In this document: one piece after another, positions 1 to 64,000 of the stretch | Layout of the letters: each line of letters begins with the position of its first letter | Numbering within the stretch: the first letter of the stretch is position 1 | Source of the DNA: Escherichia coli | Lineage (GTDB): Bacteria > Pseudomonadota > Gammaproteobacteria > Enterobacterales > Enterobacteriaceae | NCBI RefSeq assembly: GCF_003334305.1 | Contig: NZ_QOWS01000011.1 | DNA: 64,000 bases | Direction: 5' to 3' (one strand) | Program-made: the position numbers and the translations under genes | The notes under the pieces: generated by a model | The model's database searches: none | What the model was told of the DNA's origin: nothing | Seen by the model: the letters and a program-made list of their open reading frames with translations, nothing else

Positions 1-13873: not shown

Positions 13874-15280
13874 TTACTTGGAATTACTGTTGTTTTCGAA
13901 CTGCTGCGTTAAGTAGCTGCTGGTGCTGTTTAACGAGGTCATTAAAACGTCCAGTTGGGTAAATTGTTCTTTGTAGCGAGCGACCTGCGCATCAATGCGA
14001 TCGCTGGCGGCGTTGTAGTCTTTAGTTAACTTATTCAGGGTCTTACTAACGCCATCGGTAGCGGCTTTAATAATGCCCGTTGTCGAAAGCCAACTGGTCA
14101 GGTTGCTGCCGATGGTGGTTGTGATGCCGGTTTTTTTACCATCGCCAACAATCAATGCACCTACGCCGCTGGCATCTTTTTTCAGTGCAGCGGTGAGTTT
14201 GTCGGCATCCAGTTCCAGTTTGCCATCGCTGGGATCGGTCGTGATACCAATCTGCGCCAGCGTTTTATAGTTGGAAGAACTGACGGTATTACTCAGCATC
14301 GATTTCAACTGCGTCTGAATCGTCCGCAGCGTGGAGTCGCCGAGCAGTGCGCCATTGCTTGAACTCTGGCTATCAGCTCCCGCATCTACGGCGGTGTATT
14401 TGGTCAGGCTGCTGAAGGTATCTATTAGCGAGTTATAGGCATTCACCCAGTCTTTAATCGCCGTTTGCGCTTTGGAGGTGTCCTGAGTGATGGTTAGCGT
14501 CTGGTTGCCCGTGGTGACATCGTTCAGGTTCAGGGTGATGTTTTCCAGCGCGTCGCTGATGGTGTTGCTGCTGTTCTCAATGGCGACGTTGTTGACCGTC
14601 AGCTGCGCATTCTGGGCGGCGACCGAGACCTCCATACCGTTGCTACTGGCACTGGCGTCATAGCCCATAAAACTTTGTAGCGCATCATCACCGCTGACCG
14701 AGAGTGTCATCGCATTATCAAGGCCGGTGTCATTTGATGTGACTGACAGACGATATTCACCGTTACCCACGTTAATGATGCTCGCACTTACGCCCGCTTT
14801 TGCGTTGTTGATGGCATCACGGATCCCGCTTAACGACGAGTTAGCCGCGCTGATATCAATGGTAATCGGATCTTTGTCGCCGCCTTGTTGAATGGTGAGT
14901 TTGCTGTCGCTGGTGGCGATCGCCGTTTTCGTATCGTCTCTGGTGGTGCGCGTGGTCAGGGTTTGCGCCTGCGCCAGATGGGTGACGCTGATGGTGTATT
15001 TCCCGGCGATGGCGTTACCCGCGGTGGTGGCACTGAACGCGGTGGTGCTGCTGGTGGTGCTGGTGGCGGAAAAAAGATCGGCTTTAGACAATGCAGTATT
15101 GGCGGTCTGGAAAGTCGTCAGCGCGCTTTTCAGCGTACCGTAGGCGCTAAGTTTAGCGGTAAACGACGATTGCTGATTTGAAATAGGGGTTAGCGTCGCT
15201 TTTTGCGCGGCGGTGAGGCTATCAAGGATTGAACTTAAATCCAGGCCTGACCCGACTCCCAGCGATGAAATACTTGCCAT
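13874..15280 (-). CDS. fliD: flagellar filament capping protein FliD (468 aa)
   Basis: ORF translation MASISSLGVGSGLDLSSILDSLTAAQKATLTPI... Confidence 0.9.
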   Translation of the reverse strand: MASISSLGVGSGLDLSSILDSLTAAQKATLTPISNQQSSFTAKLSAYGTLKSALTTFQTANTALSKADLFSATSTTSSTTAFSATTAGNAIAGKYTISVTHLAQAQTLTTRTTRDDTKTAIATSDSKLTIQQGGDKDPITIDISAANSSLSGIRDAINNAKAGVSASIINVGNGEYRLSVTSNDTGLDNAMTLSVSGDDALQSFMGYDASASSNGMEVSVAAQNAQLTVNNVAIENSSNTISDALENITLNLNDVTTGNQTLTITQDTSKAQTAIKDWVNAYNSLIDTFSSLTKYTAVDAGADSQSSSNGALLGDSTLRTIQTQLKSMLSNTVSSSNYKTLAQIGITTDPSDGKLELDADKLTAALKKDASGVGALIVGDGKKTGITTTIGSNLTSWLSTTGIIKAATDGVSKTLNKLTKDYNAASDRIDAQVARYKEQFTQLDVLMTSLNSTSSYLTQQFENNSNSK

Positions 15281-15323
15281 GCGATTTCCTTTTATCTTTC
15301 GACACGTAAAACGAATACCGGGG

Positions 15324-15350
15324 TTATCGGCCTGAATTGCGCAAAGTTTA
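15324..15350 (-). promoter_or_regulatory. sigma28 (FliA) class 3 promoter of fliDST
   Basis: Minus-strand reading TAAACTTT-N11-GCCGATAA, a near-perfect match to the TAAAGTTT-N11-GCCGATAA consensus. Confidence 0.75.
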
Positions 15351-15442
15351 CGTTTAATTGTTTTTTTTAATAGCGGGAATAAGGGGCAGAGAAAAGAGTA
15401 TTTCGGCGACTAACAAAAAATGGCTGTTTGTGAAAAAAATTC

Positions 15443-15469
15443 TAAAGGTTGTTTTACGACAGACGATAA
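15443..15469 (+). promoter_or_regulatory. sigma28 (FliA) class 3 promoter of fliC
   Basis: TAAAGGTT-N11-GACGATAA about 75 nt upstream of the fliC ATG. Confidence 0.8.
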
Positions 15470-15545
15470 CAGGGTTGACGGCGATTGAGCCGACGGGTGG
15501 AAACCCAATACGTAATCAACGACTTGCAATATAGGATAACGAATC

Positions 15546-17252
15546 ATGGCACAAGTCATTAATACCAACAGCCTCTCGCTGATCACTCAAAATAATATCA
15601 ACAAGAACCAGTCTGCGCTGTCGAGTTCTATCGAGCGTCTGTCTTCTGGCTTGCGTATTAACAGCGCGAAGGATGACGCCGCAGGTCAGGCGATTGCTAA
15701 CCGTTTTACTTCTAATATTAAAGGCCTGACTCAGGCTGCACGTAACGCCAACGACGGTATCTCCGTTGCGCAGACCACTGAAGGCGCGCTGTCCGAAATC
15801 AACAACAACTTACAGCGTATTCGTGAACTGACGGTTCAGGCTTCTACCGGGACTAACTCCGATTCAGATCTGGACTCCATTCAGGACGAAATCAAATCCC
15901 GTCTCGACGAAATTGACCGCGTATCCGGTCAGACCCAGTTCAACGGCGTGAACGTACTGGCGAAAGACGGTTCGATGAAAATTCAGGTTGGTGCGAATGA
16001 CGGCCAGACTATCACTATTGATCTGAAGAAAATTGACTCTGATACGCTGGGGCTGAATGGGTTTAACGTTAACGGCAAAGGTACTATTGCGAACAAAGCT
16101 GCTACAGTCAGCGATCTGACCGCTGCTGGTGCAACGGGAACAGGTCCTTATGCTGTGACCACAAACAATACAGCTCTCAGCGCTAGCGATGCACTGTCTC
16201 GCCTGAAAACCGGAGATACAGTTACTACTACTGGCTCGAGTGCTGCGACCTATACTTATGATGCGGCTAAAGGGAACTTCACCACTCAAGCAACAGTTGC
16301 AGATGGTGATGTTGTTAACTTTGCAAATACTCTGAAACCAGCGGCTGGCACTACTGCATCAGGTGTTTATACTCGTAGTACTGGTGATGTGAAGTTTGAT
16401 GTAGATGCTAATGGCGATGTGACCATCGGTGGTAAAGCCGCGTACCTGGACGCCACTGGTAACCTATCTACAAACAACGCCGGCATTGCATCTTCAGCGA
16501 AATTGTCCGATCTGTTTGCTAGCGGTAGTACTTTAGCGACAACTGGTTCTATCCAGCTGTCTGGCACAACTTATAACTTTGGTGCTGCGGCAACTTCTGG
16601 CGTAACCTACACCAAAACGGTAAGTGCTGATACTGTTCTGAGCACAGTACAGAGTGCTGCAACGGCTAACACAGCAGTTACTGGTGCGACAATTAAGTAT
16701 AATACAGGTATTCAGTCTGCAACTGCGTCTTTCGGTGGTGCGAATACTAATGGTGCTGGTAATTCGAATGACACCTATACTGATGCAGACAAAGAGCTCA
16801 CCACAACCGCATCTTACACTATCAACTACAACGTCGATAAGGATACCGGTACAGTAACTGTAGCTTCAAATGGCGCAGGTGCAACTGGTAAATTTGCAGC
16901 TACTGTTGGGGCACAGGCTTATGTTAACTCTACAGGTAAACTGACCACTGAAACCACCAGTGCAGGCACTGCAACCCAAGATCCTCTGGCTGCCCTGGAC
17001 GACGCTATCAGCTCCATCGACAAATTCCGTTCATCCCTGGGTGCTATCCAGAACCGTCTGGATTCTGCGGTGACTAACCTGAACAACACCACTACCAACC
17101 TGTCTGAAGCGCAGTCCCGTATTCAGGACGCTGACTATGCGACCGAAGTGTCCAACATGTCGAAAGCGCAGATTATCCAGCAGGCCGGTAACTCCGTGCT
17201 GGCAAAAGCCAACCAGGTACCGCAGCAGGTTCTGTCTCTGCTGCAGGGATAA
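15546..17252 (+). CDS. fliC: flagellin FliC (568 aa) with conserved termini and a long central variable (H-antigen) domain
   Basis: N-terminus [54 protein letters not shown] and C-terminus ...[66 protein letters not shown]; central Thr/Ala/Gly-rich region. Confidence 0.95.
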
Positions 17253-17269
17253 TCGCCTGATTACGCGCA

Positions 17270-17294
17270 AACCCCGCTCCGGCGGGGTTTTTTA
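17270..17294 (+). terminator. rho-independent terminator after fliC
   Basis: Stem CCCCGC / GCGGGG with loop TCCG, followed by a T6 run. Confidence 0.75.
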
Positions 17295-17381
17295 CAATCG
17301 GCTTTTTGCGTAACCCCCAAATAACCCCTCATTTCACCCACTAATCGTCCGATTAAAAACCCTGCAGAAACGGATAATCAT

Positions 17382-17389
17382 GCCGATAA
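17382..17389 (+). promoter_or_regulatory. GCCGATAA (sigma28 -10-like) element upstream of fliA
   Basis: Exact GCCGATAA 26 nt upstream of the fliA GTG start; -35 not convincing, so weak. Confidence 0.35.
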
Positions 17390-17414
17390 CTCATATAACG
17401 CAGGGCTGTTTATC

Positions 17415-18134
17415 GTGAATTCACTCTATACCGCTGAAGGTGTAATGGATAAACACTCGCTGTGGCAGCGTTATGTCCCGCTGGTGCGTCACGAAGCATT
17501 GCGCCTGCAGGTTCGACTGCCCGCGAGCGTGGAACTTGACGATCTGCTACAGGCGGGCGGCATTGGGTTACTTAATGCCGTCGAACGCTATGACGCCCTA
17601 CAAGGAACGGCATTTACAACTTACGCAGTGCAGCGTATCCGTGGCGCTATGCTGGATGAACTTCGCAGCCGTGACTGGGTGCCGCGCAGCGTGCGACGCA
17701 ACGCGCGTGAAGTGGCACAGGCAATAGGGCAACTGGAGCAGGAACTTGGCCGCAACGCCACGGAAACTGAGGTAGCGGAACGTTTAGGGATCGATATTGC
17801 CGATTATCGCCAAATGTTGCTCGACACCAATAACAGCCAGCTCTTCTCCTACGATGAGTGGCGCGAAGAGCACGGCGATAGCATTGAACTGGTTACTGAT
17901 GATCATCAGCGAGAAAACCCGCTACAACAACTGCTGGACAGTAATCTGCGCCAGCGGGTGATGGAAGCTATCGAAACGTTGCCGGAGCGCGAAAAACTGG
18001 TATTAACCCTCTATTACCAGGAAGAGCTGAATCTCAAAGAGATTGGTGCAGTGCTGGAGGTCGGGGAATCGCGGGTCAGTCAGTTACACAGCCAGGCCAT
18101 TAAACGGTTACGCACTAAACTGGGTAAGTTATAA
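17415..18134 (+). CDS. fliA: flagellar sigma factor sigma28 FliA (239 aa, GTG start)
   Basis: ORF translation MNSLYTAEGVMDKHSLWQRYVPLVRHEALRL... with sigma70-family regions 2 and 4. Confidence 0.9.
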   Translation: MNSLYTAEGVMDKHSLWQRYVPLVRHEALRLQVRLPASVELDDLLQAGGIGLLNAVERYDALQGTAFTTYAVQRIRGAMLDELRSRDWVPRSVRRNAREVAQAIGQLEQELGRNATETEVAERLGIDIADYRQMLLDTNNSQLFSYDEWREEHGDSIELVTDDHQRENPLQQLLDSNLRQRVMEAIETLPEREKLVLTLYYQEELNLKEIGAVLEVGESRVSQLHSQAIKRLRTKLGKL

Positions 18135-18179
18135 CGTCAGTAAATGCCGCACTTTAATTTTGACTACCAGGAGTTCTTA

Positions 18180-18731
18180 ATGATGGTGCAGCACCTGAAA
18201 AGACGGCCATTAAGCCGCTATCTTAAAGACTTTAAACACAGCCAGACCCATTGCGCGCATTGCCGTAAATTACTCGATCGCATTACCCTCGTTCGCGACG
18301 GCAAAATAGTGAATAAAATAGAGATTTCCCGCCTGGACACGCTGCTTGATGAAAATGGCTGGCAAGTGGAACAACAATCATGGGCGGCATTGTGCCGATT
18401 TTGCGGTGATTTACATTGCAAAACGCAGAGTGATTTTTTCGATATTATCGGCTTTAAGCAATTTCTTTTTGAGCAAACTGAAATGAGCCCTGGTACGGTG
18501 CGTGAATATGTCGTTCGTCTGCGCCGTTTGGGGAATCATCTACACGAGCAAAATATTTCCCTCGATCAACTGCAGGACGGTTTTCTTGATGAAATCCTCG
18601 CCCCGTGGCTGCCCTCCACCAGCACCAACAATTACCGCATCGCGTTACGGAAGTATCAACACTATCAGCGTCAAACGTGTACCGGACTTGTGCAGAAATC
18701 CTCCAGCCTGCCTGCTTCTGATATATATTAA
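18180..18731 (+). CDS. fliZ: regulator FliZ (183 aa from ATG at 18180; longest ORF starts 18144)
   Basis: Translation MMVQHLKRRPLSRYLKDFKHSQTHCAHCRKLL...; follows fliA in fliAZ. Confidence 0.85.
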   Translation: MMVQHLKRRPLSRYLKDFKHSQTHCAHCRKLLDRITLVRDGKIVNKIEISRLDTLLDENGWQVEQQSWAALCRFCGDLHCKTQSDFFDIIGFKQFLFEQTEMSPGTVREYVVRLRRLGNHLHEQNISLDQLQDGFLDEILAPWLPSTSTNNYRIALRKYQHYQRQTCTGLVQKSSSLPASDIY

Positions 18732-18818
18732 ATAAGAATAAGATGTAGCGGAGTTGTTTTTGTGTTTACAAACAATGGCTCTACACTGCAAACAGACATA
18801 ACAACATTCGGGGTGAAT

Positions 18819-20710
<1,892 letters not shown>

Positions 20711-20724
20711 CTCCGGAAATGCTC

Positions 20725-21393
20725 ATGCAAGAAAGTATACAACTGGTTATTGATTCCTTGCCGTTCCTGCTGAAAGGGGCTGGGTATACGCTGCAACTCA
20801 GTATCGGCGGCATGTTTTTTGGCTTACTGCTAGGGTTTATTCTCGCGCTGATGCGCCTTTCGCCAATCTGGCCCGTGCGCTGGCTGGCGCGTTTTTATAT
20901 CTCTATTTTTCGTGGTACGCCACTCATCGCACAACTGTTTATGATCTATTACGGCTTGCCGCAGTTTGGCATCGAACTAGATCCCATTCCGTCAGCAATG
21001 ATTGGTCTGTCGCTAAACACTGCCGCCTATGCTGCCGAAACGCTGCGTGCCGCCATTTCTTCTATTGATAAAGGTCAGTGGGAAGCTGCTGCCAGTATTG
21101 GTATGACGCCGTGGCAGACCATGCGTCGCGCGATTTTGCCACAGGCGGCGCGGGTGGCGTTGCCGCCGCTGTCGAACAGCTTTATCAGCCTGGTAAAAGA
21201 TACGTCGCTGGCCGCGACAATCCAGGTACCGGAGCTGTTCCGTCAGGCGCAGTTGATTACCTCGCGTACGCTGGAGGTGTTCACCATGTATCTGGCGGCT
21301 TCGCTCATCTACTGGATCATGGCGACAGTGTTATCGACGTTGCAGAACCATTTTGAGAATCAACTTAATCGCCAGGAGAGAGAACCAAAATGA
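20725..21393 (+). CDS. tcyL: cystine ABC transporter permease TcyL (222 aa)
   Basis: Polar-amino-acid ABC permease with EAA-like loop; overlaps tcyN start. Confidence 0.85.
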   Translation: MQESIQLVIDSLPFLLKGAGYTLQLSIGGMFFGLLLGFILALMRLSPIWPVRWLARFYISIFRGTPLIAQLFMIYYGLPQFGIELDPIPSAMIGLSLNTAAYAAETLRAAISSIDKGQWEAAASIGMTPWQTMRRAILPQAARVALPPLSNSFISLVKDTSLAATIQVPELFRQAQLITSRTLEVFTMYLAASLIYWIMATVLSTLQNHFENQLNRQEREPK

Positions 21394-22142
21394 GTGCCAT
21401 TGAAGTTAAGAACCTGGTGAAAAAATTCCACGGTCAGACGGTGCTGCACGGTATCGACCTTGAGGTGAAGCCTGGCGAAGTAGTGGCAATTATCGGTCCG
21501 AGTGGTTCCGGCAAAACCACGTTGCTACGCAGCATAAATCTGCTGGAACAACCGGAAGCGGGAACCATCACCGTTGGCGATATCACTATTGATACTGCAC
21601 GTTCATTAAGTCAGCAAAAATCGCTGATTCGCCAGTTGCGTCAGCACGTCGGGTTTGTCTTCCAGAACTTTAATCTGTTTCCGCATCGTACGGTGCTGGA
21701 AAACATTATTGAAGGGCCGGTGATCGTCAAAGGCGAACCGAAAGAAGAGGCCACGGCGCGCGCTCGCGAGCTGCTGGCGAAAGTTGGGCTGGCCGGTAAA
21801 GAAACCAGTTATCCACGTCGTTTGTCTGGCGGTCAACAGCAGCGCGTTGCGATTGCGCGTGCTCTGGCAATGCGTCCTGAAGTGATTTTGTTTGATGAGC
21901 CAACGTCGGCGCTGGATCCAGAGCTGGTGGGCGAAGTCCTGAACACCATTCGTCAGCTGGCGCAGGAAAAGCGCACGATGGTGATTGTGACGCACGAAAT
22001 GAGCTTTGCCCGGGATGTTGCGGACCGGGCGATTTTTATGGACCAGGGGCGGATAGTCGAGCAGGGGGTAGCAAAAGCGTTATTTGCCGATCCTCAGCAG
22101 CCTCGCACCCGCCAGTTCCTCGAGAAGTTTCTGCTGCAATAA
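21390..22142 (+). CDS. tcyN: cystine ABC transporter ATP-binding protein TcyN (250 aa)
   Basis: Walker A GPSGSGKTT, ABC signature LSGGQQQR, Walker B ILFDEPTSALD. Confidence 0.9.
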   Translation: MSAIEVKNLVKKFHGQTVLHGIDLEVKPGEVVAIIGPSGSGKTTLLRSINLLEQPEAGTITVGDITIDTARSLSQQKSLIRQLRQHVGFVFQNFNLFPHRTVLENIIEGPVIVKGEPKEEATARARELLAKVGLAGKETSYPRRLSGGQQQRVAIARALAMRPEVILFDEPTSALDPELVGEVLNTIRQLAQEKRTMVIVTHEMSFARDVADRAIFMDQGRIVEQGVAKALFADPQQPRTRQFLEKFLLQ

Positions 22143-22371
22143 TAAGAAAAAATCAGCCCCGACGATTCACCAGTCGGGGCGGTGCGCCACTTCAAACGTG
22201 ATAAAACTGCTTAACAAATCAGCATAACTCATTAATAACATAAGAGAATGCGATGGCTTGCAAAAGTAATTCATTGCCTGAATAATATAAATTATATATA
22301 AATCTTATTTATGTGATAGTTTGAATTATCATTATAAATGATACTCACTCTCAGGGGCGTTGCGGTTTACT

Positions 22372-23094
22372 ATGCAGGATACGGATTTTTTCAGCTGGCT
22401 TCGCACGATGCTGTTGCGTTTTCAGAGGATGGAGGCCGCAGAAGAGGTCTACCATGAAATAGAGCTTCAGGCTCAGCAGCTGGAGTACGATTACTATTCG
22501 TTATGTGTTCGCCACCCGGTACCATTCACGCGACCTAAAGTGGCTTTCTACACCAATTACCCTGAGTCGTGGGTTAGTTATTATCAGGCAAAAAATTTTC
22601 TCGCAATTGATCCTGTGCTGAACCCTGAAAACTTTAGTCAGGGCCATTTAATGTGGAATGATGACTTATTCAGCGAAGCACAGCCGTTATGGGAAGCTGC
22701 GCGCGCACATGGTTTACGCCGCGGTGTCACTCAGTATTTAATGCTGCCAAATCGGGCGCTGGGCTTTTTGTCCTTTTCCCGTTGCAGCACGCGCGAAATA
22801 CCCATTCTTAGTGATGAACTGCAATTAAAAATGCAGTTACTGGTGCGCGAAAGTCTGATGGCTCTAATGCGTTTAAATGATGAAATAGTGATGACGCCAG
22901 AGATGAATTTCAGCAAGCGCGAAAAAGAAATTTTGAAATGGACGGCGGAAGGGAAGACATCAGCAGAGATAGCGATGATTTTGTCAATCTCTGAGAATAC
23001 GGTCAATTTCCATCAGAAAAACATGCAGAAAAAAATCAATGCACCGAATAAGACCCAGGTGGCCTGTTACGCGGCCGCTACTGGCTTAATTTGA
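22372..23094 (+). CDS. sdiA: LuxR-family quorum-sensing regulator SdiA (240 aa)
   Basis: Translation MQDTDFFSWLRTMLLRF... with autoinducer-binding domain and C-terminal LuxR HTH. Confidence 0.9.
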   Translation: MQDTDFFSWLRTMLLRFQRMEAAEEVYHEIELQAQQLEYDYYSLCVRHPVPFTRPKVAFYTNYPESWVSYYQAKNFLAIDPVLNPENFSQGHLMWNDDLFSEAQPLWEAARAHGLRRGVTQYLMLPNRALGFLSFSRCSTREIPILSDELQLKMQLLVRESLMALMRLNDEIVMTPEMNFSKREKEILKWTAEGKTSAEIAMILSISENTVNFHQKNMQKKINAPNKTQVACYAAATGLI

Positions 23095-23121
23095 TCGCTT
23101 TTCTTTCTGCGTGCCAGATGC

Positions 23122-23158
23122 AAAAACCGGCTGAAAGACACGCTCTCAGCCGGTTTTA
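23122..23158. terminator. bidirectional intrinsic terminator between convergent sdiA and yecF
   Basis: AAAACCGGCTGA ... TCAGCCGGTTTT: a 12 bp stem flanked by an A-run on one side and a T-run on the other. Confidence 0.6.
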
Positions 23159-23160
23159 TA

Positions 23161-23385
23161 TTACTGACGGTAGGCTTGTTTAATTTGCTTAACCGTTTTG
23201 GAAAATACTGCAGCCTGGGTTTCGTCTTCGATCAGCGCAAGCTGTTTTTCCATCTTTAACATCACGCGGCCCGCGTCAGCTTGTCCCATCGCCTGCAGCA
23301 TCAGCGTCAGCATCGCTTTCAGGCAGGAGACTTCATTTGCCAGTTCTTGATTATTCTCGGCAGTAGAAAAATCAGGCGTACTCAT
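23161..23385 (-). CDS. yecF: DUF2594-family protein YecF (74 aa)
   Basis: ORF translation [35 protein letters not shown]...; position between sdiA and uvrY. Confidence 0.8.
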
Positions 23386-23843
23386 TTATTTTCCTCGTCA
23401 TGTTGCAATGAAAATTTGCGGTGAAAAATGTTAAGGCGGCGGAGTATACCATAAGCTTTGCTAAAAATAGCAGTGGTTGTTTTTTGAGCGTGGTATCGGC
23501 AGTGCTATAAAATACGTTAATATAATGACCAATAAATATTTTTATCATGAATGTTTTTTGCCCGTATTGTTCGGGTTAATTAATGTTACATATTCAGCGG
23601 GATGATTTTCATTTTTGCTGAATAAAGTCAATTTTTGTCACATTTCATCGTAGGGCTTACTGTGAAACGATCCGGTAAGCCGTTGGTGACGGGCGTGACC
23701 ATAACTGTGGACAATCGAATTTACAAAAACGAGAGAAAAATCGAATACCCACCATTTTTAACGTTTCAAAGTTGCAATAAAAACCGCTAATATACGAATG
23801 ACTAACTATCAGTAGCGTTATCCCTATTTCTGGAGATATTCCT

Positions 23844-24500
23844 TTGATCAACGTTCTACTTGTTGATGACCACGAACTGGTGCGCGCAGGGATACGACGC
23901 ATTCTGGAAGATATAAAGGGTATAAAAGTCGTCGGTGAGGCATCGTGCGGTGAAGACGCCGTTAAGTGGTGCCGGGCAAATGCCGTTGACGTGGTGCTAA
24001 TGGACATGAGTATGCCGGGCATTGGCGGTCTTGAGGCGACGCGTAAAATCGCGCGTTCCACAGCTGATGTCAAAATCATCATGCTTACTGTCCATACAGA
24101 AAACCCTTTACCAGCGAAAGTCATGCAGGCCGGTGCTGCGGGCTACCTCAGCAAAGGCGCGGCTCCGCAGGAAGTCGTGAGTGCGATCCGTTCTGTCTAT
24201 TCAGGGCAGCGTTACATTGCTTCTGACATCGCTCAACAAATGGCGTTAAGCCAGATCGAACCAGAAAAAACAGAAAGCCCATTTGCCAGTTTGTCTGAAC
24301 GTGAATTGCAGATTATGCTGATGATCACCAAGGGCCAGAAGGTCAATGAGATCTCAGAACAGCTCAATCTCAGTCCGAAAACGGTGAACAGCTACCGCTA
24401 TCGTATGTTCAGTAAACTAAACATTCATGGCGATGTTGAGCTGACTCACCTGGCAATTCGCCATGGTCTGTGTAATGCGGAGACATTATCAAGTCAGTGA
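23844..24500 (+). CDS. uvrY: response regulator UvrY (BarA partner; 218 aa, TTG start)
   Basis: Receiver domain ([12 protein letters not shown]…) plus LuxR-type HTH; stop overlaps the uvrC start (GTGA). Confidence 0.9.
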
Positions 24501-26329
24501 GTGATCAGTTTGACGCAAAAGCGTTTTTAAAAACCGTAACCAGCCAGCCAGGCGTTTATCGCATGTACGATGCTGGTGGTACGGTTATCTATGTCGGCAA
24601 AGCGAAAGACCTGAAAAAACGGCTTTCCAGCTATTTCCGTAGCAACCTCGCTTCGCGCAAAACCGAAGCGCTGGTCGCCCAGATCCAGCAAATTGATGTA
24701 ACGGTTACTCATACAGAAACCGAAGCGCTGTTGCTGGAACACAACTACATCAAACTCTATCAGCCGCGTTACAACGTTTTGCTACGCGATGATAAATCTT
24801 ATCCTTTTATCTTCCTGAGTGGCGATACCCACCCGCGTCTGGCGATGCATCGTGGTGCGAAGCATGCCAAAGGTGAATATTTCGGCCCGTTCCCGAATGG
24901 CTATGCCGTACGTGAAACACTGGCGTTACTGCAAAAGATATTCCCCATTCGCCAGTGCGAAAATAGTGTTTATCGCAATCGCTCGCGTCCGTGTCTGCAA
25001 TATCAGATAGGGCGCTGTCTGGGGCCGTGCGTTGAAGGACTGGTGAGTGAAGAAGAATACGCTCAGCAGGTCGAGTATGTGCGCTTGTTTTTGTCTGGCA
25101 AAGATGATCAGGTGCTTACGCAACTCATTAGTCGTATGGAAACTGCAAGTCAAAATCTGGAGTTTGAAGAAGCGGCGCGGATTCGCGACCAAATTCAGGC
25201 GGTGCGACGTGTCACCGAAAAACAGTTTGTTTCCAATACCGGCGACGACCTTGACGTTATTGGAGTGGCGTTCGATGCGGGTATGGCTTGTGTCCACGTA
25301 TTGTTCATTCGTCAGGGCAAAGTGCTCGGCAGCCGCAGCTATTTCCCGAAAGTGCCTGGCGGTACGGAACTGAGCGAGGTGGTGGAAACCTTCGTAGGTC
25401 AGTTCTATTTACAAGGCAGCCAGATGCGCACCTTACCGGGTGAGATCCTGCTCGATTTTAATCTTAGCGATAAAACGCTGCTCGCTGATTCCCTTTCAGA
25501 ACTGGCGGGACGCAAGATTAATGTTCAAACCAAACCTCGTGGCGATAGAGCGCGTTATCTGAAACTCGCGCGCACCAATGCGGCGACGGCCTTAACCAGC
25601 AAACTTTCGCAGCAATCTACCGTTCACCAGCGGCTGACCGCGCTTGCCAGCGTGTTGAAATTGCCGGAAGTGAAGCGGATGGAGTGCTTTGACATCAGCC
25701 ATACCATGGGTGAACAAACCGTCGCTTCCTGTGTGGTGTTTGATGCTAACGGCCCGCTGCGTGCGGAGTATCGGCGCTATAACATTACTGGCATCACGCC
25801 GGGCGATGATTATGCGGCGATGAATCAGGTGCTGCGTCGGCGTTATGGTAAAGCCATTGACGACAGTAAGATCCCGGATGTGATCCTTATCGACGGCGGC
25901 AAAGGCCAGCTTGCGCAGGCGAAAAATGTCTTCGCCGAACTGGATGTCTCATGGGATAAAAATCATCCGCTGCTACTTGGCGTTGCCAAAGGAGCAGATA
26001 GGAAGGCTGGGCTGGAAACGCTGTTCTTTGAGCCGGAAGGTGAGGGATTCAGTTTGCCGCCAGATTCTCCCGCGCTGCATGTTATCCAGCATATTCGTGA
26101 TGAATCTCACGATCACGCGATTGGTGGGCACCGTAAGAAACGGGCGAAGGTCAAAAATACCAGTTCCCTGGAAACCATTGAAGGCGTCGGGCCAAAACGT
26201 CGGCAAATGTTGTTGAAATATATGGGCGGTTTGCAAGGTTTACGTAACGCCAGCGTTGAGGAAATTGCAAAAGTGCCGGGTATTTCGCAAGGTCTGGCAG
26301 AAAAGATCTTCTGGTCGTTGAAACATTGA
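24497..26329 (+). CDS. uvrC: excinuclease ABC subunit C UvrC (610 aa, GTG start)
   Basis: GIY-YIG N-terminal domain (…[24 protein letters not shown]…) and C-terminal helix-hairpin-helix. Confidence 0.95.
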
Positions 26330-26385
26330 TGTCTCTGTAGCAACATAGGGGTAATCTTACTGACAACAGATAGTTACCCGTCATT

Positions 26386-26934
26386 ATGCAATTTAATATC
26401 CCTACGTTGCTTACACTGTTCCGTGTCATCCTTATCCCATTCTTTGTATTGGTCTTTTATCTGCCTGTCACCTGGTCGCCGTTTGCCGCCGCGCTCATTT
26501 TCTGCGTCGCGGCGGTGACTGACTGGTTCGATGGTTTTCTGGCACGCCGCTGGAACCAGAGTACCCGGTTTGGTGCTTTCCTTGACCCTGTCGCAGATAA
26601 AGTTCTCGTGGCTATCGCCATGGTGCTGGTAACCGAGCATTATCACAGCTGGTGGGTGACCTTACCGGCGGCAACGATGATCGCCCGTGAAATTATTATT
26701 TCTGCGCTACGCGAATGGATGGCGGAGTTGGGTAAACGCAGTAGCGTGGCTGTCTCCTGGATTGGGAAAGTGAAAACAACTGCCCAGATGGTGGCGTTGG
26801 CCTGGCTGCTGTGGCGTCCGAACATTTGGGTTGAGTACGCCGGTATTGCACTTTTCTTTGTGGCTGCTGTACTGACGCTGTGGTCAATGTTGCAATATTT
26901 GAGCGCTGCGCGTGCAGATTTGCTTGATCAGTGA
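26386..26934 (+). CDS. pgsA: CDP-diacylglycerol--glycerol-3-phosphate 3-phosphatidyltransferase PgsA (182 aa)
   Basis: CDP-alcohol phosphotransferase membrane protein in ORF translation. Confidence 0.9.
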
Positions 26935-26984
26935 TCGTTTCGGCGCAATTTTCAGCAAACGATCAAAAGTGGTGAAAAATATCG

Positions 26985-27012
26985 TTGACTCATCGCGCCA
27001 GGTAAGTAGAAT
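26985..27012 (+). promoter_or_regulatory. sigma70 promoter of the glyW-cysT-leuZ tRNA operon
   Basis: TTGACT - 16 nt - TAGAAT with a GC-rich discriminator, about 75 nt upstream of tRNA-Gly. Confidence 0.55.
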
Positions 27013-27085
27013 GCAACGCATCGAACGGCGGCACTGATTGCCAGACGATAATAAAATCAAGTGATTAACTGATTGCTTGATGAAT

Positions 27086-27161
<76 letters not shown>

Positions 27162-27215
27162 GTTTAAAAGACATCGGCGTCAAGCGGATGTCTGGCTGAA
27201 AGGCCTGAAGAATTT

Positions 27216-27289
27216 GGCGCGTTAACAAAGCGGTTATGTAGCGGATTGCAAATCCGTCTAGTCCGGTTCGACTCCGGAACGCGCCTCCA
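27216..27289 (+). tRNA. cysT: tRNA-Cys (anticodon GCA)
   Basis: GGCGCGTTAACAAAGCGGTTATGTAGCGGATTGCAAATCCGTC...CCTCCA. Confidence 0.95.
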
Positions 27290-27301
27290 CTTTCTTCCCG
27301 A

Positions 27302-27388
27302 GCCCGGATGGTGGAATCGGTAGACACAAGGGATTTAAAATCCCTCGGCGTTCGCGCTGTGCGGGTTCAAGTCCCGCTCCGGGTACCA
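27302..27388 (+). tRNA. leuZ: tRNA-Leu (anticodon UAA), long variable arm
   Basis: GCCCGGATGGTGGAATCGGTAGACACAAGGGATTTAAAATCCCTCGGCGTTCGCGCTGTGCGGGTTCAAGTCCCGCTCCGGGTACCA. Confidence 0.95.
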
Positions 27389-27432
27389 TGGGAAAGATAA
27401 GAATAAAATCAAAGCAATAAGCAGTGTCGTGA

Positions 27433-27456
27433 AACCACCTTCGGGTGGTTTTTTTG
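27433..27456 (+). terminator. rho-independent terminator of the tRNA operon
   Basis: AACCACC-TTCG-GGTGGTT stem-loop followed by T5. Confidence 0.75.
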
Positions 27457-27583
27457 TGCCTGCAACTTGTCGTTACACCCTCCTTAATTATTAATCACCG
27501 GCAAAGCCACTCAAAAAGTATCTCTGTTACGGACCGACATGTAAGATAGGTGCTGGCGAGTTGAGATCCACAAGGAAAAGCGT

Positions 27584-28249
27584 ATGAAAACGGGACCGTT
27601 AAACGAAAGTGAGTTGGAATGGCTGGACGATATTCTGACCAAATACAACACTGACCACGCCATCCTTGATGTGGCGGAACTGGACGGTTTATTGACGGCG
27701 GTGTTGAGTTCTCCGCAAGAGATTGAACCGGCACAGTGGCTGGTTGCCGTATGGGGTGGGGCTGACTATGTGCCACGCTGGGCGTCAGAGAAAGAGATGA
27801 CGCGCTTTATGAACCTGGCTTTTCAGCATATGGCCGATACCGCAGAGCGTCTGAACGAATTCCCGGAGCAGTTTGAGCCGTTATTCGGCTTGCGAGAAGT
27901 CGATGGCAGCGAGCTGACGATTGTTGAGGAGTGGTGCTTTGGCTATATGCGGGGCGTGGCACTTTCTGACTGGTCAACGTTGCCCGATTCGTTAAAACCA
28001 GCGCTGGAGGCGATTGCGCTGCACGGTACTGAGGAAAACTTCGAGCGGGTAGAGAAGATGTCGCCAGAAGCGTTTGAAGAGAGCGTAGATGCCATTCGAC
28101 TGGCGGCGCTTGATCTACATGCGTACTGGATGGCGCATCCGCAGGAAAAAGCTGTTCAGCAACCGATCAAAGCAGAAGAGAAACCGGGGCGTAATGATCC
28201 TTGCCCGTGCGGTAGTGGTAAGAAATTTAAGCAGTGCTGCCTGCATTAA
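27584..28249 (+). CDS. yecA: UPF0149-family protein YecA with C-terminal SEC-C metal-binding motif (221 aa)
   Basis: C-terminus ...[18 protein letters not shown] is a SecA-like Zn-binding motif. Confidence 0.85.
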
Positions 28250-28310
28250 GAGAGCAAATTGGGTGTCAGCGTTAATTCTGGCACCCAATAAGGAATTTGA
28301 GGCTATCTGA

Positions 28311-29522
28311 TCACCCCACTTCTGGTAACAAGCCTGCCGCAATCAAAAATTGCACGCTAATCACAGCAATACCACAGAGAAACACCACCACCAGCGCCGG
28401 ACGACCACCTTTCACCCGGTAACCCGCCTGAGGATTGTGCTTTCTGCTTTGCCAGGTCAACAGCGAAGGGATAATCAATGCCAGTACCGCCAGCGCCACA
28501 CCGGCGTAACCCAGCGCCATCACAAATCCTCGTGGATAAAACAGTGCAAACGCCAACGGAGGCAGAAAGGTAATTGCACCAGTTTGCAATCGTCCACCAA
28601 CGGTATTTGAACGCTGAAACAAATCAGCCAGATAATCAAATAAACCTAACGCAACGCCGAGAAATGACGTGGCGAGGGCTAAATCAGCAAATAAATGCAC
28701 CGCCAGCTCAACATGCGGAGAGGCCACCATTTCGCGTAACGCCTGTAACAGCCCGTTTAATCCGGCATGATTAGCCAGCAATCCCATAAAGGTTGTTGAA
28801 TCAATGCTGCCAAGGGTCGCCAGCTGCCAGAAAATATATGCCACCAGGGGGATCGCACTACCGATTATAAACACCCAGCGTAGTTTACGAATGTTGCCAT
28901 CCATATAGCTGACAATACTCGGCACGCTACCGTGAAAACCAAACGACGTAAAAATCACCGGGATTGCAGATAGTGCGAGCCCCTGTTGCAACGGCAGGGT
29001 TAAAAGATTCACTTTGTGAATATGCGGCAGCAGTAGTACCAGCATTACCACCAGAAAAATAATCTTGGCGCTGAACAGAAAACGGTTAAACAAATCGACC
29101 AGCGATGTCCCGACACAAACCACGCCACCGGCAACAAAAGTGAACAACAGCACGCCAGCGGTTGCCGACATTGAAATACCTGTCCAGTCGCTGATGCTGG
29201 AGGCCAACAATTCACCGGCACCGCTGATGTATGCCGCAGTCAGAGCATACATTAAGAACATCATACTGAAGCCTGTCAGCCACTGACCGTAGCGTCCCAG
29301 ATAGCGTTTTGCCAGCGTGCCCAGGCCGGTATCTGCCGGGACATGCTGGTACACCTCCAGCAGTAATAGCGCCGTGTAGCACATCAACGCCCAAAGCCCA
29401 ATCAACAAGATTAACGTGACGCTAAAACCGACACCTGCCGCAGCCAGCGGCATTGCCAGCATGCCTGCGCCAATTGTGGTTCCCGCCACGATAAAAACAC
29501 TTCCCAGAGTTCTGTTTTTCAC
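28311..29522 (-). CDS. tyrP: tyrosine-specific transporter TyrP (403 aa)
   Basis: Polytopic aromatic amino acid permease in ORF translation. Confidence 0.9.
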
Positions 29523-29613
29523 GCTTTCTTCTGTCCTGACGATCTTTATGAGTGATATCTGCGGCGCAGGTTAAGGCATAACGGCTGGTTCGTCAAACCG
29601 GCGTTACATATGG

Positions 29614-29631
29614 TGTAAATATAAATGTACA
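29614..29631. promoter_or_regulatory. putative TyrR box upstream of tyrP
   Basis: TGTAAA-N6-TGTACA (consensus TGTAAA-N6-TTTACA), about 90-110 bp upstream of the tyrP start. Confidence 0.5.
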
Positions 29632-29711
29632 ATAAAATGCGTTCAGTCCTGCGCTGGCGCAAAGTCTTGGTAAGCGGCAATCGCTACGCTAGCCTTTTTT
29701 GAGGAGGAACG

Positions 29712-29951
29712 ATGGACTCTATTCACGGTCATGAAGTGTTAAATATGATGATTGAATCAGGTGAGCAATATACGCATGCCAGTCTGGAAGCTGCGATTAA
29801 AGCGCGTTTTGGTGAACAGGCACGTTTTCACACTTGCTCGGCAGAAGGGATGACAGCGGGAGAGCTGGTAGCGTTTCTGGCAGCAAAAGGCAAATTTATA
29901 CCTTCGGAAGAAGGTTTTTCGACCGATCAGAGTAAGATTTGCCGTCACTGA
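29712..29951 (+). CDS. yecH: DUF2492-family protein YecH (79 aa)
   Basis: ORF translation MDSIHGHEVLNMMIESGEQYTHASLEAAIKARFGEQARFHTCSAEGM... Confidence 0.8.
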   Translation: MDSIHGHEVLNMMIESGEQYTHASLEAAIKARFGEQARFHTCSAEGMTAGELVAFLAAKGKFIPSEEGFSTDQSKICRH

Positions 29952-29958
29952 TTTGAAA

Positions 29959-29981
29959 CGGCGGCAGTAAACCTGCCGCCG
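29959..29981. terminator. GC-rich hairpin between convergent yecH and ftnA (possible shared terminator)
   Basis: CGGCGGCAG-TAAAC-CTGCCGCCG, a 9 bp stem; flanking U-tracts are weak. Confidence 0.4.
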
Positions 29982-29988
29982 GAGAACA

Positions 29989-30486
29989 TTAGTTTTGTGT
30001 GTCGAGGGTAGAGAGTTCTTTGTCGATAAAATACAGACCTTCGCCGCTTTTGCCTGCCAGGCTTAATTTATCAATAATCGATTTGAACAGTTTCTCTTCT
30101 TCATGCTGCTCAGAAACATACCATTGCAGGAAATTAAATGTTGGGTAGTCCTGATTGGTCATTGCAGCATGAGCCAGTTCGTTAATTTTCTGCGTGATTA
30201 ATTGTTCGTGTTTATAGGTTTCCTGGAATAATTCATCAAGTGAGGAATATTCAGCAAACGGAGATTCAACGGTATTAATACGCGGTAAGTTGCCGGTATC
30301 AGTCAGATAATCAAACAGACGCTGCATATGCGTCATCTCTTCCTGGGCGTGGCGGCGCAGGAACGCGGCAGCACCTTCGAAGGTATGATAGCTGCACCAG
30401 GCGCTCATTTGCTGATAAAGCAGTGAAGAGTACAGTTCCAGGTTCATCTGCTCATTAAGTTTTTCAATCATTTCTGGTTTCAGCAT
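29989..30486 (-). CDS. ftnA: ferritin FtnA (165 aa from ATG at 30486; longest ORF starts 30501)
   Basis: Ferritin-like diiron site residues in [31 protein letters not shown]... Confidence 0.9.
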
Positions 30487-30656
30487 GATAGTGCTCCACA
30501 AAGGTTATATTTGTTGCTGTGGCGTCACTATAATTTGTTATTTTATTATTTGCAAAAGGTAAAATATAAACTTCAATTATTAAAAATACGAATGGGAATA
30601 AAACGCATTACCGCTATTTATTTAATCAGCGAAGATCCCCTCGCTGATTAAAACAT

Positions 30657-30980
30657 TTAGAGAAAGACAGGGAAGGCGGAATGATGGCACTGATATGACA
30701 AAGTGAATTCCGTATTCAAACATAAGGAACCCGCAAAAAGGCTACAGTTGCCTACTGGCTGACCAAAGGGGATAGCGTGGGTATAGCCTTCCTGCTGGCA
30801 TGCGCGATCGGCGATCCCGCGACTGACATAACGATCGGTACGGGCATGCTGCAAAAAAGCCTGATCATAAACCAACCGAACAATACCTGTTGCCGTGTCA
30901 ACTTCGCCCACATGAGCCTGGCGAGTAACTGTGCACCCCGCCAGCGTTATTAATGAAAGAGTCAGAATCAGAAGTCTCAT
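30657..30980 (-). CDS. yecR: lipoprotein YecR (107 aa)
   Basis: Signal peptide with lipobox LAGC (MRLLILTLSLITLAGC). Confidence 0.8.
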   Translation of the reverse strand: MRLLILTLSLITLAGCTVTRQAHVGEVDTATGIVRLVYDQAFLQHARTDRYVSRGIADRACQQEGYTHAIPFGQPVGNCSLFAGSLCLNTEFTLSYQCHHSAFPVFL

Positions 30981-31144
30981 GGTCCAGCCAGAAGAGTAAA
31001 AGAAAGCACTATTTTACGCGTTACAGCGCTGCGACAATGGCCGGAAAAGACGCCTGGCAGGCGCTATTTCTTGCCATCTGTAGGTGTCAGAAATGGGGGT
31101 GCTGCTTTTTGATTATCATTTTTATAACATTAAAAGGGTATTTA

Positions 31145-31160
31145 TGTGATTTGCATCACA
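31145..31160. promoter_or_regulatory. CRP binding site (perfect TGTGA-N6-TCACA) upstream of azuC
   Basis: TGTGATTTGCATCACA about 85 bp upstream of the azuC ATG; a second degenerate half-site pair lies at 31173-31188. Confidence 0.55.
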
Positions 31161-31242
31161 TAAAGATTGATTTTTGTGATGGTTGTCATATTATAAGTGC
31201 AAAGACAATAACACCTGCATAACAAATAGTCGGAGTGCCGCG

Positions 31243-31329
31243 ATGAAACTGCGCAAGATCCTGAAAAGTATGTTCAATAACTATTGCAAGACGTTCAAAG
31301 ACGTACCACCAGGCAATATGTTCCGATAA
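31243..31329 (+). CDS. azuC: 28 aa small membrane-associated protein AzuC (within the azuCR / IsrB dual-function RNA)
   Basis: ATG at 31243 encodes MKLRKILKSMFNNYCKTFKDVPPGNMFR then TAA; followed immediately by an intrinsic terminator. Confidence 0.75.
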   Translation: MKLRKILKSMFNNYCKTFKDVPPGNMFR

Positions 31330-31334
31330 CAAAA

Positions 31335-31357
31335 AACCTGCTCCGGCAGGTTTTTTT
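31335..31357 (+). terminator. rho-independent terminator of azuC/azuR transcript
   Basis: AACCTGC-TCCG-GCAGGTT followed by T7. Confidence 0.75.
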
Positions 31358-31443
31358 GTGTCCTGGTGACGGTGGATGTGACTATCGCTGAAGATGTGAA
31401 GCCGCTACTATAACGGCTTTCAAAATGCTATCAGGAGTTTACG

Positions 31444-31695
31444 ATGTCCCAGCCGCTGAATGCCGATCAGGAACTGGTTTCTGATGTGGTTGCTTGCCAG
31501 TTGGTTATCAAACAAATTCTCGACGTTCTGGATGTAATCGCGCCCGTTGAAGTTCGCGAAAAAATGTCCAGCCAGCTGAAGAATATCGACTTTACTCACC
31601 ATCCCGCCGCCGCAGACCCGGTCACCATGCGGGCAATCCAAAAAGCCATCGCGCTGATTGAACTCAAGTTTACCCCACAGGGCGAATCCCATTAA
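31444..31695 (+). CDS. yecJ: DUF2766-family protein YecJ (83 aa)
   Basis: ORF translation [31 protein letters not shown]... Confidence 0.8.
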
Positions 31696-31773
31696 AAAAC
31701 CGCATCTTCAAAAAGATGAGGCAGCGGTTTCTCAAAAACTTCATCGGCGCAATTGCATTAGCGCCGATGACGA

Positions 31774-32277
31774 TCAATGCAGCTGATGCGACACGACATT
31801 CAGAACATGTTGGTCAGTCTGCACAGGGCACATACCAGCAAGTTTCGCACTGCGCACTTCATCAAGAATGGTTTGCAGCAACAGGCCATCATGCTGCTGT
31901 TCTTTTTCCAGATCGCGCAGGAAATTGACGGTTGAATCATCATTCAGTTCTTTAGCTTCATCGGCTAACTGTGCCAGCGTGCTTGAACGTTGCTCGTATT
32001 CTTCCATCGTTTTTTGGAAAAGTTCTTCCAGTGAGTTCAGTTTTTCACCGGGAACATCAATGGCTTTAACGATGGGAGTAGCGCCGACACTCTTCATAAA
32101 GTTAAACATGCGCATCATTTGGGTCACGTTACTCTGTGCCTGGGCGCGAAGGAAAGTGGCGGTGCCGTTCAGACTCTGTTCAGAACACCAGTTACTCAGG
32201 TGAAGGTAGAGATTGGATGCGTAAAACTCGCGGTTCATTTGAGAGTTGAGTTTGAGAAGCATTCCAGCGGTTGCCAT
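31774..32277 (-). CDS. ftnB: ferritin-like protein FtnB (167 aa)
   Basis: Ferritin fold paralogous to FtnA in ORF translation. Confidence 0.85.
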
Positions 32278-33072
32278 ACCTAATATCCTTATATCCAGAA
32301 GTGGAGAGGTGCAAGATAAATCAAAACACCATAATTACTGTTTGCAGAATAATTCCTTTCTGCCGGTCCGAAATGTGATCGTGGAGTCAATTCTGACGAT
32401 GATCTGAAATAAGAATAACGTCTGAACGGGTATAAGAAAATGCTTAAATCATCAAGTTTATATATTTTTACATTTCATTGATGAAATCAATGTAACTGCA
32501 ATGAATTTTAATGATAGTGCTTTTTGTATCTTGTTGATATTAATCGGTGAATTTGAATTCATGATGAAGCAATGATTTTTTAAAACGTTTTTTCATTTTT
32601 GCGATATGGCTCTCAGTATACGTGTTCTGTTAATTAATGAACACGGTGATAATTAATGGCGAAATGAATGACGCGCTTTTTCCACATCTTTGAGTTGCGG
32701 TTATTACACCATTGCAAAAACTCAACGCCAGGTAATGTGGCCTATTGACTGGTTAAAAAAAAGACATCCAGCTGGGTACCAAAGACAACAAGGATTTCCA
32801 GGCTAATCTTATGGATTAATCTGCTGTGCACTAGACAATTTGTCAGACAAATTGGCTTTTCCTTATGTCTTTTCCCGCTAAATTTATGCACGTTCTCACT
32901 GTAATTCTGCGATGTGATATTGCTCTCCTATGGAGAATTAATTTCTCGCTAAAACTATGTCAACACAGTCACTTATCTTTTAGTTAAAAGGTAATGCTTT
33001 GTTTTCCGATTAATTTAACGAATGTCATTCGTTTTTGCCCTACACAAAACGACACTAAAGCTGGAGAGAACC

Positions 33073-34062
33073 ATGCACAAATTTACTAAAGCCCTGGCAG
33101 CCATTGGTCTGGCAGCCGTTATGTCACAATCCGCTATGGCGGAGAACCTGAAGCTCGGTTTCCTGGTGAAGCAACCGGAAGAGCCGTGGTTCCAGACCGA
33201 ATGGAAGTTTGCCGATAAAGCCGGGAAGGATTTAGGGTTTGAGGTTATTAAGATTGCCGTGCCGGATGGCGAAAAAACATTGAACGCGATCGACAGCCTG
33301 GCTGCCAGTGGCGCAAAAGGTTTCGTTATTTGTACTCCGGACCCCAAACTCGGCTCTGCCATCGTCGCGAAAGCGCGTGGCTACGATATGAAAGTCATTG
33401 CCGTGGATGACCAGTTTGTTAACGCCAAAGGTAAGCCAATGGATACCGTTCCGCTGGTGATGATGGCGGCGACTAAAATTGGCGAACGTCAGGGTCAGGA
33501 ACTGTATAAAGAGATGCAGAAACGTGGCTGGGATGTCAAAGAAAGCGCGGTGATGGCGATTACCGCCAACGAACTGGATACGGCACGTCGCCGTACAACG
33601 GGTTCTATGGATGCGCTGAAAGCGGCCGGATTCCCGGAAAAACAAATTTATCAGGTACCTACCAAATCTAACGACATTCCGGGGGCATTTGACGCTGCCA
33701 ACTCAATGCTGGTTCAACATCCGGAAGTTAAACATTGGCTGATCGTCGGTATGAACGACAGCACCGTGCTGGGCGGCGTACGCGCGACGGAAGGTCAGGG
33801 CTTTAAAGCTGCCGATATCATCGGCATTGGCATTAACGGTGTGGATGCGGTGAGCGAACTGTCTAAAGCACAGGCAACCGGCTTCTACGGTTCCCTGCTG
33901 CCAAGCCCGGACGTACATGGCTATAAATCCAGCGAAATGCTTTACAACTGGGTAGCAAAAGACGTTGAACCGCCAAAATTTACCGAAGTTACCGACGTGG
34001 TGCTGATCACGCGTGACAACTTTAAAGAAGAACTGGAGAAAAAAGGTTTAGGCGGTAAGTAA
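33073..34062 (+). CDS. araF: L-arabinose ABC transporter periplasmic binding protein AraF (329 aa)
   Basis: ATG at 33073 gives MHKFTKALAAIGLAAVMSQSAMA signal peptide followed by ENLKLGFLVKQPEEPWFQ... Confidence 0.9.
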   Translation: MHKFTKALAAIGLAAVMSQSAMAENLKLGFLVKQPEEPWFQTEWKFADKAGKDLGFEVIKIAVPDGEKTLNAIDSLAASGAKGFVICTPDPKLGSAIVAKARGYDMKVIAVDDQFVNAKGKPMDTVPLVMMAATKIGERQGQELYKEMQKRGWDVKESAVMAITANELDTARRRTTGSMDALKAAGFPEKQIYQVPTKSNDIPGAFDAANSMLVQHPEVKHWLIVGMNDSTVLGGVRATEGQGFKAADIIGIGINGVDAVSELSKAQATGFYGSLLPSPDVHGYKSSEMLYNWVAKDVEPPKFTEVTDVVLITRDNFKEELEKKGLGGK

Positions 34063-34077
34063 TTTGCCGGAAAAATT

Positions 34078-34100
34078 CCCCTCTGCATGATGCAGAGGGG
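34078..34100 (+). other. perfect 11 bp-stem palindrome in the araF-araG intercistronic region (mRNA stem-loop)
   Basis: CCCCTCTGCAT-G-ATGCAGAGGGG; no downstream T-run, so more likely a stability or processing element than a terminator. Confidence 0.5.
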
Positions 34101-34131
34101 GTGTGAACGACCAGTGATTCACGGAGACGTT

Positions 34132-35646
34132 ATGCAACAGTCTACCCCGTATCTCTCATTTCGCGGCATCGGTAAAACGTTTCCCGGCGTTAAGGCGCTG
34201 ACGGATATTAGTTTTGACTGCTATGCCGGTCAGGTTCATGCGTTGATGGGTGAAAATGGCGCAGGAAAATCAACTCTCTTAAAAATCCTCAGCGGCAACT
34301 ATGCGCCAACCACGGGTTCTGTAGTGATTAATGGGCAGGAAATGTCCTTTTCCGACACGACCGCAGCACTTAACGCGGGTGTGGCGATTATTTACCAGGA
34401 ACTGCATCTCGTGCCGGAAATGACCGTCGCGGAAAACATCTATCTCGGCCAGCTGCCGCATAAAGGCGGCATTGTGAATCGCTCATTGCTGAATTATGAG
34501 GCGGGTTTACAACTTAAACATCTTGGTATGGATATTGACCCGGACACGCCGCTGAAATATCTCTCCATTGGTCAGTGGCAGATGGTTGAAATCGCCAAGG
34601 CGCTGGCGCGTAACGCTAAAATTATCGCCTTTGATGAGCCAACCAGCTCCCTTTCTGCCCGCGAAATCGACAATCTTTTCCGCGTTATTCGTGAACTGCG
34701 AAAAGAGGGGCGGGTGATCTTATACGTTTCTCACCGTATGGAAGAAATATTTGCCCTCAGCGATGCCATCACTGTCTTTAAAGATGGACGTTATGTCAAA
34801 ACCTTTACCGATATGCAGCAGGTTGACCACGACGCGCTGGTGCAGGCGATGGTCGGGCGCGACATTGGCGATATCTACGGCTGGCAACCTCGTAGTTATG
34901 GCGAGGAGCGCCTGCGTCTTGATGCTGTGAAAGCACCAGGCGTGCGTACGCCAATAAGTCTGGCGGTTCGCAGTGGTGAAATTGTTGGGCTGTTTGGTCT
35001 GGTAGGGGCGGGGCGTAGCGAATTAATGAAAGGCTTGTTTGGCGGGACGCAAATCACCGCCGGTCAGGTTTATATCGACCAACAGCCGATCGATATTCGT
35101 AAACCGAGCCACGCCATTGCCGCAGGCATGATGCTCTGCCCGGAAGATCGCAAAGCGGAAGGCATTATTCCCGTGCACTCCGTTCGCGACAATATCAACA
35201 TCAGTGCCAGACGTAAACATGTGCTCGGCGGTTGTGTAATCAACAACGGTTGGGAAGAAAACAATGCCGATCACCACATTCGTTCGCTCAACATCAAAAC
35301 GCCGGGCGCTGAGCAACTGATCATGAATCTCTCAGGCGGAAATCAGCAAAAAGCCATTCTGGGCCGCTGGTTATCGGAAGAGATGAAGGTCATTTTGCTG
35401 GATGAACCTACGCGCGGCATTGATGTTGGTGCTAAGCATGAAATTTACAACGTGATTTATGCGCTGGCGGCGCAGGGTGTGGCGGTGCTGTTTGCCTCCA
35501 GCGACTTACCTGAAGTCCTCGGCGTTGCCGACCGGATTGTGGTGATGCGGGAAGGTGAAATCGCCGGTGAATTGTTACACGAGCAGGCAGATGAGCGTCA
35601 GGCACTGAGCCTTGCGATGCCTAAAGTCAGCCAGGCAGTTGCCTGA
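34132..35646 (+). CDS. araG: L-arabinose ABC transporter ATP-binding protein AraG (504 aa, duplicated ABC domains)
   Basis: Two Walker A motifs (GENGAGKST; GLVGAGRS) and ABC signatures. Confidence 0.9.
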
Positions 35647-35660
35647 GTAAGGAGAGTATG

Positions 35661-39013
<3,353 letters not shown>

Positions 39014-39019
39014 GAGCGG

Positions 39020-39448
39020 TTAATCTCCCGTAAGTGGAACTAACAGCACATCGACCTCACTTGAGGCAATAACTCTTTTCGCCGAGCAGGATGCTCGCGA
39101 AAAGAAACTGTGATTGTGATTACCGCAAATCACCAAATCGAAATGATGTTTGTGACATACTTCCAGAATATGTTCGCTTAACTCACCGTAGGCAATAAAC
39201 GTCTTGTCAACGGGATACCCCGCATCCTGAATTAACTTATCAAGAAAGCTTTGCGTTTCTTCTTGCATCACGCTGCGTAAATCTTCAAGCATCGGCGCGG
39301 CTAATTGATTGTACATTTCCGGGTCGGAAGCGAGAGTAATTAAACTGATGTGTCCCTTTACTGGCCTGGCGATAGATACCGCTTTTGCCAGCAGTTGCTG
39401 ACTTTCCGGTGTAACCGCAACAGCGACAAGAATATTGCTATAGCTCAT
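39020..39448 (-). CDS. uspC: universal stress protein UspC (142 aa)
   Basis: UspA-family fold; convergent with otsA, stop codons 6 bp apart. Confidence 0.85.
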   Translation of the reverse strand: MSYSNILVAVAVTPESQQLLAKAVSIARPVKGHISLITLASDPEMYNQLAAPMLEDLRSVMQEETQSFLDKLIQDAGYPVDKTFIAYGELSEHILEVCHKHHFDLVICGNHNHSFFSRASCSAKRVIASSEVDVLLVPLTGD

Positions 39449-39950
39449 AACCTGTTCCTTATTCTGTGAACTTCAGGTGACATTAAAGCTTTACTCCTAA
39501 TGGAGAAACGACGCAATCCCAACTCGGTCAAACAGGTAAATATTAGTCTGATTATTAGTAAAGACAATTAATCAATCACTCCAGGTGATCATATAATTTC
39601 AAATGTAATTATAAGAAAATAGTGTACTGATTCTCCGCATTAAACAAGTGGTTAATATATGTAAAACATTTCATTAACATTAAGTTGATTGTTGCCTTTC
39701 TTTGTATTTAATTAGTTTGTTGTGCGGTAAGTGTCTGTTTAAAAATAGCTTATCTGGTATTGCATGAAAGTGATTATTTATAGCAGATGATTATTTACGG
39801 TGAGTTATTTTAACTGTGCGCAACATCCCATTTCGATTATTCCTGTTTCATTTTTGCTTGCTAGCGTAGCGAAAAACTTTTTAACAGATTGAAATACACC
39901 CAAAACAAAAGTATGACTTATACATTTATGTTAAGTAATTGAGTGTTTTG

Positions 39951-39966
39951 TGTGATCTGCATCACA
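39951..39966. promoter_or_regulatory. CRP binding site in the flhDC promoter region
   Basis: Perfect TGTGATCTGCATCACA about 270 bp upstream of the flhD ATG, consistent with a class I CRP site upstream of a long 5' UTR. Confidence 0.65.
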
Positions 39967-40227
39967 CATTATTGAAAATCGCAGCCCCCCTCCGTTGTAT
40001 GTGCGTGTAGTGACGAGTACAGTTGCGTCGATTTAGGAAAAATCTTAGATAAGTGTAAAGACCCATTTCTATTTGTAAGGACATATTAAACCAAAAAGGT
40101 GGTTCTGCTTATTGCAGCTTATCGCAACTATTCTAATGCTAATTATTTTTTACCGGGGCTTCCCGGCGACATCACGGGGTGCGGTGAAACCGCATAAAAA
40201 TAAAGTTGGTTATTCTGGGTGGGAATA

Positions 40228-40578
40228 ATGCATACCTCCGAGTTGCTGAAACACATTTATGACATCAACTTGTCATATTTACTACTTGCACAGCGTTTGA
40301 TTGTTCAGGACAAAGCGTCCGCTATGTTTCGTCTCGGCATAAATGAAGAAATGGCGACAACGTTAGCGGCACTGACTCTTCCGCAAATGGTTAAGCTGGC
40401 AGAAACCAATCAACTGGTTTGTCACTTCCGTTTTGACAGCCACCAGACGATTACTCAGTTGACGCAAGATTCCCGCGTTGACGATCTCCAGCAAATTCAT
40501 ACCGGCATCATGCTCTCAACACGCTTGCTGAATGATGTTAATCAGCCTGAAGAAGCGCTGCGCAAGAAAAGGGCCTGA
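40228..40578 (+). CDS. flhD: flagellar master regulator FlhD (116 aa from ATG at 40228; longest ORF starts 40219)
   Basis: Translation [37 protein letters not shown]... Confidence 0.9.
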
Positions 40579-40580
40579 TC

Positions 40581-41159
40581 ATGAGTGAAAAAAGCATTGT
40601 TCAGGAAGCGCGGGATATTCAGCTGGCAATGGAATTGATCACCCTGGGCGCTCGTTTGCAGATGCTGGAAAGCGAAACACAGTTAAGTCGCGGACGCCTG
40701 ATAAAACTTTATAAAGAACTGCGCGGAAGCCCACCGCCGAAAGGCATGCTGCCATTCTCAACCGACTGGTTTATGACCTGGGAACAAAACGTTCATGCTT
40801 CGATGTTCTGTAATGCATGGCAGTTTTTACTGAAAACCGGTTTGTGTAATGGCGTCGATGCGGTGATCAAAGCCTACCGTTTATACCTTGAACAGTGCCC
40901 ACAAGCAGAAGAAGGACCACTGCTGGCATTAACCCGTGCCTGGACATTGGTGCGGTTTGTTGAAAGTGGATTACTGCAACTTTCCAGCTGCAACTGCTGC
41001 GGCGGCAATTTTATTACCCACGCTCACCAGCCTGTTGGCAGCTTTGCCTGCAGCTTATGTCAACCGCCATCCCGGGCAGTAAAAAGACGTAAACTTTCCC
41101 AGAATCCTGCCGATATTATCCCACAACTGCTGGATGAACAGAGAGTACAGGCTGTTTAA
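40581..41159 (+). CDS. flhC: flagellar master regulator FlhC (192 aa)
   Basis: Zn-binding cysteines (…CNCCGGNF…, …CSLCQPP…) in ORF translation. Confidence 0.9.
41090..41116 (+). promoter_or_regulatory. sigma28 promoter inside the 3' end of flhC (motAB-cheAW promoter; MotR origin)
   Basis: TAAACTTT-N11-GCCGATAT, about 170 nt upstream of the motA start and within flhC codons. Confidence 0.7.
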
Positions 41160-41218
41160 CTGATACGGTGAGGCGCAACATTCCAGCAGCGGTAACGACG
41201 TACCGCTGCTTTTTTTTG
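41124..41218 (+). ncRNA. motR: candidate MotR sRNA (motA 5' UTR-derived, sigma28-dependent)
   Basis: Predicted TSS just downstream of the sigma28 -10 at 41109-41116; 3' end at the strong terminator 41187-41218; exact 5' end is inferred. Confidence 0.4.
41187..41218 (+). terminator. rho-independent terminator between flhC and motA
   Basis: GCAGCGGTA-ACGACG-TACCGCTGC followed by T8. Confidence 0.8.
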
Positions 41219-41285
41219 CCCCAATCGCGCGTTAACGCCTGACGACTGAACATCCTGTCATGGTCAACAGTGGAAGGATGATGTC

Positions 41286-42169
41286 GTGCTTATCTTATTA
41301 GGTTACCTGGTTGTTCTCGGTACAGTTTTCGGCGGTTATTTGATGACCGGTGGAAGCCTTGGAGCACTCTATCAACCCGCTGAACTGGTGATTATTGCCG
41401 GTGCAGGGATTGGGTCGTTTATCGTCGGCAATAATGGCAAAGCGATTAAAGGCACGCTGAAGGCGCTGCCGTTGCTGTTTCGTCGCTCCAAATACACCAA
41501 AGCAATGTATATGGATCTGCTGGCTCTGCTTTATCGGTTGATGGCGAAATCGCGGCAGATGGGGATGTTTTCGCTGGAACGTGATATTGAAAATCCCCGT
41601 GAGAGCGAGATCTTCGCCAGCTACCCACGCATCCTCGCGGATAGCGTCATGCTTGATTTTATCGTCGATTATCTGCGTCTGATTATCAGCGGTCATATGA
41701 ACACCTTCGAAATCGAAGCCCTGATGGATGAAGAGATTGAGACGCACGAAAGCGAGGCAGAAGTCCCGGCGAACAGTCTGGCGCTGGTCGGGGACTCACT
41801 TCCGGCGTTTGGTATTGTCGCGGCTGTAATGGGGGTCGTTCACGCGTTAGGTTCAGCCGATCGTCCTGCCGCCGAGCTGGGTGCGCTTATCGCACATGCG
41901 ATGGTGGGGACTTTCCTCGGCATTTTATTGGCTTACGGATTTATTTCCCCATTAGCGAGTGTTTTACGTCAGAAAAGCGCCGAAACCAGCAAAATGATGC
42001 AGTGCGTCAAAGTCACTCTGCTTTCTAATCTGAACGGTTACGCACCGCCTATCGCCGTTGAGTTTGGTCGCAAAACGCTCTATTCCAGCGAACGTCCGTC
42101 GTTTATTGAACTGGAAGAGCATGTGCGTGCGGTGAAAAATCCGCAACAACAGACGACAACCGAGGAAGC

Positions 42170-42173
<4 letters not shown>
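41286..42173 (+). CDS. motA: flagellar stator protein MotA (295 aa, GTG start)
   Basis: Translation [31 protein letters not shown]...; 4 nt overlap with motB. Confidence 0.9.
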
Positions 42174-45065
<2,892 letters not shown>

Positions 45066-45085
45066 ATGAGTAAAAAGGTAACAAT

Positions 45086-45589
45086 ATGACCGGTATGACG
45101 AATGTAACAAAGCTGGCCAGCGAGCCGTCAGGCCAGGAATTTCTGGTATTTACCCTTGGTGATGAAGAGTACGGTATTGATATCCTGAAAGTGCAGGAGA
45201 TCCGTGGCTACGATCAGGTAACACGGATTGCGAACACGCCAGCGTTTATCAAAGGCGTCACGAATCTGCGCGGGGTTATTGTGCCGATTGTTGACTTACG
45301 AATTAAGTTCAGCCAGGTGGATGTGGACTATAACGACAACACGGTAGTTATCGTCCTGAATCTCGGACAGCGGGTGGTCGGCATCGTGGTTGACGGCGTC
45401 TCAGACGTGCTTTCATTGACGGCGGAGCAAATTCGTCCGGCACCGGAATTTGCCGTGACGCTTTCAACAGAATATCTCACTGGACTGGGCGCACTGGGCG
45501 ACCGGATGTTGATTCTGGTGAACATCGAAAAACTGCTGAACAGCGAAGAGATGGCGCTGTTAGATAGCGCGGCGTCAGAAGTGGCGTAA
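45086..45589 (+). CDS. cheW: chemotaxis coupling protein CheW (167 aa)
   Basis: ORF translation [42 protein letters not shown]... Confidence 0.9.
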
Positions 45590-45615
45590 TTCTCCCGATT
45601 TCCTCAATTGAAATG

Positions 45616-45646
45616 AACCCGATGATCTGCGCATCGGGTTTTTTAT
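45616..45646 (+). terminator. rho-independent terminator after cheW
   Basis: AACCCGATG-ATCTGCG-CATCGGGTT followed by a T-run. Confidence 0.75.
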
Positions 45647-45675
45647 TTCAATTTCGCGGCGGGTGGCATCAGCAA

Positions 45676-45702
45676 TAAAGTTTCCCCCCTCCTTGCCGAT
45701 AA
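45676..45702 (+). promoter_or_regulatory. sigma28 promoter of tar-tap-cheRBYZ
   Basis: TAAAGTTT-N11-GCCGATAA, a perfect consensus match, about 30 nt upstream of the tar ATG. Confidence 0.85.
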
Positions 45703-45733
45703 CGAGATCAACTTGTTTTCAGGAAGGTGCCTT

Positions 45734-47395
45734 ATGATTAACCGTATCCGCGTAGTCACGCTGTTGGTAATGGTGCTGGGGGTATTCGCACTGTTACAGC
45801 TTATTTCCGGCAGTCTGTTTTTTTCTTCCCTTCACCATAGCCAGAAGAGCTTTGTGGTTTCCAATCAATTACGGGAACAGCAGGGCGAGCTGACGTCAAC
45901 CTGGGATTTAATGCTGCAAACGCGCATTAACCTGAGTCGTTCAGCGGTACGGATGATGATGGATTCCTCCAATCAACAAAGTAACGCCAAAGTTGAATTG
46001 CTCGATAGCGCCAGGAAAACATTGGCGCAGGCAGCGACGCATTATAAAAAATTCAAAAGCATGGCACCGTTACCTGAAATGGTCGCTACCAGTCGTAATA
46101 TTGATGAAAAATATAAAAACTATTACACAGCGTTAACTGAACTGATTGATTATCTAGATTATGGCAATACTGGAGCTTATTTCGCTCAGCCAACCCAGGG
46201 AATGCAAAATGCAATGGGCGAAGCGTTTGCTCAGTACGCCCTCAGCAGTGAAAAACTGTATCGCGATATCGTCACTGACAACGCAGATGATTACCGATTT
46301 GCCCAGTGGCAACTGGCGGTTATCGCGCTGGTGGTGGTATTGATTCTGCTGGTGGCGTGGTACGGCATTCGCCGTATGTTGCTTACTCCGCTGGCAAAAA
46401 TTATTGCTCACATTCGCGAAATCGCCGGTGGTAACCTGGCGAATACCCTGACCATTGACGGGCGCAGTGAAATGGGCGACCTGGCGCAGAGCGTTTCACA
46501 TATGCAACGCTCTTTGACTGACACCGTCACTCATGTCCGCGAAGGTTCAGATGCCATCTATGCCGGTACCCGTGAAATTGCGGCGGGCAACACCGATCTT
46601 TCCTCCCGTACTGAACAGCAGGCATCCGCGCTGGAAGAAACTGCCGCCAGCATGGAGCAGCTCACCGCGACAGTGAAGCAAAACGCCGATAACGCCCGCC
46701 AGGCCTCGCAACTGGCGCAAAGTGCCTCCGACACCGCCCAGCACGGCGGCAAAGTGGTGGATGGCGTAGTGAAAACGATGCATGAGATCGCCGATAGTTC
46801 GAAGAAAATTGCCGACATTATCAGCGTTATCGACGGTATTGCCTTCCAGACTAATATCCTCGCGCTGAATGCCGCGGTTGAAGCCGCGCGTGCGGGTGAA
46901 CAGGGCCGTGGTTTTGCCGTGGTGGCGGGTGAAGTGCGTAATCTTGCCAGTCGTAGCGCCCAGGCGGCAAAAGAGATCAAAGCCCTCATTGAAGACTCCG
47001 TCTCACGCGTTGATACCGGTTCGGTGCTGGTCGAAAGCGCCGGGGAAACAATGAACAATATCGTCAATGCTGTCACTCGCGTGACTGACATTATGGGCGA
47101 GATTGCATCGGCATCGGATGAACAGAGCCGTGGCATCGATCAAGTCGCATTGGCGGTTTCGGAAATGGATCGCGTCACGCAACAGAACGCATCGCTGGTG
47201 CAGGAATCAGCTGCCGCCGCCGCTGCGCTGGAAGAACAGGCGAGTCGTTTAACGCAAGCGGTTTCCGCGTTCCGTCTGGCAGCCAGCCCACTCACCAATA
47301 AACCGCAAACACCATCCCGTCCTGCCAGTGAGCAACCACCGGCACAGCCACGACTGCGAATTGCTGAACAAGATCCAAACTGGGAAACATTTTGA
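45734..47395 (+). CDS. tar: methyl-accepting chemotaxis protein Tar (553 aa), ends with the NWETF pentapeptide
   Basis: Two TM segments, HAMP, methylation sites and signalling domain; C-terminus ...DPNWETF (47378-47392). Confidence 0.9.
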
Positions 47396-47440
47396 CGAGT
47401 ATTTACTAACGCGGTCATTGCCGCCTGATGGGGAGCGTTG

Positions 47441-49042
47441 ATGTTTAATCGTATTCGAATTTCGACCACGCTGTTTTTAATTTTGATTCTCTGCGGGATC
47501 TTGCAGATTGGCAGTAACGGCATGTCTTTTTGGGCATTTCGCGACGATTTGCAACGACTGAATCAGGTCGAGCAGAGCAATCAGCAACGTGCGGCATTAG
47601 CGCAAACTCGGGCGGTAATGTTACAGGCCAGTACCGCGCTGAACAAAGCGGGCACTCTGACGGCGCTTAGCTATCCGGCGGATGACATTAAAACGTTGAT
47701 GACGACGGCGCGCGCCAGTCTGACGCAATCCACCACGCTGTTTAAAAGTTTTATGGCGATGACTGCGGGCAACGAGCACGTCAGGGCGTTGCAAAAAGAG
47801 ACGGAGAAAAGTTTTGCCCGCTGGCACAACGATCTCGAACATCAGGCGACCTGGCTTGAAAGTAATCAACTTTCGGATTTCCTCACTGCGCCGGTGCAGG
47901 AATCACAGAATGCGTTTGACGTTAACTTTGAGGCCTGGCAGCTGGAGATCAACCATGTGCTGGAAGCCGCCAGTGCGCAAAGCCAGCGTAACTATCAGAT
48001 TTCGGCGCTGGTGTTTATCAGCATGATTATTGTTGCGGCGATCTACATCAGCAGTGCGCTGTGGTGGACGCGCAAGATGATTGTTCAACCACTGGCCATT
48101 ATCGGTAGCCATTTTGACAGCATTGCTGCGGGTAATCTGGCGCGTCCGATTGCGGTATATGGTCGTAATGAGATCACCGCCATTTTTGCCAGCCTGAAGA
48201 CCATGCAGCAGGCTTTGCGTGGGACGGTGAGTGATGTGCGTAAGGGAAGCCAGGAGATGCACATTGGTATCGCGGAGATTGTCGCAGGCAATAACGATCT
48301 CTCAAGTCGTACCGAACAGCAGGCGGCATCGCTGGCACAAACGGCCGCCAGTATGGAGCAATTAACCGCCACGGTAGGGCAAAACGCCGATAACGCACGA
48401 CAGGCGTCGGAACTGGCAAAAAATGCCGCGACAACGGCGCAGGCGGGCGGTGTTCAGGTCAGTACCATGACTCACACCATGCAGGAGATCGCCACCAGCT
48501 CGCAAAAAATTGGCGACATTATCAGCGTTATCGACGGAATTGCTTTCCAGACCAATATTCTGGCCCTGAATGCGGCAGTGGAAGCGGCTCGCGCCGGAGA
48601 GCAGGGGCGTGGTTTTGCGGTAGTGGCAGGTGAAGTACGCAATCTTGCCAGCCGTAGCGCGCAGGCAGCAAAAGAGATCAAAGGGCTGATCGAAGAGTCA
48701 GTCAATCGTGTCCAGCAGGGTTCGAAACTGGTGAATAACGCCGCCGCGACCATGATCGATATTGTCAGTTCGGTGACCCGCGTGAACGACATTATGGGAG
48801 AAATTGCCTCTGCGTCGGAAGAACAACAGCGGGGGATTGAGCAGGTTGCACAGGCTGTCAGCCAGATGGATCAGGTGACTCAGCAGAACGCCTCGCTGGT
48901 AGAAGAAGCGGCGGTGGCAACGGAACAACTGGCGAATCAGGCCGACCATCTTTCGTCGCGTGTGGCGGTATTTACCCTTGAAGAACATGAAGTAGCACGA
49001 CATGAGTCGGCGCAGTTACAAATTGCGCCAGTGGTATCCTGA
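47441..49042 (+). CDS. tap: methyl-accepting chemotaxis protein Tap (533 aa), no C-terminal NWETF
   Basis: Paralogous to Tar with a near-identical signalling domain; ends ...LQIAPVVS. Confidence 0.9.
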   Translation: MFNRIRISTTLFLILILCGILQIGSNGMSFWAFRDDLQRLNQVEQSNQQRAALAQTRAVMLQASTALNKAGTLTALSYPADDIKTLMTTARASLTQSTTLFKSFMAMTAGNEHVRALQKETEKSFARWHNDLEHQATWLESNQLSDFLTAPVQESQNAFDVNFEAWQLEINHVLEAASAQSQRNYQISALVFISMIIVAAIYISSALWWTRKMIVQPLAIIGSHFDSIAAGNLARPIAVYGRNEITAIFASLKTMQQALRGTVSDVRKGSQEMHIGIAEIVAGNNDLSSRTEQQAASLAQTAASMEQLTATVGQNADNARQASELAKNAATTAQAGGVQVSTMTHTMQEIATSSQKIGDIISVIDGIAFQTNILALNAAVEAARAGEQGRGFAVVAGEVRNLASRSAQAAKEIKGLIEESVNRVQQGSKLVNNAAATMIDIVSSVTRVNDIMGEIASASEEQQRGIEQVAQAVSQMDQVTQQNASLVEEAAVATEQLANQADHLSSRVAVFTLEEHEVARHESAQLQIAPVVS

Positions 49043-49060
49043 AGTGATTGAGAAGGCGCT

Positions 49061-49921
49061 ATGACTTCATCTCTGCCCTGTGGGCAAACGTCTTTATTGT
49101 TACAGATGACCGAGCGCCTGGCGCTTTCCGACGCGCATTTTCGGCGGATAAGTCAATTGATCTATCAACGAGCCGGGATCGTTCTGGCTGACCATAAACG
49201 CGACATGGTTTACAACCGACTGGTTCGTCGTTTGCGTTCGCTGGGACTGACGGATTTCGGTCATTATCTGAACTTGCTGGAATCTAATCAGCACAGCGGT
49301 GAGTGGCAGGCGTTTATCAATTCGCTGACCACGAATCTGACGGCATTTTTCCGTGAGGCACACCATTTCCCTCTGCTCGCGGATCACGCACGTCGCCGTT
49401 CTGGCGAGTATCGCGTATGGAGCGCGGCGGCTTCGACCGGCGAAGAGCCGTACAGCATTGCGATGACGCTGGCTGACACATTGGGCACCGCGCCCGGACG
49501 CTGGAAAGTGTTTGCCAGTGATATCGACACCGAAGTGCTGGAAAAAGCCAGAAGCGGTATTTATCGCCATGAAGAGTTGAAAAACCTGACGCCGCAGCAA
49601 CTGCAACGGTATTTCATGCGAGGGACGGGACCGCATGAAGGGCTGGTACGCGTGCGTCAGGAGCTGGCGAACTATGTTGATTTTGCCCCGCTGAATCTAC
49701 TGGCGAAACAGTACACCGTGCCGGGGCCGTTTGATGCGATCTTCTGTCGTAACGTCATGATCTACTTCGATCAAAATACCCAGCAGGAGATTTTGCGCCG
49801 CTTTGTTCCGCTCCTTAAACCCGACGGATTGCTGTTTGCGGGTCACTCTGAAAACTTTAGCCACCTTGAGCGCCGCTTCACGCTGCGTGGTCAGACGGTG
49901 TATGCGCTAAGTAAGGATTAA
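49061..49921 (+). CDS. cheR: chemotaxis methyltransferase CheR (286 aa)
   Basis: SAM-dependent MCP methyltransferase in ORF translation. Confidence 0.9.
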
Positions 49922-49923
49922 CG

Positions 49924-51377
<1,454 letters not shown>

Positions 51378-51387
51378 GGATGCGACT

Positions 51388-52032
51388 ATGATGCAACCAT
51401 CAATCAAACCTGCTGACGAGCATTCAGCTGGCGATATCATTGCGCGCATCGGCAGCCTGACGCGTATGCTGCGCGACAGTTTGCGGGAACTGGGGCTGGA
51501 TCAGGCCATTGCCGAAGCGGCGGAAGCCATCCCCGATGCGCGCGATCGTTTGTACTATGTTGTGCAGATGACCGCCCAGGCTGCGGAGCGGGCGCTGAAC
51601 AGTGTTGAGGCGTCACAACCGCATCAGGATCAAATGGAGAAATCAGCAAAAGCGTTAACCCAACGTTGGGATGACTGGTTTGCCGATCCGATTGACCTTG
51701 CCGACGCCCGTGAACTGGTAACAGATACACGACAATTTCTGGCAGATGTACCCGCGCATACCAGCTTTACTAACGCGCAACTGCTGGAAATCATGATGGC
51801 GCAGGATTTTCAGGATCTCACCGGGCAGGTCATTAAGCGGATGATGGATGTCATTCAGGAGATCGAACGCCAGTTGCTGATGGTGCTGTTGGAAAACATC
51901 CCGGAACAGGAGTCGCGTCCAAAACGTGAAAACCAGAGTTTGCTTAATGGACCTCAGGTCGATACCAGCAAAGCCGGCGTGGTAGCCAGTCAGGATCAGG
52001 TGGACGATTTGTTGGATAGTCTTGGATTTTGA
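51388..52032 (+). CDS. cheZ: CheY-P phosphatase CheZ (214 aa)
   Basis: Translation [28 protein letters not shown]...; longest ORF starts 51358, inside cheY. Confidence 0.9.
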
Positions 52033-52040
52033 TTTGTATT

Positions 52041-52106
52041 GCCTGATGTGGCGTGACCACGTCATATCAGGCGGTCTGATAAGGCGATGACGCCGCATCC
52101 GACAAA
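52041..52106. repeat. REP (repetitive extragenic palindromic) units between cheZ and flhB
   Basis: GCCTGATGTGGCGTGACCACGTCATATCAGGC and GATAAGGCGATGACGCCGCATCCGACA resemble the GCC(G/T)GATGCG...CGCTTATC(C/A)GGCCTAC family. Confidence 0.5.
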
Positions 52107-52233
52107 CGCACACTATGCTTGATGTGTGGCAGCAAAAGCCCTAAATCCCGCCTGTTTTGCCCCTTACTCAAACCATTGAACGCTTTGCGCTCTGGCATCA
52201 TTCACGCTTAATACTCTTTCCAGGATTGGCGAC

Positions 52234-53382
52234 GTGTCTGACGAGAGCGACGACAAAACAGAAGCCCCCACACCTCACCGACTAGAAAAAGCGCGGGAAG
52301 AGGGGCAAATCCCGCGTTCCCGTGAACTGACCTCACTGCTGATTTTGCTGGTGGGCGTTAGTGTTATCTGGTTTGGCGGTGTGTCGCTGGCCCGTCGATT
52401 GTCGGGCATGCTCTCCGCTGGGCTGCATTTTGATCACAGTATTATCAATGACCCGAATCTGATCCTCGGGCAGATTATTCTGCTGATCAGAGAAGCCATG
52501 CTGGCGCTGCTGCCGCTGATTAGCGGCGTGGTACTGGTGGCGCTCATTTCTCCGGTCATGCTGGGAGGGCTGGTATTTAGCGGCAAATCCTTGCAGCCGA
52601 AGTTTTCCAAACTCAACCCGCTACCGGGCATTAAACGGATGTTCTCGGCACAGACTGGCGCGGAGTTGCTTAAGGCAATTTTGAAAACCATCCTGGTTGG
52701 CAGCGTGACGGGGTTTTATCTCTGGCATCACTGGCCGCAGATGATGCGCTTAATGGCCGAGTCTCCGACTACCGCCATGGGTAATGCGATGGATCTGGTT
52801 GGGCTATGCGCACTGCTGGTGGTGCTTGGTGTCATTCCAATGGTGGGATTTGACGTCTTTTTACAAATCTTCAGCCACCTGAAAAAGCTGCGTATGTCGC
52901 GGCAGGATATTCGTGATGAGTTCAAACAAAGCGAAGGTGACCCTCATGTTAAAGGGCGGATCCGTCAGATGCAGCGAGCTGCTGCACGGCGTCGGATGAT
53001 GGCCGATGTGCCGAAAGCGGATGTCATTGTCAATAACCCGACCCACTATTCGGTAGCGTTGCAGTATGACGAAAACAAAATGAGCGCACCGAAAGTGGTC
53101 GCTAAAGGTGCAGGGCTGGTCGCGCTGCGCATTCGTGAAATTGGCGCTGAAAATAACGTCCCGACGCTTGAAGCGCCGCCGCTGGCGCGAGCGCTGTATC
53201 GACATGCGGAGATTGGTCAACAAATCCCGGGTCAACTGTACGCCGCGGTGGCGGAAGTGCTGGCCTGGGTCTGGCAACTGAAACGCTGGCGTCTGGCTGG
53301 TGGACAGCGCCCTGTACAACCTACTCATCTTCCGGTGCCGGAAGCCCTGGATTTTATTAACGAGAAACCGACCCATGAGTAA
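52234..53382 (+). CDS. flhB: flagellar export apparatus protein FlhB (382 aa, GTG start)
   Basis: ORF translation with NPTH autocleavage motif (…VIVNNPTHYSVAL…). Confidence 0.9.
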   Translation: MSDESDDKTEAPTPHRLEKAREEGQIPRSRELTSLLILLVGVSVIWFGGVSLARRLSGMLSAGLHFDHSIINDPNLILGQIILLIREAMLALLPLISGVVLVALISPVMLGGLVFSGKSLQPKFSKLNPLPGIKRMFSAQTGAELLKAILKTILVGSVTGFYLWHHWPQMMRLMAESPTTAMGNAMDLVGLCALLVVLGVIPMVGFDVFLQIFSHLKKLRMSRQDIRDEFKQSEGDPHVKGRIRQMQRAAARRRMMADVPKADVIVNNPTHYSVALQYDENKMSAPKVVAKGAGLVALRIREIGAENNVPTLEAPPLARALYRHAEIGQQIPGQLYAAVAEVLAWVWQLKRWRLAGGQRPVQPTHLPVPEALDFINEKPTHE

Positions 53383-55453
53383 TCTGGCCGCGATGCTGCG
53401 CCTGCCCGCAAACCTGAAATCGACACAATGGCAGATCCTTGCCGGACCGATTTTGATCCTGTTGATCTTGTCGATGATGGTGCTGCCACTGCCCGCATTC
53501 ATACTCGACCTGTTGTTTACCTTCAATATTGCCTTGTCGATCATGGTGTTGCTGGTGGCGATGTTTACCCAGCGCACGCTTGAGTTTGCTGCGTTTCCGA
53601 CCATTCTGTTGTTTACTACGTTGTTGCGTCTGGCACTTAACGTGGCTTCAACCCGTATCATTTTGATGGAAGGGCATACCGGCGCGGCGGCGGCTGGGAA
53701 GGTGGTCGAAGCATTCGGTCACTTCCTCGTTGGTGGCAATTTCGCTATCGGTATCGTGGTGTTTGTCATTCTCGTGATCATCAACTTTATGGTCATTACC
53801 AAAGGTGCCGGGCGTATCGCAGAAGTGGGTGCGCGCTTTGTTCTCGATGGTATGCCGGGTAAGCAGATGGCGATTGACGCCGACCTTAACGCTGGATTGA
53901 TTGGTGAAGATGAGGCGAAAAAACGCCGCTCCGAAGTGACTCAGGAAGCCGATTTTTACGGCTCAATGGACGGGGCAAGTAAGTTTGTTCGCGGCGATGC
54001 CATCGCCGGGATCCTCATCATGGTCATTAACGTTGTCGGCGGGTTGCTGGTCGGCGTGCTGCAACATGGCATGAGCATGGGACACGCGGCGGAAAGTTAT
54101 ACGCTATTGACCATTGGCGACGGTCTGGTGGCACAAATTCCAGCGCTGGTGATTTCTACCGCCGCGGGGGTCATCGTTACGCGTGTCAGCACCGATCAGG
54201 ATGTTGGCGAGCAGATGGTGAATCAGCTTTTCAGTAACCCAAGCGTTATGTTGTTAAGCGCCGCCGTGCTCGGTTTACTCGGCCTGGTGCCTGGAATGCC
54301 GAACCTGGTATTTTTGCTGTTCACTGCCGGATTGCTGGGGCTGGCCTGGTGGATACGCGGACGCGAACAAAAAGCGCCTGCCGAACCCAAACCGGTAAAA
54401 ATGGCAGAGAATAATACCGTTGTCGAAGCGACGTGGAACGATGTACAACTGGAAGATTCTCTGGGAATGGAAGTGGGTTATCGACTGATCCCGATGGTCG
54501 ATTTCCAGCAGGATGGTGAGTTGTTGGGCCGTATACGCAGTATCCGCAAGAAATTTGCCCAGGAGATGGGATTTCTGCCGCCAGTGGTGCACATTCGCGA
54601 CAATATGGATCTGCAACCTGCCCGCTATCGCATTTTGATGAAAGGCGTGGAGATTGGCAGTGGTGATGCTTATCCGGGGCGCTGGCTGGCGATTAACCCT
54701 GGAACCGCTGCCGGGACGTTACCTGGTGAGGCGACCGTCGATCCGGCATTTGGCCTGAATGCTATCTGGATTGAAAGTGCGCTAAAAGAACAGGCGCAGA
54801 TTCAGGGGTACACAGTGGTTGAGGCCAGCACGGTGGTAGCAACGCATCTTAACCACCTCATTAGCCAGCATGCCGCAGAGCTGTTTGGTCGTCAGGAGGC
54901 GCAACAGCTGTTGGATCGCGTCGCCCAGGAGATGCCAAAGCTGACGGAAGATCTCGTTCCTGGCGTCGTCACGCTCACCACACTGCATAAAGTGCTGCAA
55001 AATCTCCTCGATGAAAAAGTACCGATTCGCGATATGCGCACCATTCTCGAAACGCTGGCGGAACATGCGCCCATCCAAAGCGATCCACATGAATTAACCG
55101 CCGTCGTGCGCGTGGCGTTGGGACGGGCGATTACCCAGCAGTGGTTTCCTGGCAAAGATGAAGTCCATGTTATTGGCCTCGATACACCGCTGGAACGTTT
55201 GTTACTACAGGCGCTGCAGGGCGGGGGAGGACTGGAGCCAGGGCTGGCGGATCGTTTACTGGCGCAAACTCAGGAAGCGCTATCCCGTCAGGAGATGCTG
55301 GGTGCGCCGCCAGTATTGTTGGTGAACCACGCGCTGCGACCATTATTGTCTCGCTTCCTGCGCCGCAGCTTGCCGCAGTTAGTGGTCCTGTCGAATCTGG
55401 AACTGTCTGATAACCGACATATCCGCATGACGGCGACAATTGGCGGCAAATAA
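53375..55453 (+). CDS. flhA: flagellar export apparatus protein FlhA (692 aa)
   Basis: ATG at 53375 gives MSNLAAMLRLPANLKSTQWQILAGPILILL...; overlaps flhB stop by 8 nt. Confidence 0.9.
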   Translation: MSNLAAMLRLPANLKSTQWQILAGPILILLILSMMVLPLPAFILDLLFTFNIALSIMVLLVAMFTQRTLEFAAFPTILLFTTLLRLALNVASTRIILMEGHTGAAAAGKVVEAFGHFLVGGNFAIGIVVFVILVIINFMVITKGAGRIAEVGARFVLDGMPGKQMAIDADLNAGLIGEDEAKKRRSEVTQEADFYGSMDGASKFVRGDAIAGILIMVINVVGGLLVGVLQHGMSMGHAAESYTLLTIGDGLVAQIPALVISTAAGVIVTRVSTDQDVGEQMVNQLFSNPSVMLLSAAVLGLLGLVPGMPNLVFLLFTAGLLGLAWWIRGREQKAPAEPKPVKMAENNTVVEATWNDVQLEDSLGMEVGYRLIPMVDFQQDGELLGRIRSIRKKFAQEMGFLPPVVHIRDNMDLQPARYRILMKGVEIGSGDAYPGRWLAINPGTAAGTLPGEATVDPAFGLNAIWIESALKEQAQIQGYTVVEASTVVATHLNHLISQHAAELFGRQEAQQLLDRVAQEMPKLTEDLVPGVVTLTTLHKVLQNLLDEKVPIRDMRTILETLAEHAPIQSDPHELTAVVRVALGRAITQQWFPGKDEVHVIGLDTPLERLLLQALQGGGGLEPGLADRLLAQTQEALSRQEMLGAPPVLLVNHALRPLLSRFLRRSLPQLVVLSNLELSDNRHIRMTATIGGK

Positions 55454-55845
55454 TGAGAACCTTATTAGCAATATTATTGTTTCCGCTGCTGGTGCAAGCC
55501 GCCGGGGAGGGGATGTGGCAGGCAAGTAGTGTAGGAATTACGCTAAATCATCGCGGTGAGTCGATGTCGTCTGCGCCTCTTTCTACGCGACAACCTGCTT
55601 CAGGATTGATGACGCTGGTAGCGTGGCGTTATCAGCTTATCGGCCCGACACCTTCAGGACTGCGGGTTCGCTTGTGTTCGCAATCTCGTTGTGTCGAATT
55701 AGAGGGGCAGAGCGGAACCACCGTGGCCTTTTCCGGTATAGCGGCAGCAGAACCGTTGCGATTTATCTGGGAAGTGCCAGGCGGTGGGCGGTTAATTCCA
55801 CCGCTAAAGGTACAACGTAATGAAGTGATTGTGAATTATCGCTGA
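55453..55845 (+). CDS. flhE: flagellar protein FlhE (130 aa, signal peptide)
   Basis: TAATG overlap with flhA; translation MRTLLAILLFPLLVQAAGEG... Confidence 0.85.
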   Translation: MRTLLAILLFPLLVQAAGEGMWQASSVGITLNHRGESMSSAPLSTRQPASGLMTLVAWRYQLIGPTPSGLRVRLCSQSRCVELEGQSGTTVAFSGIAAAEPLRFIWEVPGGGRLIPPLKVQRNEVIVNYR

Positions 55846-55964
55846 AGGACAAAAAAATTACGCGCTCGCGAGTATGTTTAATAACTCAGTGAAAAAGGCT
55901 CGATGTCTTGTTGCAATTATTTATCAGGAATAGCTTGCAACAAAACATGCCAAAAAGATGTGAA

Positions 55965-56474
55965 TTATCCTCTTGTCAAAGGGCTTGGATAAAAATCTTC
56001 AGAGTTACGGTATAGCTGCAACTGGCGAGTTCGCGTATTGGTCTGTATGATCATACATGAGAGCCATTCTGATTCAGAATAAGGGTCACTTAAATCCTGA
56101 ACGTCCTCATTTGAAAGGATTAATTCACATTCTTTGTCCCTAAAATCCAGCCAGGCTCGCTGTGATTTTTTAAGCAAGTTAAGTTGTTCGGTATCAGGTT
56201 TTTTTACACCTGTGCGTGGCACTTGTTCTATATAACGATAAGCTTCACCATAGGCTTTATTTAATTGCGCATCGACGAGATTGTATTCTTGTCGCAGGCA
56301 TGATTTGATCACGTTAATGTCAGTATCATCATCTGAATTTTTTTGCCAACAATCTTTGATGGCTGAAATGTCATGGTCGTTTACTATAACCGTATCTTCT
56401 GCGTAAGCCTGGCAAGAGATAATGCCTAATGTTAATACAAGAAATTTAAACACTGCGGTATTCCTTAAATTCAA
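55965..56474 (-). CDS. yecT: secreted protein of unknown function YecT (169 aa ORF)
   Basis: N-terminal signal peptide MNLRNTAVFKFLVLTLGIISCQAYA; position between flhE and argS. Confidence 0.65.
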   Translation of the reverse strand: MNLRNTAVFKFLVLTLGIISCQAYAEDTVIVNDHDISAIKDCWQKNSDDDTDINVIKSCLRQEYNLVDAQLNKAYGEAYRYIEQVPRTGVKKPDTEQLNLLKKSQRAWLDFRDKECELILSNEDVQDLSDPYSESEWLSCMIIQTNTRTRQLQLYRNSEDFYPSPLTRG

Positions 56475-56573
56475 CCGTTATCGTTTCCCTGGGGCCGGAT
56501 ATTACGCTTCTGGCCTCTTATCCAACAGTCAGAAAACAATGGCATGTCCACTTTCAGAATACATTTAGATGGC

Positions 56574-56609
56574 AATAAAAAAGCCTGATCAGGTAACCCT
56601 GATCAGGCT
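56574..56609 (-). terminator. rho-independent terminator after argS
   Basis: 12 bp stem AGCCTGATCAGG / CCTGATCAGGCT followed on the minus strand by a U-run. Confidence 0.7.
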
Positions 56610-56629
56610 TTACTCTCACGAAAAATCGA

Positions 56630-64000: not shown

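Follow-up and report, generated by a model that had tools for sequence, protein, structure and literature searches.

An intact fliC gene of H45 genotype in Escherichia coli and probable recombination around its variable region

Which flagellin type is encoded by a fliC gene whose ends resemble those of K-12 and whose centre does not, and whether that centre has moved among lineages, are the questions raised by the locus described here, which lies in a 64,000-nucleotide stretch of E. coli DNA (the window, that is, the whole stretch that was analysed). A sequence-only reading had taken the gene for an intact flagellin gene of 568 codons with conserved ends and a Thr/Ala/Gly/Ser-rich middle, for a serotype allele other than that of K-12, probably acquired by recombination, and for a candidate in strain typing. 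All 64,000 bases of the window are found, as reverse complement and with 0 mismatches, at positions 2752481–2816480 of E. coli A7 (NZ_CP028767.1), from orangutan faeces.

The fliC gene and its expression signals

The window holds the canonical E. coli fliC locus in reverse orientation, with fliD-fliS-fliT-amyA on the minus strand to the left of fliC and fliA-fliZ-tcyJ-dcyD on the plus strand to its right. The gene itself occupies positions 15546–17252 of the plus strand, stop codon included, as an uninterrupted open reading frame that starts with ATG and encodes an intact flagellin of 568 residues, which the A7 record annotates as 'FliC/FljB family flagellin' (WP_001764597.1). Indeed, the NCBIfam profile of this family (NF005953) is matched over residues 1–568 with 814.7 bits against a cut-off of 619, and three Pfam domains are recognized, namely Flagellin_N (PF00669, residues 5–140, E = 1.5e-46), 'FliC' (PF12445, residues 326–472), and Flagellin_C (PF00700, residues 482–566, E = 1.9e-31). 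By its domains, its NF005953 score, its locus, and its promoter, the predicted product of 15546–17252 clearly belongs to the FliC/FljB family flagellins, and the full-length reading frame first claimed for it is borne out by the intact frame and by a family profile that spans it from end to end.

Three parts can be delineated along the gene: a 5' conserved part (15546–16070, plus strand, residues 1–175) carrying Flagellin_N, a hypervariable region (16071–16958, plus strand, residues 176–471) that would correspond to the outer domains determining the H45 antigen, and a 3' conserved part (16959–17249, plus strand, residues 472–568) carrying Flagellin_C and corresponding to the C-terminal halves of D1 and D0. 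The flagellin of E. coli O157:H7 (7sn4) aligns with the protein end to end (E = 1.3e-201), with 98.9% identity over residues 1–175, 96.9% over residues 472–568, and 40–45% in the middle. The composition follows the same division, since Thr (20.3%), Ala (17.2%), Gly (11.5%), and Ser (8.8%) make up 57.8% of residues 176–471 against 35–38% of the two conserved ends, and a composition count of residues 176–471 gave no Cys, Trp, His, or Met. The division into conserved ends, 97–99% identical to those of H7, and a Thr/Ala/Gly/Ser-rich middle had been anticipated correctly. The conserved N- and C-terminal parts would build the D0/D1 helical core that polymerizes into the filament, and the middle, of about 296 residues, would fold into outer domains that are rich in beta structure, lie at the surface of the filament, and bear the H-antigen specificity.

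Upstream of the gene, a sigma-28 (FliA) class 3 promoter-like site, TAAAGGTT-N11-GACGATAA, can be read at 15443–15469 on the plus strand, within a stretch that is 99–100% identical to K-12; we take it to be the fliC promoter, on the strength of the established sigma-28 consensus, TAAAGTTT-N11-GCCGATAA. A divergent promoter-like site that would serve fliD-fliS-fliT, TAAACTTT-N11-GCCGATAA, lies at 15324–15350 on the minus strand and matches the sigma-28 pattern exactly; the window has 2 such exact matches, where 0.03 would arise by chance. Downstream of the gene, a putative intrinsic terminator (17266–17294, plus strand) consists of a G+C-rich hairpin followed by a T run, with a terminator-like site at 17276–17288 and its T tail. 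In the A7 record, every flagellar, motor, and chemotaxis gene that lies in the window is marked as intact (flhDC, motAB, the che genes, flhBAE, and fliD to fliL), fliM being cut by the window end. It is therefore plausible that fliC is expressed in A7, in which case it would be transcribed from the sigma-28 class 3 promoter up to the intrinsic terminator.

Elsewhere in the window, a perfect sigma-28 consensus, TAAAGTTT-N11-GCCGATAA, is located between cheW and tar (45676–45702, plus strand), presumably as the class 3 promoter of the tar-tap-cheRBYZ operon, and is overlapped on the opposite strand by an Rfam match to the C0465 RNA (45609–45686, minus strand). The Rfam scan also placed the MicL sRNA at 59677–59984, inside or beside cutC. 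These features, the C0465 match with its sigma-28 site as well as MicL, are ordinary for E. coli. The yedK gene (8663–9331, minus strand), which encodes an SOS-response-associated peptidase with a protective role at abasic sites, is interrupted in frame at codon 184 by a stop that stands in place of the Glu codon of K-12; the stop removes 38 residues, and the A7 record marks the gene as a pseudogene ('internal stop'). The yedK gene of strain MP1 is frameshifted.

The H45 genotype and its carriers

The K-12 flagellin (H48; PDB 8cxm) was put at 498 residues in the sequence-only reading, which agrees with the 1,497 nucleotides and 498 codons of fliC in K-12 MG1655. The K-12 gene has its locus and promoter region in common with the gene of the window, but its product is 70 residues shorter and the centres of the two proteins do not align. 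At the nucleotide level, identity to the K-12 locus in blastn is 97.4% up to 16072, 90.6% over 16980–17255, and 98.0% from 17272, with no match to that locus over 16073–16979; consistently, a 100-column identity profile falls from 98–100% to 24–64% between about 16000 and 17040. At the protein level, BLASTP against K-12 FliC aligns the ends only (residues 1–212 and 464–568, with 82–83% identity) and leaves residues of about 213–463 unaligned. The limits first proposed for the variable region, 16071–16960 or residues 176–471, approximate those at which K-12 similarity stops (16072) and resumes (16980). On these comparisons, the centre of the gene appears not to be homologous to that of the K-12 (H48) type, and the claim of a non-K-12 allele stands, the centre being without a K-12 match in an uninterrupted reading frame.

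Among 5,426 complete E. coli genomes, the central 890 nucleotides were found in 86 (1.6%), all at 98.2% identity or more, with 25 carriers at 99% or more and 61 at 98.2–98.8%. A sensitive blastn search (word size 11) of the same 5,426 genomes gave no further genome with the variable region below 98.2%, and because matches are all-or-nothing in this way the allele forms a discrete class. Several carriers have been typed or named by others. The central DNA of 2013C-4282, which is OG9:H45 in silico and belongs to cryptic clade I (PMC10100065), is 100% identical to that of the window; IAI39, which is O7:H45:K1, phylogroup F, ST62 (PMC8281228), is 99.7% identical, with 3 nucleotide differences and 0 amino-acid differences; and MIN10, the RefSeq record of which is named 'Escherichia coli O126:H45 strain MIN10', is 98.4% identical in the centre. 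Because the centre is near-identical to those of these three strains, the fliC genotype, as called through typed strains rather than through the type strain (4106-54, GenBank AY250023.1; PMC4753304) or serology, is H45. Furthermore, fliC-H45 of IAI39, CE10, 2013C-4282, MP1, and MIN10 likewise encodes 568 residues in a locus with the gene order of the window, and the variable-region protein of IAI39 and CE10 is identical to that of the window; what distinguishes the window copy from other H45 copies is its own, mostly silent, substitution pattern in the 5' part at 15680–15962, together with its own version of the short 3' UTR. A mass-spectrometric H-typing (MS-H) paper gives coverage values only, with no H45-specific peptide sequences (PMC3578835). 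The allele is an already known, catalogued type and not a new one. The earlier view that it is a serotype allele different from that of K-12 is confirmed by the identities of 100%, 99.7%, and 98.4% to strains typed or named H45, and its proposal for strain typing was correct, though fliC H-genotyping is a long-established practice.

The exact FliC protein is encoded on 538 contigs, and its 90% protein cluster has 297 members, Shigella boydii, S. dysenteriae, and S. flexneri among them. O157:H45 enteropathogenic strains belong to phylogroup B2, so that carriers of H45 are spread over different lineages. In strains G1/2 (NZ_CP060083.1) and G8 (NZ_CP060057.1), matches to the variable region cover only 88% of the query and fall at two sites in each genome, a pattern suggestive of an interrupted fliC. 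One H45 fliC copy was counted on a 'plasmid', NZ_CP090612.1 (420,355 bases, from pig). A mobile, plasmid-borne flagellin was rejected in this case, since the record contains in full, at 98.2% identity, the chromosomal neighbourhood that runs from uvrC through fliC to fliF and is more likely a fragment of a chromosome than a plasmid.

Probable exchange of the variable region and alternative readings

It is reportedly established since the work of Reid et al. in 1999 and Wang et al. in 2003 that flagellin diversity has two levels and that flagellin genes undergo recombinational exchange. According to Hu and Reeves, the forms of this region cannot be aligned across types but hardly vary inside one type, and serotypes switch through recombination events whose ends fall in the conserved regions (PMC7018530). 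To place the gene of the window in this frame, we aligned positions 8700–25000 (about 16 kb) with five H45 carriers, 2013C-4282, MP1, Z0117EC0005, IAI39, and GF60. In 2013C-4282, MP1, and Z0117EC0005, the flanks diverge from the window by 1.64–1.73%, while the stretch 15963–17248 holds 2–4 differences against 21–22 expected, a deficit with a Poisson P of 6e-8 to 4e-6 under a test that presumes uniform divergence, some 250-nucleotide bins of the flanks likewise holding 0–1 differences. In these same strains, the longest identical runs of the 16 kb are 15963–16976 (1,014 nucleotides) or 16071–17248 (1,178 nucleotides), and they lie over the portion of fliC in which E. coli strains otherwise vary most.

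The surroundings of this tract are of a different kind. The 283 nucleotides of 15680–15962 hold 10–13 substitutions, mostly silent, with respect to 2013C-4282, MP1, Z0117EC0005, and IAI39, and 17 with respect to GF60, and the 3' UTR just downstream of the gene holds about 22 differences with respect to the other carriers with a short UTR. MP1 illustrates this pattern, as its protein is identical to that of the window yet its nucleotides differ in 15680–15962. Since substitution clusters flank the shared tract on both sides, the tract ends within the conserved parts of fliC or at their margin, and since the cluster at 15680–15962 adjoins the identical run, the 5' conserved part has a history other than that of the variable region. 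On this substitution pattern, the 5' part of fliC is a mosaic. Recent exchange is not visible in every pair of carriers: the contrast is weaker for IAI39, which shows 5 differences against 18.8 expected and has its longest identical runs elsewhere, and there is none for GF60, a representative of a second H45 sublineage with 31 differences against 21.7 expected. Alleles of the GF60 type differ from the window in 1.3–1.6% of nucleotides but in 1 of 296 residues and, judging from changes that are nearly all silent, purifying selection acts within the H45 type. Recombination of the H45 region, in either direction, is supported by a variable region that is identical in different lineages amid flanks that diverge by 1.5–1.7%, and the earlier suggestion of recombination is upheld by the same observation. 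Homologous recombination would carry the H45 variable region from one E. coli lineage to another, unrelated one, with crossovers that fall within the conserved ends of fliC or close to them, and because of the position of these crossovers the same middle would be met amid differing neighbour genes.

Could the variable region instead be an old polymorphism inherited vertically with its chromosome, its low diversity in the middle being the work of purifying selection? Such a history would account for the single residue changed out of 296 at 1.3–1.6% nucleotide divergence within H45, and for the GF60 variable region being about as divergent as its flanks (31 differences against the 21.7 expected); it would also fit the age of the H45 form itself, fliC of Atlantibacter hermannii being 71% identical at the nucleotide level against 74% for amyA. 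However, synonymous differences survive purifying selection, and yet 1,014–1,178 nucleotides are identical beside flanks of about 1.7% divergence, in one case in a strain of cryptic clade I (2013C-4282), while the 10–13 differences within the 283 nucleotides that adjoin the identical run mark a boundary. Vertical inheritance is, in our judgement, very unlikely to explain this pattern.

Two further readings concern the gene rather than its history. An intact fliC may nonetheless be silent or non-functional, as is the H45-like fliC of non-motile Shigella; the 90% cluster does hold proteins of non-motile S. boydii, S. dysenteriae, and S. flexneri, one of them of 560 residues, and the matches in G1/2 and G8 cover 88% of the query in two places. 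The gene of the window has, for its part, a full-length reading frame with promoter-like and terminator-like signals, in a 64-kb neighbourhood where flagellar, motor, and chemotaxis genes are annotated as intact, and we regard its silence as very improbable. As to a new or unusual H type, with a variable region outside the recognized H antigens of E. coli, a hint is the generic name given by PGAP, 'FliC/FljB family flagellin', where K-12-like genes receive 'H48 family flagellin FliC'. With 98.2–100% identity in 86 complete genomes, three of which were typed or named H45 by others, and with the exact protein already present on 538 contigs, this reading has next to no probability left and is, for practical purposes, refuted by its H45-typed carriers. 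The reading that we hold with high confidence is that of an intact fliC-H45 with a sigma-28 promoter and a surface middle region, in which the H45 region would have spread across lineages by homologous recombination.

Relatives, predicted outer domains, and the 3' UTR

The closest variable region found outside Escherichia and Shigella is that of A. hermannii, the flagellin of which has 65.6% protein identity across the whole variable region; flagellins of Achromobacter have 44–45% identity in this region. These relatives came from a word-index search of proteins in which the variable region was the sole query; with only 8,000 candidates scored, it gave 13 matches and missed the full-length cluster of the protein itself, and is therefore no census of relatives. 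The A. hermannii contig DALZVC010000038.1 (4001–5452) aligns with positions 15543–16983 of the window over a contiguous 1,449 nucleotides at 71% identity; the other H types of E. coli, by contrast, have variable regions with no nucleotide similarity to that of the window. The genes that neighbour fliC in A. hermannii have the arrangement of the window (amyA-fliT-fliS-fliD / fliC), with nucleotide identities of 74% for amyA and 64–66% for fliD and fliS. The N-terminal part of its FliC is 87% identical to that of the window instead of 99–100%, and fliC lies at the end of the contig, where the C-terminus is not reliable. Because the identity of fliC is close to that of amyA, the H45 form may be as old as the split between the genera, or may have been exchanged about as long ago. 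This comparison suggests that the H45-like variable region could be a form common to several genera.

Relationships at greater distance become apparent from proteins and predicted folds. No nucleotide similarity between the variable regions of H45 and H7 was found by sensitive blastn, and the kinship with H7 and H6 is visible at the protein and fold level only. HMMER alignments run end to end with 7sn4, 7sn7, and 7sqd, although the outer region of the H7 flagellin is 17 residues longer than that of H45 and several indels separate the two. In an AlphaFold model of FliC built on a 12-sequence alignment, residues 180–470 are beta-rich with block-mean pLDDT values of about 65–95, mostly 80–95, and the helical ends have lower confidence. 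The best Foldseek matches of this model are 7sn4 (H7), 9n59 (Azotobacter vinelandii), 7sqd (Achromobacter), and 7sn7 (enteropathogenic E. coli, H6); the global TM-scores of 0.33–0.48, with an rmsd of about 50 Å, reflect no meaningful superposition, so that ranking and E-values were used, and the scores are low because the monomer model orients its domains differently from the filament structures.

By the alignments, the 40–45% identity, and the Foldseek matches, the H45 outer domains are homologous to those of H7, H6, and Achromobacter and, by this homology, the H45 flagellin would share their multi-domain outer architecture. In filaments of H7, H6, and Achromobacter, outer domains pair into a sheath around the core and thereby affect waveform and tumbling (PMC8931119). 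We infer that the H45 outer domains might form such a filament sheath as well. In the network of Hu and Reeves, H45 falls in a cluster far from the main clusters of E. coli flagellins (PMC7018530), a placement that fits poorly with the full-length alignment to H7 and H6 and with the relationship to A. hermannii seen here.

A last difference from K-12 resides in the 3' UTR. In the window, the fliC-fliA intergenic region (17253–17414) begins with a fliC 3' UTR of about 42 nucleotides, in which the stop codon is followed by a short spacer and the terminator hairpin. In the alignment to K-12 the hairpin is kept, while the extra stretch of about 155 nucleotides made of REP elements in the K-12 3' UTR is absent from the window. 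This K-12 stretch is annotated as the small RNA FliX, of which FliX-S, of about 100 nucleotides, contains a single REP and acts as a repressor of genes for flagella and ribosomal proteins (PMC10578931). Because the REP-containing 3' UTR is absent, the strain would be without most of FliX, and the feedback regulation by FliX of K-12 may not operate in strains with the short UTR. An Rfam scan of the window gave no match in or beside fliC. In an evenly spaced sample of complete genomes, a short one-piece form (about 156 nucleotides) and a long two-piece form (about 313 nucleotides) are both frequent. The short form is present in four of the five H45 carriers that were aligned, and the long form in Z0117EC0005; the version of the window is matched at 99% or more by 3 genomes only.

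Taken jointly, these features sketch H45 as an old cross-genus form, a near-invariant cassette within E. coli, and a probable builder of a sheath like that of H7 and H6, with FliX feedback possibly absent; we advance this combined picture tentatively, at somewhat below an even chance. The likeness to sheath-forming flagellins, and a 3' UTR that naturally lost or never had the FliX region, are small leads for specialists. The assignment of an H45 genotype to the A7 genome is of use for serotype prediction and epidemiology and adds little beyond annotation. The locus offers a clean textbook example of flagellin forms that are unalignable between types, near-invariant within a type, and would be exchanged through their conserved ends.

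Follow-up and report, generated by a model that had tools for sequence, protein, structure and literature searches.

A hairpin downstream of tcyN in Escherichia coli is very probably the terminator of the small RNA gene sdsN

Between tcyN and sdiA, the window (the whole stretch of 64,000 nucleotides of Escherichia coli DNA analysed here, from contig NZ_QOWS01000011.1 of assembly GCF_003334305.1) carries a GC-rich hairpin at 22156-22180 which, together with its tail UGAUUUUUU, is very probably the Rho-independent terminator of sdsN. The annotated 3' end of the SdsN RNA falls on the last U of this tail, which assigns the hairpin to sdsN as its terminator. The SdsN terminator as such is already known, since SdsN is an annotated sRNA of the reference genome; what our analysis corrects is the view of the tcyN-sdiA gap, which is not empty and holds a convergent sRNA gene. 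The element sets 3' ends on both strands, and it is a canonical terminator for sdsN only.

Sequence and folding of the hairpin

The tcyN coding sequence (cystine ABC transporter ATPase; 21390-22142, plus strand, from the ORF and the RefSeq annotation; convergent with sdsN) ends with the stop codon TAA at 22140-22142, right after which a second TAA follows, and the stem of the hairpin begins 14 nt past the last base of the stop codon. The hairpin is a perfect, GC-rich inverted repeat of 8 bp, whose plus-strand arms, GCCCCGAC at 22156-22163 and GTCGGGGC at 22173-22180, enclose a loop of 9 nt, GATTCACCA, at 22164-22172. Directly before the stem, the plus strand reads AAGAAAAAATCA (22144-22155); 3' of the stem it reads GGTGCGCCACTTC, where a T-run is absent, and T occupies one of the ten positions of the plus-strand tail, GGTGCGCCAC. 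On the minus strand, the strand of sdsN, the stem is formed by GCCCCGAC and GUCGGGGC (8 bp, of which seven are G-C) and is followed by TGATTTTTTCTT; the T-run UGAUUUUUU, at 22155-22147, exists on this strand only. The minus strand accordingly presents the make-up of a canonical intrinsic terminator, a GC-rich stem-loop with a U-rich tract within a few nucleotides, and on the plus strand, that of tcyN, the U-tract after the stem is missing.

Folds of either strand give the hairpin as the centroid structure, at about -16.7 to -17.6 kcal/mol, and the 48-nt plus-strand context of the hairpin is more stable than all of 200 shuffled sequences (200/200; z = -3.6). Both strands of the 64-kb window were also scanned for stems of 8 perfectly paired bp that contain 6 or more G/C, enclose 3-10 nt of loop and are followed by 10 nt of which 6 or more are T. 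Three sites were found, the hairpin beside tcyN being the sole one on the minus strand, against 0.1 such sites expected from first-order Markov sequences of the same composition as the window; the terminator-like motif is well beyond chance. A standard terminator scan with a loop limit of 8 nt missed the full stem because the loop has 9 nt.

The sdsN gene between tcyN and sdiA

The ORFs around the hairpin are dcyD, tcyL, tcyN, sdiA, yecF (minus strand), uvrY and uvrC, and the synteny of the window is the dcyD-tcyL-tcyN-gap-sdiA order of E. coli. Of 5426 complete E. coli genomes, 5376 have a match to the 321 nt around the hairpin, and the match lies between tcyN and sdiA. The RefSeq annotation of MG1655 lists an ncRNA gene, sdsN (b4719, "small regulatory RNA SdsN"), at 1996921-1997057, transcribed in the opposite direction to tcyN and sdiA, and the minus strand of the window aligns with MG1655 gap-free at 98% identity (K-12 coordinate = 22142 + 1997062 - window coordinate). 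Mapped by this alignment, b4719, the SdsN137 isoform of 137 nt, runs from 22283 to 22147 on the minus strand. It is identical to K-12 at 130 of the 137 positions, the 5' 85 nt being identical throughout, and its annotated 3' end, at 22147, coincides with the final U of UGAUUUUUU and is 9 nt away from the stem; the gene in the window is the sdsN of the reference annotation. The earlier note had described from the letters an 8-bp GC stem at 22156-22180, 14 nt after tcyN, and a U-rich tail on the minus strand only, both of which are borne out by sequence and folds. Its suggestion that the hairpin might end an intergenic minus-strand transcript coming from the sdiA upstream region also holds, that transcript being SdsN, and the note was wrong to see no gene upstream on the minus strand, because sdsN is there.

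The additional 5' part that sets SdsN178, the longer isoform, apart would cover 22284-22324 on the minus strand, to judge from the isoform names and the common 3' end. Two TATAAT -10 hexamers are present on the minus strand. The first, at 22291-22296, lies at -13 to -8 from the SdsN137 start and is identical to K-12; the second, at 22331-22336, would belong to SdsN178, as it lies at -12 to -7 from the predicted start at 22324. Both sdsN promoter regions of the window are identical to those of K-12, and SdsN is presumably expressed in the window strain as it is in K-12. The promoters are situated, on the opposite strand, in the region upstream of the sdiA coding sequence (22372-23094, plus strand, from the ORF and RefSeq). 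The mechanical ORF list has sdiA start from a TTG at 22360, 12 nt before the annotated ATG at 22372 (MQDTDFF...), which is an artefact of choosing the first start codon.

An Rfam scan of 20000-25000 with E values up to 10 returned no family over the hairpin site, so the identification rests on the RefSeq annotation and the alignment. A coding interpretation of the region was rejected. The candidate is a 35-aa ORF with an ATG start at 22274-22167 on the minus strand, inside SdsN137 and with its stop in the terminator loop, which is complete in E. coli and in one cryptic clade; its start codon is lost in one Escherichia species, premature stops are found in two others (E. albertii is among the affected species), and its conservation has no codon-like pattern. 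No conserved ORF was found on the minus strand across the sdsN region, and it appears unlikely from the compared sequences that the 35-aa ORF is coding.

In Hfq-dependent sRNAs, the U-tail of the terminator is the presumed Hfq-binding 3' end. The sRNAs SdsN137 and SdsN178 were reportedly characterised in E. coli K-12 by Hao, Updegrove, Livingston and Storz in 2016 (NAR 44:6935). A passage of PMC5736990 on Hao et al. 2016 attributes SdsN137 and SdsN178 to two RpoS-dependent promoters and one common terminator. In passages of PMC9262595, SdsN is treated as a set of Hfq-dependent and RpoS-dependent sRNA isoforms and as a mainly stationary-phase RNA, with SdsN137 repressing narP, and nfsA and hmpA are named as further targets, in connection with protection against nitrofurans, in passages of PMC8139620 and PMC7004380.

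3' ends mapped in K-12

In the TRS study of 3' termini of E. coli MG1655 (PMC10687069), a peak labelled "sdsN Primary" is located at 1997053-1997062 on the K-12 plus strand, with its dominant position at 1997056 or 1997058 and 6-8 U. This peak converts to 22151-22142 on the minus strand of the window, and minus-strand 3' ends near 22145-22152, which the earlier note had named as the signal to look for, are thus present in K-12. A second peak, "tcyN Primary", is located by the same study at 1997013-1997021/23 on the K-12 minus strand (dominant 1997015, 3 U). Carried over by alignment, its equivalent region in the window is 22181-22190 on the plus strand, where there is no U-tract, and the dominant 3' end corresponds to about 22189, some 9 nt past the stem. 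The K-12 3' ends of both strands (1997015 minus, 1997056/58 plus) flank one hairpin between convergent units. Both termini were detected in exponential-phase samples, and the signal of the sdsN peak (0.94-0.98) is higher than that of the tcyN peak (0.81-0.85) (PMC10687069). The earlier note had left a choice between a tcyN terminator without a U-tract and an antisense or intergenic transcript ending at the hairpin; with the K-12 TRS ends on both strands each alternative stands, tcyN indeed using a 3' end without a U-tract, and only the assumption that one excludes the other has to be dropped.

In the curated Term-seq data of Adams et al. 2021, no 3' end is listed at the hairpin on either strand, which is probably due to their thresholds and to low expression in those conditions. 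Supplementary file 2 of the same work has no Rho-termination region at the hairpin, and the SMRT-Cappable-seq supplements do not mention the genes of the sdsN/tcyN region. A further TRS signal is an antisense 3' terminus inside tcyN, at 1997199-1997206 on the K-12 plus strand, or about window 22000 (PMC10687069). It comes after a GCCCGG...CCGGGC hairpin (about 21996-22035, minus strand); the distance from the SdsN terminator, which lies upstream, is about 147 nt, and transcription of sdsN that has run past its terminator may be the source.

The tcyN gene points towards sdsN, so that its mRNA too carries the palindrome of the sdsN terminator at its end. The hairpin might be chiefly a plus-strand element, the 3'-end structure of the tcyN (dcyD-tcyLN) mRNA, with an incidental U-run on the minus strand; it would act either as a terminator that lacks a U-tract, or, where Rho has stopped transcription further downstream, by halting 3'-5' exonucleases. 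The K-12 tcyN terminus, which has 3 U and lies about 9 nt beyond the stem, agrees with such a function, and so does the finding of Dar and Sorek 2018 that Rho-dependent transcripts end just past stable stem-loops without U-tracts, which guard against PNPase and RNase II. However, the annotated sdsN 3' end and the stronger TRS peak are located exactly on the T-run, and we regard a chiefly plus-strand element as highly unlikely. The plus-strand role is real, but it is additional to the minus-strand role and no replacement for it.

Hardly credible is a bidirectional terminator that would work by programmed head-on collisions of the polymerases on tcyN and sdsN, the stem-loop fixing the collision point and the U-tract being the main determinant on neither strand: tcyN and sdsN do converge on one hairpin with K-12 3' ends flanking both of its sides, Wang et al. 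(bioRxiv 10.1101/2022.10.23.513370) describe precise bidirectional termination from convergent collisions and a nascent stem-loop, and the nearby sdiA/yecF pair has a classic bidirectional terminator, yet the hairpin after tcyN is asymmetric, with its U-run on one side, in contrast to the A- and T-runs that border the sdiA/yecF element left and right, and SdsN is reported to be mainly a stationary-phase RNA, although the sdsN and tcyN termini both appear in exponential-phase samples. For the 3' end of tcyN without a U-tract, two mechanisms seem plausible, namely Rho together with an exonuclease-blocking stem-loop, or polymerase collision.

Conservation and phylogenetic distribution

Species-representative genomes were scanned with a degenerate pattern for the TcyN C-terminus, which gave 120 loci; 89 Enterobacterales tcyN sequences, the window included, end TcyN-like (TRQFLEKFxxx-stop). 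A strong hairpin lies 2-16 nt past the tcyN stop in most of the Enterobacteriaceae sampled, including genera without SdsN, and the stems are unrelated from genus to genus. A T-run on the plus strand occurs in a few loci, for example in Pantoea, in a Pluralibacter MAG and in Enterobacter sp. CC120223. The A-run before the stem is confined to Escherichia loci, save for Erwinia oleae, where an A-rich spacer (ATAATAATAA) precedes an unrelated stem. In Salmonella (L058, L063) and Citrobacter (e.g. L002, L017), the post-tcyN hairpin is strong, the stems are unrelated and a U-tract is found in neither orientation; Salmonella has a T-run before the stem on the plus strand.

The combination of the SdsN core with this hairpin and its upstream A-run is found among the 89 loci in Escherichia only (six other species representatives and the window). 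By nhmmer, the SdsN137 core was detected at six Escherichia loci with E <= 4e-23, the best E value among the other tcyN loci being 0.26, and the homology of the SdsN core to K-12 SdsN137 is supported by E = 2e-30. The presence of the sRNA body coincides with minus-strand terminator polarity, which gives independent support for the U-run belonging to sdsN. The wide occurrence of a post-tcyN hairpin, also in genera lacking SdsN, would suit an element that serves chiefly the tcyN mRNA, but such an element leaves unexplained a T-run that is non-coding, invariant in Escherichia and present only beside the SdsN core.

Among the seven Escherichia sequences, the stem is 91% paired, the RNA core is conserved and the T-run is essentially invariant, and the loop and the 5' linker differ widely from sequence to sequence. 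The stem contains one compensatory change from A:U to G:C, which with seven Escherichia sequences only is not above shuffles. Two single stem variants, forming G-U in one orientation and A-C in the other, indicate opposite strands and cancel out.

Searches outside Escherichia with blastn and nhmmer --max found no SdsN homology beyond the first ~33 nt of SdsN178. These nucleotides, the beginning of the predicted SdsN178 extension (22292-22324; plus strand TTATATATAAATCTTATTTATGTGATAGTTTGA), are the sole part of the sdsN region with a conserved counterpart in other genera, at about 81-85% in Salmonella, Klebsiella, Leclercia, Kluyvera, Raoultella and Citrobacter. They are probably a conserved sdiA promoter/operator element, which the longer SdsN isoform would overlap in antisense.

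The window allele of sdsN

Seven substitutions separate the 137-nt SdsN of the window from that of K-12, six in the linker 5' of the stem, where they cluster in 18 nt (22181-22198), and one in the loop at 22172; elsewhere, the intergenic alignment (281 nt) shows hardly any difference from K-12. As a result of the substitutions, the stem has 8 bp in the window versus 10 bp in K-12. The fold of the 137-nt RNA is weaker in the window, with z = -0.8 versus -2.7 in K-12. With the 321-nt query, no more than 221 of the 5376 E. coli genomes match the allele of the window at an identity of at least 99%.

Proposed model and origin of SdsN

We propose that polymerase starts upstream of sdiA, at either of the two TATAAT promoters there, so that SdsN137 would begin at 22283 and SdsN178 at about 22324, and that transcription would proceed leftwards, towards tcyN. 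The GC stem would then form, the polymerase would pause on the U-run and the RNA would be released at about 22147, with 4 nt left before the tcyN stop. Stem and U-tail would give a stable 3' end typical of Hfq-binding sRNAs, the role of Hfq at this end being a presumed one, and SdsN137 would, as described in the literature, repress nfsA, hmpA and narP by base pairing. On the tcyN mRNA, the palindrome would mark a 3' end without a U-tract about 9 nt downstream.

The old position of the hairpin, together with an SdsN body and a minus-strand T-run that are confined to Escherichia, makes it possible that SdsN was born by exaptation, a proposal that we make tentatively and hold to be rather doubtful: transcription from new promoters upstream of sdiA would have run from behind into a hairpin that already stood at the 3' end of tcyN, the U-tract would afterwards have changed its polarity in favour of the young sRNA, and tcyN would have been left with a U-less 3' end, made by exonuclease trimming or by polymerase collision. 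A canonical sRNA and an mRNA without a U-tract here end at one asymmetric hairpin, and the locus offers a simple natural test case for the origin of U-less mRNA 3' ends beside convergent sRNA genes.

Comparison with known systems

The tcyN side of the element is similar to the U-less 3'-end stem-loops of Rho-dependent transcripts, in that the steady-state tcyN 3' end directly follows a stable stem-loop; it differs in that no Rho region is listed at tcyN (Adams et al. 2021). With bidirectional terminators such as that of sdiA/yecF, the hairpin has in common that one palindrome separates convergent units and that 3' ends have been mapped on either strand. A symmetric bidirectional terminator has an A-run upstream and a T-run downstream, whereas here the A-run is present on the tcyN side only. 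The symmetric element of sdiA/yecF itself is located about 1 kb away, at about 23121-23165 of the window (AAAACCGGCTGA...TCAGCCGGTTTT), and TRS 3' ends are mapped there on both K-12 strands, at 1996039 (minus) and 1996083 (plus) (PMC10687069).

On the sdsN side, UGAUUUUUU and its stem resemble the canonical Rho-independent terminators of Hfq sRNAs in the GC-rich stem, the U6 run and the 3' end 9 nt past the stem, and deviate from them in a rather long loop (9 nt) and in the G and A that interrupt the start of the tail. The first two bases of the tail (U, G) are absorbed into the longer stem of the K-12 terminator. The sdsN gene of K-12 differs from that of the window by 7 substitutions in 137 nt and by its stem of 10 bp in place of 8 bp, and both share the position in the sdiA-tcyN gap on the opposite strand, the promoter regions, the first 85 nt, the terminator stem and the U-run.

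Follow-up and report, generated by a model that had tools for sequence, protein, structure and literature searches.

What does the segment at 31145-31358 of the window (the whole stretch of 64,000 nucleotides of Escherichia coli DNA analysed here) encode, and how is it controlled? A preliminary description, made from the sequence alone, had assigned it to the azuCR (IsrB) locus: a CRP site, a short open reading frame and a terminator, together specifying a small amphipathic protein and a base-pairing RNA. The assignment is borne out. The segment is almost certainly the E. coli azuC/AzuCR locus (azuR; formerly IsrB/IS092), a dual-function RNA, and no feature of its sequence speaks against this. 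Over the stretch between promoter and terminator, both included, the DNA shares 97% identity with K-12 b4434/b4663; the AzuC protein encoded here is identical to that of K-12 (YP_002791245.1 / WP_010723106.1); and the peptide matches the NCBIfam equivalog NF033642 over residues 2-27 with 75.9 bits (cutoff 30; E = 1.3e-21). The gene order, ftnA-yecR-azuC-yecJ-ftnB, is also that of K-12, with azuC on the strand of yecJ: in MG1655 the counterpart consists of the ncRNA azuR (b4434, 1,987,843-1,988,001) plus the CDS azuC (b4663), between yecJ and yecR. The azuC/AzuCR locus is not new, being well studied in E. coli and its gene annotated by RefSeq.

Within the species the locus is nearly universal: a 451-nt query spanning it finds a counterpart in 5420 of 5426 complete E. 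coli genomes. The six remaining complete genomes lack a match to this query, and 15 lack a match to a 30-nt query. Matching places number 5437 in total, two of them on plasmids rather than chromosomes. In all of the best 12 of the 5420 matching genomes RefSeq labels the gene, adjoining yecJ, 'azuC: stress response protein AzuC'; the warning that so short a frame is easily missed in annotation was thus apt historically, but no longer holds for these genomes. As to the RNA, a search of Rfam over 31145-31358 returned no family at the gathering score and, at E <= 1, nothing besides terminator look-alikes, the sub-threshold matches being to the terminator hairpin only (STnc370, for example, at 27-30 bits against 54). 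Rfam appears to be without an AzuCR model, and because no family covers AzuCR its RNA role is left unannotated. Other RNAs of the window do reach the gathering score, namely the MicL sRNA (59677-59984), the C0465 RNA (45609-45686) and a cluster of three tRNAs (27086-27385), probably glyW-cysT-leuZ of K-12.

Promoter architecture and the regulator of the upstream palindrome

The perfect palindrome TGTGA-N6-TCACA is expected 0.04 times per 64-kb window and was observed twice, more than chance would give. One occurrence is the CRP site already reported for this locus, TGTGATTTGCATCACA at 31145-31160 (hereafter CRP1; no strand assigned), recovered by pattern search and centred at about -48.5 relative to the transcription start site transferred from K-12. 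The other, TGTGATCTGCATCACA (39951-39966), falls between uspC and flhD, in the intergenic region that contains the promoter of flhDC, and is presumably the known CRP activation site of that flagellar master operon. With one mismatch tolerated, just one more site appears in all 64 kb, and it belongs to the same promoter: CRP2, TGTGATGGTTGTCATA at 31175-31190 (again without assigned strand), lies 30 bp downstream of CRP1 and is centred at about -18.5. CRP1 and CRP2 thus account for two of the three places in the window that fit the pattern with no more than one mismatch. A promoter scan placed the -35 hexamer (TTGATT) at 31167-31172 and the -10 hexamer (TATTAT) at 31189-31194, both on the + strand and separated by a 16-nt spacer, with the -10 standing 7 nt upstream of the transferred start site. 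CRP2 – unseen in the preliminary description – extends across the promoter spacer into the -10, taking in its first two bases.

Conservation was assessed over 59 orthologous sequences. At CRP1 the GTGA half is found in 59 of 59 promoters and the four bases of TCAC in 59, 59, 56 and 59, while the 6-bp spacer varies freely; at CRP2 the half-sites are conserved at 0.99-1.00 and the spacer at 0.67. Taking both sites together, conservation of the half-sites is 0.90-1.00 as against 0.58-0.67 for the 6-bp spacers. The -35 has a majority-base frequency of 0.97 and the -10 a conservation of 0.99, and none of the 59 sequences carries an indel anywhere from CRP1 to the -10: the 30-bp spacing between the two CRP-type sites is rigid. 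Judged by these alignments, the better conserved putative CRP site is CRP2, which overlaps the -10 and is the more obvious candidate for a repressor site.

Activation by CRP comes from sites centred near -61.5 (class I) or -41.5 (class II). With predicted centres at -48.5 and -18.5, neither of the azuC sites occupies a known activating position, and the geometry thus fits repression. In this respect the promoter differs from class I and class II activation promoters and resembles CRP-repressed tandem-site promoters, with which it shares CRP-consensus sites, one of them overlapping the core promoter, and negative regulation. In K-12, AzuC levels rise in glucose and in a crp mutant, indicating that CRP represses (Hemm 2010, as cited in PMC8915982). 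The CRP control suggested at the outset is hence supported by published work, but needs refining on two counts – CRP represses rather than activates, and there is a second site. Most likely, cAMP-CRP bound at the two sites would block RNA polymerase by occlusion; the sigma-70 promoter would start a transcript of about 160 nt at approximately 31201, ending at the terminator at 31331-31357.

The upstream palindrome has recently been given a different reading. A 2025 paper in NAR names FNR, PhoP and NarP as repressors of isrB, places the FNR motif at K-12 1,988,039-1,988,058, gives all three regulators motifs overlapping or adjoining CRP1, and reports shifts in protein occupancy mainly upstream of the annotated CRP sites (PMC12266141). 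Read on the K-12 sequence, CRP1 corresponds to 1,988,042-1,988,057, that is, to the very palindrome of the FNR motif. CRP1 might then be mainly an FNR (and PhoP-overlapping) repressor site, and control through it would be anaerobic rather than dependent on carbon source. Derepression both on mutation of the site and in an fnr knockout (PMC12266141) speaks for such a role, as do an earlier FNR ChIP-seq signal near the promoter (as cited in PMC12266141) and the sequence of the CRP1 core, TGAT-N4-ATCA, which agrees with the FNR consensus TTGAT-N4-ATCAA at 8 of 10 positions. Mutation of the palindrome, however, kills CRP binding as well, so the mutant result cannot separate CRP from FNR, and AzuC is derepressed in a crp mutant too (Hemm 2010, as cited in PMC8915982). 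Furthermore, the bases that discriminate between the two regulators are of the CRP type: G2 and C15 are present in 59 of 59 orthologous promoters and the FNR-type T/A in 0 of 59, whereas the flanking bases preferred by FNR are variable (T at position 6 in 53 of 59; A at position 11 in 40 of 59). Control of CRP1 mainly by FNR seems to us unlikely, although it is the strongest of the alternatives considered here, and on these sequence comparisons CRP is kept as the primary reading of the site. CRP and FNR could both act there.

The AzuCR transcript and its pairing partners

The AzuCR (AzuR/IsrB/IS092) transcript is placed at 31201-31359 on the + strand, its 5' end being taken from the K-12 start site at 1,988,001 (PMC8915982) and its 3' end from RefSeq b4434 (159 nt); on northern blots in K-12 the RNA is a discrete species of 164 nt (PMC8915982). 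The start site, the RNA ends and all functions given for the present strain are transferred from K-12 in this manner. The strong intrinsic terminator said to follow directly on the frame is indeed there: AAAAAACCTGC-TCCG-GCAGGTTTTTTT (31331-31357, + strand) starts 1 nt past the stop codon and consists of a CCUGC/GCAGG core extended by A/U pairs, a UCCG loop and a run of seven U. It folds with -15.2 kcal/mol (z = -4.3; 0 of 200 shuffles as good), and the same hairpin is present in the fold of the whole RNA. A consensus terminator scan did not list this hairpin, probably because the stem runs into A/U pairs; direct folding found it. The stem and U-run are conserved at 0.99-1.00 in the 59 sequences while the loop varies, and since the stem is invariant, covariation is uninformative.

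Two elements of the 5' UTR bear on translation. A Shine-Dalgarno sequence, GGAG (31232-31235, + strand; read from the sequence), stands 7 nt before the ATG and is invariant in the 59 sequences. Farther upstream, at 31212-31218 (+ strand), is the pairing site for FnrS, CACCUGC, positioned according to PMC8915982, where FnrS is described as pairing 25-31 nt upstream of the ORF and blocking AzuC translation in K-12. FnrS nt 1-7 (GCAGGUG) form seven Watson-Crick pairs with the site; the predicted duplex has an energy of -13.9 kcal/mol, as compared with -11.5 kcal/mol for the K-12 allele CACCUGU, in which the terminal pair is G.U. As in K-12, the anaerobic sRNA FnrS would pair with CACCUGC at 31212-31218 and stop AzuC translation. 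Conservation across genera is 0.89 for the FnrS site and 0.97 for the ATAACA that comes next.

The terminal pair of the FnrS duplex is one of few points at which the locus departs from K-12 AzuCR (Raina et al., PNAS 2022; PMC8915982). The position, the -35, the -10, the Shine-Dalgarno sequence and the terminator are shared, the CRP half-sites are identical, and the transcript carries four substitutions, at 31218, 31228, 31257 and 31308. The first (C here, T in K-12) converts the terminal G.U of the FnrS duplex to G-C; the second lies in the 5' UTR; the third is synonymous; and the fourth (A here, G in K-12), also synonymous, is predicted to convert a G.U to an A-U in the duplex with galE mRNA. 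Of 5411 complete E. coli genomes, only some 110 have the window's exact sequence over 31199-31228, making this a rare 5'-UTR allele. C at 31218 is nonetheless the consensus across genera: being rare in E. coli yet the cross-genus consensus, it implies that most E. coli, K-12 included, appear to hold a derived, weaker-pairing allele. A separate change is seen in a subgroup of Enterobacter/Lelliottia (loci L020, L033, L039-L042 and L045 of our sample), where azuC starts with GTG rather than ATG and the FnrS site has gone from ACACCTGCA to AAGTTGTA; the co-occurrence of the two suggests altered translational control in that clade.

Pairing of AzuR with its own targets was predicted by scanning 26-nt windows against the start regions of K-12 cadA and galE; duplexes of whole molecules ran the length of the molecule and were meaningless. 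The windowed scan delimits a predicted pairing region at transcript nt 81-114 (31281-31314, + strand), inside the ORF. With the K-12 targets, nt 81-114 are predicted to pair with cadA -16..+18 at -21 to -24 kcal/mol, and nt 89-111 with galE +19..+44 at -19.6 kcal/mol. The text of PMC8915982 likewise places the pairing region within the azuC coding sequence; it was with this text only that the predicted pairs were compared, and from it we infer that they are the published ones. In K-12 the AzuCR RNA represses cadA and galE by direct pairing, as compensatory mutations support; it binds Hfq and ProQ; and translation and base pairing interfere with each other (PMC8915982). The corresponding mechanism in the present strain would have nt 81-114 pair with the translation-initiation regions of cadA and galE, leading to their repression, with AzuC translation and base pairing in competition for one RNA. 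The double product claimed in the preliminary description – a small amphipathic protein and a base-pairing RNA – is published for K-12 (PMC8915982).

SgrS/SgrT and Spot 42/SpfP have no sequence relationship to AzuCR but are likewise short RNAs that combine a small protein with mRNA pairing and have ties to carbon source, and Spot 42 is CRP-repressed too (PMC8915982, PMC8916003). The arrangement of the two functions differs: AzuCR pairs through a part of its ORF, so that translation and pairing compete, whereas in SgrS the two regions are separate (PMC8915982).

Whether both functions count at native levels of expression deserves scrutiny, because the published base-pairing activity rests largely on overexpression constructs (PMC8915982). 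The transcript could essentially be the mRNA of a small protein, with AzuR pairing negligible at native expression: the strongest conservation signal at the locus is protein-coding, and of the RNAs overexpressed in K-12, the translation-dead L3STOP form was more active than wild type (PMC8915982). But regulation of both cadA-gfp and galE-gfp was restored by compensatory mutations, cadA-gfp was higher in an azuCR deletion strain, and the RNA co-immunoprecipitates with Hfq and ProQ (PMC8915982); in the allele studied here, moreover, the predicted complementarity to the start regions of cadA and galE is extended. A purely messenger role is improbable on this balance, and the dual-function reading of AzuCR is retained.

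Distribution across Enterobacteriaceae and the link to yecJ

The distribution of azuC outside E. coli was examined in 80 yecJ loci from other species (one genome per species), using YecJ as an anchor and inspecting the DNA upstream. Of these loci 58 have the azuC module, at a distance of about 115 nt before yecJ; they represent about a dozen genera of Enterobacteriaceae: Escherichia, the Citrobacter amalonaticus/sedlakii group, Enterobacter, Lelliottia, Leclercia and Kosakonia, as well as Silvania, Huaxiibacter, Pseudenterobacter, Pseudescherichia and Pseudocitrobacter. Among the 80 loci, azuC was not found upstream of yecJ in Salmonella, C. koseri, the C. freundii group, Buttiauxella and one Escherichia sp. 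Nucleotide homology starts exactly at CRP1 and ends just past the terminator, which means that the boundaries first drawn around the locus (31145-31358) delimit the conserved module almost exactly.

Some of the loci that are without azuC retain traces of it. Salmonella (L018, L050) and the C. freundii group (L027, L046, L054) carry a degenerate terminator-like relic, e.g. AAAAAATCTGTGGCGACAGGTTTCATC, some 60-110 nt upstream of yecJ. Such relics suggest, on sequence resemblance, that the absence of azuC from Salmonella and the C. freundii group is due to secondary loss and not to a later gain by the genera that have it. A natural deletion is seen in Escherichia sp. MOD1-EC7003 (L004:2380-2430), which is missing yecR together with the azuC promoter and ORF: ftnA abuts a relic of the azuC terminator (ACAAAAAAACTGTTCCGGCTGGTTTTTTGT), and yecJ is intact and 100% identical to that of the window.

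In every azuC-positive genome yecJ directly follows azuC on the same strand, whereas the gene on the other side of azuC differs between genomes. This constancy, with azuC about 115 nt ahead of yecJ throughout, is what would be expected if the azuC unit served chiefly to lead into yecJ, as its leader or promoter, and the terminator were read through in a regulated way. The Pseudescherichia vulneris group (L061, L062 and L070; positions 2433-2500) offers a further argument. There the gap between terminator and yecJ is short, the yecJ ribosome-binding site lying some 16 nt past the U-run of the azuC terminator, and the -10-like element TACTAT is missing upstream of yecJ: without the usual TACTAT, transcription of yecJ in this group would need read-through of the azuC terminator. 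(In the same three loci 13 nt are inserted after the azuC stop codon, ahead of the terminator.) Against a leader function stand the strength and invariance of the terminator, the discrete 164-nt RNA seen on northern blots (PMC8915982), and the AzuC peptide itself, whose whole length is subject to purifying selection, a pattern not typical of leader peptides. In addition, yecJ keeps TACTAT even in the azuC-less Salmonella, C. freundii group and Buttiauxella. The role of mere leader is, in sum, highly improbable.

In the window TACTAT is found at 31408-31413, upstream of yecJ, and the element recurs in almost every yecJ locus of the sample, whether azuC is there or not. From its recurrence it is likely to be the -10 of yecJ's own promoter, although the consensus scan did not call it. 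A more speculative proposal, and one that we consider doubtful, is that azuC and yecJ (DUF2766) form a conserved functional pair in which AzuCR, controlled by CRP and FnrS, also sets YecJ, and, separately, that C31218 tightens FnrS repression relative to K-12.

The azuC coding sequence

The frame given in the preliminary description, 28 codons with the peptide MKLRKILKSMFNNYCKTFKDVPPGNMFR, was recovered by direct reading at 31243-31329 on the + strand (ATG at 31243; TAA at 31327-31329). By itself a frame of this length lacks significance – ORFs of 20 aa or more number 40 in 2.5 kb – and the azuC ORF is held to be real because of the NCBIfam match and the pattern of codon variation across species. 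Variable sites fall at codon positions 1, 2 and 3 in the ratio 8/10/24 (of 26 each), mean pairwise diversity at these positions is 0.05, 0.10 and 0.33, and pN/pS is 0.16: by this comparison the azuC frame is under purifying selection, with a clear protein-coding signature. Pseudocitrobacter has an in-frame insertion of 6 nt (MKQRMRK...), and at the other end most genera stop at F27 with TGA, where Escherichia has CGA-TAA or AGA-TAA.

Arranged as a helix, AzuC has a hydrophobic moment of 0.53-0.60, compared with 0.25 in shuffled sequences (p ~0.01). The K-12 protein is amphipathic and membrane-associated, binds GlpD and raises its dehydrogenase activity (PMC8915982; bioRxiv 10.1101/2021.04.27.441574), and its translation was demonstrated by SPA tag and ribosome profiling (PMC8915982). 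By analogy with K-12, the GGAG at 31232 and the ATG at 31243 would direct synthesis of a 28-aa amphipathic, membrane-associated AzuC, which would in turn raise GlpD activity. Tagged-fusion, ribosome-profiling and northern experiments (varying glucose or crp), as proposed for the locus in the preliminary description, already exist for K-12.

That a non-coding sRNA contains the ORF by chance, or that the true gene is instead an antisense or TTG-extended frame of 48 aa, may be dismissed with near certainty: short ORFs are plentiful here and the codon-aligned antisense frame is stop-free in 58 of 59 sequences, but variation is concentrated at sense third positions, the 6-nt insertion keeps the sense frame, and AzuC has been seen by SPA tag and ribosome profiling (PMC8915982). 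Both 48-aa candidates were rejected individually. For the antisense ORF (31186-31332, - strand), sense third positions are antisense first positions and the antisense peptide varies accordingly; the TTG-extended ORF (31183-31329) has its start, the TTG at 31183, upstream of the transcription start site.

Publications from 2002 to 2025 had already described the azuC locus, its protein, its RNA targets and its control by CRP and FnrS; as a discovery it carries little weight. What it exposes is a gap in annotation: pipelines record the azuC CDS and miss the function of the RNA. The DNA lately assigned to FNR is the upstream CRP palindrome, with invariant discriminator bases of the CRP type, and upstream of yecJ the whole stretch between CRP1 and the terminator, ends included, is conserved as a single unit.

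Follow-up and report, generated by a model that had tools for sequence, protein, structure and literature searches.

The 795-bp non-coding gap between ftnB and araF in Escherichia coli is likely made up of two unremarkable control regions plus what is left of a DJ-1-family gene that was lost along with its promoter. On the araF side, ~290 bp would form the araFGH control region, in which a CRP site and a pair of AraC dimer sites accompany the core promoter and the leader. On the ftnB side, ~200-300 bp would hold a CsrA-bound leader, a promoter with a CpxR box, and an FNR box inside AT-rich DNA. The Escherichia lineage would have lost a DJ-1/PfpI gene together with ~215 bp of upstream DNA, and the ~200-bp middle may be a poorly constrained remnant, diverged beyond recognition and with no detectable function. 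The gap would be long because these parts add up. Its functional portions would then be two promoters already described, and the remainder a known, everyday outcome of gene loss.

The analyzed window is a stretch of 64,000 nt from Escherichia coli, and all coordinates are counted from its first letter. The gap (32278-33072) is the longest among the 70 annotated intergenic gaps of the window, for which the median is 55 bp and the second longest, between flhD and uspC, is 779 bp. It is bordered by the following genes:

31774-32277, minus strand: ftnB, left border of the gap
33073-34062, plus strand: araF, right border of the gap

The first-pass annotation had described a long gap free of ORFs of 60 codons or more, and this was borne out: no such ORF lies inside 32278-33072, the longest one wholly within it encodes 49 aa (32742-32891, minus strand), and a TTG-start ORF of 53 aa overlaps the ftnB start. 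The GC content is 35.0% in the gap vs 50.7% in the window, and it falls to 25.4% in the 181 bp at 32440-32620, with 0.08% of the 181-bp windows being as low or lower. The equivalent gap of K-12 measures 796 bp (1986129-1986924), and positions 32585-32785 correspond to approximately 1986416-1986617 in that genome. The gap is free of annotated features in K-12 RefSeq, a record that includes small proteins and sRNAs (e.g., azuC/azuR nearby), and in strain A7, where the gap sequence is 100% identical. The gap is present in 5418/5426 complete E. coli genomes.

Homology boundaries were obtained by blastn and by a DNA profile of the full intergenic region (nhmmer), using a comparison set of 38 ftnB loci from other species. 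The conservation was found to be split: both control regions are conserved across genera, and the ~200 bp in the middle have no match outside Escherichia. The "several hundred" unexplained base pairs of the first-pass annotation shrink to these ~200 bp (32585-32785), the remainder being the two conserved control regions.

On the araF side, ~290 bp (from 33072 to ~32786) are conserved across at least eight genera. In a 13-taxon alignment, the strong conservation blocks begin at 32784 and coincide with matches to the AraC and CRP consensus; the within-species comparison included 12 E. coli genomes. The features of this side are:

32789-32826, minus strand: distal AraC dimer site, half-sites 32789-32805 and 32810-32826, 17 bp each
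32833-32857: conserved palindrome AGACAATTTGTCAGACAAATTGGCT, an inverted repeat with 12-nt arms, between the AraC sites
32864-32901, minus strand: proximal AraC dimer site, half-sites 32864-32880 and 32885-32901
32913-32928: CRP site TGTGATATTGCTCTCC, consensus match 8/10
32951-32956, plus strand: predicted araF -10 element TAAAAC, placed from the conservation pattern
from near 32962 (predicted start) to 33072, plus strand: araF leader of ~110 nt, with an invariant Shine-Dalgarno sequence GCTGGAGAG

The distal AraC half-sites (TAGCCTGGAAATCCTTG and CAGCAGATTAATCCATA) match the consensus at 8/10 and 9/10, and their block is conserved in the 13 taxa. The proximal ones (TAGCGGGAAAAGACATA and CAGTGAGAACGTGCATA) match at 8/10 and 7/10, are conserved across genera, and are invariant in 12/12 E. 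coli genomes. Both pairs are direct repeats of the TAGC-N7-TCCATA type, spaced 21 bp start to start. In the CRP site, TGTGAT and GCTCTC are unchanged across genera (13 taxa) and in 12/12 E. coli genomes. The expectation that the gap holds the araFGH control region is therefore confirmed by two AraC half-site pairs at 21-bp spacing and a conserved CRP-like site. The coordinates of the two motifs originally pointed out need small corrections: TATGGA lies at 32930-32935 (initially about 32929), and TGTGA lies at 32913-32917, not at about 32923. A second CRP-like match (32958-32973) is not conserved and is probably due to chance.

In the 13-taxon alignment, conservation extends through GCTAAAACT (32949-32957) and then falls. 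From this pattern we infer that the -10 element occupies 32951-32956 and that transcription begins near 32962, which would give a leader of ~110 nt; leader diversity is π = 0.0073 among the 12 E. coli genomes. Relative to this predicted start, the CRP site would lie at about -41.5, a position suggestive of class II spacing. At the araFGH promoter, CAP sits between AraC and RNA polymerase, and the predicted layout agrees with this placement. The araFGH promoter of E. coli K-12 is reportedly dependent on both AraC and CRP. The region described here resembles it in its position 5' of araF, in having two AraC dimer sites whose half-sites are 21 bp apart, and in the placement of the CRP site, which has the proximal AraC site on one side and the core promoter on the other; no difference was found at the sequence level.

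Specialists may be interested in the palindrome at 32833-32857, which looks like an operator within the araFGH regulatory DNA. The core AATTTGTCnGACAAATT is retained in 12/13 genera, the central base alone varies in the 12 E. coli genomes, and the TTGTCNGACAA portion has a single occurrence in the window. The palindrome resembles, with one mismatch per half-site, a GntR/FadR-type operator (ATTGGTnnnACCAAT), and it is not known to be part of the published description of the araFGH promoter. In the leader, an in-frame ATG lies 17 codons 5' of the annotated araF start (33022-33072), and the resulting extension is open in several genera (...TLKLE(R/L)T-MHKF). This N-terminal extension probably just reflects the conservation of the leader DNA, because it is the annotated start that carries the conserved Shine-Dalgarno sequence.

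On the ftnB side, ~200-300 bp are conserved across genera: blastn gives a firm match at 32282-32481, and the nhmmer profile extends the homology to ~32584, with high compositional bias. The control region of ftnB (yecI), a Cpx regulon member, is described as having sigmaE and sigma70 promoters, FNR binding, and a CsrA-repressed leader. The predicted ftnB control region was indeed located in the gap, with its leader, promoter zone, CpxR box, and FNR box:

32278-32404, minus strand: ftnB 5' leader of ~127 nt, with four GGA motifs (CsrA sites)
32303 and 32346, minus strand: published RNA 3' ends in the ftnB leader (Term-seq; K-12 1986899 and 1986856)
32405-32480, minus strand: ftnB core promoter zone, π = 0.0066 in 12 E. 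coli genomes
32412-32417, minus strand: candidate ftnB -10 element TATTCT, from a motif scan
32457-32471, minus strand: CpxR box GTAAAAATATATAAA, consensus match 9/10, at about -60
32534-32547: distal FNR-type box TTGATATTAATCGG, match to TTGAT-N4-ATCAA 8/10 in the window strain, at about -135
32440-32620: AT-rich block, 25% GC

The candidate -10 element places the predicted ftnB start near 32404, giving the leader of ~127 nt, which is nearly invariant among the 12 E. coli genomes (π = 0.0013). CsrA footprints have been reported on ftnB RNA from +1 to +152, with four GGA motifs (PMC6686035), and the four GGA motifs of the leader, all within 110 nt of the ftnB ATG, match this footprint. The GTAAA-N5-GTAAA of the CpxR box is kept in Citrobacter, Salmonella, Silvania, Lelliottia, and Leclercia, and this conserved box fits the membership of ftnB in the Cpx regulon (PMC7657598, PMC2731931). 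The FNR box fits the reported in vivo binding of FNR upstream of ftnB (PMC2690998) at a site described as unusually far upstream (PMC3212961).

The CpxR box, the FNR box, and the four GGA motifs thus lie where the literature predicts. One difference from the known ftnB region is in the FNR box, which is 8/10 in the window strain vs perfect in K-12. Indeed, the perfect version (TTGATATTAATCAA, 10/10) occurs in 4/12 sampled E. coli, K-12 included, and the remaining ones, among which the window strain, have one or two mismatches. Anaerobic induction of ftnB might differ among strains, a variation of possible interest to specialists. The sigmaE consensus GGAACTT-N16/17-TCAAA gave nothing convincing where expected: its sole matches (9/12) are at implausible positions.

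The transcription evidence comes from one Term-seq data set. The tables of Adams et al. (10.1101/2020.07.18.207399) list RNA 3' ends 26 and 69 nt upstream of the ftnB ORF and none elsewhere in the gap. The 3' end at 32346 comes after a hairpin (GCAGAAAGGAAUUAUUCUGC) with a GGA in its loop. Both ends may reflect attenuation or RNA processing, or they may mark a short RNA that derives from the leader and is tied to CsrA binding. Because 3' ends occur solely in the ftnB leader in these data, the only short RNAs in the gap are ftnB leader fragments.

Between the two control regions lies the segment that distinguishes Escherichia:

32585-32785: Escherichia-only spacer of ~200 bp, with a 124-bp core at 32660-32783

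Neither blastn nor nhmmer found a counterpart of this segment outside Escherichia. Even within the genus, the identity of the core to other Escherichia species is 37-44%, equal to the shuffled null. For the gap flanks, identity between Escherichia species is 81-86% vs 59-70% at the 4-fold sites of ftnB and araF. The core comes in at least three versions that cannot be aligned with one another, found respectively in E. coli with MOD1, in the cryptic clades, and in E. albertii. The core nevertheless measures 118-131 bp in all Escherichia lineages despite its unalignable sequence, a constancy not obviously expected of junk. Inversion was considered as a cause of the low identity and rejected, as no minus-strand matches were found. 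An origin from a repeat or a mobile element was also rejected: the segment is single-copy in 5413/5426 E. coli genomes, it has no phage matches, its internal repeats are trivial, and the "plasmid" matches are to records as large as chromosomes (393 kb to 4.9 Mb).

Nucleotide diversity among 12 E. coli genomes is 0.036-0.040 from 32481 to 32783 (0.037 in the core), vs 0.001-0.007 in the leaders and the ftnB promoter, 0.022 in the AraC/CRP zone, and 0.057-0.100 at 4-fold sites. On this profile, the middle is by far the least constrained part of the gap. The ratio of core diversity to 4-fold diversity is about 0.4-0.65; the core may be under some weak constraint, although the lower mutability of AT-rich DNA could account for this deficit. 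Three short islands of the middle (CATGATGA, GGTGATAATTAA, and AAAAAGAAGAC) are common to all Escherichia, as is an island at 32600-32615 (TGCGAT...GCTCTCA), which is CRP-like (8/10).

The comparison with other genera suggests where the middle comes from. In 8 Escherichia loci, araF and ftnB are 789-800 bp apart; the spacing grows to 998-1435 bp in Citrobacter, Enterobacter, Lelliottia, Leclercia, Silvania, and Huaxiibacter. The extra DNA of the other genera is a 185-codon gene of the DJ-1/PfpI family, co-directional with araF and divergent from ftnB. In 26 loci, representing at least seven genera, an intact copy stands where Escherichia has the spacer; its carriers include both Salmonella and Citrobacter on one side and Enterobacter, Lelliottia, Leclercia, Silvania, and Huaxiibacter on the other. 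The encoded protein is TIGR01383-like and matches PDB 4k2h (Salmonella STM1931) at E=3e-100; it is an ortholog of that protein. Escherichia retains columns 1 to ~290 and ~1092 to 1394 of the intergenic profile, and lacks the gene-bearing columns 320-877 and the ~215 bp upstream of the gene.

The gene is also decaying elsewhere: it is frameshifted in a Leclercia locus (L037), fragmented in two Citrobacter loci (L015 and L039), and reduced to two faint fragments in a further locus (L008). In the 8 Escherichia loci, unlike the DJ-1-bearing ones, no remnant was detectable (tblastn E>0.2; six-frame hmmsearch E>5; nothing by nhmmer). The GC content of the core is 0.42, compared with 0.40-0.42 in the decaying remnants (L008, L039, and L015), 0.54-0.61 in the intact gene, and 0.32-0.37 in intergenic DNA, as would be expected of former coding DNA that is relaxing toward a high AT content. 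A fast early divergence of the core might have the same cause.

Thus, relatives carry an intact syntenic gene and the Escherichia segment has relaxed constraint, with no residual similarity to DJ-1. Because this similarity is lacking in all 8 Escherichia loci, the middle is best read as a gene-loss scar and not as a recognizable pseudogene. Judged from position only, the spacer would derive from the lost DJ-1 gene region. Loss rather than gain would be the parsimonious direction in Escherichia, because the gene is found at the same site both in Salmonella/Citrobacter and in the Enterobacter-like genera.

The main rival to gene loss is a lineage-specific role of the middle, which we consider improbable. 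The segment would be a spacer or insulator of fixed length, or a young gene for an sRNA or small protein expressed in untried conditions, and such a role would account for a core length held at 118-131 bp despite sequence turnover, for the small islands common to all Escherichia, and for an E. coli diversity under that of 4-fold sites. A hidden small protein or sRNA had also been proposed in the first-pass annotation, and neither was supported by our data. None of the ORFs within 32458-32806 stays intact in other Escherichia, and K-12 already has changes in three of them. The ORFs that persist, 32865-32987 (40 codons) in the araF promoter and 32994-33089 (31 codons) in the araF leader, were rejected as genes: substitutions by codon position (36/32/32 and 31/31/24, respectively) show no third-position excess, and the positions of the two ORFs coincide with transcription-factor sites or with the araF leader. 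No entry for the gap is present in the searchable small-ORF tables (Stringer et al. and the Enterobacteriaceae intergenic smORF tables, of incomplete coverage). As regards an sRNA, an Rfam scan of 30500-34500 gave no match in the gap, a consensus promoter scan of the gap gave 0 promoter-like sites, and the folding of the middle shows no excess stability compared with shuffles (z +0.49 and -0.52). Two weak terminator-like hairpins were found in the gap, just one of which is in the middle segment, and the confinement of Term-seq 3' ends to the ftnB leader leaves the middle with none. Moreover, one natural isolate carries an IS5 insertion in the segment. A specific form of this idea is that the ~120-130-bp spacer acts as a neutral-sequence insulator between the AraC/CRP-looped araFGH region and the AT-rich, possibly H-NS-coated ftnB region, or as a very young lineage-specific transcript; we hold this to be decidedly improbable.

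Two further readings, that the gene was inserted elsewhere and that the AT-rich DNA is foreign, are both unlikely. If the short Escherichia arrangement were ancestral and the DJ-1-like gene had been inserted in other lineages, the lack of any gene trace in Escherichia would be expected. However, the gene has the same position and orientation in Salmonella/Citrobacter, sister to Escherichia, and in five Enterobacter-side genera, and parsimony strongly favors one loss over several insertions at one site. The independent decay in four lineages indicates that loss is the ongoing direction, and Escherichia also lacks ~215 bp of ancestral upstream DNA, making insertion extremely improbable. The other reading, a horizontally acquired insert silenced by H-NS, draws on the 25% GC of the AT-rich block, the lowest in the window, and on the H-NS binding reported at Salmonella ftnB (PMC3212961). 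H-NS binding to the E. coli block is plausible; for the H-NS high-affinity motif, the gap matches no better than its AT content predicts. The block is not anonymous DNA: it covers the CpxR box (32457-32471) and the FNR box (32534-32547), and it is partly homologous to, and syntenic with, the AT-rich ftnB upstream DNA of other genera. Because the corresponding DJ-1-ftnB intergenic DNA in those genera also has 32-37% GC, the block is an ancestral piece of the ftnB upstream region and not a foreign insert. Given also the single-copy state of the sequence, with the phage and plasmid searches described above, a foreign origin is very unlikely overall, and for 32440-32584 it is largely refuted.

With gene loss as the preferred reading, an ~800-bp empty gap in a model genome would need no hidden gene, part of it being the remnant of a lost DJ-1-family gene. 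Orthologs of the PDB 4k2h type occupy the position of the Escherichia spacer in the 26 related loci. The closest parallel within the window is the gap between flhD and uspC (39449-40227, 779 bp), a second very long non-coding gap, which holds the flhDC regulatory region. That gap owes its length to many regulatory inputs and a long leader; the ftnB-araF gap differs in that about a quarter of it appears to be a non-functional remnant. Upstream of ftnA, Fe-Fur reportedly reverses H-NS silencing over a long AT-rich tract. The ftnB locus is similar in being a ferritin-family gene with a long AT-rich upstream tract, and in the H-NS binding reported for Salmonella ftnB, and it differs in that no Fur box with at least 13/19 matches is present in the ftnB-araF gap.

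The ancestral divergent pairing of a DJ-1-family gene with ftnB may be of interest to specialists as well. PDB 3fse is a solved protein in which a DJ-1/ThiJ/PfpI-like domain is fused with a ferritin-like domain, and this fusion echoes the pairing of the DJ-1-like gene with the ferritin-like ftnB. A motif (TTGCGCCAGATCATTTTT) located ~90-100 nt upstream of the start of the DJ-1-like gene is conserved across genera (L009-L038), and in the Enterobacter-like group TGTGATCCAG is found near it. The E. coli island TTTTGCGATATGGCTCTCA (32596-32620) bears a weak resemblance to this motif that is not significant by nhmmer and is no more than a lead. In Salmonella enterica subsp. diarizonae/arizonae, the DJ-1-like gene is kept intact (L010, ~1547-2330; L013) and araFGH is lost; these loci still show parts of the araF control region, together with the opening codons of araF and an araH 3' fragment.

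Some variants were also observed in and around the locus. In strain A7, the annotation treats yedK (window 8663-9331) as a pseudogene because of an internal stop, and its sequence there is identical to that of the window. The natural isolate with IS5 inserted mid-gap is strain MLI104K1 (L043). Strain Ecol_542 (L044) has an IS1-associated deletion that begins ~200 bp upstream of ftnB, removes araFGH and otsB, and ends within otsA, and in APEC IMT5155 (L046) araF is frameshifted.

Follow-up and report, generated by a model that had tools for sequence, protein, structure and literature searches.

REP elements are a classic stabiliser of mRNA. In the malEFG operon, the REP stabiliser located between malE and malF is thought to block 3' exonucleases, and the message of the binding protein outlives that of the membrane components (PMC5927463). 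Energetically stable hairpins of terminator size without a uridine tail were described as the signature of protective structures (PMC5927463), and the same signature was found, in a PNPase- and RNase II-dependent manner, at the trimmed ends of Rho-dependent transcripts (PMC6061677). The principle of differential decay is thus textbook knowledge (malEFG) and has been mapped genome-wide, and the element reported here changes little in that respect. Two paralogous sugar ABC operons, mglB-mglA and rbsB-rbsK, also have an internal hairpin behind the binding-protein gene. Sense 3' ends classified as "primary" were mapped directly past these hairpins, with 147,960 and 77,439 reads for mglB and 107,544 reads for rbsB (PMC7815308), and these 3' ends correspond to MG1655 2239314 (−) and 3937278 (+), respectively, both inside their operons. 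This architecture of a binding-protein gene plus a hairpin recurs across the sugar ABC importers of Escherichia coli.

The araFGH operon of E. coli resembles malE-malF in that a stable palindrome without a U-tract lies directly after the promoter-proximal binding-protein gene of an ABC importer operon, and in that REP-like elements are present in the araF-araG spacer of 15/81 relatives. It differs from malE-malF in that the E. coli hairpin is single-copy (median of one place per genome) and contains no GCCGGATG...CATCCGGC motif, for which reasons a REP/BIME identity was rejected, and in that its stabilising role is one that we infer. With the protective structures of Dar and Sorek (2018) it shares a stable hairpin of terminator size, the lack of a uridine tail, a position 3' of the gene whose stabilisation is expected and its conservation; unlike the members of that class, it is assigned here on sequence-level criteria, and araFGH is absent from their tables because the operon was not expressed in their arabinose-free media (entries for araF and araG were sought in the supplements, and none was present in the files searched). 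Compared with mglB-mglA and rbsB-rbsK, the tail of the araF hairpin is less U-rich than those of mglB and rbsB (UUAUUGUAU and AUUUUAUGG, respectively), whose hairpins may in part be true terminators, and the binding-protein gene of rbs is not the first of its operon. A literature search, outside which the operon papers of 1987 remained, found no direct description of the araF-araG hairpin. The reports of Scripture et al. and of Horazdovsky and Hogg from that year are said to have described an araF-specific mRNA in abundance and a full-length one that was rarer, and reportedly also noted a dyad symmetry between araF and araG. This kind of element is textbook and, in view of those two papers, the araF-araG instance was probably already known.

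In this study, the window is the whole stretch of E. coli DNA that was analysed, 64,000 nucleotides in length. Its positions 33000-36700 correspond to araF, araG and araH with a 100% match in several complete E. coli genomes, so that the gene identities proposed in a previous sequence-only reading were correct. The araF-araG-araH region was found in 5418 of 5426 genomes. According to the ORF list, the 100% match and the transfer of the K-12 annotation, araF (33073..34062, + strand) encodes the periplasmic L-arabinose-binding protein of 329 aa and ends at a TAA stop codon (34060-34062, + strand). On the same three bases, araG (34132..35646, + strand), with its ATG at 34132, encodes the ATPase of 504 aa, and araH (35661..36647, + strand) encodes the permease. 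Behind araH, the terminator scan revealed a terminator-like hairpin (36685..36712, + strand) whose tail is T-rich and which is likely the end of the operon. A single transcript, started at the araF promoter, covers the three genes. The araF-araG intercistronic spacer has 69 nt (34063..34131, + strand) and is unchanged in K-12 MG1655, and 4773 out of 5417 complete E. coli genomes have it in identical form. The RefSeq annotation has zero features inside this spacer, and no Rfam 15 hit overlapped 34063-34131 when positions 32500-37500 were scanned with an E-value limit of 10.

The spacer contains, at 34078..34100 (+ strand), the sequence CCCCTCTGCAT-G-ATGCAGAGGGG, in which two perfect 11-nt arms (34078-34088 and 34090-34100) surround a single central G (34089). 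The perfect 23-nt palindrome described between araF and araG by the sequence-only reading is therefore present as stated. Its stem had been given as 11 bp, which holds for the perfect arms of the DNA; since a hairpin loop needs a minimum of 3 nt, the RNA form of this 11-1-11 palindrome has a 10-bp stem with a 3-nt loop, and its predicted folding energy is −18.2 kcal/mol. The predicted fold of the spacer is dominated by this hairpin whichever strand is considered. The stem starts 16 nt past the araF stop and the hairpin ends 31 nt ahead of the araG start, so it is indeed located 3' of araF, and the earlier wording that placed it immediately after the stop was only slightly loose. The palindrome is beyond chance: when arms of 11 nt or longer and loops of up to 8 nt are considered, the window contains five perfect palindromes, compared with an average of 0.19 over 100 shuffles that preserved the dinucleotides, and only 0.06% of the 30-nt segments across the 64 kb have a fold as stable as this hairpin.

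Regarding the other perfect palindromes, that at 31331-31356 (AAAAAACCTGC-TCCG-GCAGGTTTTTT) is flanked by A and T runs on both sides; coordinate transfer places it at the 3' end of the azuR/azuC (IsrB) small RNA gene, of which it is presumably the terminator, and it looks bidirectional. Three more, with arms of 12-14 nt, are located at 9407-9433, 30621-30652 and 56580-56611. A rough K-12 transfer puts them in the yedF-yedK interval, behind yecR, and close to the convergent ends of yecT and flhE, and they probably serve as terminators or protective hairpins.

On the + strand, the stem is followed by the tail GTGTGAAC (GUGUGAAC as read in RNA), in which T occupies two of 8 positions, and on this strand the hairpin site was not called by the terminator scan. 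For both reasons a sense-strand intrinsic terminator was rejected. The absence of a U-tract, as noted by the sequence-only reading, holds for the + strand; a U-tract does follow the minus-strand copy of the hairpin. The Shine-Dalgarno sequence of araG, GGAG (34123..34126, + strand), is located 22 nt beyond the hairpin and outside it, and is invariant in a 44-sequence alignment designated A1. The ATGATG at the hairpin apex (34087-34092), which opens an in-frame ORF of 519 aa (34087..35646), was considered as a possible araG start and rejected: the apex is not conserved in other Escherichia, and the GGAG and ATG at 34123-34134 are invariant. In view of these alignments, the apex ATGATG is almost certainly not a start codon. 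Additionally, RNAfold predicted two small stems near the Shine-Dalgarno sequence. In the first one, the araG Shine-Dalgarno GGAGAC is paired with GUCU(A)CC at codons 4-5 (34123-34146), and the second, GTGAA/TTCAC, has 5 bp and separates the main hairpin from the Shine-Dalgarno sequence (34103-34122). If formed as predicted, either of them could damp the translation of araG.

The conservation of the hairpin was analysed in a scan of one genome per species, which provided 80 loci encoding AraF with 92-99% identity and, together with the window, 81 spacers. The sampled genera included Escherichia, Citrobacter, Enterobacter, Klebsiella, Leclercia, Buttiauxella and Pantoea, among others. The araF-araG spacer had a median length of 70 nt, and a stable hairpin was present in all 81 Enterobacterales spacers, with a median core free energy of −18.2 kcal/mol and a median start 14 nt past the stop codon. 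The folding energy of the spacers relative to shuffles had a median z-score of −2.44, and 99% of the spacers were below −1. The stem sequences differed by genus, being CCCCTCTGC/GCAGAGGGG in Escherichia, GCCCCTCAC/GTGAGGGGC in Enterobacter, GCCCCCCG/CGGGGGGC in Leclercia and GCCTCTCGC/GCGAGAGGC in Klebsiella, and the spacers of Mangrovibacter, Franconibacter, Atlantibacter and others had unrelated GC-rich hairpins. Within the 8 nt that follow the hairpin, a U-rich tail of five or more T was found in only one of the 81 spacers, and four or more T in four of them.

In 15 of the 81 spacers, the CCCCTC-type hairpin is replaced by REP/BIME-like palindromes (GCCGGATG...CATCCGGC or GGTGGATG...), and some of these spacers have two of them in inverted orientation. 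They correspond to Citrobacter (loci L008, L013, L014, L016, L018, L046, L048 and L053) and to Buttiauxella, Cedecea and others (loci L038, L052, L055, L056, L061, L066 and L077). As judged from these spacers, the presence of REP looks like the functional replacement of one stabiliser by another.

Alignment A1, with 44 sequences of the homologous group, was used to test a helix of nine pairs. The cells of this helix were paired in 96.7% of cases, compared with 45-62% when the 3' partner columns were slid by 1-3 positions, and compensatory changes that altered both sides were found in seven of the nine pairs. The observed covariation score was not reached in any of 500 column shuffles, and RNAalifold independently gave the same nine-pair helix. 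Thus, what is conserved on the mRNA strand is structure rather than sequence, and the apex of the hairpin varies freely across the alignment. An RNA helix accepts G·U pairs and rejects A·C, and each G·U becomes an A·C when the opposite strand is read. The helix cells included 22 G·U, distributed over seven pair positions and twenty sequences, against a single A·C. Because of this asymmetry, the comparative evidence shows that the helix is kept by selection in the sense transcript, that is, in the araFGH mRNA, and not in an antisense RNA or in duplex DNA. It must be noted that the strand argument is drawn from other genera; since the palindrome of E. coli is perfect, its sequence cannot tell which strand matters.

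These data bear on the reading as a DNA-level site, namely the operator of a dimeric regulator, a cruciform or a site of recombination instead of an RNA structure, which is extremely improbable: a perfect 23-bp palindrome has the classic shape of an operator, but the stem sequence varies among genera with pairing kept (unrelated hairpins or REP being found instead in some of them), acceptance of G·U and not of A·C would be meaningless for double-stranded DNA, the apex varies freely and the position is intercistronic, far from the promoter.

Taking together the stable stem-loop in the spacer directly 3' of the cistron needed in excess, the missing uridine tract after the stem and the conservation of the structure, we consider it probable, by analogy with malE-malF, that the hairpin acts as a barrier to 3' exonucleases that lets the araF mRNA outlast the araGH mRNA. 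Most polymerases would read through the hairpin into araG, since it has no U-tract. Endonucleolytic cleavage of the araGH segment would then open it to PNPase or RNase II, which would degrade it, as proposed for systems of this type. These enzymes would stall at the hairpin and leave a longer-lived mRNA carrying only araF, in line with malEFG and with the class of Dar and Sorek (2018). Translation of araF should leave the stem unmelted because, at 16 nt from the stop codon, it would be beyond the reach of the terminating ribosome. As a result, the periplasmic binding protein would be made in excess over the ATPase and the permease.

Published expression data were considered in relation to the exonuclease barrier. 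In RNA-seq with and without L-arabinose under four conditions, the log2 changes were 9.7, 4.5, 2.6 and 0.9 for araF, 6.7, 4.0, 0.9 and 0.2 for araG, and 5.1, 3.2, 0.2 and 0.5 for araH (PMC12299780). The induction of araF was therefore higher than that of araG in the four conditions, and that of araG was higher than that of araH in three of them. In O157:H7 microarrays, araF was up 10.5- and 6.0-fold, and araG was either not significant or up 2.2-fold (PMC8489885). Both data sets are compatible with a step down after araF, bearing in mind that the values are fold-changes and not abundances, and that unequal basal levels or ordinary 5'-to-3' polarity could give the same induction gradient.

The proposal of the sequence-only reading, in which the hairpin was a stability element favouring the binding-protein message, is thus strengthened by the hairpins in 81/81 spacers, the compensatory changes, the 22:1 ratio of G·U to A·C, the U-tract in only 1/81 and the REP in 15/81. 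The 3' ends of mglBAC and rbs at equivalent hairpins and the induction gradient point in the same direction; the mechanism itself is what we infer from them.

The best surviving alternative, which we nevertheless regard as unlikely, is a leaky attenuator on the sense strand, at which some polymerases would stop or pause, alone or with NusA, NusG or Rho, so that fewer araGH transcripts would be made instead of more being lost to decay. The stem is GC-rich and terminator-sized, and even in the absence of a U-tract such a hairpin could make RNA polymerase pause or cause some weak termination; in the mglB hairpin, whose tail UUAUUGUAU is partly U-rich, the 3' end is very strong. The araF > araG > araH gradient is compatible with the attenuator and with the barrier alike, and U-rich tails do exist in a few orthologues (Atlantibacter L032 and L039, and Siccibacter L037). 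Against this explanation, the tail GUGUGAAC of E. coli has only 2 U in 8 nt and was not called on the + strand by the terminator scan, and 80 of the 81 orthologues lack a U-tract, as in the signature reported for protective structures (PMC5927463; PMC6061677).

With respect to the exceptional orthologues, T-rich tails (GCCTTTTTGG, GCCTGTTTGG and GCGCCGCTTTGCTTTC) were observed behind a few hairpins, those of L032 and L039 (Atlantibacter), L047 and L037 (Siccibacter), and these may be genuine partial terminators. If they do terminate partially, this would suggest that protector and terminator states interconvert.

The minus strand has a feature that was absent from the sequence-only reading. 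There, the palindrome is followed by AAUUUUUC (AAUUUUUCC in RNA), which derives from the A-rich tract GAAAAATT located directly 5' of the stem (34070..34077, + strand). The terminator scan called CCCCTCTGCATCATGCAGAGGGG followed by AATTTTTCCG on this strand, with a GC-rich 10-bp stem and 5 U in the next 8 nt. In the Term-seq data of Adams et al. (2021), a 3' end antisense to araF is given at MG1655 1985131 on the + strand, with 1565 reads in LB at OD 0.4, 1137 in LB at OD 2.0 and 1414 in M63 glucose, and its listed sequence is ...CCCCTCTGCATCATGCAGAGGGGAATTTTT[C] (PMC7815308, Supplementary file 1). When transferred through the MG1655 match, this end corresponds to position 34070 of the window (− strand), 8 nt past the minus-strand stem and within the U-tract, where an intrinsic terminator would be expected to produce it. 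The read counts are modest, near the lowest among the + strand rows listed. In these tables, obtained in LB and glucose with araFGH off, only the antisense end is listed at the hairpin and a sense araF end is not, which is uninformative for a silent operon. The minus-strand copy thus resembles an intrinsic terminator in its GC-rich 10-bp stem, its 5 U in 8 nt and an in vivo 3' end within the interval of 7-9 nt past the stem; it departs from one in that the U-tract is missing on the operon (+) strand and in that Rho termination was also detected further on. 3'-end formation on the antisense strand is the only activity directly mapped at the hairpin in E. coli.

The Rho-termination region mentioned, which was defined with bicyclomycin, is antisense within araF at position 33747 (− strand; MG1655 1985454 +) with a Rho score of 5.25 (PMC7815308, Supplementary file 2). 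Followed in antisense orientation, it comes 323 nt past the hairpin, so some antisense RNA must exist beyond the latter. A further antisense 3' end was mapped by Term-seq inside araG, at position 35036 (− strand; MG1655 1984165 +), in one condition. Antisense transcription, then, crosses the araFGH operon under non-inducing conditions, and the end at 34070 is the product of intrinsic termination or, alternatively, of trimming that starts at the Rho-dependent stop about 320 nt on. A consensus scan for antisense promoters on the minus strand gave only two candidates, at 35192..35164 and 34233..34205, both weak matches and fewer than expected by chance in the region. The second one (34205..34233, − strand), CTGACC-17-TAATAT with 8/12 matches, would produce an antisense RNA of about 128 nt, and is speculative.

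On these grounds it could be argued that the antisense job is the primary one, the hairpin being either an intrinsic terminator that keeps antisense transcripts born in araG out of araF or the end of a cis-antisense RNA that covers the araG ribosome-binding site and controls araG, with the sense hairpin as a by-product. The sole RNA end mapped at the hairpin is antisense and was found in three conditions, 8 nt past the stem in AAUUUUUC, there is a minus-strand terminator call, and conservation of the A-tract extends over Escherichia species and one Citrobacter clade. We find it distinctly improbable, however, as a tract of at least 5 A in 8 nt is present in only 7/81 loci, all of them from Escherichia or that Citrobacter clade, compared with the hairpin in 81/81, and the 22 G·U favour the sense strand against one that would suit the antisense strand. 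Moreover, the 1137-1565 reads are close to the smallest counts among the + strand rows listed, the Rho region shows that antisense RNA continues beyond the hairpin and hence the end may represent trimming, and the promoter candidates are weak consensus matches only.

A related view, to which we give very little credence, is that of a two-faced element in Escherichia, which would protect araF on the mRNA and also terminate a cis-antisense RNA controlling araG. An antisense RNA of about 128 nt, originating inside araG at the candidate promoter 34233-34205, would cover the start codon and the ribosome-binding site of this gene, and its pairing with the araFGH mRNA would block araG translation or trigger an RNase III cut just past the hairpin. 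Such a cut would let exonucleases trim the message to the hairpin, and in this way would set the AraF:AraGH ratio.

A perfect palindrome in an operon spacer is active on both strands, and maps of 3' ends obtained under non-inducing conditions can show only the "wrong" one. In all 81 spacers the hairpin is kept, be it by compensatory change, by replacement with an unrelated hairpin or by REP insertion, and the structure itself is hence the selected trait. If the exonuclease barrier holds, it explains how far more arabinose-binding protein than membrane transporter is obtained from one promoter, and araFGH joins the ABC importers that are tuned by differential mRNA decay.

Follow-up and report, generated by a model that had tools for sequence, protein, structure and literature searches.

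How does transcription end between two convergent genes that leave almost no DNA between their stop codons? This question is raised by otsA and uspC in a 64-kb stretch of Escherichia coli chromosomal DNA, referred to here as the window. The otsBA genes make the osmoprotectant trehalose; otsA encodes trehalose-6-phosphate synthase and uspC encodes universal stress protein C. The otsA coding sequence lies on the plus strand (37589..39013, stop codon TAG at 39011-39013), and uspC lies on the minus strand (39020..39448; ORF 39448..39020, stop codon TAA at 39022-39020, which appears as TTA at 39020-39022 on the plus strand). Read directly, positions 39009-39022 of the plus strand are gcg TAG gagcgg TTA, so that a spacer of only 6 bp, GAGCGG (39014..39019), lies between both stop codons. 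Genes at the locus are arranged in the order araH, otsB and otsA on the plus strand, uspC on the minus strand, and flhD, flhC and motA on the plus strand. Thus, otsA and uspC are adjacent genes that face each other on opposite strands, which is the gene arrangement of a convergent excludon.

The identity of both genes is supported by the ORF list, by RefSeq annotation carried over from a strain of 100% identity, and by NCBIfam equivalogs. OtsA matched NF007513 over positions 1-474 of 474 with 1045.6 bits (cut-off 759), and UspC matched NF007512 over positions 1-142 of 142 with 282.7 bits (cut-off 167). Since both matches are full length, both stop codons are the canonical protein ends. Strain MG1655 has the identical 6-bp gap between uspC (1979753..1980181, plus strand) and otsA (1980188..1981612, minus strand); based on the ORF list and the MG1655 annotation, an MG1655 coordinate equals 2019201 minus the window coordinate. 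Sequence, RefSeq annotation and MG1655 all give the same layout, confirming the preliminary description of convergent otsA and uspC stop codons 6 bp apart at 39011-39022. A 1.3-kb segment over the junction shows 100% identity with several complete genomes, and 5420 of 5426 E. coli genomes contain it. In 5411 of the 5420 matching genomes, at least 80% of the segment is covered in one piece (collinear). At the upstream end of otsA, the otsB stop (37614) and the otsA start (37589) overlap by 26 nt, as they do in MG1655. In the mechanical ORF list both genes begin further upstream than annotated, otsA with a GTG at 37580 and otsB with an ATG at 36757.

The usual solution for facing genes in E. coli is a bidirectional intrinsic terminator in a convergent spacer of 30-75 bp. 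Such a terminator would occupy the same place, between two facing stop codons. However, the otsA/uspC junction differs in having 6 bp only, without a GC-rich stem and without U or A tracts; a GC-rich stem-loop followed by a U tract after the stop codon was not found there. A consensus promoter/terminator scan returned zero terminator-like sites on either strand between 37400 and 40400 (otsB to flhD), and an Rfam scan of 36000-42000 returned zero matches at E<=1. A relaxed scan, which accepted hairpins of -7 kcal/mol or better with at least 4 U in 8, identified only weak candidates, located inside the opposite ORF. A weak interrupted stem with the core GGAG..CUCC does lie over both stop codons (38997..39039, listed on the plus strand; -13.9 kcal/mol on the plus strand and -9.6 kcal/mol on the minus strand), but with z of approximately -0.4 to -1.8 it is not significant and was rejected as a terminator. 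In no Escherichia species is the fold of the 72 nt around the junction more stable than that of shuffled sequence (z of -0.4 to -1.9), and each species has a different predicted structure, ruling out a conserved junction hairpin in Escherichia.

A comparison with relatives indicates how the junction may have reached this state. The search for UspC in genome contigs yielded only Escherichia and one Citrobacter locus, and the other genera were reached through protein homologues and the contigs that encode them. The Enterobacteriaceae share the tail-to-tail arrangement of uspC and otsA, with flhDC and otsB on either side and a gap of 5-31 bp in most genera. The gap is 6 bp in E. coli and four other Escherichia lineages, 6 bp in E. 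fergusonii, 5 bp in E. albertii, 15 bp in Enterobacter cloacae, 16 bp in Citrobacter sp., 17 bp in both Salmonella enterica and C. rodentium, 19 bp in Lelliottia, 31 bp in Kosakonia, 48 bp in C. freundii and 296 bp in Buttiauxella. Within Escherichia the length of the spacer is held, but its bases vary (CCGCTC, CCGCGC, CAGCAC, TCACAA, CCGCAA and TCCTGC). Strong GC hairpins (z of -2 to -5) lie over or adjoin the uspC stop codon in Enterobacter, Lelliottia, Kosakonia and C. freundii. In Enterobacter cloacae the hairpin CTCGGGGGCT-cataa-AGCCCCCGAG spans the uspC stop codon, in Kosakonia the hairpin is followed by UUUGUCGUU, and in C. freundii the hairpin has a perfect stem of 15 bp. In all four the hairpin is partly built from the last codons of uspC. 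Salmonella and C. rodentium retain hairpin remnants of 5-8 bp only, and Escherichia has essentially none. Judged from these sequences, Escherichia appears to represent the most eroded stage in a series of junction hairpins, having lost the hairpin. The preliminary description had stated that there is no room for an intergenic terminator between the two genes. This holds in E. coli, where the gap is 6 bp and the scans found no terminator. It does not hold as a necessity; since the hairpin of the relatives is partly encoded in the coding end of uspC, "no room" describes the actual state of E. coli and is not a logical requirement.

A junction of this kind is not rare. Among 31 convergent pairs of coding sequences annotated in four arbitrarily chosen 50-kb samples of MG1655, eight (26%) are separated by no more than 6 bp or overlap: yadE-panD (3 bp), amiD-ybjS (-4 bp), ybjD-ybjX (-4 bp), ycaM-ycaN (0 bp), ypdC-fryA (2 bp), yfeH-ypeB (-4 bp), yiaC-bisC (-32 bp) and ysaE-hokA (-24 bp). 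Approximately half of the remaining pairs have 29-75 bp, which leaves space for a single terminator to serve both genes, and the gaps of the rest are larger (140-278 bp). The published list of ExcludonFinder also contains seven of the eight tight pairs. A tight convergent gap almost automatically implies transcript overlap. The layout of otsA and uspC, a junction of the E. coli core genome, is ordinary for E. coli; the overlap is what tight convergent pairs generally show and is not peculiar to these stress genes. Moreover, the junction is already annotated across E. coli and the overlap is already catalogued, making it a known feature.

Published transcript data are available for the locus. 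The pair uspC-otsA is in Table 1 of ExcludonFinder (NAR 2025, PMC12288877) as one of 165 convergent excludons of MG1655. Membership of the MG1655 excludome required RNA-seq transcript boundaries to overlap in 50% or more of 58 data sets, and the transcript overlap of uspC and otsA is thus documented in published data. The supplementary data of SMRT-Cappable-seq do not mention otsA/uspC. Adams et al. 2021 (eLife, PMC7815308) provide curated Term-seq 3' ends from cells in LB at OD 0.4, LB at OD 2.0 and M63. None of these curated ends falls within 1978-1981 kb of MG1655, and hence none falls in the gap. A precise Term-seq end within the 6 bp would have spoken against the preliminary description; its absence from the three conditions is a weak negative, as expression may be low.

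The same study mapped Rho termination regions by DirectRNA-seq with and without bicyclomycin in windows of 800 nt, so positions are coarse. One peak, labelled "antisense otsA", is at MG1655 1980810 on the uspC strand (plus in MG1655, minus in the window; supplementary file 2 of PMC7815308). Without bicyclomycin, 86/16 reads were counted upstream/downstream of the peak; under bicyclomycin the counts were 141/101, giving a Rho score of 3.85 (p of 1.8e-6). Coordinate conversion places the peak at 38391 of the window, approximately 630 nt beyond the uspC stop codon and antisense within otsA. More read-through under bicyclomycin was found on the uspC strand only, and the Rho-region table of PMC7815308 has no entry here for the otsA-sense strand. 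The missing entry is uninformative and not contrary, since otsBA is poorly expressed in the exponential LB culture that was used.

Antisense reads point to read-through in both directions. In the total RNA-seq data of Huang et al. 2020 (mBio, PMC7373196, Table S1c), sense/antisense RPM are 25.2/8.06 for uspC (yecG), 126.6/7.48 for otsA and 93.7/1.93 for otsB. Per kb, these counts correspond to an antisense density in uspC of approximately 21% of the otsA sense density, and an antisense density in otsA of approximately 9% of the uspC sense density. These densities are consistent with partial read-through both ways. The preliminary description had concluded that transcripts must end inside the opposing coding sequence, with antisense overlap. 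The excludon listing, the Rho region within otsA and the antisense reads in both genes support this reading; given the hairpins of the relatives, "must" is slightly too strong.

Based on these results, it is likely that the junction is without a terminator, that transcription reads through from both sides, and that Rho terminates it inside the opposite gene, leaving complementary 3' tails. Neither otsA nor uspC would end in an intrinsic terminator. RNA polymerase that passes the end of otsA would produce RNA antisense to uspC, and polymerase that passes the end of uspC would produce RNA antisense to otsA. Rho can load past the stop codons because the RNA is untranslated there, presumably on C-rich, G-poor stretches. 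Termination would then be diffuse, a few hundred nt into the opposite gene, as is seen on the uspC strand and as would be expected on the otsA strand. Exonucleases would probably trim the RNAs back to stem-loops, namely the hairpins H1 for otsBA and H2 for uspC described below. The result would be complementary 3' untranslated tails of the otsA and uspC mRNAs, which is the catalogued convergent "excludon" arrangement.

The RNA past each stop codon has features that suit this sequence of events. Past uspC, H2 (UUCCGCG-CUU-CGCGGAA; 38952..38968, minus strand, -11.3 kcal/mol) lies inside otsA, 52-68 nt beyond the uspC stop codon, and is followed by CUAUCUGCUUU. Its stability is only in the 6% tail of the folds in the window and the curated Term-seq data contain no 3' end at H2, which may be a weak candidate terminator or 3' stabiliser of the uspC mRNA. 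Further along the uspC read-through RNA, a rut-like stretch with more C than G (38482..38719, minus strand; C/G of 1.4-1.5, composition only) precedes the published Rho peak. Past otsA, H1 is a 13-bp hairpin inside the uspC codons for FFSRASCSAKR (39074..39105, plus strand, -18.6 kcal/mol), 61-92 nt beyond the otsA stop codon. By stability, H1 ranks in the top 0.2% among the 36-nt segments of the 64-kb window; it is followed by AACUGUGA, with no U tract. Downstream of H1, the otsA read-through RNA also has a rut-like stretch with more C than G (39114..39291, plus strand; C/G of 1.3-1.75, composition only), which may serve as a Rho loading region for the otsA strand. Thus, by composition, untranslated C-rich and G-poor RNA is found upstream of the termination zone on the uspC strand and of the presumed one on the otsA strand. 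Dar & Sorek 2018 (PMC6061677) described Rho-dependent transcripts that end just 3' of stable stem-loops lacking U residues, with a rut site immediately downstream. By analogy, H1 followed by the stretch at 39114-39291 would fit this architecture of Rho-dependent 3' ends. The locus therefore shares with Rho termination of untranslated or antisense RNA (PMC7815308, PMC6061677) the bicyclomycin-sensitive region antisense to otsA on the uspC strand, the stretches with more C than G downstream of both stop codons, and a stable U-less stem-loop followed by a C-rich stretch. It differs in that the event on the otsA strand is one that we infer.

H1 is a candidate 3'-protective stem-loop of the otsBA mRNA, although its role as a 3' stabiliser is speculative. 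In 13 orthologues no compensatory changes were found in H1, and the consensus fold is weak (-2.96 kcal/mol, with a penalising covariation term of +0.52). In E. albertii, Salmonella and Enterobacter, base changes disrupt pairs of H1 without compensation. H1 is thus unsupported as a selected RNA structure, and its palindrome may just reflect conserved codons (FFSR / SAKR). Among the species compared, a small and phylogenetically related sample, a strong junction hairpin and H1 are mostly mutually exclusive, with the exception of Lelliottia.

The same hairpins could instead be embedded weak intrinsic terminators that stop the polymerase directly, with H2 and its tail acting on uspC, H1 acting on otsBA, and Rho serving as back-up only. 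Transcripts would then end 70-95 nt beyond each stop codon, with a fixed overlap of approximately 155 nt. TransTermHP predicts overlapping terminators for 146 of the 165 E. coli convergent excludons (ExcludonFinder, PMC12288877), the tail that follows H2 in the relaxed scan is partly U-rich, and the high stability of H1 would also suit a terminator. However, H1 and H2 both fail the consensus terminator scan, H1 is without a U tract, and H2 is of modest stability relative to the window. In addition, there is no Term-seq 3' end at the matching MG1655 positions (approximately 19802xx or 19800xx). It is therefore rather unlikely that embedded terminators, and not Rho, set the ends of these transcripts.

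It has also been described by the Liu laboratory that bidirectional terminators between E. coli convergent pairs, which control hundreds of genes, arise from collisions that require a stem-loop for their positioning. At otsA/uspC, head-on polymerases from otsBA and uspC, placed by nascent stem-loops, could set the ends near the junction without Rho, and the weak stem over the junction might position them. That stem, however, is neither significant nor conserved in Escherichia, and the mechanism works best for highly expressed pairs, whereas uspC is weakly expressed (25 RPM). Moreover, read-through on the uspC strand is sensitive to bicyclomycin, whereas collision terminators are described as Rho-independent. 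Collision is accordingly a highly improbable cause of the ends at this junction.

If transcripts of otsA and uspC overlap, is the overlap itself used? The pair shares with the convergent excludon (PMC12288877) the convergent genes, the very short intergenic distance and the overlapping transcripts, and is itself listed. However, the class is defined by mutually exclusive expression, brought about by interference or RNase III, and the counts from rnc mutants show no clear sign of it for uspC/otsA. The antisense/sense ratio of uspC is 0.32 in wild type, 0.33 in rnc-14 and 0.29 in rnc-38, and the ratio of otsA is 0.059, 0.064 and 0.17, respectively (from the counts of PMC7373196). In p19-captured dsRNA the gene-level counts of uspC are unremarkable, and no cluster is named at the otsA/uspC junction. 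Given the unchanged uspC ratio in two rnc mutants and the lack of a named p19 cluster, these data give no clear sign of regulation driven by RNase III.

A functional excludon would require that the overlap was selected, such that strong transcription of otsBA (RpoS, osmotic stress) lowers uspC, and vice versa, by transcriptional interference or cleavage of dsRNA. In addition to the catalogue entry, the very short tail-to-tail gap is conserved in Escherichia, Salmonella, Citrobacter, Enterobacter, Lelliottia and Kosakonia. Both genes also act in osmotic stress, with UspC reported to scaffold KdpD/KdpE under salt stress. Yet a quarter of the convergent pairs sampled have gaps as small or overlap, so tightness alone is no sign of selection, and the strong junction hairpin kept in several relatives would limit the overlap. 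The indifference of the uspC ratio to RNase III also argues against this role, as does p19-captured dsRNA, which is far more enriched at 5' than at 3' overlaps. Selection of the overlap for regulation is therefore very unlikely, and the overlap is better explained as the product of Rho-limited read-through.

The surroundings of the junction bear on how far such read-through might extend. On the plus strand the scan found no terminator-like site from otsA to flhD, so that otsBA transcripts that fail to terminate could extend as far as the flhDC control region. The uspC-flhD spacer (39449-40227, approximately 780 bp) contains no insertion sequence in this strain; MG1655 has IS1H between uspC and flhD, and the corresponding spacer of E. 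fergusonii carries a DDE transposase. A functional coupling of otsBA and UspC/Kdp through the overlap is conceivable. In its most developed form, this coupling would make the overlap a timing switch of the osmoadaptive response: at first UspC would aid the K+ uptake that KdpD/KdpE drive, and later strong RpoS-dependent transcription of otsBA would run antisense through uspC and damp it while trehalose takes its place. The effect could extend to flhDC, coupling osmotic stress to motility. There is only a slim chance that the overlap works in this way.

Two further features are found upstream of the junction. Within otsA, on the minus strand at 37857-37884, is the FliA (sigma-28) site "(otsA)" of Fitzgerald et al. 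2014, with an exact match to the motif TGAAATTGCACCAGATCGAGCCGATAAT in antisense orientation; the promoter scan flags this site as well. A second Rho region, "antisense otsB", was mapped at MG1655 1981787 (plus strand; window approximately 37414) with a Rho score of 3.46 (PMC7815308). It is approximately 440 nt downstream of the FliA site and could end the antisense transcript from that site. Between araH and otsB, at 36685-36712 on the plus strand, a terminator-like 11-bp GC-rich hairpin, ACAGCCAGCCGCCACAACGGTTGGCTGT, follows araH and has a poor U tract, TCTTCATT.

Finally, the otsA/uspC junction has little importance beyond bookkeeping, and would gain more only if the overlap couples trehalose synthesis, UspC/Kdp signalling or flhDC expression. 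Nonetheless, it would serve as a clean example of genes that have no space for a terminator and rely on Rho acting within the neighbouring gene, and of a junction hairpin of related genera that appears to have eroded in Escherichia.

Follow-up and report, generated by a model that had tools for sequence, protein, structure and literature searches.

The 779-bp spacer between uspC and flhD in the window (the whole 64,000-nucleotide stretch of Escherichia coli DNA analyzed here) almost certainly represents the regulatory region of flhDC, the flagellar master operon, in its native and uninterrupted form, as carried by a natural E. coli isolate. Judged from the sequence, its putative cAMP-CRP site has the allele typical of the species, in which both half-sites fit the consensus. 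The region itself is well known, and what we describe is the ordinary, normal state of a well-studied promoter. The added value lies in the comparison with K-12: the CRP site seen here is the majority allele of the species, whereas the K-12 reference carries a private and apparently weaker variant.

We examined the boundaries and composition of the region. The interval 39449-40227 is exactly the uspC-flhD spacer, and the surrounding genes follow the classical E. coli arrangement (otsB, otsA, uspC on the minus strand, flhD, flhC, motA, and motB). Gene boundaries and annotation thus agree with the first-pass annotation, which had called this interval the flhDC regulatory region. The genes and the distal part of the spacer are as follows.

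39020-39448, minus strand: uspC (universal stress protein C), the divergent neighbor (ORF list; annotation of the identical region in strain AMSHJX01; MG1655 comparison).
39449-39922, unstranded: distal AT-rich upstream regulatory DNA, about 31% GC, uninterrupted (composition; six-strain alignment).
40228-40578, plus strand, ATG at 40228: flhD, 116 aa, identical to K-12 (ORF list; annotation; MG1655 comparison).
40581-41159, plus strand: flhC, 192 aa, identical to K-12 (ORF list; MG1655 comparison).

UspC differs from its K-12 counterpart by one substitution (Q62H), and strains AMSHJX01 and 005008 have the same protein (WP_000122426.1) in their annotation. The spacer has a GC content of 34.8% (50.7% for the whole window), which places it at the 0.3rd percentile and ties it for lowest among all 779-bp segments of the 64 kb; together with its collinearity with IS-less genomes, this accords with the earlier description of an uninterrupted, AT-rich region. 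The 779-bp stretch tied with it lies in another long regulatory spacer, between ftnB and araF (~32251-33030; GC about 0.348). Only two 40-codon frames were found within the uspC-flhD spacer, and its distal segment is the part most variable between phylogroups, with 35 of the 47 variable columns of a six-strain alignment located upstream of -150 (negative positions count from the flhD transcription start placed at 40030, see below).

The comparison with K-12 was made by aligning the spacers of MG1655 (NC_000913.3) and W3110 (NC_007779.1) to the window and analyzing the junctions. Once IS1 or IS5 is removed, the window spacer is collinear with K-12, with the same length (779 bp), no indels, and four SNPs, and it is collinear from end to end with IS-less E. 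coli genomes. MG1655 carries a 768-bp IS1H with an 8-bp target duplication, CATTTATG, and W3110 carries a 1195-bp IS5 at a TTAA that matches window 39931-39934. The window has the same flanking DNA and both insertion targets, each in a single copy.

39923-39930, unstranded, -107 to -100: empty target of the MG1655 IS1 insertion, CATTTATG (BLAST and junction analysis against NC_000913.3).
39931-39934, unstranded, -99 to -96: empty target of the W3110 IS5 insertion, TTAA (junction analysis against NC_007779.1).

In contrast to these IS-activated K-12 alleles, the targets in the window are empty, no IS is present, and upstream repression is not disrupted; no IS separates uspC from the flhD promoter, as one does in an IS-activated flhDC allele of the K-12 laboratory type. 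A BLAST comparison of IS1 and IS5 against the whole window (word size 7, E ≤ 10) returned chance-sized matches of at most 25 bp, none of them in the spacer, and no inverted repeats were present in the spacer. The earlier statement that the region is IS-free is therefore borne out by collinearity, BLAST, and the inverted-repeat search, and the IS inverted repeat or transposase fragment that might have contradicted it did not appear on alignment of 39449-40227. Its accompanying remark that K-12 laboratory lines carry IS here was also correct, as IS1 in MG1655 and IS5 in W3110 attest.

The IS-free state is the norm and does not distinguish this strain: among 5,426 complete E. coli genomes, about 97% have no interruption at this place. 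The spacer was matched in 5,422 of the 5,426 genomes, and at least 80% of it was found in one place in 5,272 of the 5,426. A 500-bp query (39530-40029), sized so that an IS1-sized insertion cannot be bridged, fell in 5,591 places in 5,420 genomes; hence about 171 genomes (3%) are split by an insertion, and the interrupted examples sampled include H11, a genome of K-12 size, with IS1. The same intergenic region is a hotspot outside the laboratory as well, since a uspC-IS30-flhDC insertion marks wastewater-adapted phylogroup A strains (PMC5007776), from which the window differs in lacking IS30 or ISEc33. An independent survey saw that insertion only in the wastewater-adapted clade, with 0 of 845 animal and human isolates positive (PMC5007776), which is in line with the IS-free state as the norm. 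Two matches to the flhD upstream region were on plasmid-labelled records, which may reflect contig misassignment or the capture of chromosomal fragments by plasmids.

With respect to origin, the 22 kb at positions 30000-52000 of the window showed 100.0% identity to the orangutan strain A7 (NZ_CP028767.1), with the next-best genomes at 99.6%; this marks the source of the window as a natural isolate rather than a laboratory line. The spacer alone was also 100% identical to that of the giant-panda isolate AMSHJX01. The FlhC accession of AMSHJX01 differs from that of K-12, and the FlhC of the window is the K-12 FlhC.

The promoter was placed by reference to K-12, in which the flhD start site is U00096.3 position 1,978,395 and the antisense RNA AsflhD spans +220 to +1 of the flhD transcript (1,978,175-1,978,395; PMC9600491). 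The K-12 flhD ATG is at 1,978,197, giving a 198-nt leader. Downstream of 39966, the window has neither an indel nor a SNP relative to K-12, so that the K-12 start site maps to window 40030; by this homology, flhD transcription in the source strain would start at about 40030. The following elements were located.

39951-39966, unstranded, center -71.5: predicted cAMP-CRP site TGTGATCTGCATCACA (sequence; pattern statistics; SNP; allele census; start-site position).
39995-40000, plus strand, -35 to -30: -35 element TTGTAT, 3/6 consensus (placed from the K-12 start site).
40018-40023, plus strand, -12 to -7: -10 element TACAGT, 4/6 consensus (placed from the K-12 start site).

The 16-mer TGTGATCTGCATCACA matches the core consensus TGTGA-N6-TCACA perfectly, a pattern present at two places in the 64 kb, whereas dinucleotide-preserving shuffles predict 0.04; read by eye, it agrees with TGTGATCTAGATCACA at 14 of 16 positions. 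Its reverse complement is TGTGATGCAGATCACA: the arms TGTGAT and ATCACA are symmetric, and the central CTGC is not. A perfect CRP palindrome had been claimed at 39951-39966; the site, its position, and its perfect core consensus stand, but the word palindrome does not, as only the 6+6 arms are symmetric. The center of the site (39958.5) is -71.5 from the K-12-transferred start at 40030, one of the class I positions (-61.5, -71.5, -82.5, or -92.5). By the CRP promoter classes, -71.5 would be a class I activation position. For K-12, binding of cAMP-CRP and transcription dependent on CRP are reported.

The -35 and -10 elements are separated by 17 bp, and the two hexamers have 7 of 12 consensus matches, below the threshold of the sigma-70 scan. 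In a generic sigma-70 promoter/terminator scan, the flhD promoter went undetected and the region yielded a single weak site, on the minus strand, fewer than in shuffles, which makes the scan uninformative here; the promoter was missed because its -35 element is too weak, as expected for an activator-dependent promoter. We propose that this weak sigma-70 promoter (TTGTAT, 17 bp, TACAGT) would start transcription at about 40030 in dependence on cAMP-CRP bound at 39951-39966 in class I geometry. Further upstream, some 500 bp of AT-rich DNA would be the platform for nucleoid and repressor proteins; disruption of this DNA by IS1 or IS5 in K-12 laboratory lines raises flhDC expression. Experimentally, loss of crp or cyaA abolishes swimming in K-12 W3110-LR, and loss of cyaA impairs swimming and surface motility in UTI89 (bioRxiv 10.1101/840991).

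This arrangement resembles that of class I promoters such as lac P1 (CRP at -61.5), in which one CRP dimer binds upstream of a weak -35 element and on the same helical face. Unlike at lac P1, the flhD site lies one helical turn further upstream (-71.5), within a long AT-rich multi-regulator region, and a long regulated leader comes after it. TGTGA-N6-TCACA has just one other perfect occurrence in the 64 kb, TGTGATTTGCATCACA at 31145-31160, which is identical to the flhD site at 15 of 16 positions but is upstream of an unrelated target, the gene for the 28-aa small protein AzuC. It is located between yecR and azuC, about 85 bp upstream of the 28-codon azuC ORF (ATG 31244, MKLRKILKSMFNNYCKTFKDVPPGNMFR), and presumably serves the azuC/AzuCR promoter as its CRP site.

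Beyond the promoter, identity to MG1655 is 100% in the leader, in flhD and flhC, and in the flhC-motA spacer. The first-pass annotation had proposed a long 5' UTR of about 200 nt as an sRNA target region, and this matches the 198-nt leader found here, which is identical to the sRNA-targeted leader of K-12; AsflhD was absent from that annotation. The RNA features are as follows.

40030-40227, plus strand: flhDC 5' leader, 198 nt, 100% identical to K-12 (start site transferred from U00096.3 1,978,395; K-12 alignment).
40030-40249, minus strand: AsflhD, the antisense RNA orthologous to b4839, which spans the entire leader plus the first 22 nt of flhD (MG1655 annotation 1978176-1978395 mapped onto identical sequence; PMC9600491).
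41123-41217, plus strand: sRNA MotR, across the flhC 3' end and the downstream spacer (coordinate transfer from MG1655 onto identical sequence).

Given base-for-base identity to MG1655 across 40030-40227, this long leader has the K-12 pairing and binding sites. Among its motifs are TAGGAAAAATCTTA at 40034-40047 (+5 to +18), which we take to be RcsAB-box-like, and GGA at +7 and +50, presumably CsrA sites. The flhDC leader of K-12 is repressed by ArcZ, OmrA, OmrB, OxyS, and AsflhD and activated by McaS (PMC10578931), and antisense control of flhD by AsflhD has been documented on the K-12 sequence (PMC9600491). The genes of these regulatory sRNAs are located outside the window. Because the leader, flhD, and flhC are identical to those of K-12, the sRNA, CsrA, and AsflhD biology of K-12 should carry over, and the leader would be a substrate for post-transcriptional control by ArcZ, OmrA/B, OxyS, McaS, CsrA, and AsflhD. 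More generally, the start site, CRP dependence, and sRNA control that we ascribe to the source strain are carried over from K-12 experiments and are to be read as inferred; the anatomy, the coordinates, the lack of an IS, the identity to K-12, and the allele frequencies come directly from the sequences. A permissive Rfam scan of 38500-41800 gave no matches, and neither AsflhD nor MotR was found as an Rfam family. In the whole-window Rfam scan, the gathering-score matches were MicL sRNA at 59677-59984 (+), C0465 RNA at 45609-45686 (-), and three tRNAs at 27086-27385 (+), all elsewhere; the tRNAs are annotated as Gly, Cys, and Leu in the matching genome.

We then return to the CRP site, where the window and K-12 part. 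The IS-less flhDC locus of K-12 (BW25113, C600) shares with the window the 779-bp length, the -10 and -35 elements, the start position, and identical leader, FlhD, and FlhC, but differs by four SNPs (-465, -447, -218, and -64), the last of which changes the right CRP half-site from TCACA in the window to TCACG in K-12. The last base of the site (39966, -64) is A in the window and G in K-12, whose site reads TGTGATCTGCATCACG; the allelic 30-mers across -64 are GTTTTGTGTGATCTGCATCAC[A/G]CATTATTG. The right half-site that had been called perfect is thus exactly where the window differs from K-12, a point missed at first. The two alleles were counted in the 5,426 complete genomes with three probes.

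71-mer, exact matches: A in 2,948, G in 399, of 5,426 genomes.
30-mer 39945-39974: A in 4,173, G in 405, of 5,426 genomes.
30-mer 39961-39990, which avoids nearby variable sites: A in 4,700, G in 417, of 5,426 genomes.

The A allele is therefore present in at least 87% of complete genomes and G in about 8%, chiefly K-12 derivatives; of 60 evenly sampled G carriers, roughly 80% were recognizable laboratory K-12 derivatives. Direct alignment showed A in ST131, ATCC 25922, and UPEC957C (which we take to be B2 strains) and in strain 005008, and O157:H7 and O103:H2 were exact matches to the A-allele 71-mer. SMS-3-5, presumably of phylogroup F, differs from the window at 1 of 779 bases and carries A. 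Exact matches to a 196-mer carrying A were also found in HS, REL606, BL21, and E. coli C, which we assume to be phylogroup A strains and close relatives of K-12. JP538, a natural isolate from a pig, combines the full upstream haplotype of K-12 with A, which fits G as the most recent change on that haplotype. When the K-12 haplotype with A at -64 was sought in the genome collection, JP538 was the only genome at 100% and all K-12 lines kept G; the collection thus holds no evidence of laboratory selection for G to A at -64. The G at 39812 failed as a K-12 marker, since 39812 G together with -64 A is a common natural haplotype.

On these counts, the G of K-12 is a derived minority allele that takes the site one step away from consensus, with the polarity read from the distribution within E. 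coli only. As an outgroup check, a scan of genome contigs for the 21-mer TGTGATCTGCATCACNCATTA around the CRP site gave one chance match and no Escherichia representative. The chance match (L008 2452-2472) is in GC-rich coding DNA of a Pedosphaera sp. MAG, and the Escherichia species representative may carry a variant within the 21-mer. Full-text literature searches found no paper for either 16-mer and none naming a CRP-site point mutation.

Several other readings of the region deserve consideration. The spacer is a known IS hotspot, and a former IS could have left a scar or a degraded remnant hidden in it. We reject this as vanishingly improbable: the spacer has no inverted repeats and resembles neither IS1 nor IS5, the octamer targeted by IS1, CATTTATG, is a single copy, and length and sequence are collinear with thousands of genomes, with no extra bases or duplicated target relative to other IS-free genomes. 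AT-rich intergenic DNA also yields many weak motif matches, and the region has fewer sigma-70 sites than its shuffles, so that the CRP-like motif might be a functionless chance palindrome. This, too, is very improbable, as just 0.04 matches are expected per 64 kb, the motif contains G+C rather than being AT-rich, its center is exactly -71.5 from the start site, it is kept across phylogroups while the distal spacer diverges, and both cAMP and CRP are needed for flagellar motility in K-12 and UTI89 (bioRxiv 10.1101/840991). It had further been concluded from the absence of IS that flhDC should be under native, tightly repressed control; "native control" is right, but tight repression is a K-12-centric view that the evidence does not support. 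It draws on the observations that IS-free K-12 is slow or poorly motile and that IS1 or IS5 insertion raises flhDC expression and motility (PMC11237407; bioRxiv 10.1101/840991), and the upstream DNA of the window is indeed 99.5% identical to that of K-12. Yet three IS-free UPEC strains (B2, D, and A) are fast, flagella-dependent movers (bioRxiv 10.1101/840991), and about 97% of E. coli genomes are IS-free here, which means that the IS-free state cannot equate to non-motility. In addition, the CRP site of the window is nearer to consensus than that of K-12, and motility also depends on factors outside the window, such as lrhA, clpX, and rpoS. We thus consider it unlikely that the source strain is tightly repressed and poorly motile in the manner of IS-free K-12.

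A related possibility is that A at -64 binds cAMP-CRP better than the TCACG half-site does, giving higher or less glucose-sensitive flhDC transcription; we regard this as plausible, though somewhat short of probable. The SNP falls inside the conserved TCACA half-site, only K-12 and a few relatives carry G (405 to 417 of 5,426 genomes, with about 80% of the sampled carriers being laboratory K-12), and JP538 is consistent with G as the latest change. Position 4/19 of the 22-bp CRP site is worth several-fold in affinity. Fahrner and Berg (2015) reportedly described single-base changes in the cAMP-CRP binding region that stimulate flhDC and motility in K-12. Against a sizable effect, the outermost half-site base contributes less than the G and C positions, so that any effect may be small. 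None of the laboratory K-12 genomes in the collection has gained A, and many other causes could account for the phenotypic differences between K-12 and isolates. Three IS-free UPEC strains swim with glucose present, and UTI89, the one strain tested, is still cAMP-dependent (bioRxiv 10.1101/840991), a combination that favors an effect of the -64 base, and the closer-to-consensus CRP site is a possible contributor to the motility of these strains. With similar reserve, the G of K-12 could be part of the reason that IS-free K-12 is poorly motile and readily selects IS insertions. The textbook K-12 flhDC CRP site TGTGATCTGCATCACG may then be, as a tentative proposal, a lineage-private weakened allele of a site that is typically at consensus in both half-sites in the species.

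K-12 is atypical at the flhDC locus in two ways, in that many laboratory lines carry an IS and that a minority G occupies the CRP half-site; IS-free K-12 should therefore not serve as the template for predicting how motility is controlled in natural isolates. If the G/A difference at -64 alters CRP occupancy, it would help explain the poor motility and glucose sensitivity of IS-free K-12, the motility of natural IS-free isolates, and the ready fixation of IS insertions by K-12. The -64 polymorphism is a cheaply testable candidate for part of the motility difference between K-12 and wild isolates.

Follow-up and report, generated by a model that had tools for sequence, protein, structure and literature searches.

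A 95-nt sequence at the flhC-motA junction of Escherichia coli, almost certainly the small RNA MotR, and a candidate antiterminator within it

Introduction

MotR is an Hfq-binding small RNA of about 95 nt, sigma-28-dependent and derived from motA's 5' UTR (Melamed et al. 2023, eLife 12:RP87151, PMC10578931). The promoter of MotR lies within the flhC coding sequence and is shared with motAB-cheAW, the ~95-nt band is both fliA-dependent and Hfq-enriched, and read-through from motR into motAB-cheAW has been reported (PMC10578931). MotR pairs within the coding sequences of fliC and of rpsJ, in the S10 operon, by means of a seed located around nt 46-48, and raises the expression of S10 and flagellin (fliC), the number of flagella, and the level at which middle and late flagellar genes are expressed. 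Its targets are supported by Hfq co-immunoprecipitation, by RIL-seq chimeras with fliC and rpsJ, and by footprinting, and the activation of reporters is abolished in a seed mutant. Strains carrying the chromosomal motR-M1 allele are less motile and make fewer flagella, the reverse of what overexpression brings about. The increase in S10 has been proposed, with NusB, to promote antitermination, also at the motR terminator, and MotR*, a mutant obtained by chance, has been found more abundant than MotR (all in PMC10578931). Most of the published MotR phenotypes come from overexpression.

The same promoter had been described in earlier work. The FliA ChIP-seq site "(flhC)motAB-cheAW" has a fold-above-threshold (FAT) score of 101, second only to that of fliC (110), and RNA-seq data show that motA expression drops from 302 to 1 upon deletion of fliA, while flhC remains at 107 (Fitzgerald et al. 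2014, PLoS Genet). It is the most conserved FliA promoter, and constrains the evolution of FlhC (Fitzgerald et al. 2017, bioRxiv 10.1101/188474). We have analysed the corresponding locus in a stretch of 64,000 nucleotides of E. coli (contig NZ_QOWS01000011.1), referred to as the window, starting from a previous annotation made by inspection of the letters alone, the sequence-only reading. The locus is not a new one: it has been published and studied by experiment, and the reference genome carries its annotation. Comparative details and a hypothesis on how its terminator may be bypassed are the only, and modest, additions made here.

Results

The sequence between flhC and motA

The genes flhD, flhC, motA and motB follow one another in the window in the order of the flhDC-motAB-cheAW region, which has been found in 5377 of the 5426 complete E. 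coli genomes (identity at least 95% in all records, and at least 97% in those sampled). The flhC coding sequence, assigned from the list of open reading frames and from the annotation of E. coli genomes, spans positions 40581-41159 of the + strand, and has 192 codons. Its final 70 nt hold a sigma-28 promoter and the first 37 nt of a 95-nt segment (41123-41217, + strand) which is almost certainly MotR itself, the product of the known and annotated E. coli gene motR. The segment is identical, at 95 of 95 nt and as a unique match, to the T7 template for MotR that Melamed et al. 2023 give among their oligonucleotides, and to the ncRNA motR (b4828) annotated in MG1655 at NC_000913.3 1977208-1977302. 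The motR cloning primer SM001, 5'-phosphorylated and designed from +1, begins at 41123, and the downstream cloning primer corresponds to 41270-41289. The published +1 and 3' end fall at 41123 and 41217, exactly 95 nt apart when both are counted. The sequence-only reading had placed these ends at 41123-41126 and 41215-41220, and had predicted that the motA 5' UTR gives rise to a short RNA of about 95 nt; both expectations agree with the published RNA. The same reading called the locus MotR-like, which is correct for the architecture, but an understatement for a sequence identical to MotR. Nothing was found that contradicts the identification. No Rfam 15 model matches at the gathering score, and only noise appears up to an E value of 10; the release apparently has no MotR model.

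Transcripts reading through the terminator carry the 95-nt segment as the 5' leader of the motAB-cheAW mRNA, and include the rest of the motA 5' UTR (41218-41285, + strand), found in read-through transcripts only. The motA coding sequence (41286-42173, + strand) is a 295-aa ORF whose product shares 99.7% identity with the E. coli MotA query, and is annotated as motA in E. coli genomes; first gene of motAB-cheAW, it is served by the same promoter, and is FliA-dependent. An ORF of 45 aa on the minus strand (41116-41253), which overlaps the terminator, was treated as spurious.

Since motR, its promoter, and the whole stretch from the flhD ATG to the motA start are identical to K-12, the strain from which the window derives would be expected to express MotR as K-12 does. 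Differences are found on both sides of this stretch. Upstream of flhD, a gap of 780 bp (39449-40228) extends from a 142-aa ORF of the minus strand (39020-39448), which we take to be uspC, and leaves no room for an insertion sequence. In MG1655, IS1H is located upstream of flhD, and the antisense RNA AsflhD is annotated across the flhD start. While flhDC and motR are identical to MG1655, 17 substitutions are found in motA-motB; these, and the lack of IS1, indicate that the strain differs from MG1655. Elsewhere the window features a three-tRNA gene cluster (27086-27385, + strand) and a full-length match to the sRNA MicL (59677-59984, + strand, 381.9 bits).

The sigma-28 promoter inside flhC

The -35 element (TAAACTTT, 41090-41097, + strand) is made of the flhC codons (cg)T AAA CTT T(cc), the -10 element (GCCGATAT, 41109-41116, + strand) encodes Ala177-Asp178-Ile, and a spacer of 11 nt separates the two. 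The promoter has two mismatches to the sigma-28 consensus TAAAGTTT-N11-GCCGATAA, in agreement with the sequence-only reading, which described a near-consensus site with an N11 spacer. Its location inside flhC had also been correctly recognized; less precise is the reference to the last codons, as the promoter corresponds to codons 170-179 out of 192. The 28-nt motif and the one at the FliA ChIP-seq site "(flhC)motAB-cheAW" (Fitzgerald et al. 2014) are identical.

Six sigma-28 sites with at most three mismatches occur in the window, against 0.47 expected, and this number is reached in none of 100 shuffles. Apart from the flhC site, four of them have been published as FliA sites, associated with tar (45676-45702, + strand), fliC (15443-15469, + strand), fliD (15324-15350, minus strand) and otsA (37858-37884, minus strand). 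The tar site is a perfect consensus, the otsA site is weak and intragenic. The fliD site reads GCCGATAA in the window and ACCGATAA in MG1655, and is thus one base nearer to the consensus. The start of the tar promoter is overlapped, on the minus strand, by a full-length match to the Rfam sRNA C0465 (45609-45686). The remaining sigma-28-like site (23493-23519, minus strand; TAACGTAT-N11-GCCGATAC) has three mismatches, is absent from the FliA table of Fitzgerald et al. 2014, and may be a chance match. A scan of the interval 39800-43200 for sigma-70 promoters gave a lower number of sites than shuffled sequences do, and none close to the element on the + strand; hence there is no sign of an alternative promoter.

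A terminator apparently stringent for flhDC and leaky for sigma-28 transcripts

A hairpin of sequence AGCAGCGGTA-ACGACG-TACCGCTGCT is found at 41185-41210 (+ strand), and is supported by the consensus scan, the fold energy and covariation. The stem has 10 pairs, 6 of which G-C, the loop 6 nt, and the energy calculated by RNAfold is -16.7 kcal/mol. A T8 tract follows (41210-41217, + strand), the first T of which can pair with A41185, and provides the U-tail and the 3' end of MotR. Hairpin and T8 are the first-listed terminator-like site in the interval 39800-43200. The sequence-only reading had the structure right, and in the right place between flhC and motA, but its limits (41187-41218) need to be shifted by 1-2 nt at each end. 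The hairpin dominates the fold of the 94-95-nt RNA. The RNA as a whole is not unusually stable (z = -1.59), so that overall stability is no evidence, and only the terminator stands out in this respect. When 61 distinct homologues are aligned, no variation is seen in the lower stem (AGCAGCG/CGCTGCT), and a T6-T9 tract is present in all. In contrast, the upper four pairs covary: 29 cells are changed at both sides, against 10.3 +/- 2.5 in shuffled alignments, none of which, out of 500, scored as high, and the signal collapses in slid registers.

According to the sequence-only reading, transcripts coming from flhDC would enter motAB-cheAW. Published RNA-seq speaks against this, because the persistence of flhC (107) and the collapse of motA (1) in the fliA deletion indicate that nearly all flhDC transcripts stop at the terminator. 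The data suggest a steady-state read-through of about 1% or less. Should sigma-28 transcripts be terminated with the same efficiency, their promoter would have to fire at about 100 times the motA level, far above fliC. What published expression data imply is thus a terminator close to absolute for flhDC transcripts and leaky for sigma-28 transcripts, and termination seems to depend on context.

A natural motR allele lacking the terminator was encountered in the clinical E. coli isolate 20Y000092 (NZ_CP138217.1). A deletion of 11 bp (TGCTTTTTTTT), aligned to 41207-41217, removes the foot of the 3' arm and the entire U-tract, and this allele should read through constitutively.

Distribution in Enterobacterales

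Loci for comparison were retrieved by a degenerate pattern for the FlhC motif DWFMTWEQN, encoded about 400 nt upstream of the element, in one genome per species. The procedure does not select on MotR, and yielded at least 120 Enterobacterales loci; Salmonella is not among the matches listed, and the taxonomic distribution of promoter and terminator given below is that of a sample. Among the matches listed, the sequence TAAACTTT-N11-GCCGATA is located exactly 70 nt ahead of where the flhC stop codon ends in nearly all loci reaching the end of flhC, and third codon positions are 0.97-1.00 conserved in both promoter elements; in most neighbouring flhC codons, beyond the promoter and the first MotR codons, the corresponding values are 0.35-0.87. 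For codons GTA AAA .. CGT AAA CTT and GCC GAT no synonymous alternative is found in the 66+42 loci among the matches listed. These data reproduce the published conclusion of a highly conserved promoter by which FlhC coding is constrained. Synonymous sites are frozen in all the Enterobacterales compared also in codons GTA AAA AGA CGT (41079-41090), just upstream of the -35 element, which suggests that the functional promoter may extend further upstream as an A-rich, UP-like segment.

The terminator has a narrower distribution. A hairpin of the GCAGCG type, followed by T6-T9 and with its end some 91-97 nt away from the predicted start, is found at 71 of 115 loci, all from Enterobacteriaceae or Erwiniaceae (among the matches listed). 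The former include Escherichia, Citrobacter, Enterobacter, Kosakonia, Atlantibacter, Buttiauxella, Kluyvera and others, the latter Pantoea, Erwinia, Mixta and Winslowiella. A terminator of the MotR type is absent, among the matches listed, from Yersinia, Serratia, Rahnella, Providencia, Proteus, Morganella, Xenorhabdus, Photorhabdus, Dickeya, Pectobacterium, Edwardsiella and Hafnia. As the promoter is order-wide, and the terminator, hence the discrete sRNA, resides in two families, the promoter is plausibly older than the sRNA. Different hairpins, with energies of -16 to -22 kcal/mol and poor U-tracts, were noticed in the motA leaders of Pectobacterium versatile and Yersinia thracica.

The flhC codons CAA CTG CTG GAT GAA CAG, which correspond to MotR nt 2-19 (41124-41141), are single codons in all 66 terminator-bearing loci, and are strongly, though less strictly, fixed in the 42 loci lacking the terminator. 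Because of the latter, some constraint acting at the nucleic acid level on the 5' end of the transcript would predate the sRNA. The seed region is loosely conserved between genera, and a GTG or GTGG core is found in most of the 61 homologues. In the window the seed core is the GTG at MotR nt 46-48 (41168-41170, + strand), changed into CAC in the M1 mutation (primers SM467/468 and M1 gBlock). At nt 49 (41171) the window and K-12 have GGTGAGG, while three other E. coli strains examined, and most Enterobacteriaceae, have GGTGTGG. The K-12-type MotR may pair slightly differently from the common allele.

A candidate antiterminator helix

MotR nt 5-12 (CTGCTGGA, RNA CUGCUGGA; 41127-41134, + strand), which encode Leu-Leu-Asp of FlhC, are exactly reverse-complementary to nt 60-67 (TCCAGCAG, RNA UCCAGCAG; 41182-41189, + strand). 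The latter cover the first five bases (nt 63-67) of the 5' arm of the terminator. The two segments are thus candidate 5' and 3' strands of an antiterminator. In nascent prefixes of 66-86 nt their helix belongs to the lowest-energy (MFE) fold, and it gives way to the terminator at 88 nt, when the 3' arm is complete; in the full-length fold the terminator is preferred by 3.8 kcal/mol. Nucleotides 5-12 are invariant in the 61 homologues, and the helix is found in the prefix MFE of all 61, despite very different spacers. The helix reaches nine pairs in 22 homologues and ten in 16-17, such as those from Pantoea and Mixta. The non-coding residues C61 and C62, located outside of the terminator stem, are invariant, T60 is conserved in at least 90% of the homologues. 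The TGC at nt 6-8 (41128-41130, + strand) is changed into GAG in MotR* (primers SM109/SM110), and this change abolishes the helix in silico.

The helix is invariant across the alignment, and hence exhibits no covariation. In addition, 10.6% of shuffled upstream sequences sequester the terminator arm at least as much, a non-significant result, so that the antiterminator is no more than a hypothesis. Prefix folds show another helix, between nt 13-19 and nt 30-36, which was dropped as it does not look conserved, with a mismatch at nt 31 in Pantoea noticed by eye. No description of the nt 5-12/60-67 helix was found in the MotR paper, and full-text literature searches brought up no RNA antiterminator at motA.

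Discussion

FliA dependence, Hfq binding, targets and phenotypes of MotR are taken from the literature; the identity and anatomy of the element, the conservation of the promoter and the covariation of the terminator come from the present analysis. Put together, they make it very probable that RNA polymerase carrying FliA (sigma-28) initiates at 41123, within flhC. A fraction of the transcripts ends at the hairpin 41185-41210 and the U-tail extending to 41217, giving rise to the 95-nt Hfq-binding MotR, and the remaining ones extend into the motAB-cheAW mRNA. MotR then acts in trans, as the published work indicates. The chromosomal M1 mutation lies within the motA leader as well, and might therefore also influence motAB-cheAW in cis.

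The notion that promoter-like and terminator-like strings have come together by chance, and that no transcript is made, can be practically dismissed. It may only appeal to the false positives which consensus scans are known to yield, and is at odds with the number of sigma-28 sites, unmatched by shuffled sequences, with the identity to a mapped FliA site and to an annotated RNA, with the conservation of synonymous sites across an order, and with the covariation of the stem. It is also very improbable that the element is a mere terminator of the flhDC operon, placed beside the motA promoter, and the 95-nt RNA an inert by-product lacking any role in trans. The terminator does stop flhDC transcripts, the restriction of the terminator to two families within an order-wide distribution of the promoter implies that motA expression needs no sRNA, and the loose conservation of the seed between genera goes in the same direction. 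Yet, the recovery of MotR with Hfq, the RIL-seq chimeras, the footprints, the seed-dependent activation of reporters, and the motR-M1 phenotypes, opposite to those of overexpression, have already largely refuted the hypothesis.

More deserving of attention is the possibility that the element is primarily an attenuator acting in cis, whose main job is to set the amount of sigma-28 transcription entering motAB-cheAW. We regard it as possible, though we do not favour it. According to this hypothesis, nt 5-12 would pair with nt 60-67 before the 3' arm of the terminator exists, keep the 5' arm engaged, and allow read-through; in transcripts coming from flhDC nt 5-12 would be translated, or engaged elsewhere, and termination would be almost complete. 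MotR would be the terminated product, and a role in trans is compatible with this origin. The exact complementarity of 8 nt covering part of the terminator arm, the persistence of the helix in nascent prefixes until the full 3' arm is made, its occurrence in the folds of all homologues and its extension in many of them all speak in favour of the hypothesis. So do the constancy of the non-coding TCC (nt 60-62) outside the stem, the lack of variation of the lower stem when the upper one covaries, and the run of six single codons at the 5' end in terminator-bearing lineages. The MotR* RNA, predicted to lose the helix, is reported to be more abundant, and the contrast between flhC and motA in the fliA deletion, set against the motA level of 302 driven by sigma-28, suggests that termination depends on context.

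Other data speak against the hypothesis. The helix is invariant and hence devoid of covariation, about one in ten shuffled upstream sequences sequesters the arm as well or better, and the terminator prevails in the full-length fold. Codons CAA CTG CTG are strongly conserved also in the absence of the terminator, so that part of the conservation at the 5' end must have another cause. A strain in which flhC had been replaced by thyA is still motile when provided with FlhC (bioRxiv 10.1101/188474), and some read-through may thus take place without the 5' strand. RNA stability could equally account for the abundance of MotR*, and the authors of the MotR paper propose antitermination mediated by S10 and NusB instead. 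The more specific proposal, that MotR has at its invariant 5' end (nt 5-12) a built-in antiterminator which pairs co-transcriptionally with nt 60-67, must accordingly be presented as doubtful. Translation of the flhC tail, or S10/NusB, are just candidates for the signal which would choose between the alternative folds. If real, the helix would explain how one and the same terminator stops about 99% of flhDC transcripts and lets sigma-28 transcripts pass, why variation across two families spares the lower stem and the TCC beside it, and why the chance mutant MotR* accumulates to a higher level.

What is added to the published picture may be summarized in few points. The promoter is order-wide, and the terminator creating the sRNA is confined, among the matches listed, to Enterobacteriaceae and Erwiniaceae. 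Termination is asymmetric, as published expression data imply. The conserved complementarity between the 5' end and the terminator arm offers a candidate reason for the asymmetry which is simple, and based on RNA. Should this be correct, a single terminator would work both as the end of an operon and as a tunable switch between sRNA and mRNA in the flagellar cascade.

The closest relative of the element is K-12 MotR (motR, b4828), with which it shares the RNA, the promoter, the position, with the start inside flhC and the end in the motA 5' UTR, and the terminator. The element itself exhibits no differences; the two loci diverge in the substitutions found in motA-motB, and in the IS1 missing upstream of flhD in the window. 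The intragenic FliA promoter described by Fitzgerald et al. in 2014 and 2017 has an identical 28-nt motif, but is treated in those papers as an mRNA promoter, and the word "terminator" never occurs in the 2017 preprint (bioRxiv 10.1101/188474). The sRNAs UhpU, FliX and FlgO have in common with MotR the sigma factor, the binding to Hfq, the origin from UTRs and the regulon. However, FliX and FlgO arise by processing of 3' UTRs, a promoter within uhpT belongs to UhpU itself, and among the four only MotR owes its origin to premature termination in a 5' leader. In this respect the MotR leader is reminiscent of classical attenuators, in which an intrinsic terminator likewise resides in the leader, and an upstream segment is able to pair with its 5' arm; covariation, which would support this pairing, is absent in the MotR leader, and the likeness to attenuators would be one of resemblance only.

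Follow-up and report, generated by a model that had tools for sequence, protein, structure and literature searches.

Rare in-frame deletions fuse the tandem chemoreceptor genes tar and tap in natural isolates of Escherichia coli

The tandem chemoreceptor genes tar and tap are fused into a single gene in a few natural isolates of Escherichia coli. A search of 5,426 complete E. coli genomes with an in-silico Tar-Tap chimera found natural in-frame chimeras in three of them (ET474, PEC389 and ETEC4088). Each carries one 535-codon gene (1608 bp) between cheW and cheR, with a one-piece 100% match to the in-silico chimera. The fusions are in-frame deletions of 1701 bp and derive from two independent events. 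The junction of fusion A (ET474, PEC389) lies inside a 24-bp run of exact identity between the two genes and that of fusion B (ETEC4088) inside an 18-bp run. We are confident that tar and tap are a canonical pair of old paralogues, that their similarity comes from protein conservation, and that a rare in-frame 1701-bp deletion fuses both genes.

The tar-tap pair and the similarity of its signalling regions

Coordinates refer to the window, the whole stretch of 64,000 nucleotides that was analysed. The ORF list and translations place tar on the + strand at 45734-47395 (553 aa, C-terminus ...DPNWETF) and tap on the + strand at 47441-49042 (533 aa, C-terminus ...LQIAPVVS, without NWETF); the tap ATG at 47441 is the start used in the RefSeq annotation. 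Tar matches the NCBIfam equivalog NF011622 (MCP-II/Tar) with 1200 bits (cutoff 900, residues 1-553 of 553), and Tap matches NF007309 (MCP-IV/Tap) with 1183 bits (cutoff 903, residues 1-533 of 533). The gene order is cheW-tar-tap-cheR, as in E. coli. The tar gene adjoins cheW on its downstream side, lies behind a sigma-28 promoter motif and is the first gene of its operon. The consensus of the flagellar sigma-28 (FliA) promoter is TAAAGTTT-N11-GCCGATAA. The pair is the canonical one of E. coli and opens the sigma-28-driven tar-tap-cheR-cheB-cheY-cheZ operon. The features of the region are as follows.

45615..45641, +: terminator-like hairpin and T-run just past cheW, found by pattern scan; by its position it probably ends the motA-motB-cheA-cheW unit
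45676..45702, +: predicted sigma-28 (FliA) promoter upstream of tar, a perfect match to the consensus TAAAGTTT-N11-GCCGATAA (read from sequence)
45734..47395, +: tar, aspartate/maltose chemoreceptor (MCP-II), 553 aa (ORF, NF011622, RefSeq)
46560..47230, +: signalling-domain homology block, tar copy, Tar aa 276-499 (alignment; repeat families D1 and D2)
46678..46695, +: 18-bp exact identity run, tar copy; junction of fusion B (ETEC4088)
46813..46836, +: 24-bp exact identity run, the longest, tar copy; junction of fusion A (ET474, PEC389)
47378..47392, +: codons of the Tar C-terminal pentapeptide NWETF, CheR/CheB docking (translation; PMC4692393)
47396..47440, +: tar-tap intergenic spacer, 45 bp (sequence)
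47430-47435, +: GGGGAG, Shine-Dalgarno-like motif in the tar-tap spacer (sequence)
47441..49042, +: tap, dipeptide chemoreceptor (MCP-IV), 533 aa (ORF, NF007309, RefSeq start)
47560..47567, +: GAATCAGG, left copy of the 8-bp microhomology of the B2-type 1374-bp tap deletion (right copy at 48934-48941)
48261..48931, +: signalling-domain homology block, tap copy (alignment and repeat search)
48379..48396, +: 18-bp exact identity run, tap copy
48514..48537, +: 24-bp exact identity run, tap copy

The tar-tap-cheRBYZ (meche) operon of K-12 has the same genes, order, lengths and termini, with NWETF on Tar only. Nucleotide identity over 4.5 kb is 99.7% to K-12 MG1655 and BW25113 and 100% to strain AR_452. 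The differences from K-12 are a few strain-level SNPs (e.g., a private A at tap nt 1197) and nothing substantial. The gene is annotated as tar in RefSeq genomes with 99.7-100% identity, and this identity to the characterised K-12 tar suggests that Tar senses aspartate and maltose-binding protein. At the C-terminus of a receptor, NWETF is the docking site for CheR and CheB and the tether of high-abundance receptors; Tap and Trg are low-abundance receptors, about as long as the Tap described here (PMC4692393). This Tap is 20 residues shorter than Tar and has the short C-terminus of the low-abundance type. The tether of Tar recruits CheR and CheB, and the tetherless Tap relies on tethered neighbours for adaptation. 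Shine-Dalgarno motifs are plausible for both genes, so the sequence alone offers no explanation of the difference in abundance. The original prediction had the coordinates of both genes exactly right and their identities correct, and its placement of NWETF on Tar alone agrees with the translated C-termini.

The two signalling regions are in register and lie 1701 bp apart, a distance divisible by 3. A single diagonal holds 32 of the 37 11-mers shared by tar and tap (0.7 expected from shuffles), and an independent repeat search returned repeats of 300 nt (77%) and 185 nt (74%), again spaced by 1701 (families D1 and D2). Between 46560-47230 and 48261-48931 the identity is 75% at the protein level and 72% at the DNA level. 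Within a 56-residue core (Tar 361-416) the proteins do not differ and the DNA is 86% identical; the sensing halves have diverged to 10-40% aa identity. Exact identity is uninterrupted over 24 bp in the longest run, followed by runs of 18 and 16 bp. SNPs in tar (nt 1101 and 1095) shorten the 24-bp run in some lineages, leaving 21 or 15 bp. A run of 24 bp is borderline for a minimal uninterrupted segment of identity of about 20-30 bp. The signalling domains had been described as near-identical, which overstates a similarity that is complete only in the protein of the 56-aa core. Several hundred bp of tandem homology had also been proposed; the homology is indeed in register over such a length, but the DNA identity is not high and is patchy, with exact runs of at most 24 bp.

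Fusion genes and the deletion pathway

The switch from Tar to Tap is clean in both fusions: 799 of 802 and 801 of 802 informative sites fit a single breakpoint in the 24-bp and the 18-bp run, respectively. With 37 SNPs separating their flanks beyond the switch zone, the two events are independent. If in-register breakage is uniform over the 671 bp, the probability that both events fall in the two longest runs is about 0.004. The exact fusion proteins recur in public data, one on 71 contigs (140 index blocks) and the other on 28 (58 index blocks), and the context is always cheW-fusion-cheR. The isolates are from wild and livestock sources (frog, pig) and the alleles persist in lineages. At one locus (L022), fusion A is accompanied by 12 SNPs clustered upstream, from either a third event or the same event with later recombination of the flank; it was conservatively counted with the existing fusion A event.

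As direct repeats with an offset of 1701 bp, the two copies share one reading register, which makes an in-frame hybrid gene possible. Exchange or slippage at one of the few long exact runs would on rare occasions remove 1701 bp. The gene that is left would take its sensing domain, HAMP and first methylation helix from Tar, and its hairpin, second methylation helix and tetherless tail from Tap. Natural isolates record at least two such fusions, at the 24-bp run and at the 18-bp run. The hybrids are expected to keep aspartate/maltose sensing and to lose dipeptide taxis and Tar's own tether.

The reciprocal Tap-Tar chimera gave no one-piece match in the 5,426 complete genomes; the top matches in this search were ordinary genomes or unrelated small deletions. 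Unequal recombination, as suggested in the original prediction, is thus borne out for the deletion (three genomes, two events) and not for a Tap-Tar duplication product. The identity is as low and patchy as the original prediction would have counted against homologous recombination, yet chimeras were found; the substrate is poor and recombination is rare.

Other deletions are also found at the locus. A 1374-bp intragenic deletion between 8-bp GAATCAGG repeats is the B2-type tap loss, and its junction is present in 1,059 of the 5,426 complete genomes, which makes it the commonest natural variant of the locus. Unlike the fusions, it is confined to one gene, tar stays intact and a tap remnant is left. 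It is unrelated to the tar/tap homology. Partial coverage of the locus made about 1,100 genomes chimera candidates at first; they carry the tap deletion at the 8-bp repeat and were rejected. That phylogroup B2 / uropathogenic E. coli have lost tap was reportedly described by Lane et al. in 2006 and Borziak et al. in 2013, and passages in PMC12623472 and PMC3559539 restate it. Two further deletions were found, one of 222 bp in tar, in frame and at GAACAG-GCCGTGG repeats, and one of 81 bp in tap.

The 1701-bp deletion would have taken either a RecA-dependent or a RecA-independent pathway. Identity of 72-86% should strongly inhibit RecA/MutS-policed recombination. The minimal processing segment for RecA-dependent exchange, said to have been defined by Shen and Huang in 1986, is of about the size of the 24-bp run. 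Since there is one run of about 24 bp and the flanking identity is 72-86%, the homology is at the margin for RecA-dependent recombination, and the deletion may have used a pathway other than classical homologous recombination. The chance falls just short of even that the fusions came from RecA-independent short-homology deletion (replication slippage or single-strand annealing) and not from RecA-mediated unequal crossing-over; the paralogy would then matter solely as a source of in-frame direct repeats. The low flanking identity, the clean junctions without mosaic heteroduplex patches and the lack of a reciprocal duplication product among the 5,426 genomes are consistent with such a deletion, as are the 1374-bp, 222-bp and 81-bp deletions, which occurred at much shorter, imperfect repeats unrelated to paralogy. 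The use of the two longest runs (24 and 18 bp) counts against it, though both pathways predict that outcome. Moreover, 24 bp is also the reported minimal RecA segment, and a spacing of 1.7 kb is long for slippage, the efficiency of which drops steeply with the distance between repeats.

Gene conversion and assembly artefact

Tandem tar-tap pairs are also present in three outgroup loci, where all tap copies are frameshifted or rearranged and that of L011 is too rearranged for use. In the outgroup comparisons, paralogue identity is 0.71-0.72 within species and 0.70-0.72 between species, and orthologue identity is 0.74-0.83. The third codon positions of tar and tap are 48-56% identical (48% over the full block). 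The same codon is used at 0.47 of the identical residues (0.37 expected from codon usage), and synonymous sites are near-saturated. Among 11 tar and 9 tap alleles of E. coli no conversion tracts were detected, with no tract longer than two sites, and the minor allele equals the paralogous base at 8 of 22 and 5 of 16 informative sites, close to the one third expected by chance. Codon saturation, the cross-species identity matrix and the scan of population polymorphism thus gave no sign of gene conversion, and the suggestion that the tandem homology could support it is not upheld by the alleles or the three outgroup loci. It was concluded that tar and tap are old tandem duplicates without the signature of concerted evolution.

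It is very unlikely that ongoing gene conversion (concerted evolution) maintains the similarity of the signalling-domain DNA. Two observations agree with it: identical codons are somewhat more frequent in the hairpin core than expected (0.57 vs 0.38, z = 3.1), and the 24-bp run slightly exceeds the random-synonymous null (mean 15, P about 0.02). Low third-position identity, polymorphisms that match the paralogous base at the chance rate in tracts of at most two sites, and paralogues that are as alike between species as within, and less alike than orthologues in all three outgroup comparisons, argue against it. The codon excess in the core leaves room for ancient conversion or residual ancestry. 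Under the preferred reading, that of old paralogues held alike by protein conservation, selection on the protein would keep the cytoplasmic signalling hairpin constant while the sensing halves diverge, and the DNA similarity (72%, core 86%) would be mostly a by-product and not the result of recent exchange.

Repeat collapse is a known failure mode of assembly, but it is hardly credible that the single 535-codon genes are collapsed paralogous repeats, as the longest shared word (24 bp) and the local identity (72-86%) are too low for an assembler to collapse, the same two alleles occur in closed genomes from different laboratories and countries and in the dozens of independent assemblies that hold the contigs counted above, the reading frame is kept and the junctions are precise.

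Known hybrids and meaning of the natural alleles

This is one of the best-studied bacterial signalling loci, and the original prediction as written adds nothing new to it: both the pair of genes and its NWETF pattern belong to textbook knowledge, and laboratory Tar-Tap fusions have been known since 1987. Slocum, Halden and Parkinson (J Bacteriol 169:2938) are said to have obtained spontaneous tar-tap deletions in that year by recombination between the homologous 3' regions, and Weerasuriya, Schneider and Manson (J Bacteriol 180:914) reportedly engineered Tar-Tap hybrids at the linker/HAMP region in 1998. The laboratory hybrid transducers join N-terminal Tar to C-terminal Tap in frame, as the natural alleles do. 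Unlike the 1998 hybrids, the natural fusions are joined in the hairpin, and they come from wild or livestock isolates and not from the laboratory. A full-text literature search for natural tar-tap fusions, hybrids or chimeras returned nothing.

The fusions provide a clean natural case of in-register deletion between 72%-identical tandem paralogues at their longest exact runs, with no gene conversion. Among wild E. coli, Tar-Tap hybrids are in circulation, and both fusion proteins carry a plain Tar annotation in public records. Pipelines label them as ordinary Tar because the hybrid scores 1049 bits against the Tar equivalog, above the cutoff of 900. Annotation-based counts of chemoreceptors would therefore miss the loss of Tap and of the Tar NWETF in fusion strains. 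It is improbable, though less so than conversion, that the two alleles are kept by selection in animal-associated lineages (pig, frog) as an aspartate/maltose receptor with a tetherless Tap adaptation module. If they are, adaptation kinetics or the composition of the receptor array would be altered and dipeptide/pyrimidine taxis discarded, and a natural receptor-rewiring polymorphism would lie hidden under the annotation name 'Tar'.

The tar-tap pair and the likeness of its signalling domains

The chemoreceptor genes tar and tap are arranged with their neighbours as motB-cheA-cheW-[tar]-[tap]-cheR-cheB-cheY-cheZ, and the original prediction gave both ORFs with exact coordinates.

Features of the tar-tap region in the window
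45615-45641, + strand: terminator-like hairpin 3' of cheW, upstream of tar (pattern scan)
45676-45702, + strand: perfect TAAAGTTT-N11-GCCGATAA motif upstream of tar (read in the sequence)
45734-47395, + strand: tar, ORF of 553 aa
47441-49042, + strand: tap, ORF of 533 aa
46813-46836 and 48514-48537, + strand: longest exact run shared by tar and tap, 24 bp (tar/tap comparison)
46678-46695 and 48379-48396, + strand: second exact shared run, 18 bp (tar/tap comparison)

The motif at 45676-45702 matches the sigma-28 consensus. The 4.5 kb at 45000-49500 shows 100% identity to E. coli AR_452 and 99.7% identity to K-12 MG1655 and BW25113, in which the genes are named tar and tap. Tar scored 1200 bits against the NCBIfam MCP-II equivalog (cutoff 900) and Tap 1183 bits against the MCP-IV equivalog (cutoff 903), both at full length. 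The translated C-termini bear out the prediction that NWETF, the CheR/CheB docking pentapeptide, is present on Tar and absent from Tap (LQIAPVVS). NWETF as a mark of high- versus low-abundance receptors is textbook knowledge (PMC4692393). The pair and its mutual homology are also textbook matter.

The signalling domains had been described as near-identical. Their homology was confirmed and is strictly in register, position x of tar corresponding to x+1701 of tap: 32 of 37 shared 11-mers fall on this diagonal (0.7 expected from shuffling), and an independent repeat search returned two blocks at a spacing of 1701, one of 300 nt (77%) and one of 185 nt (74%). Near-identity was not found, as 46560-47230 and 48261-48931 are 75% identical in protein and 72% in DNA, with codon positions 1, 2 and 3 identical at 83%, 84% and 48%. 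In the 56 residues of the hairpin tip (Tar 361-416) the protein is identical to Tap and the DNA just 86% identical. The sensing halves share no more than 10-40% protein identity, and the third-longest exact run is 16 bp. Where aligned residues agree, tar and tap also share the codon in 47% of cases versus 37% expected from operon codon usage, the excess being centred on the core (0.57 vs 0.38, z = 3.1). When the synonymous codons of tap were randomly redrawn, the longest run averaged 15 bp and 24 bp was reached in 2% of trials. These codon-use and redraw results indicate that most of the DNA similarity comes from protein conservation. Synonymous sites are close to saturation.

Natural Tar-Tap fusions

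The proposed population check for tar/tap chimeras was carried out with an in-frame Tar(N)-Tap(C) recombinant, built in silico, as query against 5,426 complete E. coli genomes. Ordinary genomes matched in two pieces (93.9%). Three genomes gave an unbroken match to the whole query (100%): ET474 from frog faeces in China, PEC389 from a pig in Korea and ETEC4088 from a pig in Belgium. The count of 3/5,426 holds because any in-register chimera should outrank the two-piece matches, and only these three do. In these strains one 1608-bp gene occupies the cheW-to-cheR interval, with cheA through cheZ intact. The ET474 and PEC389 loci are identical, and a breakpoint within the 24-bp run accounts for 799 of their 802 tar/tap-distinguishing sites (fusion A); in ETEC4088 a breakpoint within the 18-bp run accounts for 801 of 802 (fusion B). 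With every distinguishing site scored, the Tar-to-Tap switch is clean and single in all three; the misfits are ordinary SNPs (e.g., the window's private tap SNP). Outside the switch zone, 37 SNPs over 6.6 kb separate the backgrounds of fusions A and B, and the fusions are therefore two independent 1701-bp in-frame deletions. The probability of both breakpoints falling in the two longest runs, if uniform over the 671-bp block, is about (44/672)^2 = 0.004. Identical fusion proteins also occur in the broader set of public assemblies, with 71 contigs carrying junction A and 28 junction B, every time in the context cheW-fusion-cheR and under the name "methyl-accepting chemotaxis protein II". A reciprocal Tap(N)-Tar(C) query gave no one-piece match in the 5,426 complete genomes. 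Thus the suggested unequal recombination is supported in its deletion product but not in its reciprocal Tap-Tar product.

Another fusion-A locus (L022, GCA_042245035.2) has 12 SNPs relative to the others. They cluster upstream, between cheA and nt 192 of the gene, and several are common to the fusion-B background. Either the flank recombined later or the 24-bp run was the site of a third independent event. The 24-bp run itself varies among E. coli lineages: C-to-T at tar nt 1101 (extracted loci L001, L013, L014 and L016) shortens it to 21 bp and T-to-A at nt 1095 (L015) to 15 bp, so that the propensity for fusion A should differ between lineages.

Deletion pathway, other rearrangements and gene conversion

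The analysis shows that exact-run length sets the deletion site. RecA-mediated exchange would be possible at the 24-bp run, though the flanking identity of 72-86% would hinder it. RecA-independent slippage or annealing is a serious rival and about equally likely as the source of the 1701-bp deletions, since the same locus is deleted at much shorter repeats outside the tar/tap paralogy (deletions of 1374, 222 and 81 bp), the fusion junctions are clean and the reciprocal product is missing.

Other deletions at the locus (window coordinates; L loci in their own coordinates)
47560-47567 and 48934-48941; junction L001 4060-4071: GAATCAGG 8-bp repeats flanking the tap deletion
46893-46911 and 47115-47133; L006 3760-3778: 222-bp in-frame tar deletion
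about 48320-48429; L008 4756-4784: 81-bp (27-codon) in-frame tap deletion

The 1374-bp (458-codon) intragenic deletion between the GAATCAGG repeats has the same junction in 1,059 of the 5,426 complete genomes and is the typical tap loss of phylogroup B2, type strain DSM 30083 included; in RefSeq the remnant is called 'Tar ligand binding domain-containing protein' and marked as frameshifted. Tap loss in B2 and uropathogenic strains was already known (PMC12623472, PMC3559539). The 222-bp deletion, between imperfect GAACAG-GCCGTGG repeats (GEQGRG and DEQSRG codons), removes 74 hairpin residues and is carried by strains 673 and PI24, and probably by strain 472. The 81-bp deletion in tap's first methylation helix leaves a Tap of 506 aa in at least five complete genomes (LD39-1, 30COLEC, LR-33, NCTC9066 and FDAARGOS_1250).

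IS1 adjoins the locus in some strains (L002 2248-2945; L007 5034-5731). In MB50 it lies immediately upstream of tar with uspC beyond, indicating that flhDC through cheW is absent; in 2023CK-01509 IS1 cuts tap at nt 1191 and the rest up to argS is absent. Three public proteins (P0019, P0021 and P0036) join the Tap N-terminal sensing domain to CheZ, CheB-methylesterase or FlhB Pfam domains; such proteins presumably arose from other deletions joining tap to downstream genes.

Gene conversion between tar and tap, also suggested, found no support in cross-species identities or in an allele scan. Three outgroup loci with Tap orthologues (sensing half 59-74% identity; one labelled Enterobacter) all retain the tar-tap-cheR tandem. 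In the signalling block, tar/tap identity is 0.71-0.72 within species and 0.70-0.72 between species, and orthologues are closer (0.74-0.83). This pattern indicates that the duplication is older than these genera and that no homogenisation of the two copies has followed. The allele scan took 11 distinct tar and 9 distinct tap alleles from diverse E. coli and covered polymorphic sites at which the paralogues carry different bases. The minor allele is the paralogous base at 8/22 tar and 5/16 tap sites (chance about one third), and no tract is longer than two sites. The outgroup tap genes (L010 5001-6603, L011 5001-6653 and L012 5001-6601) are all frameshift-split or rearranged, which is probably a selection effect, as the protein search gave truncated products, and may not mean general tap decay.

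Make-up and naming of the hybrids

Slocum, Halden and Parkinson reportedly described Tar-Tap hybrid transducers in 1987 and are said to have explained spontaneous tar-tap deletions by recombination of the two homologous 3' regions, the same hypothesis as in the original prediction. Tar-Tap hybrids were reportedly engineered by Weerasuriya, Schneider and Manson in 1998. A full-text search, with most subscription journals outside its coverage, returned no paper on tar-tap fusion alleles from nature.

In Tar numbering, junction A falls at residues 360-368 and junction B at 315-321. Both hybrids retain the Tar sensing domain, HAMP and first methylation helix (sites 295, 302 and 309) and gain the Tap hairpin, second methylation helix and short tail without NWETF. 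Because its 1049 bits exceed the Tar equivalog cutoff of 900, the hybrid is labelled 'tar / methyl-accepting chemotaxis protein II' by the NCBI pipeline (2601-4208 in L003, L004 and L005), and this annotation masks the loss of tap and of the NWETF tail. What is new amounts to a minor population-genomic footnote: two mis-labelled Tar-Tap hybrids are in circulation, with junctions at the two longest runs. The fusion strains have lost Tap and also Tar's own CheR/CheB tether; judging from the literature on trans-assistance (PMC4692393), the hybrid would be expected to rely on the receptor Tsr for its adaptation.
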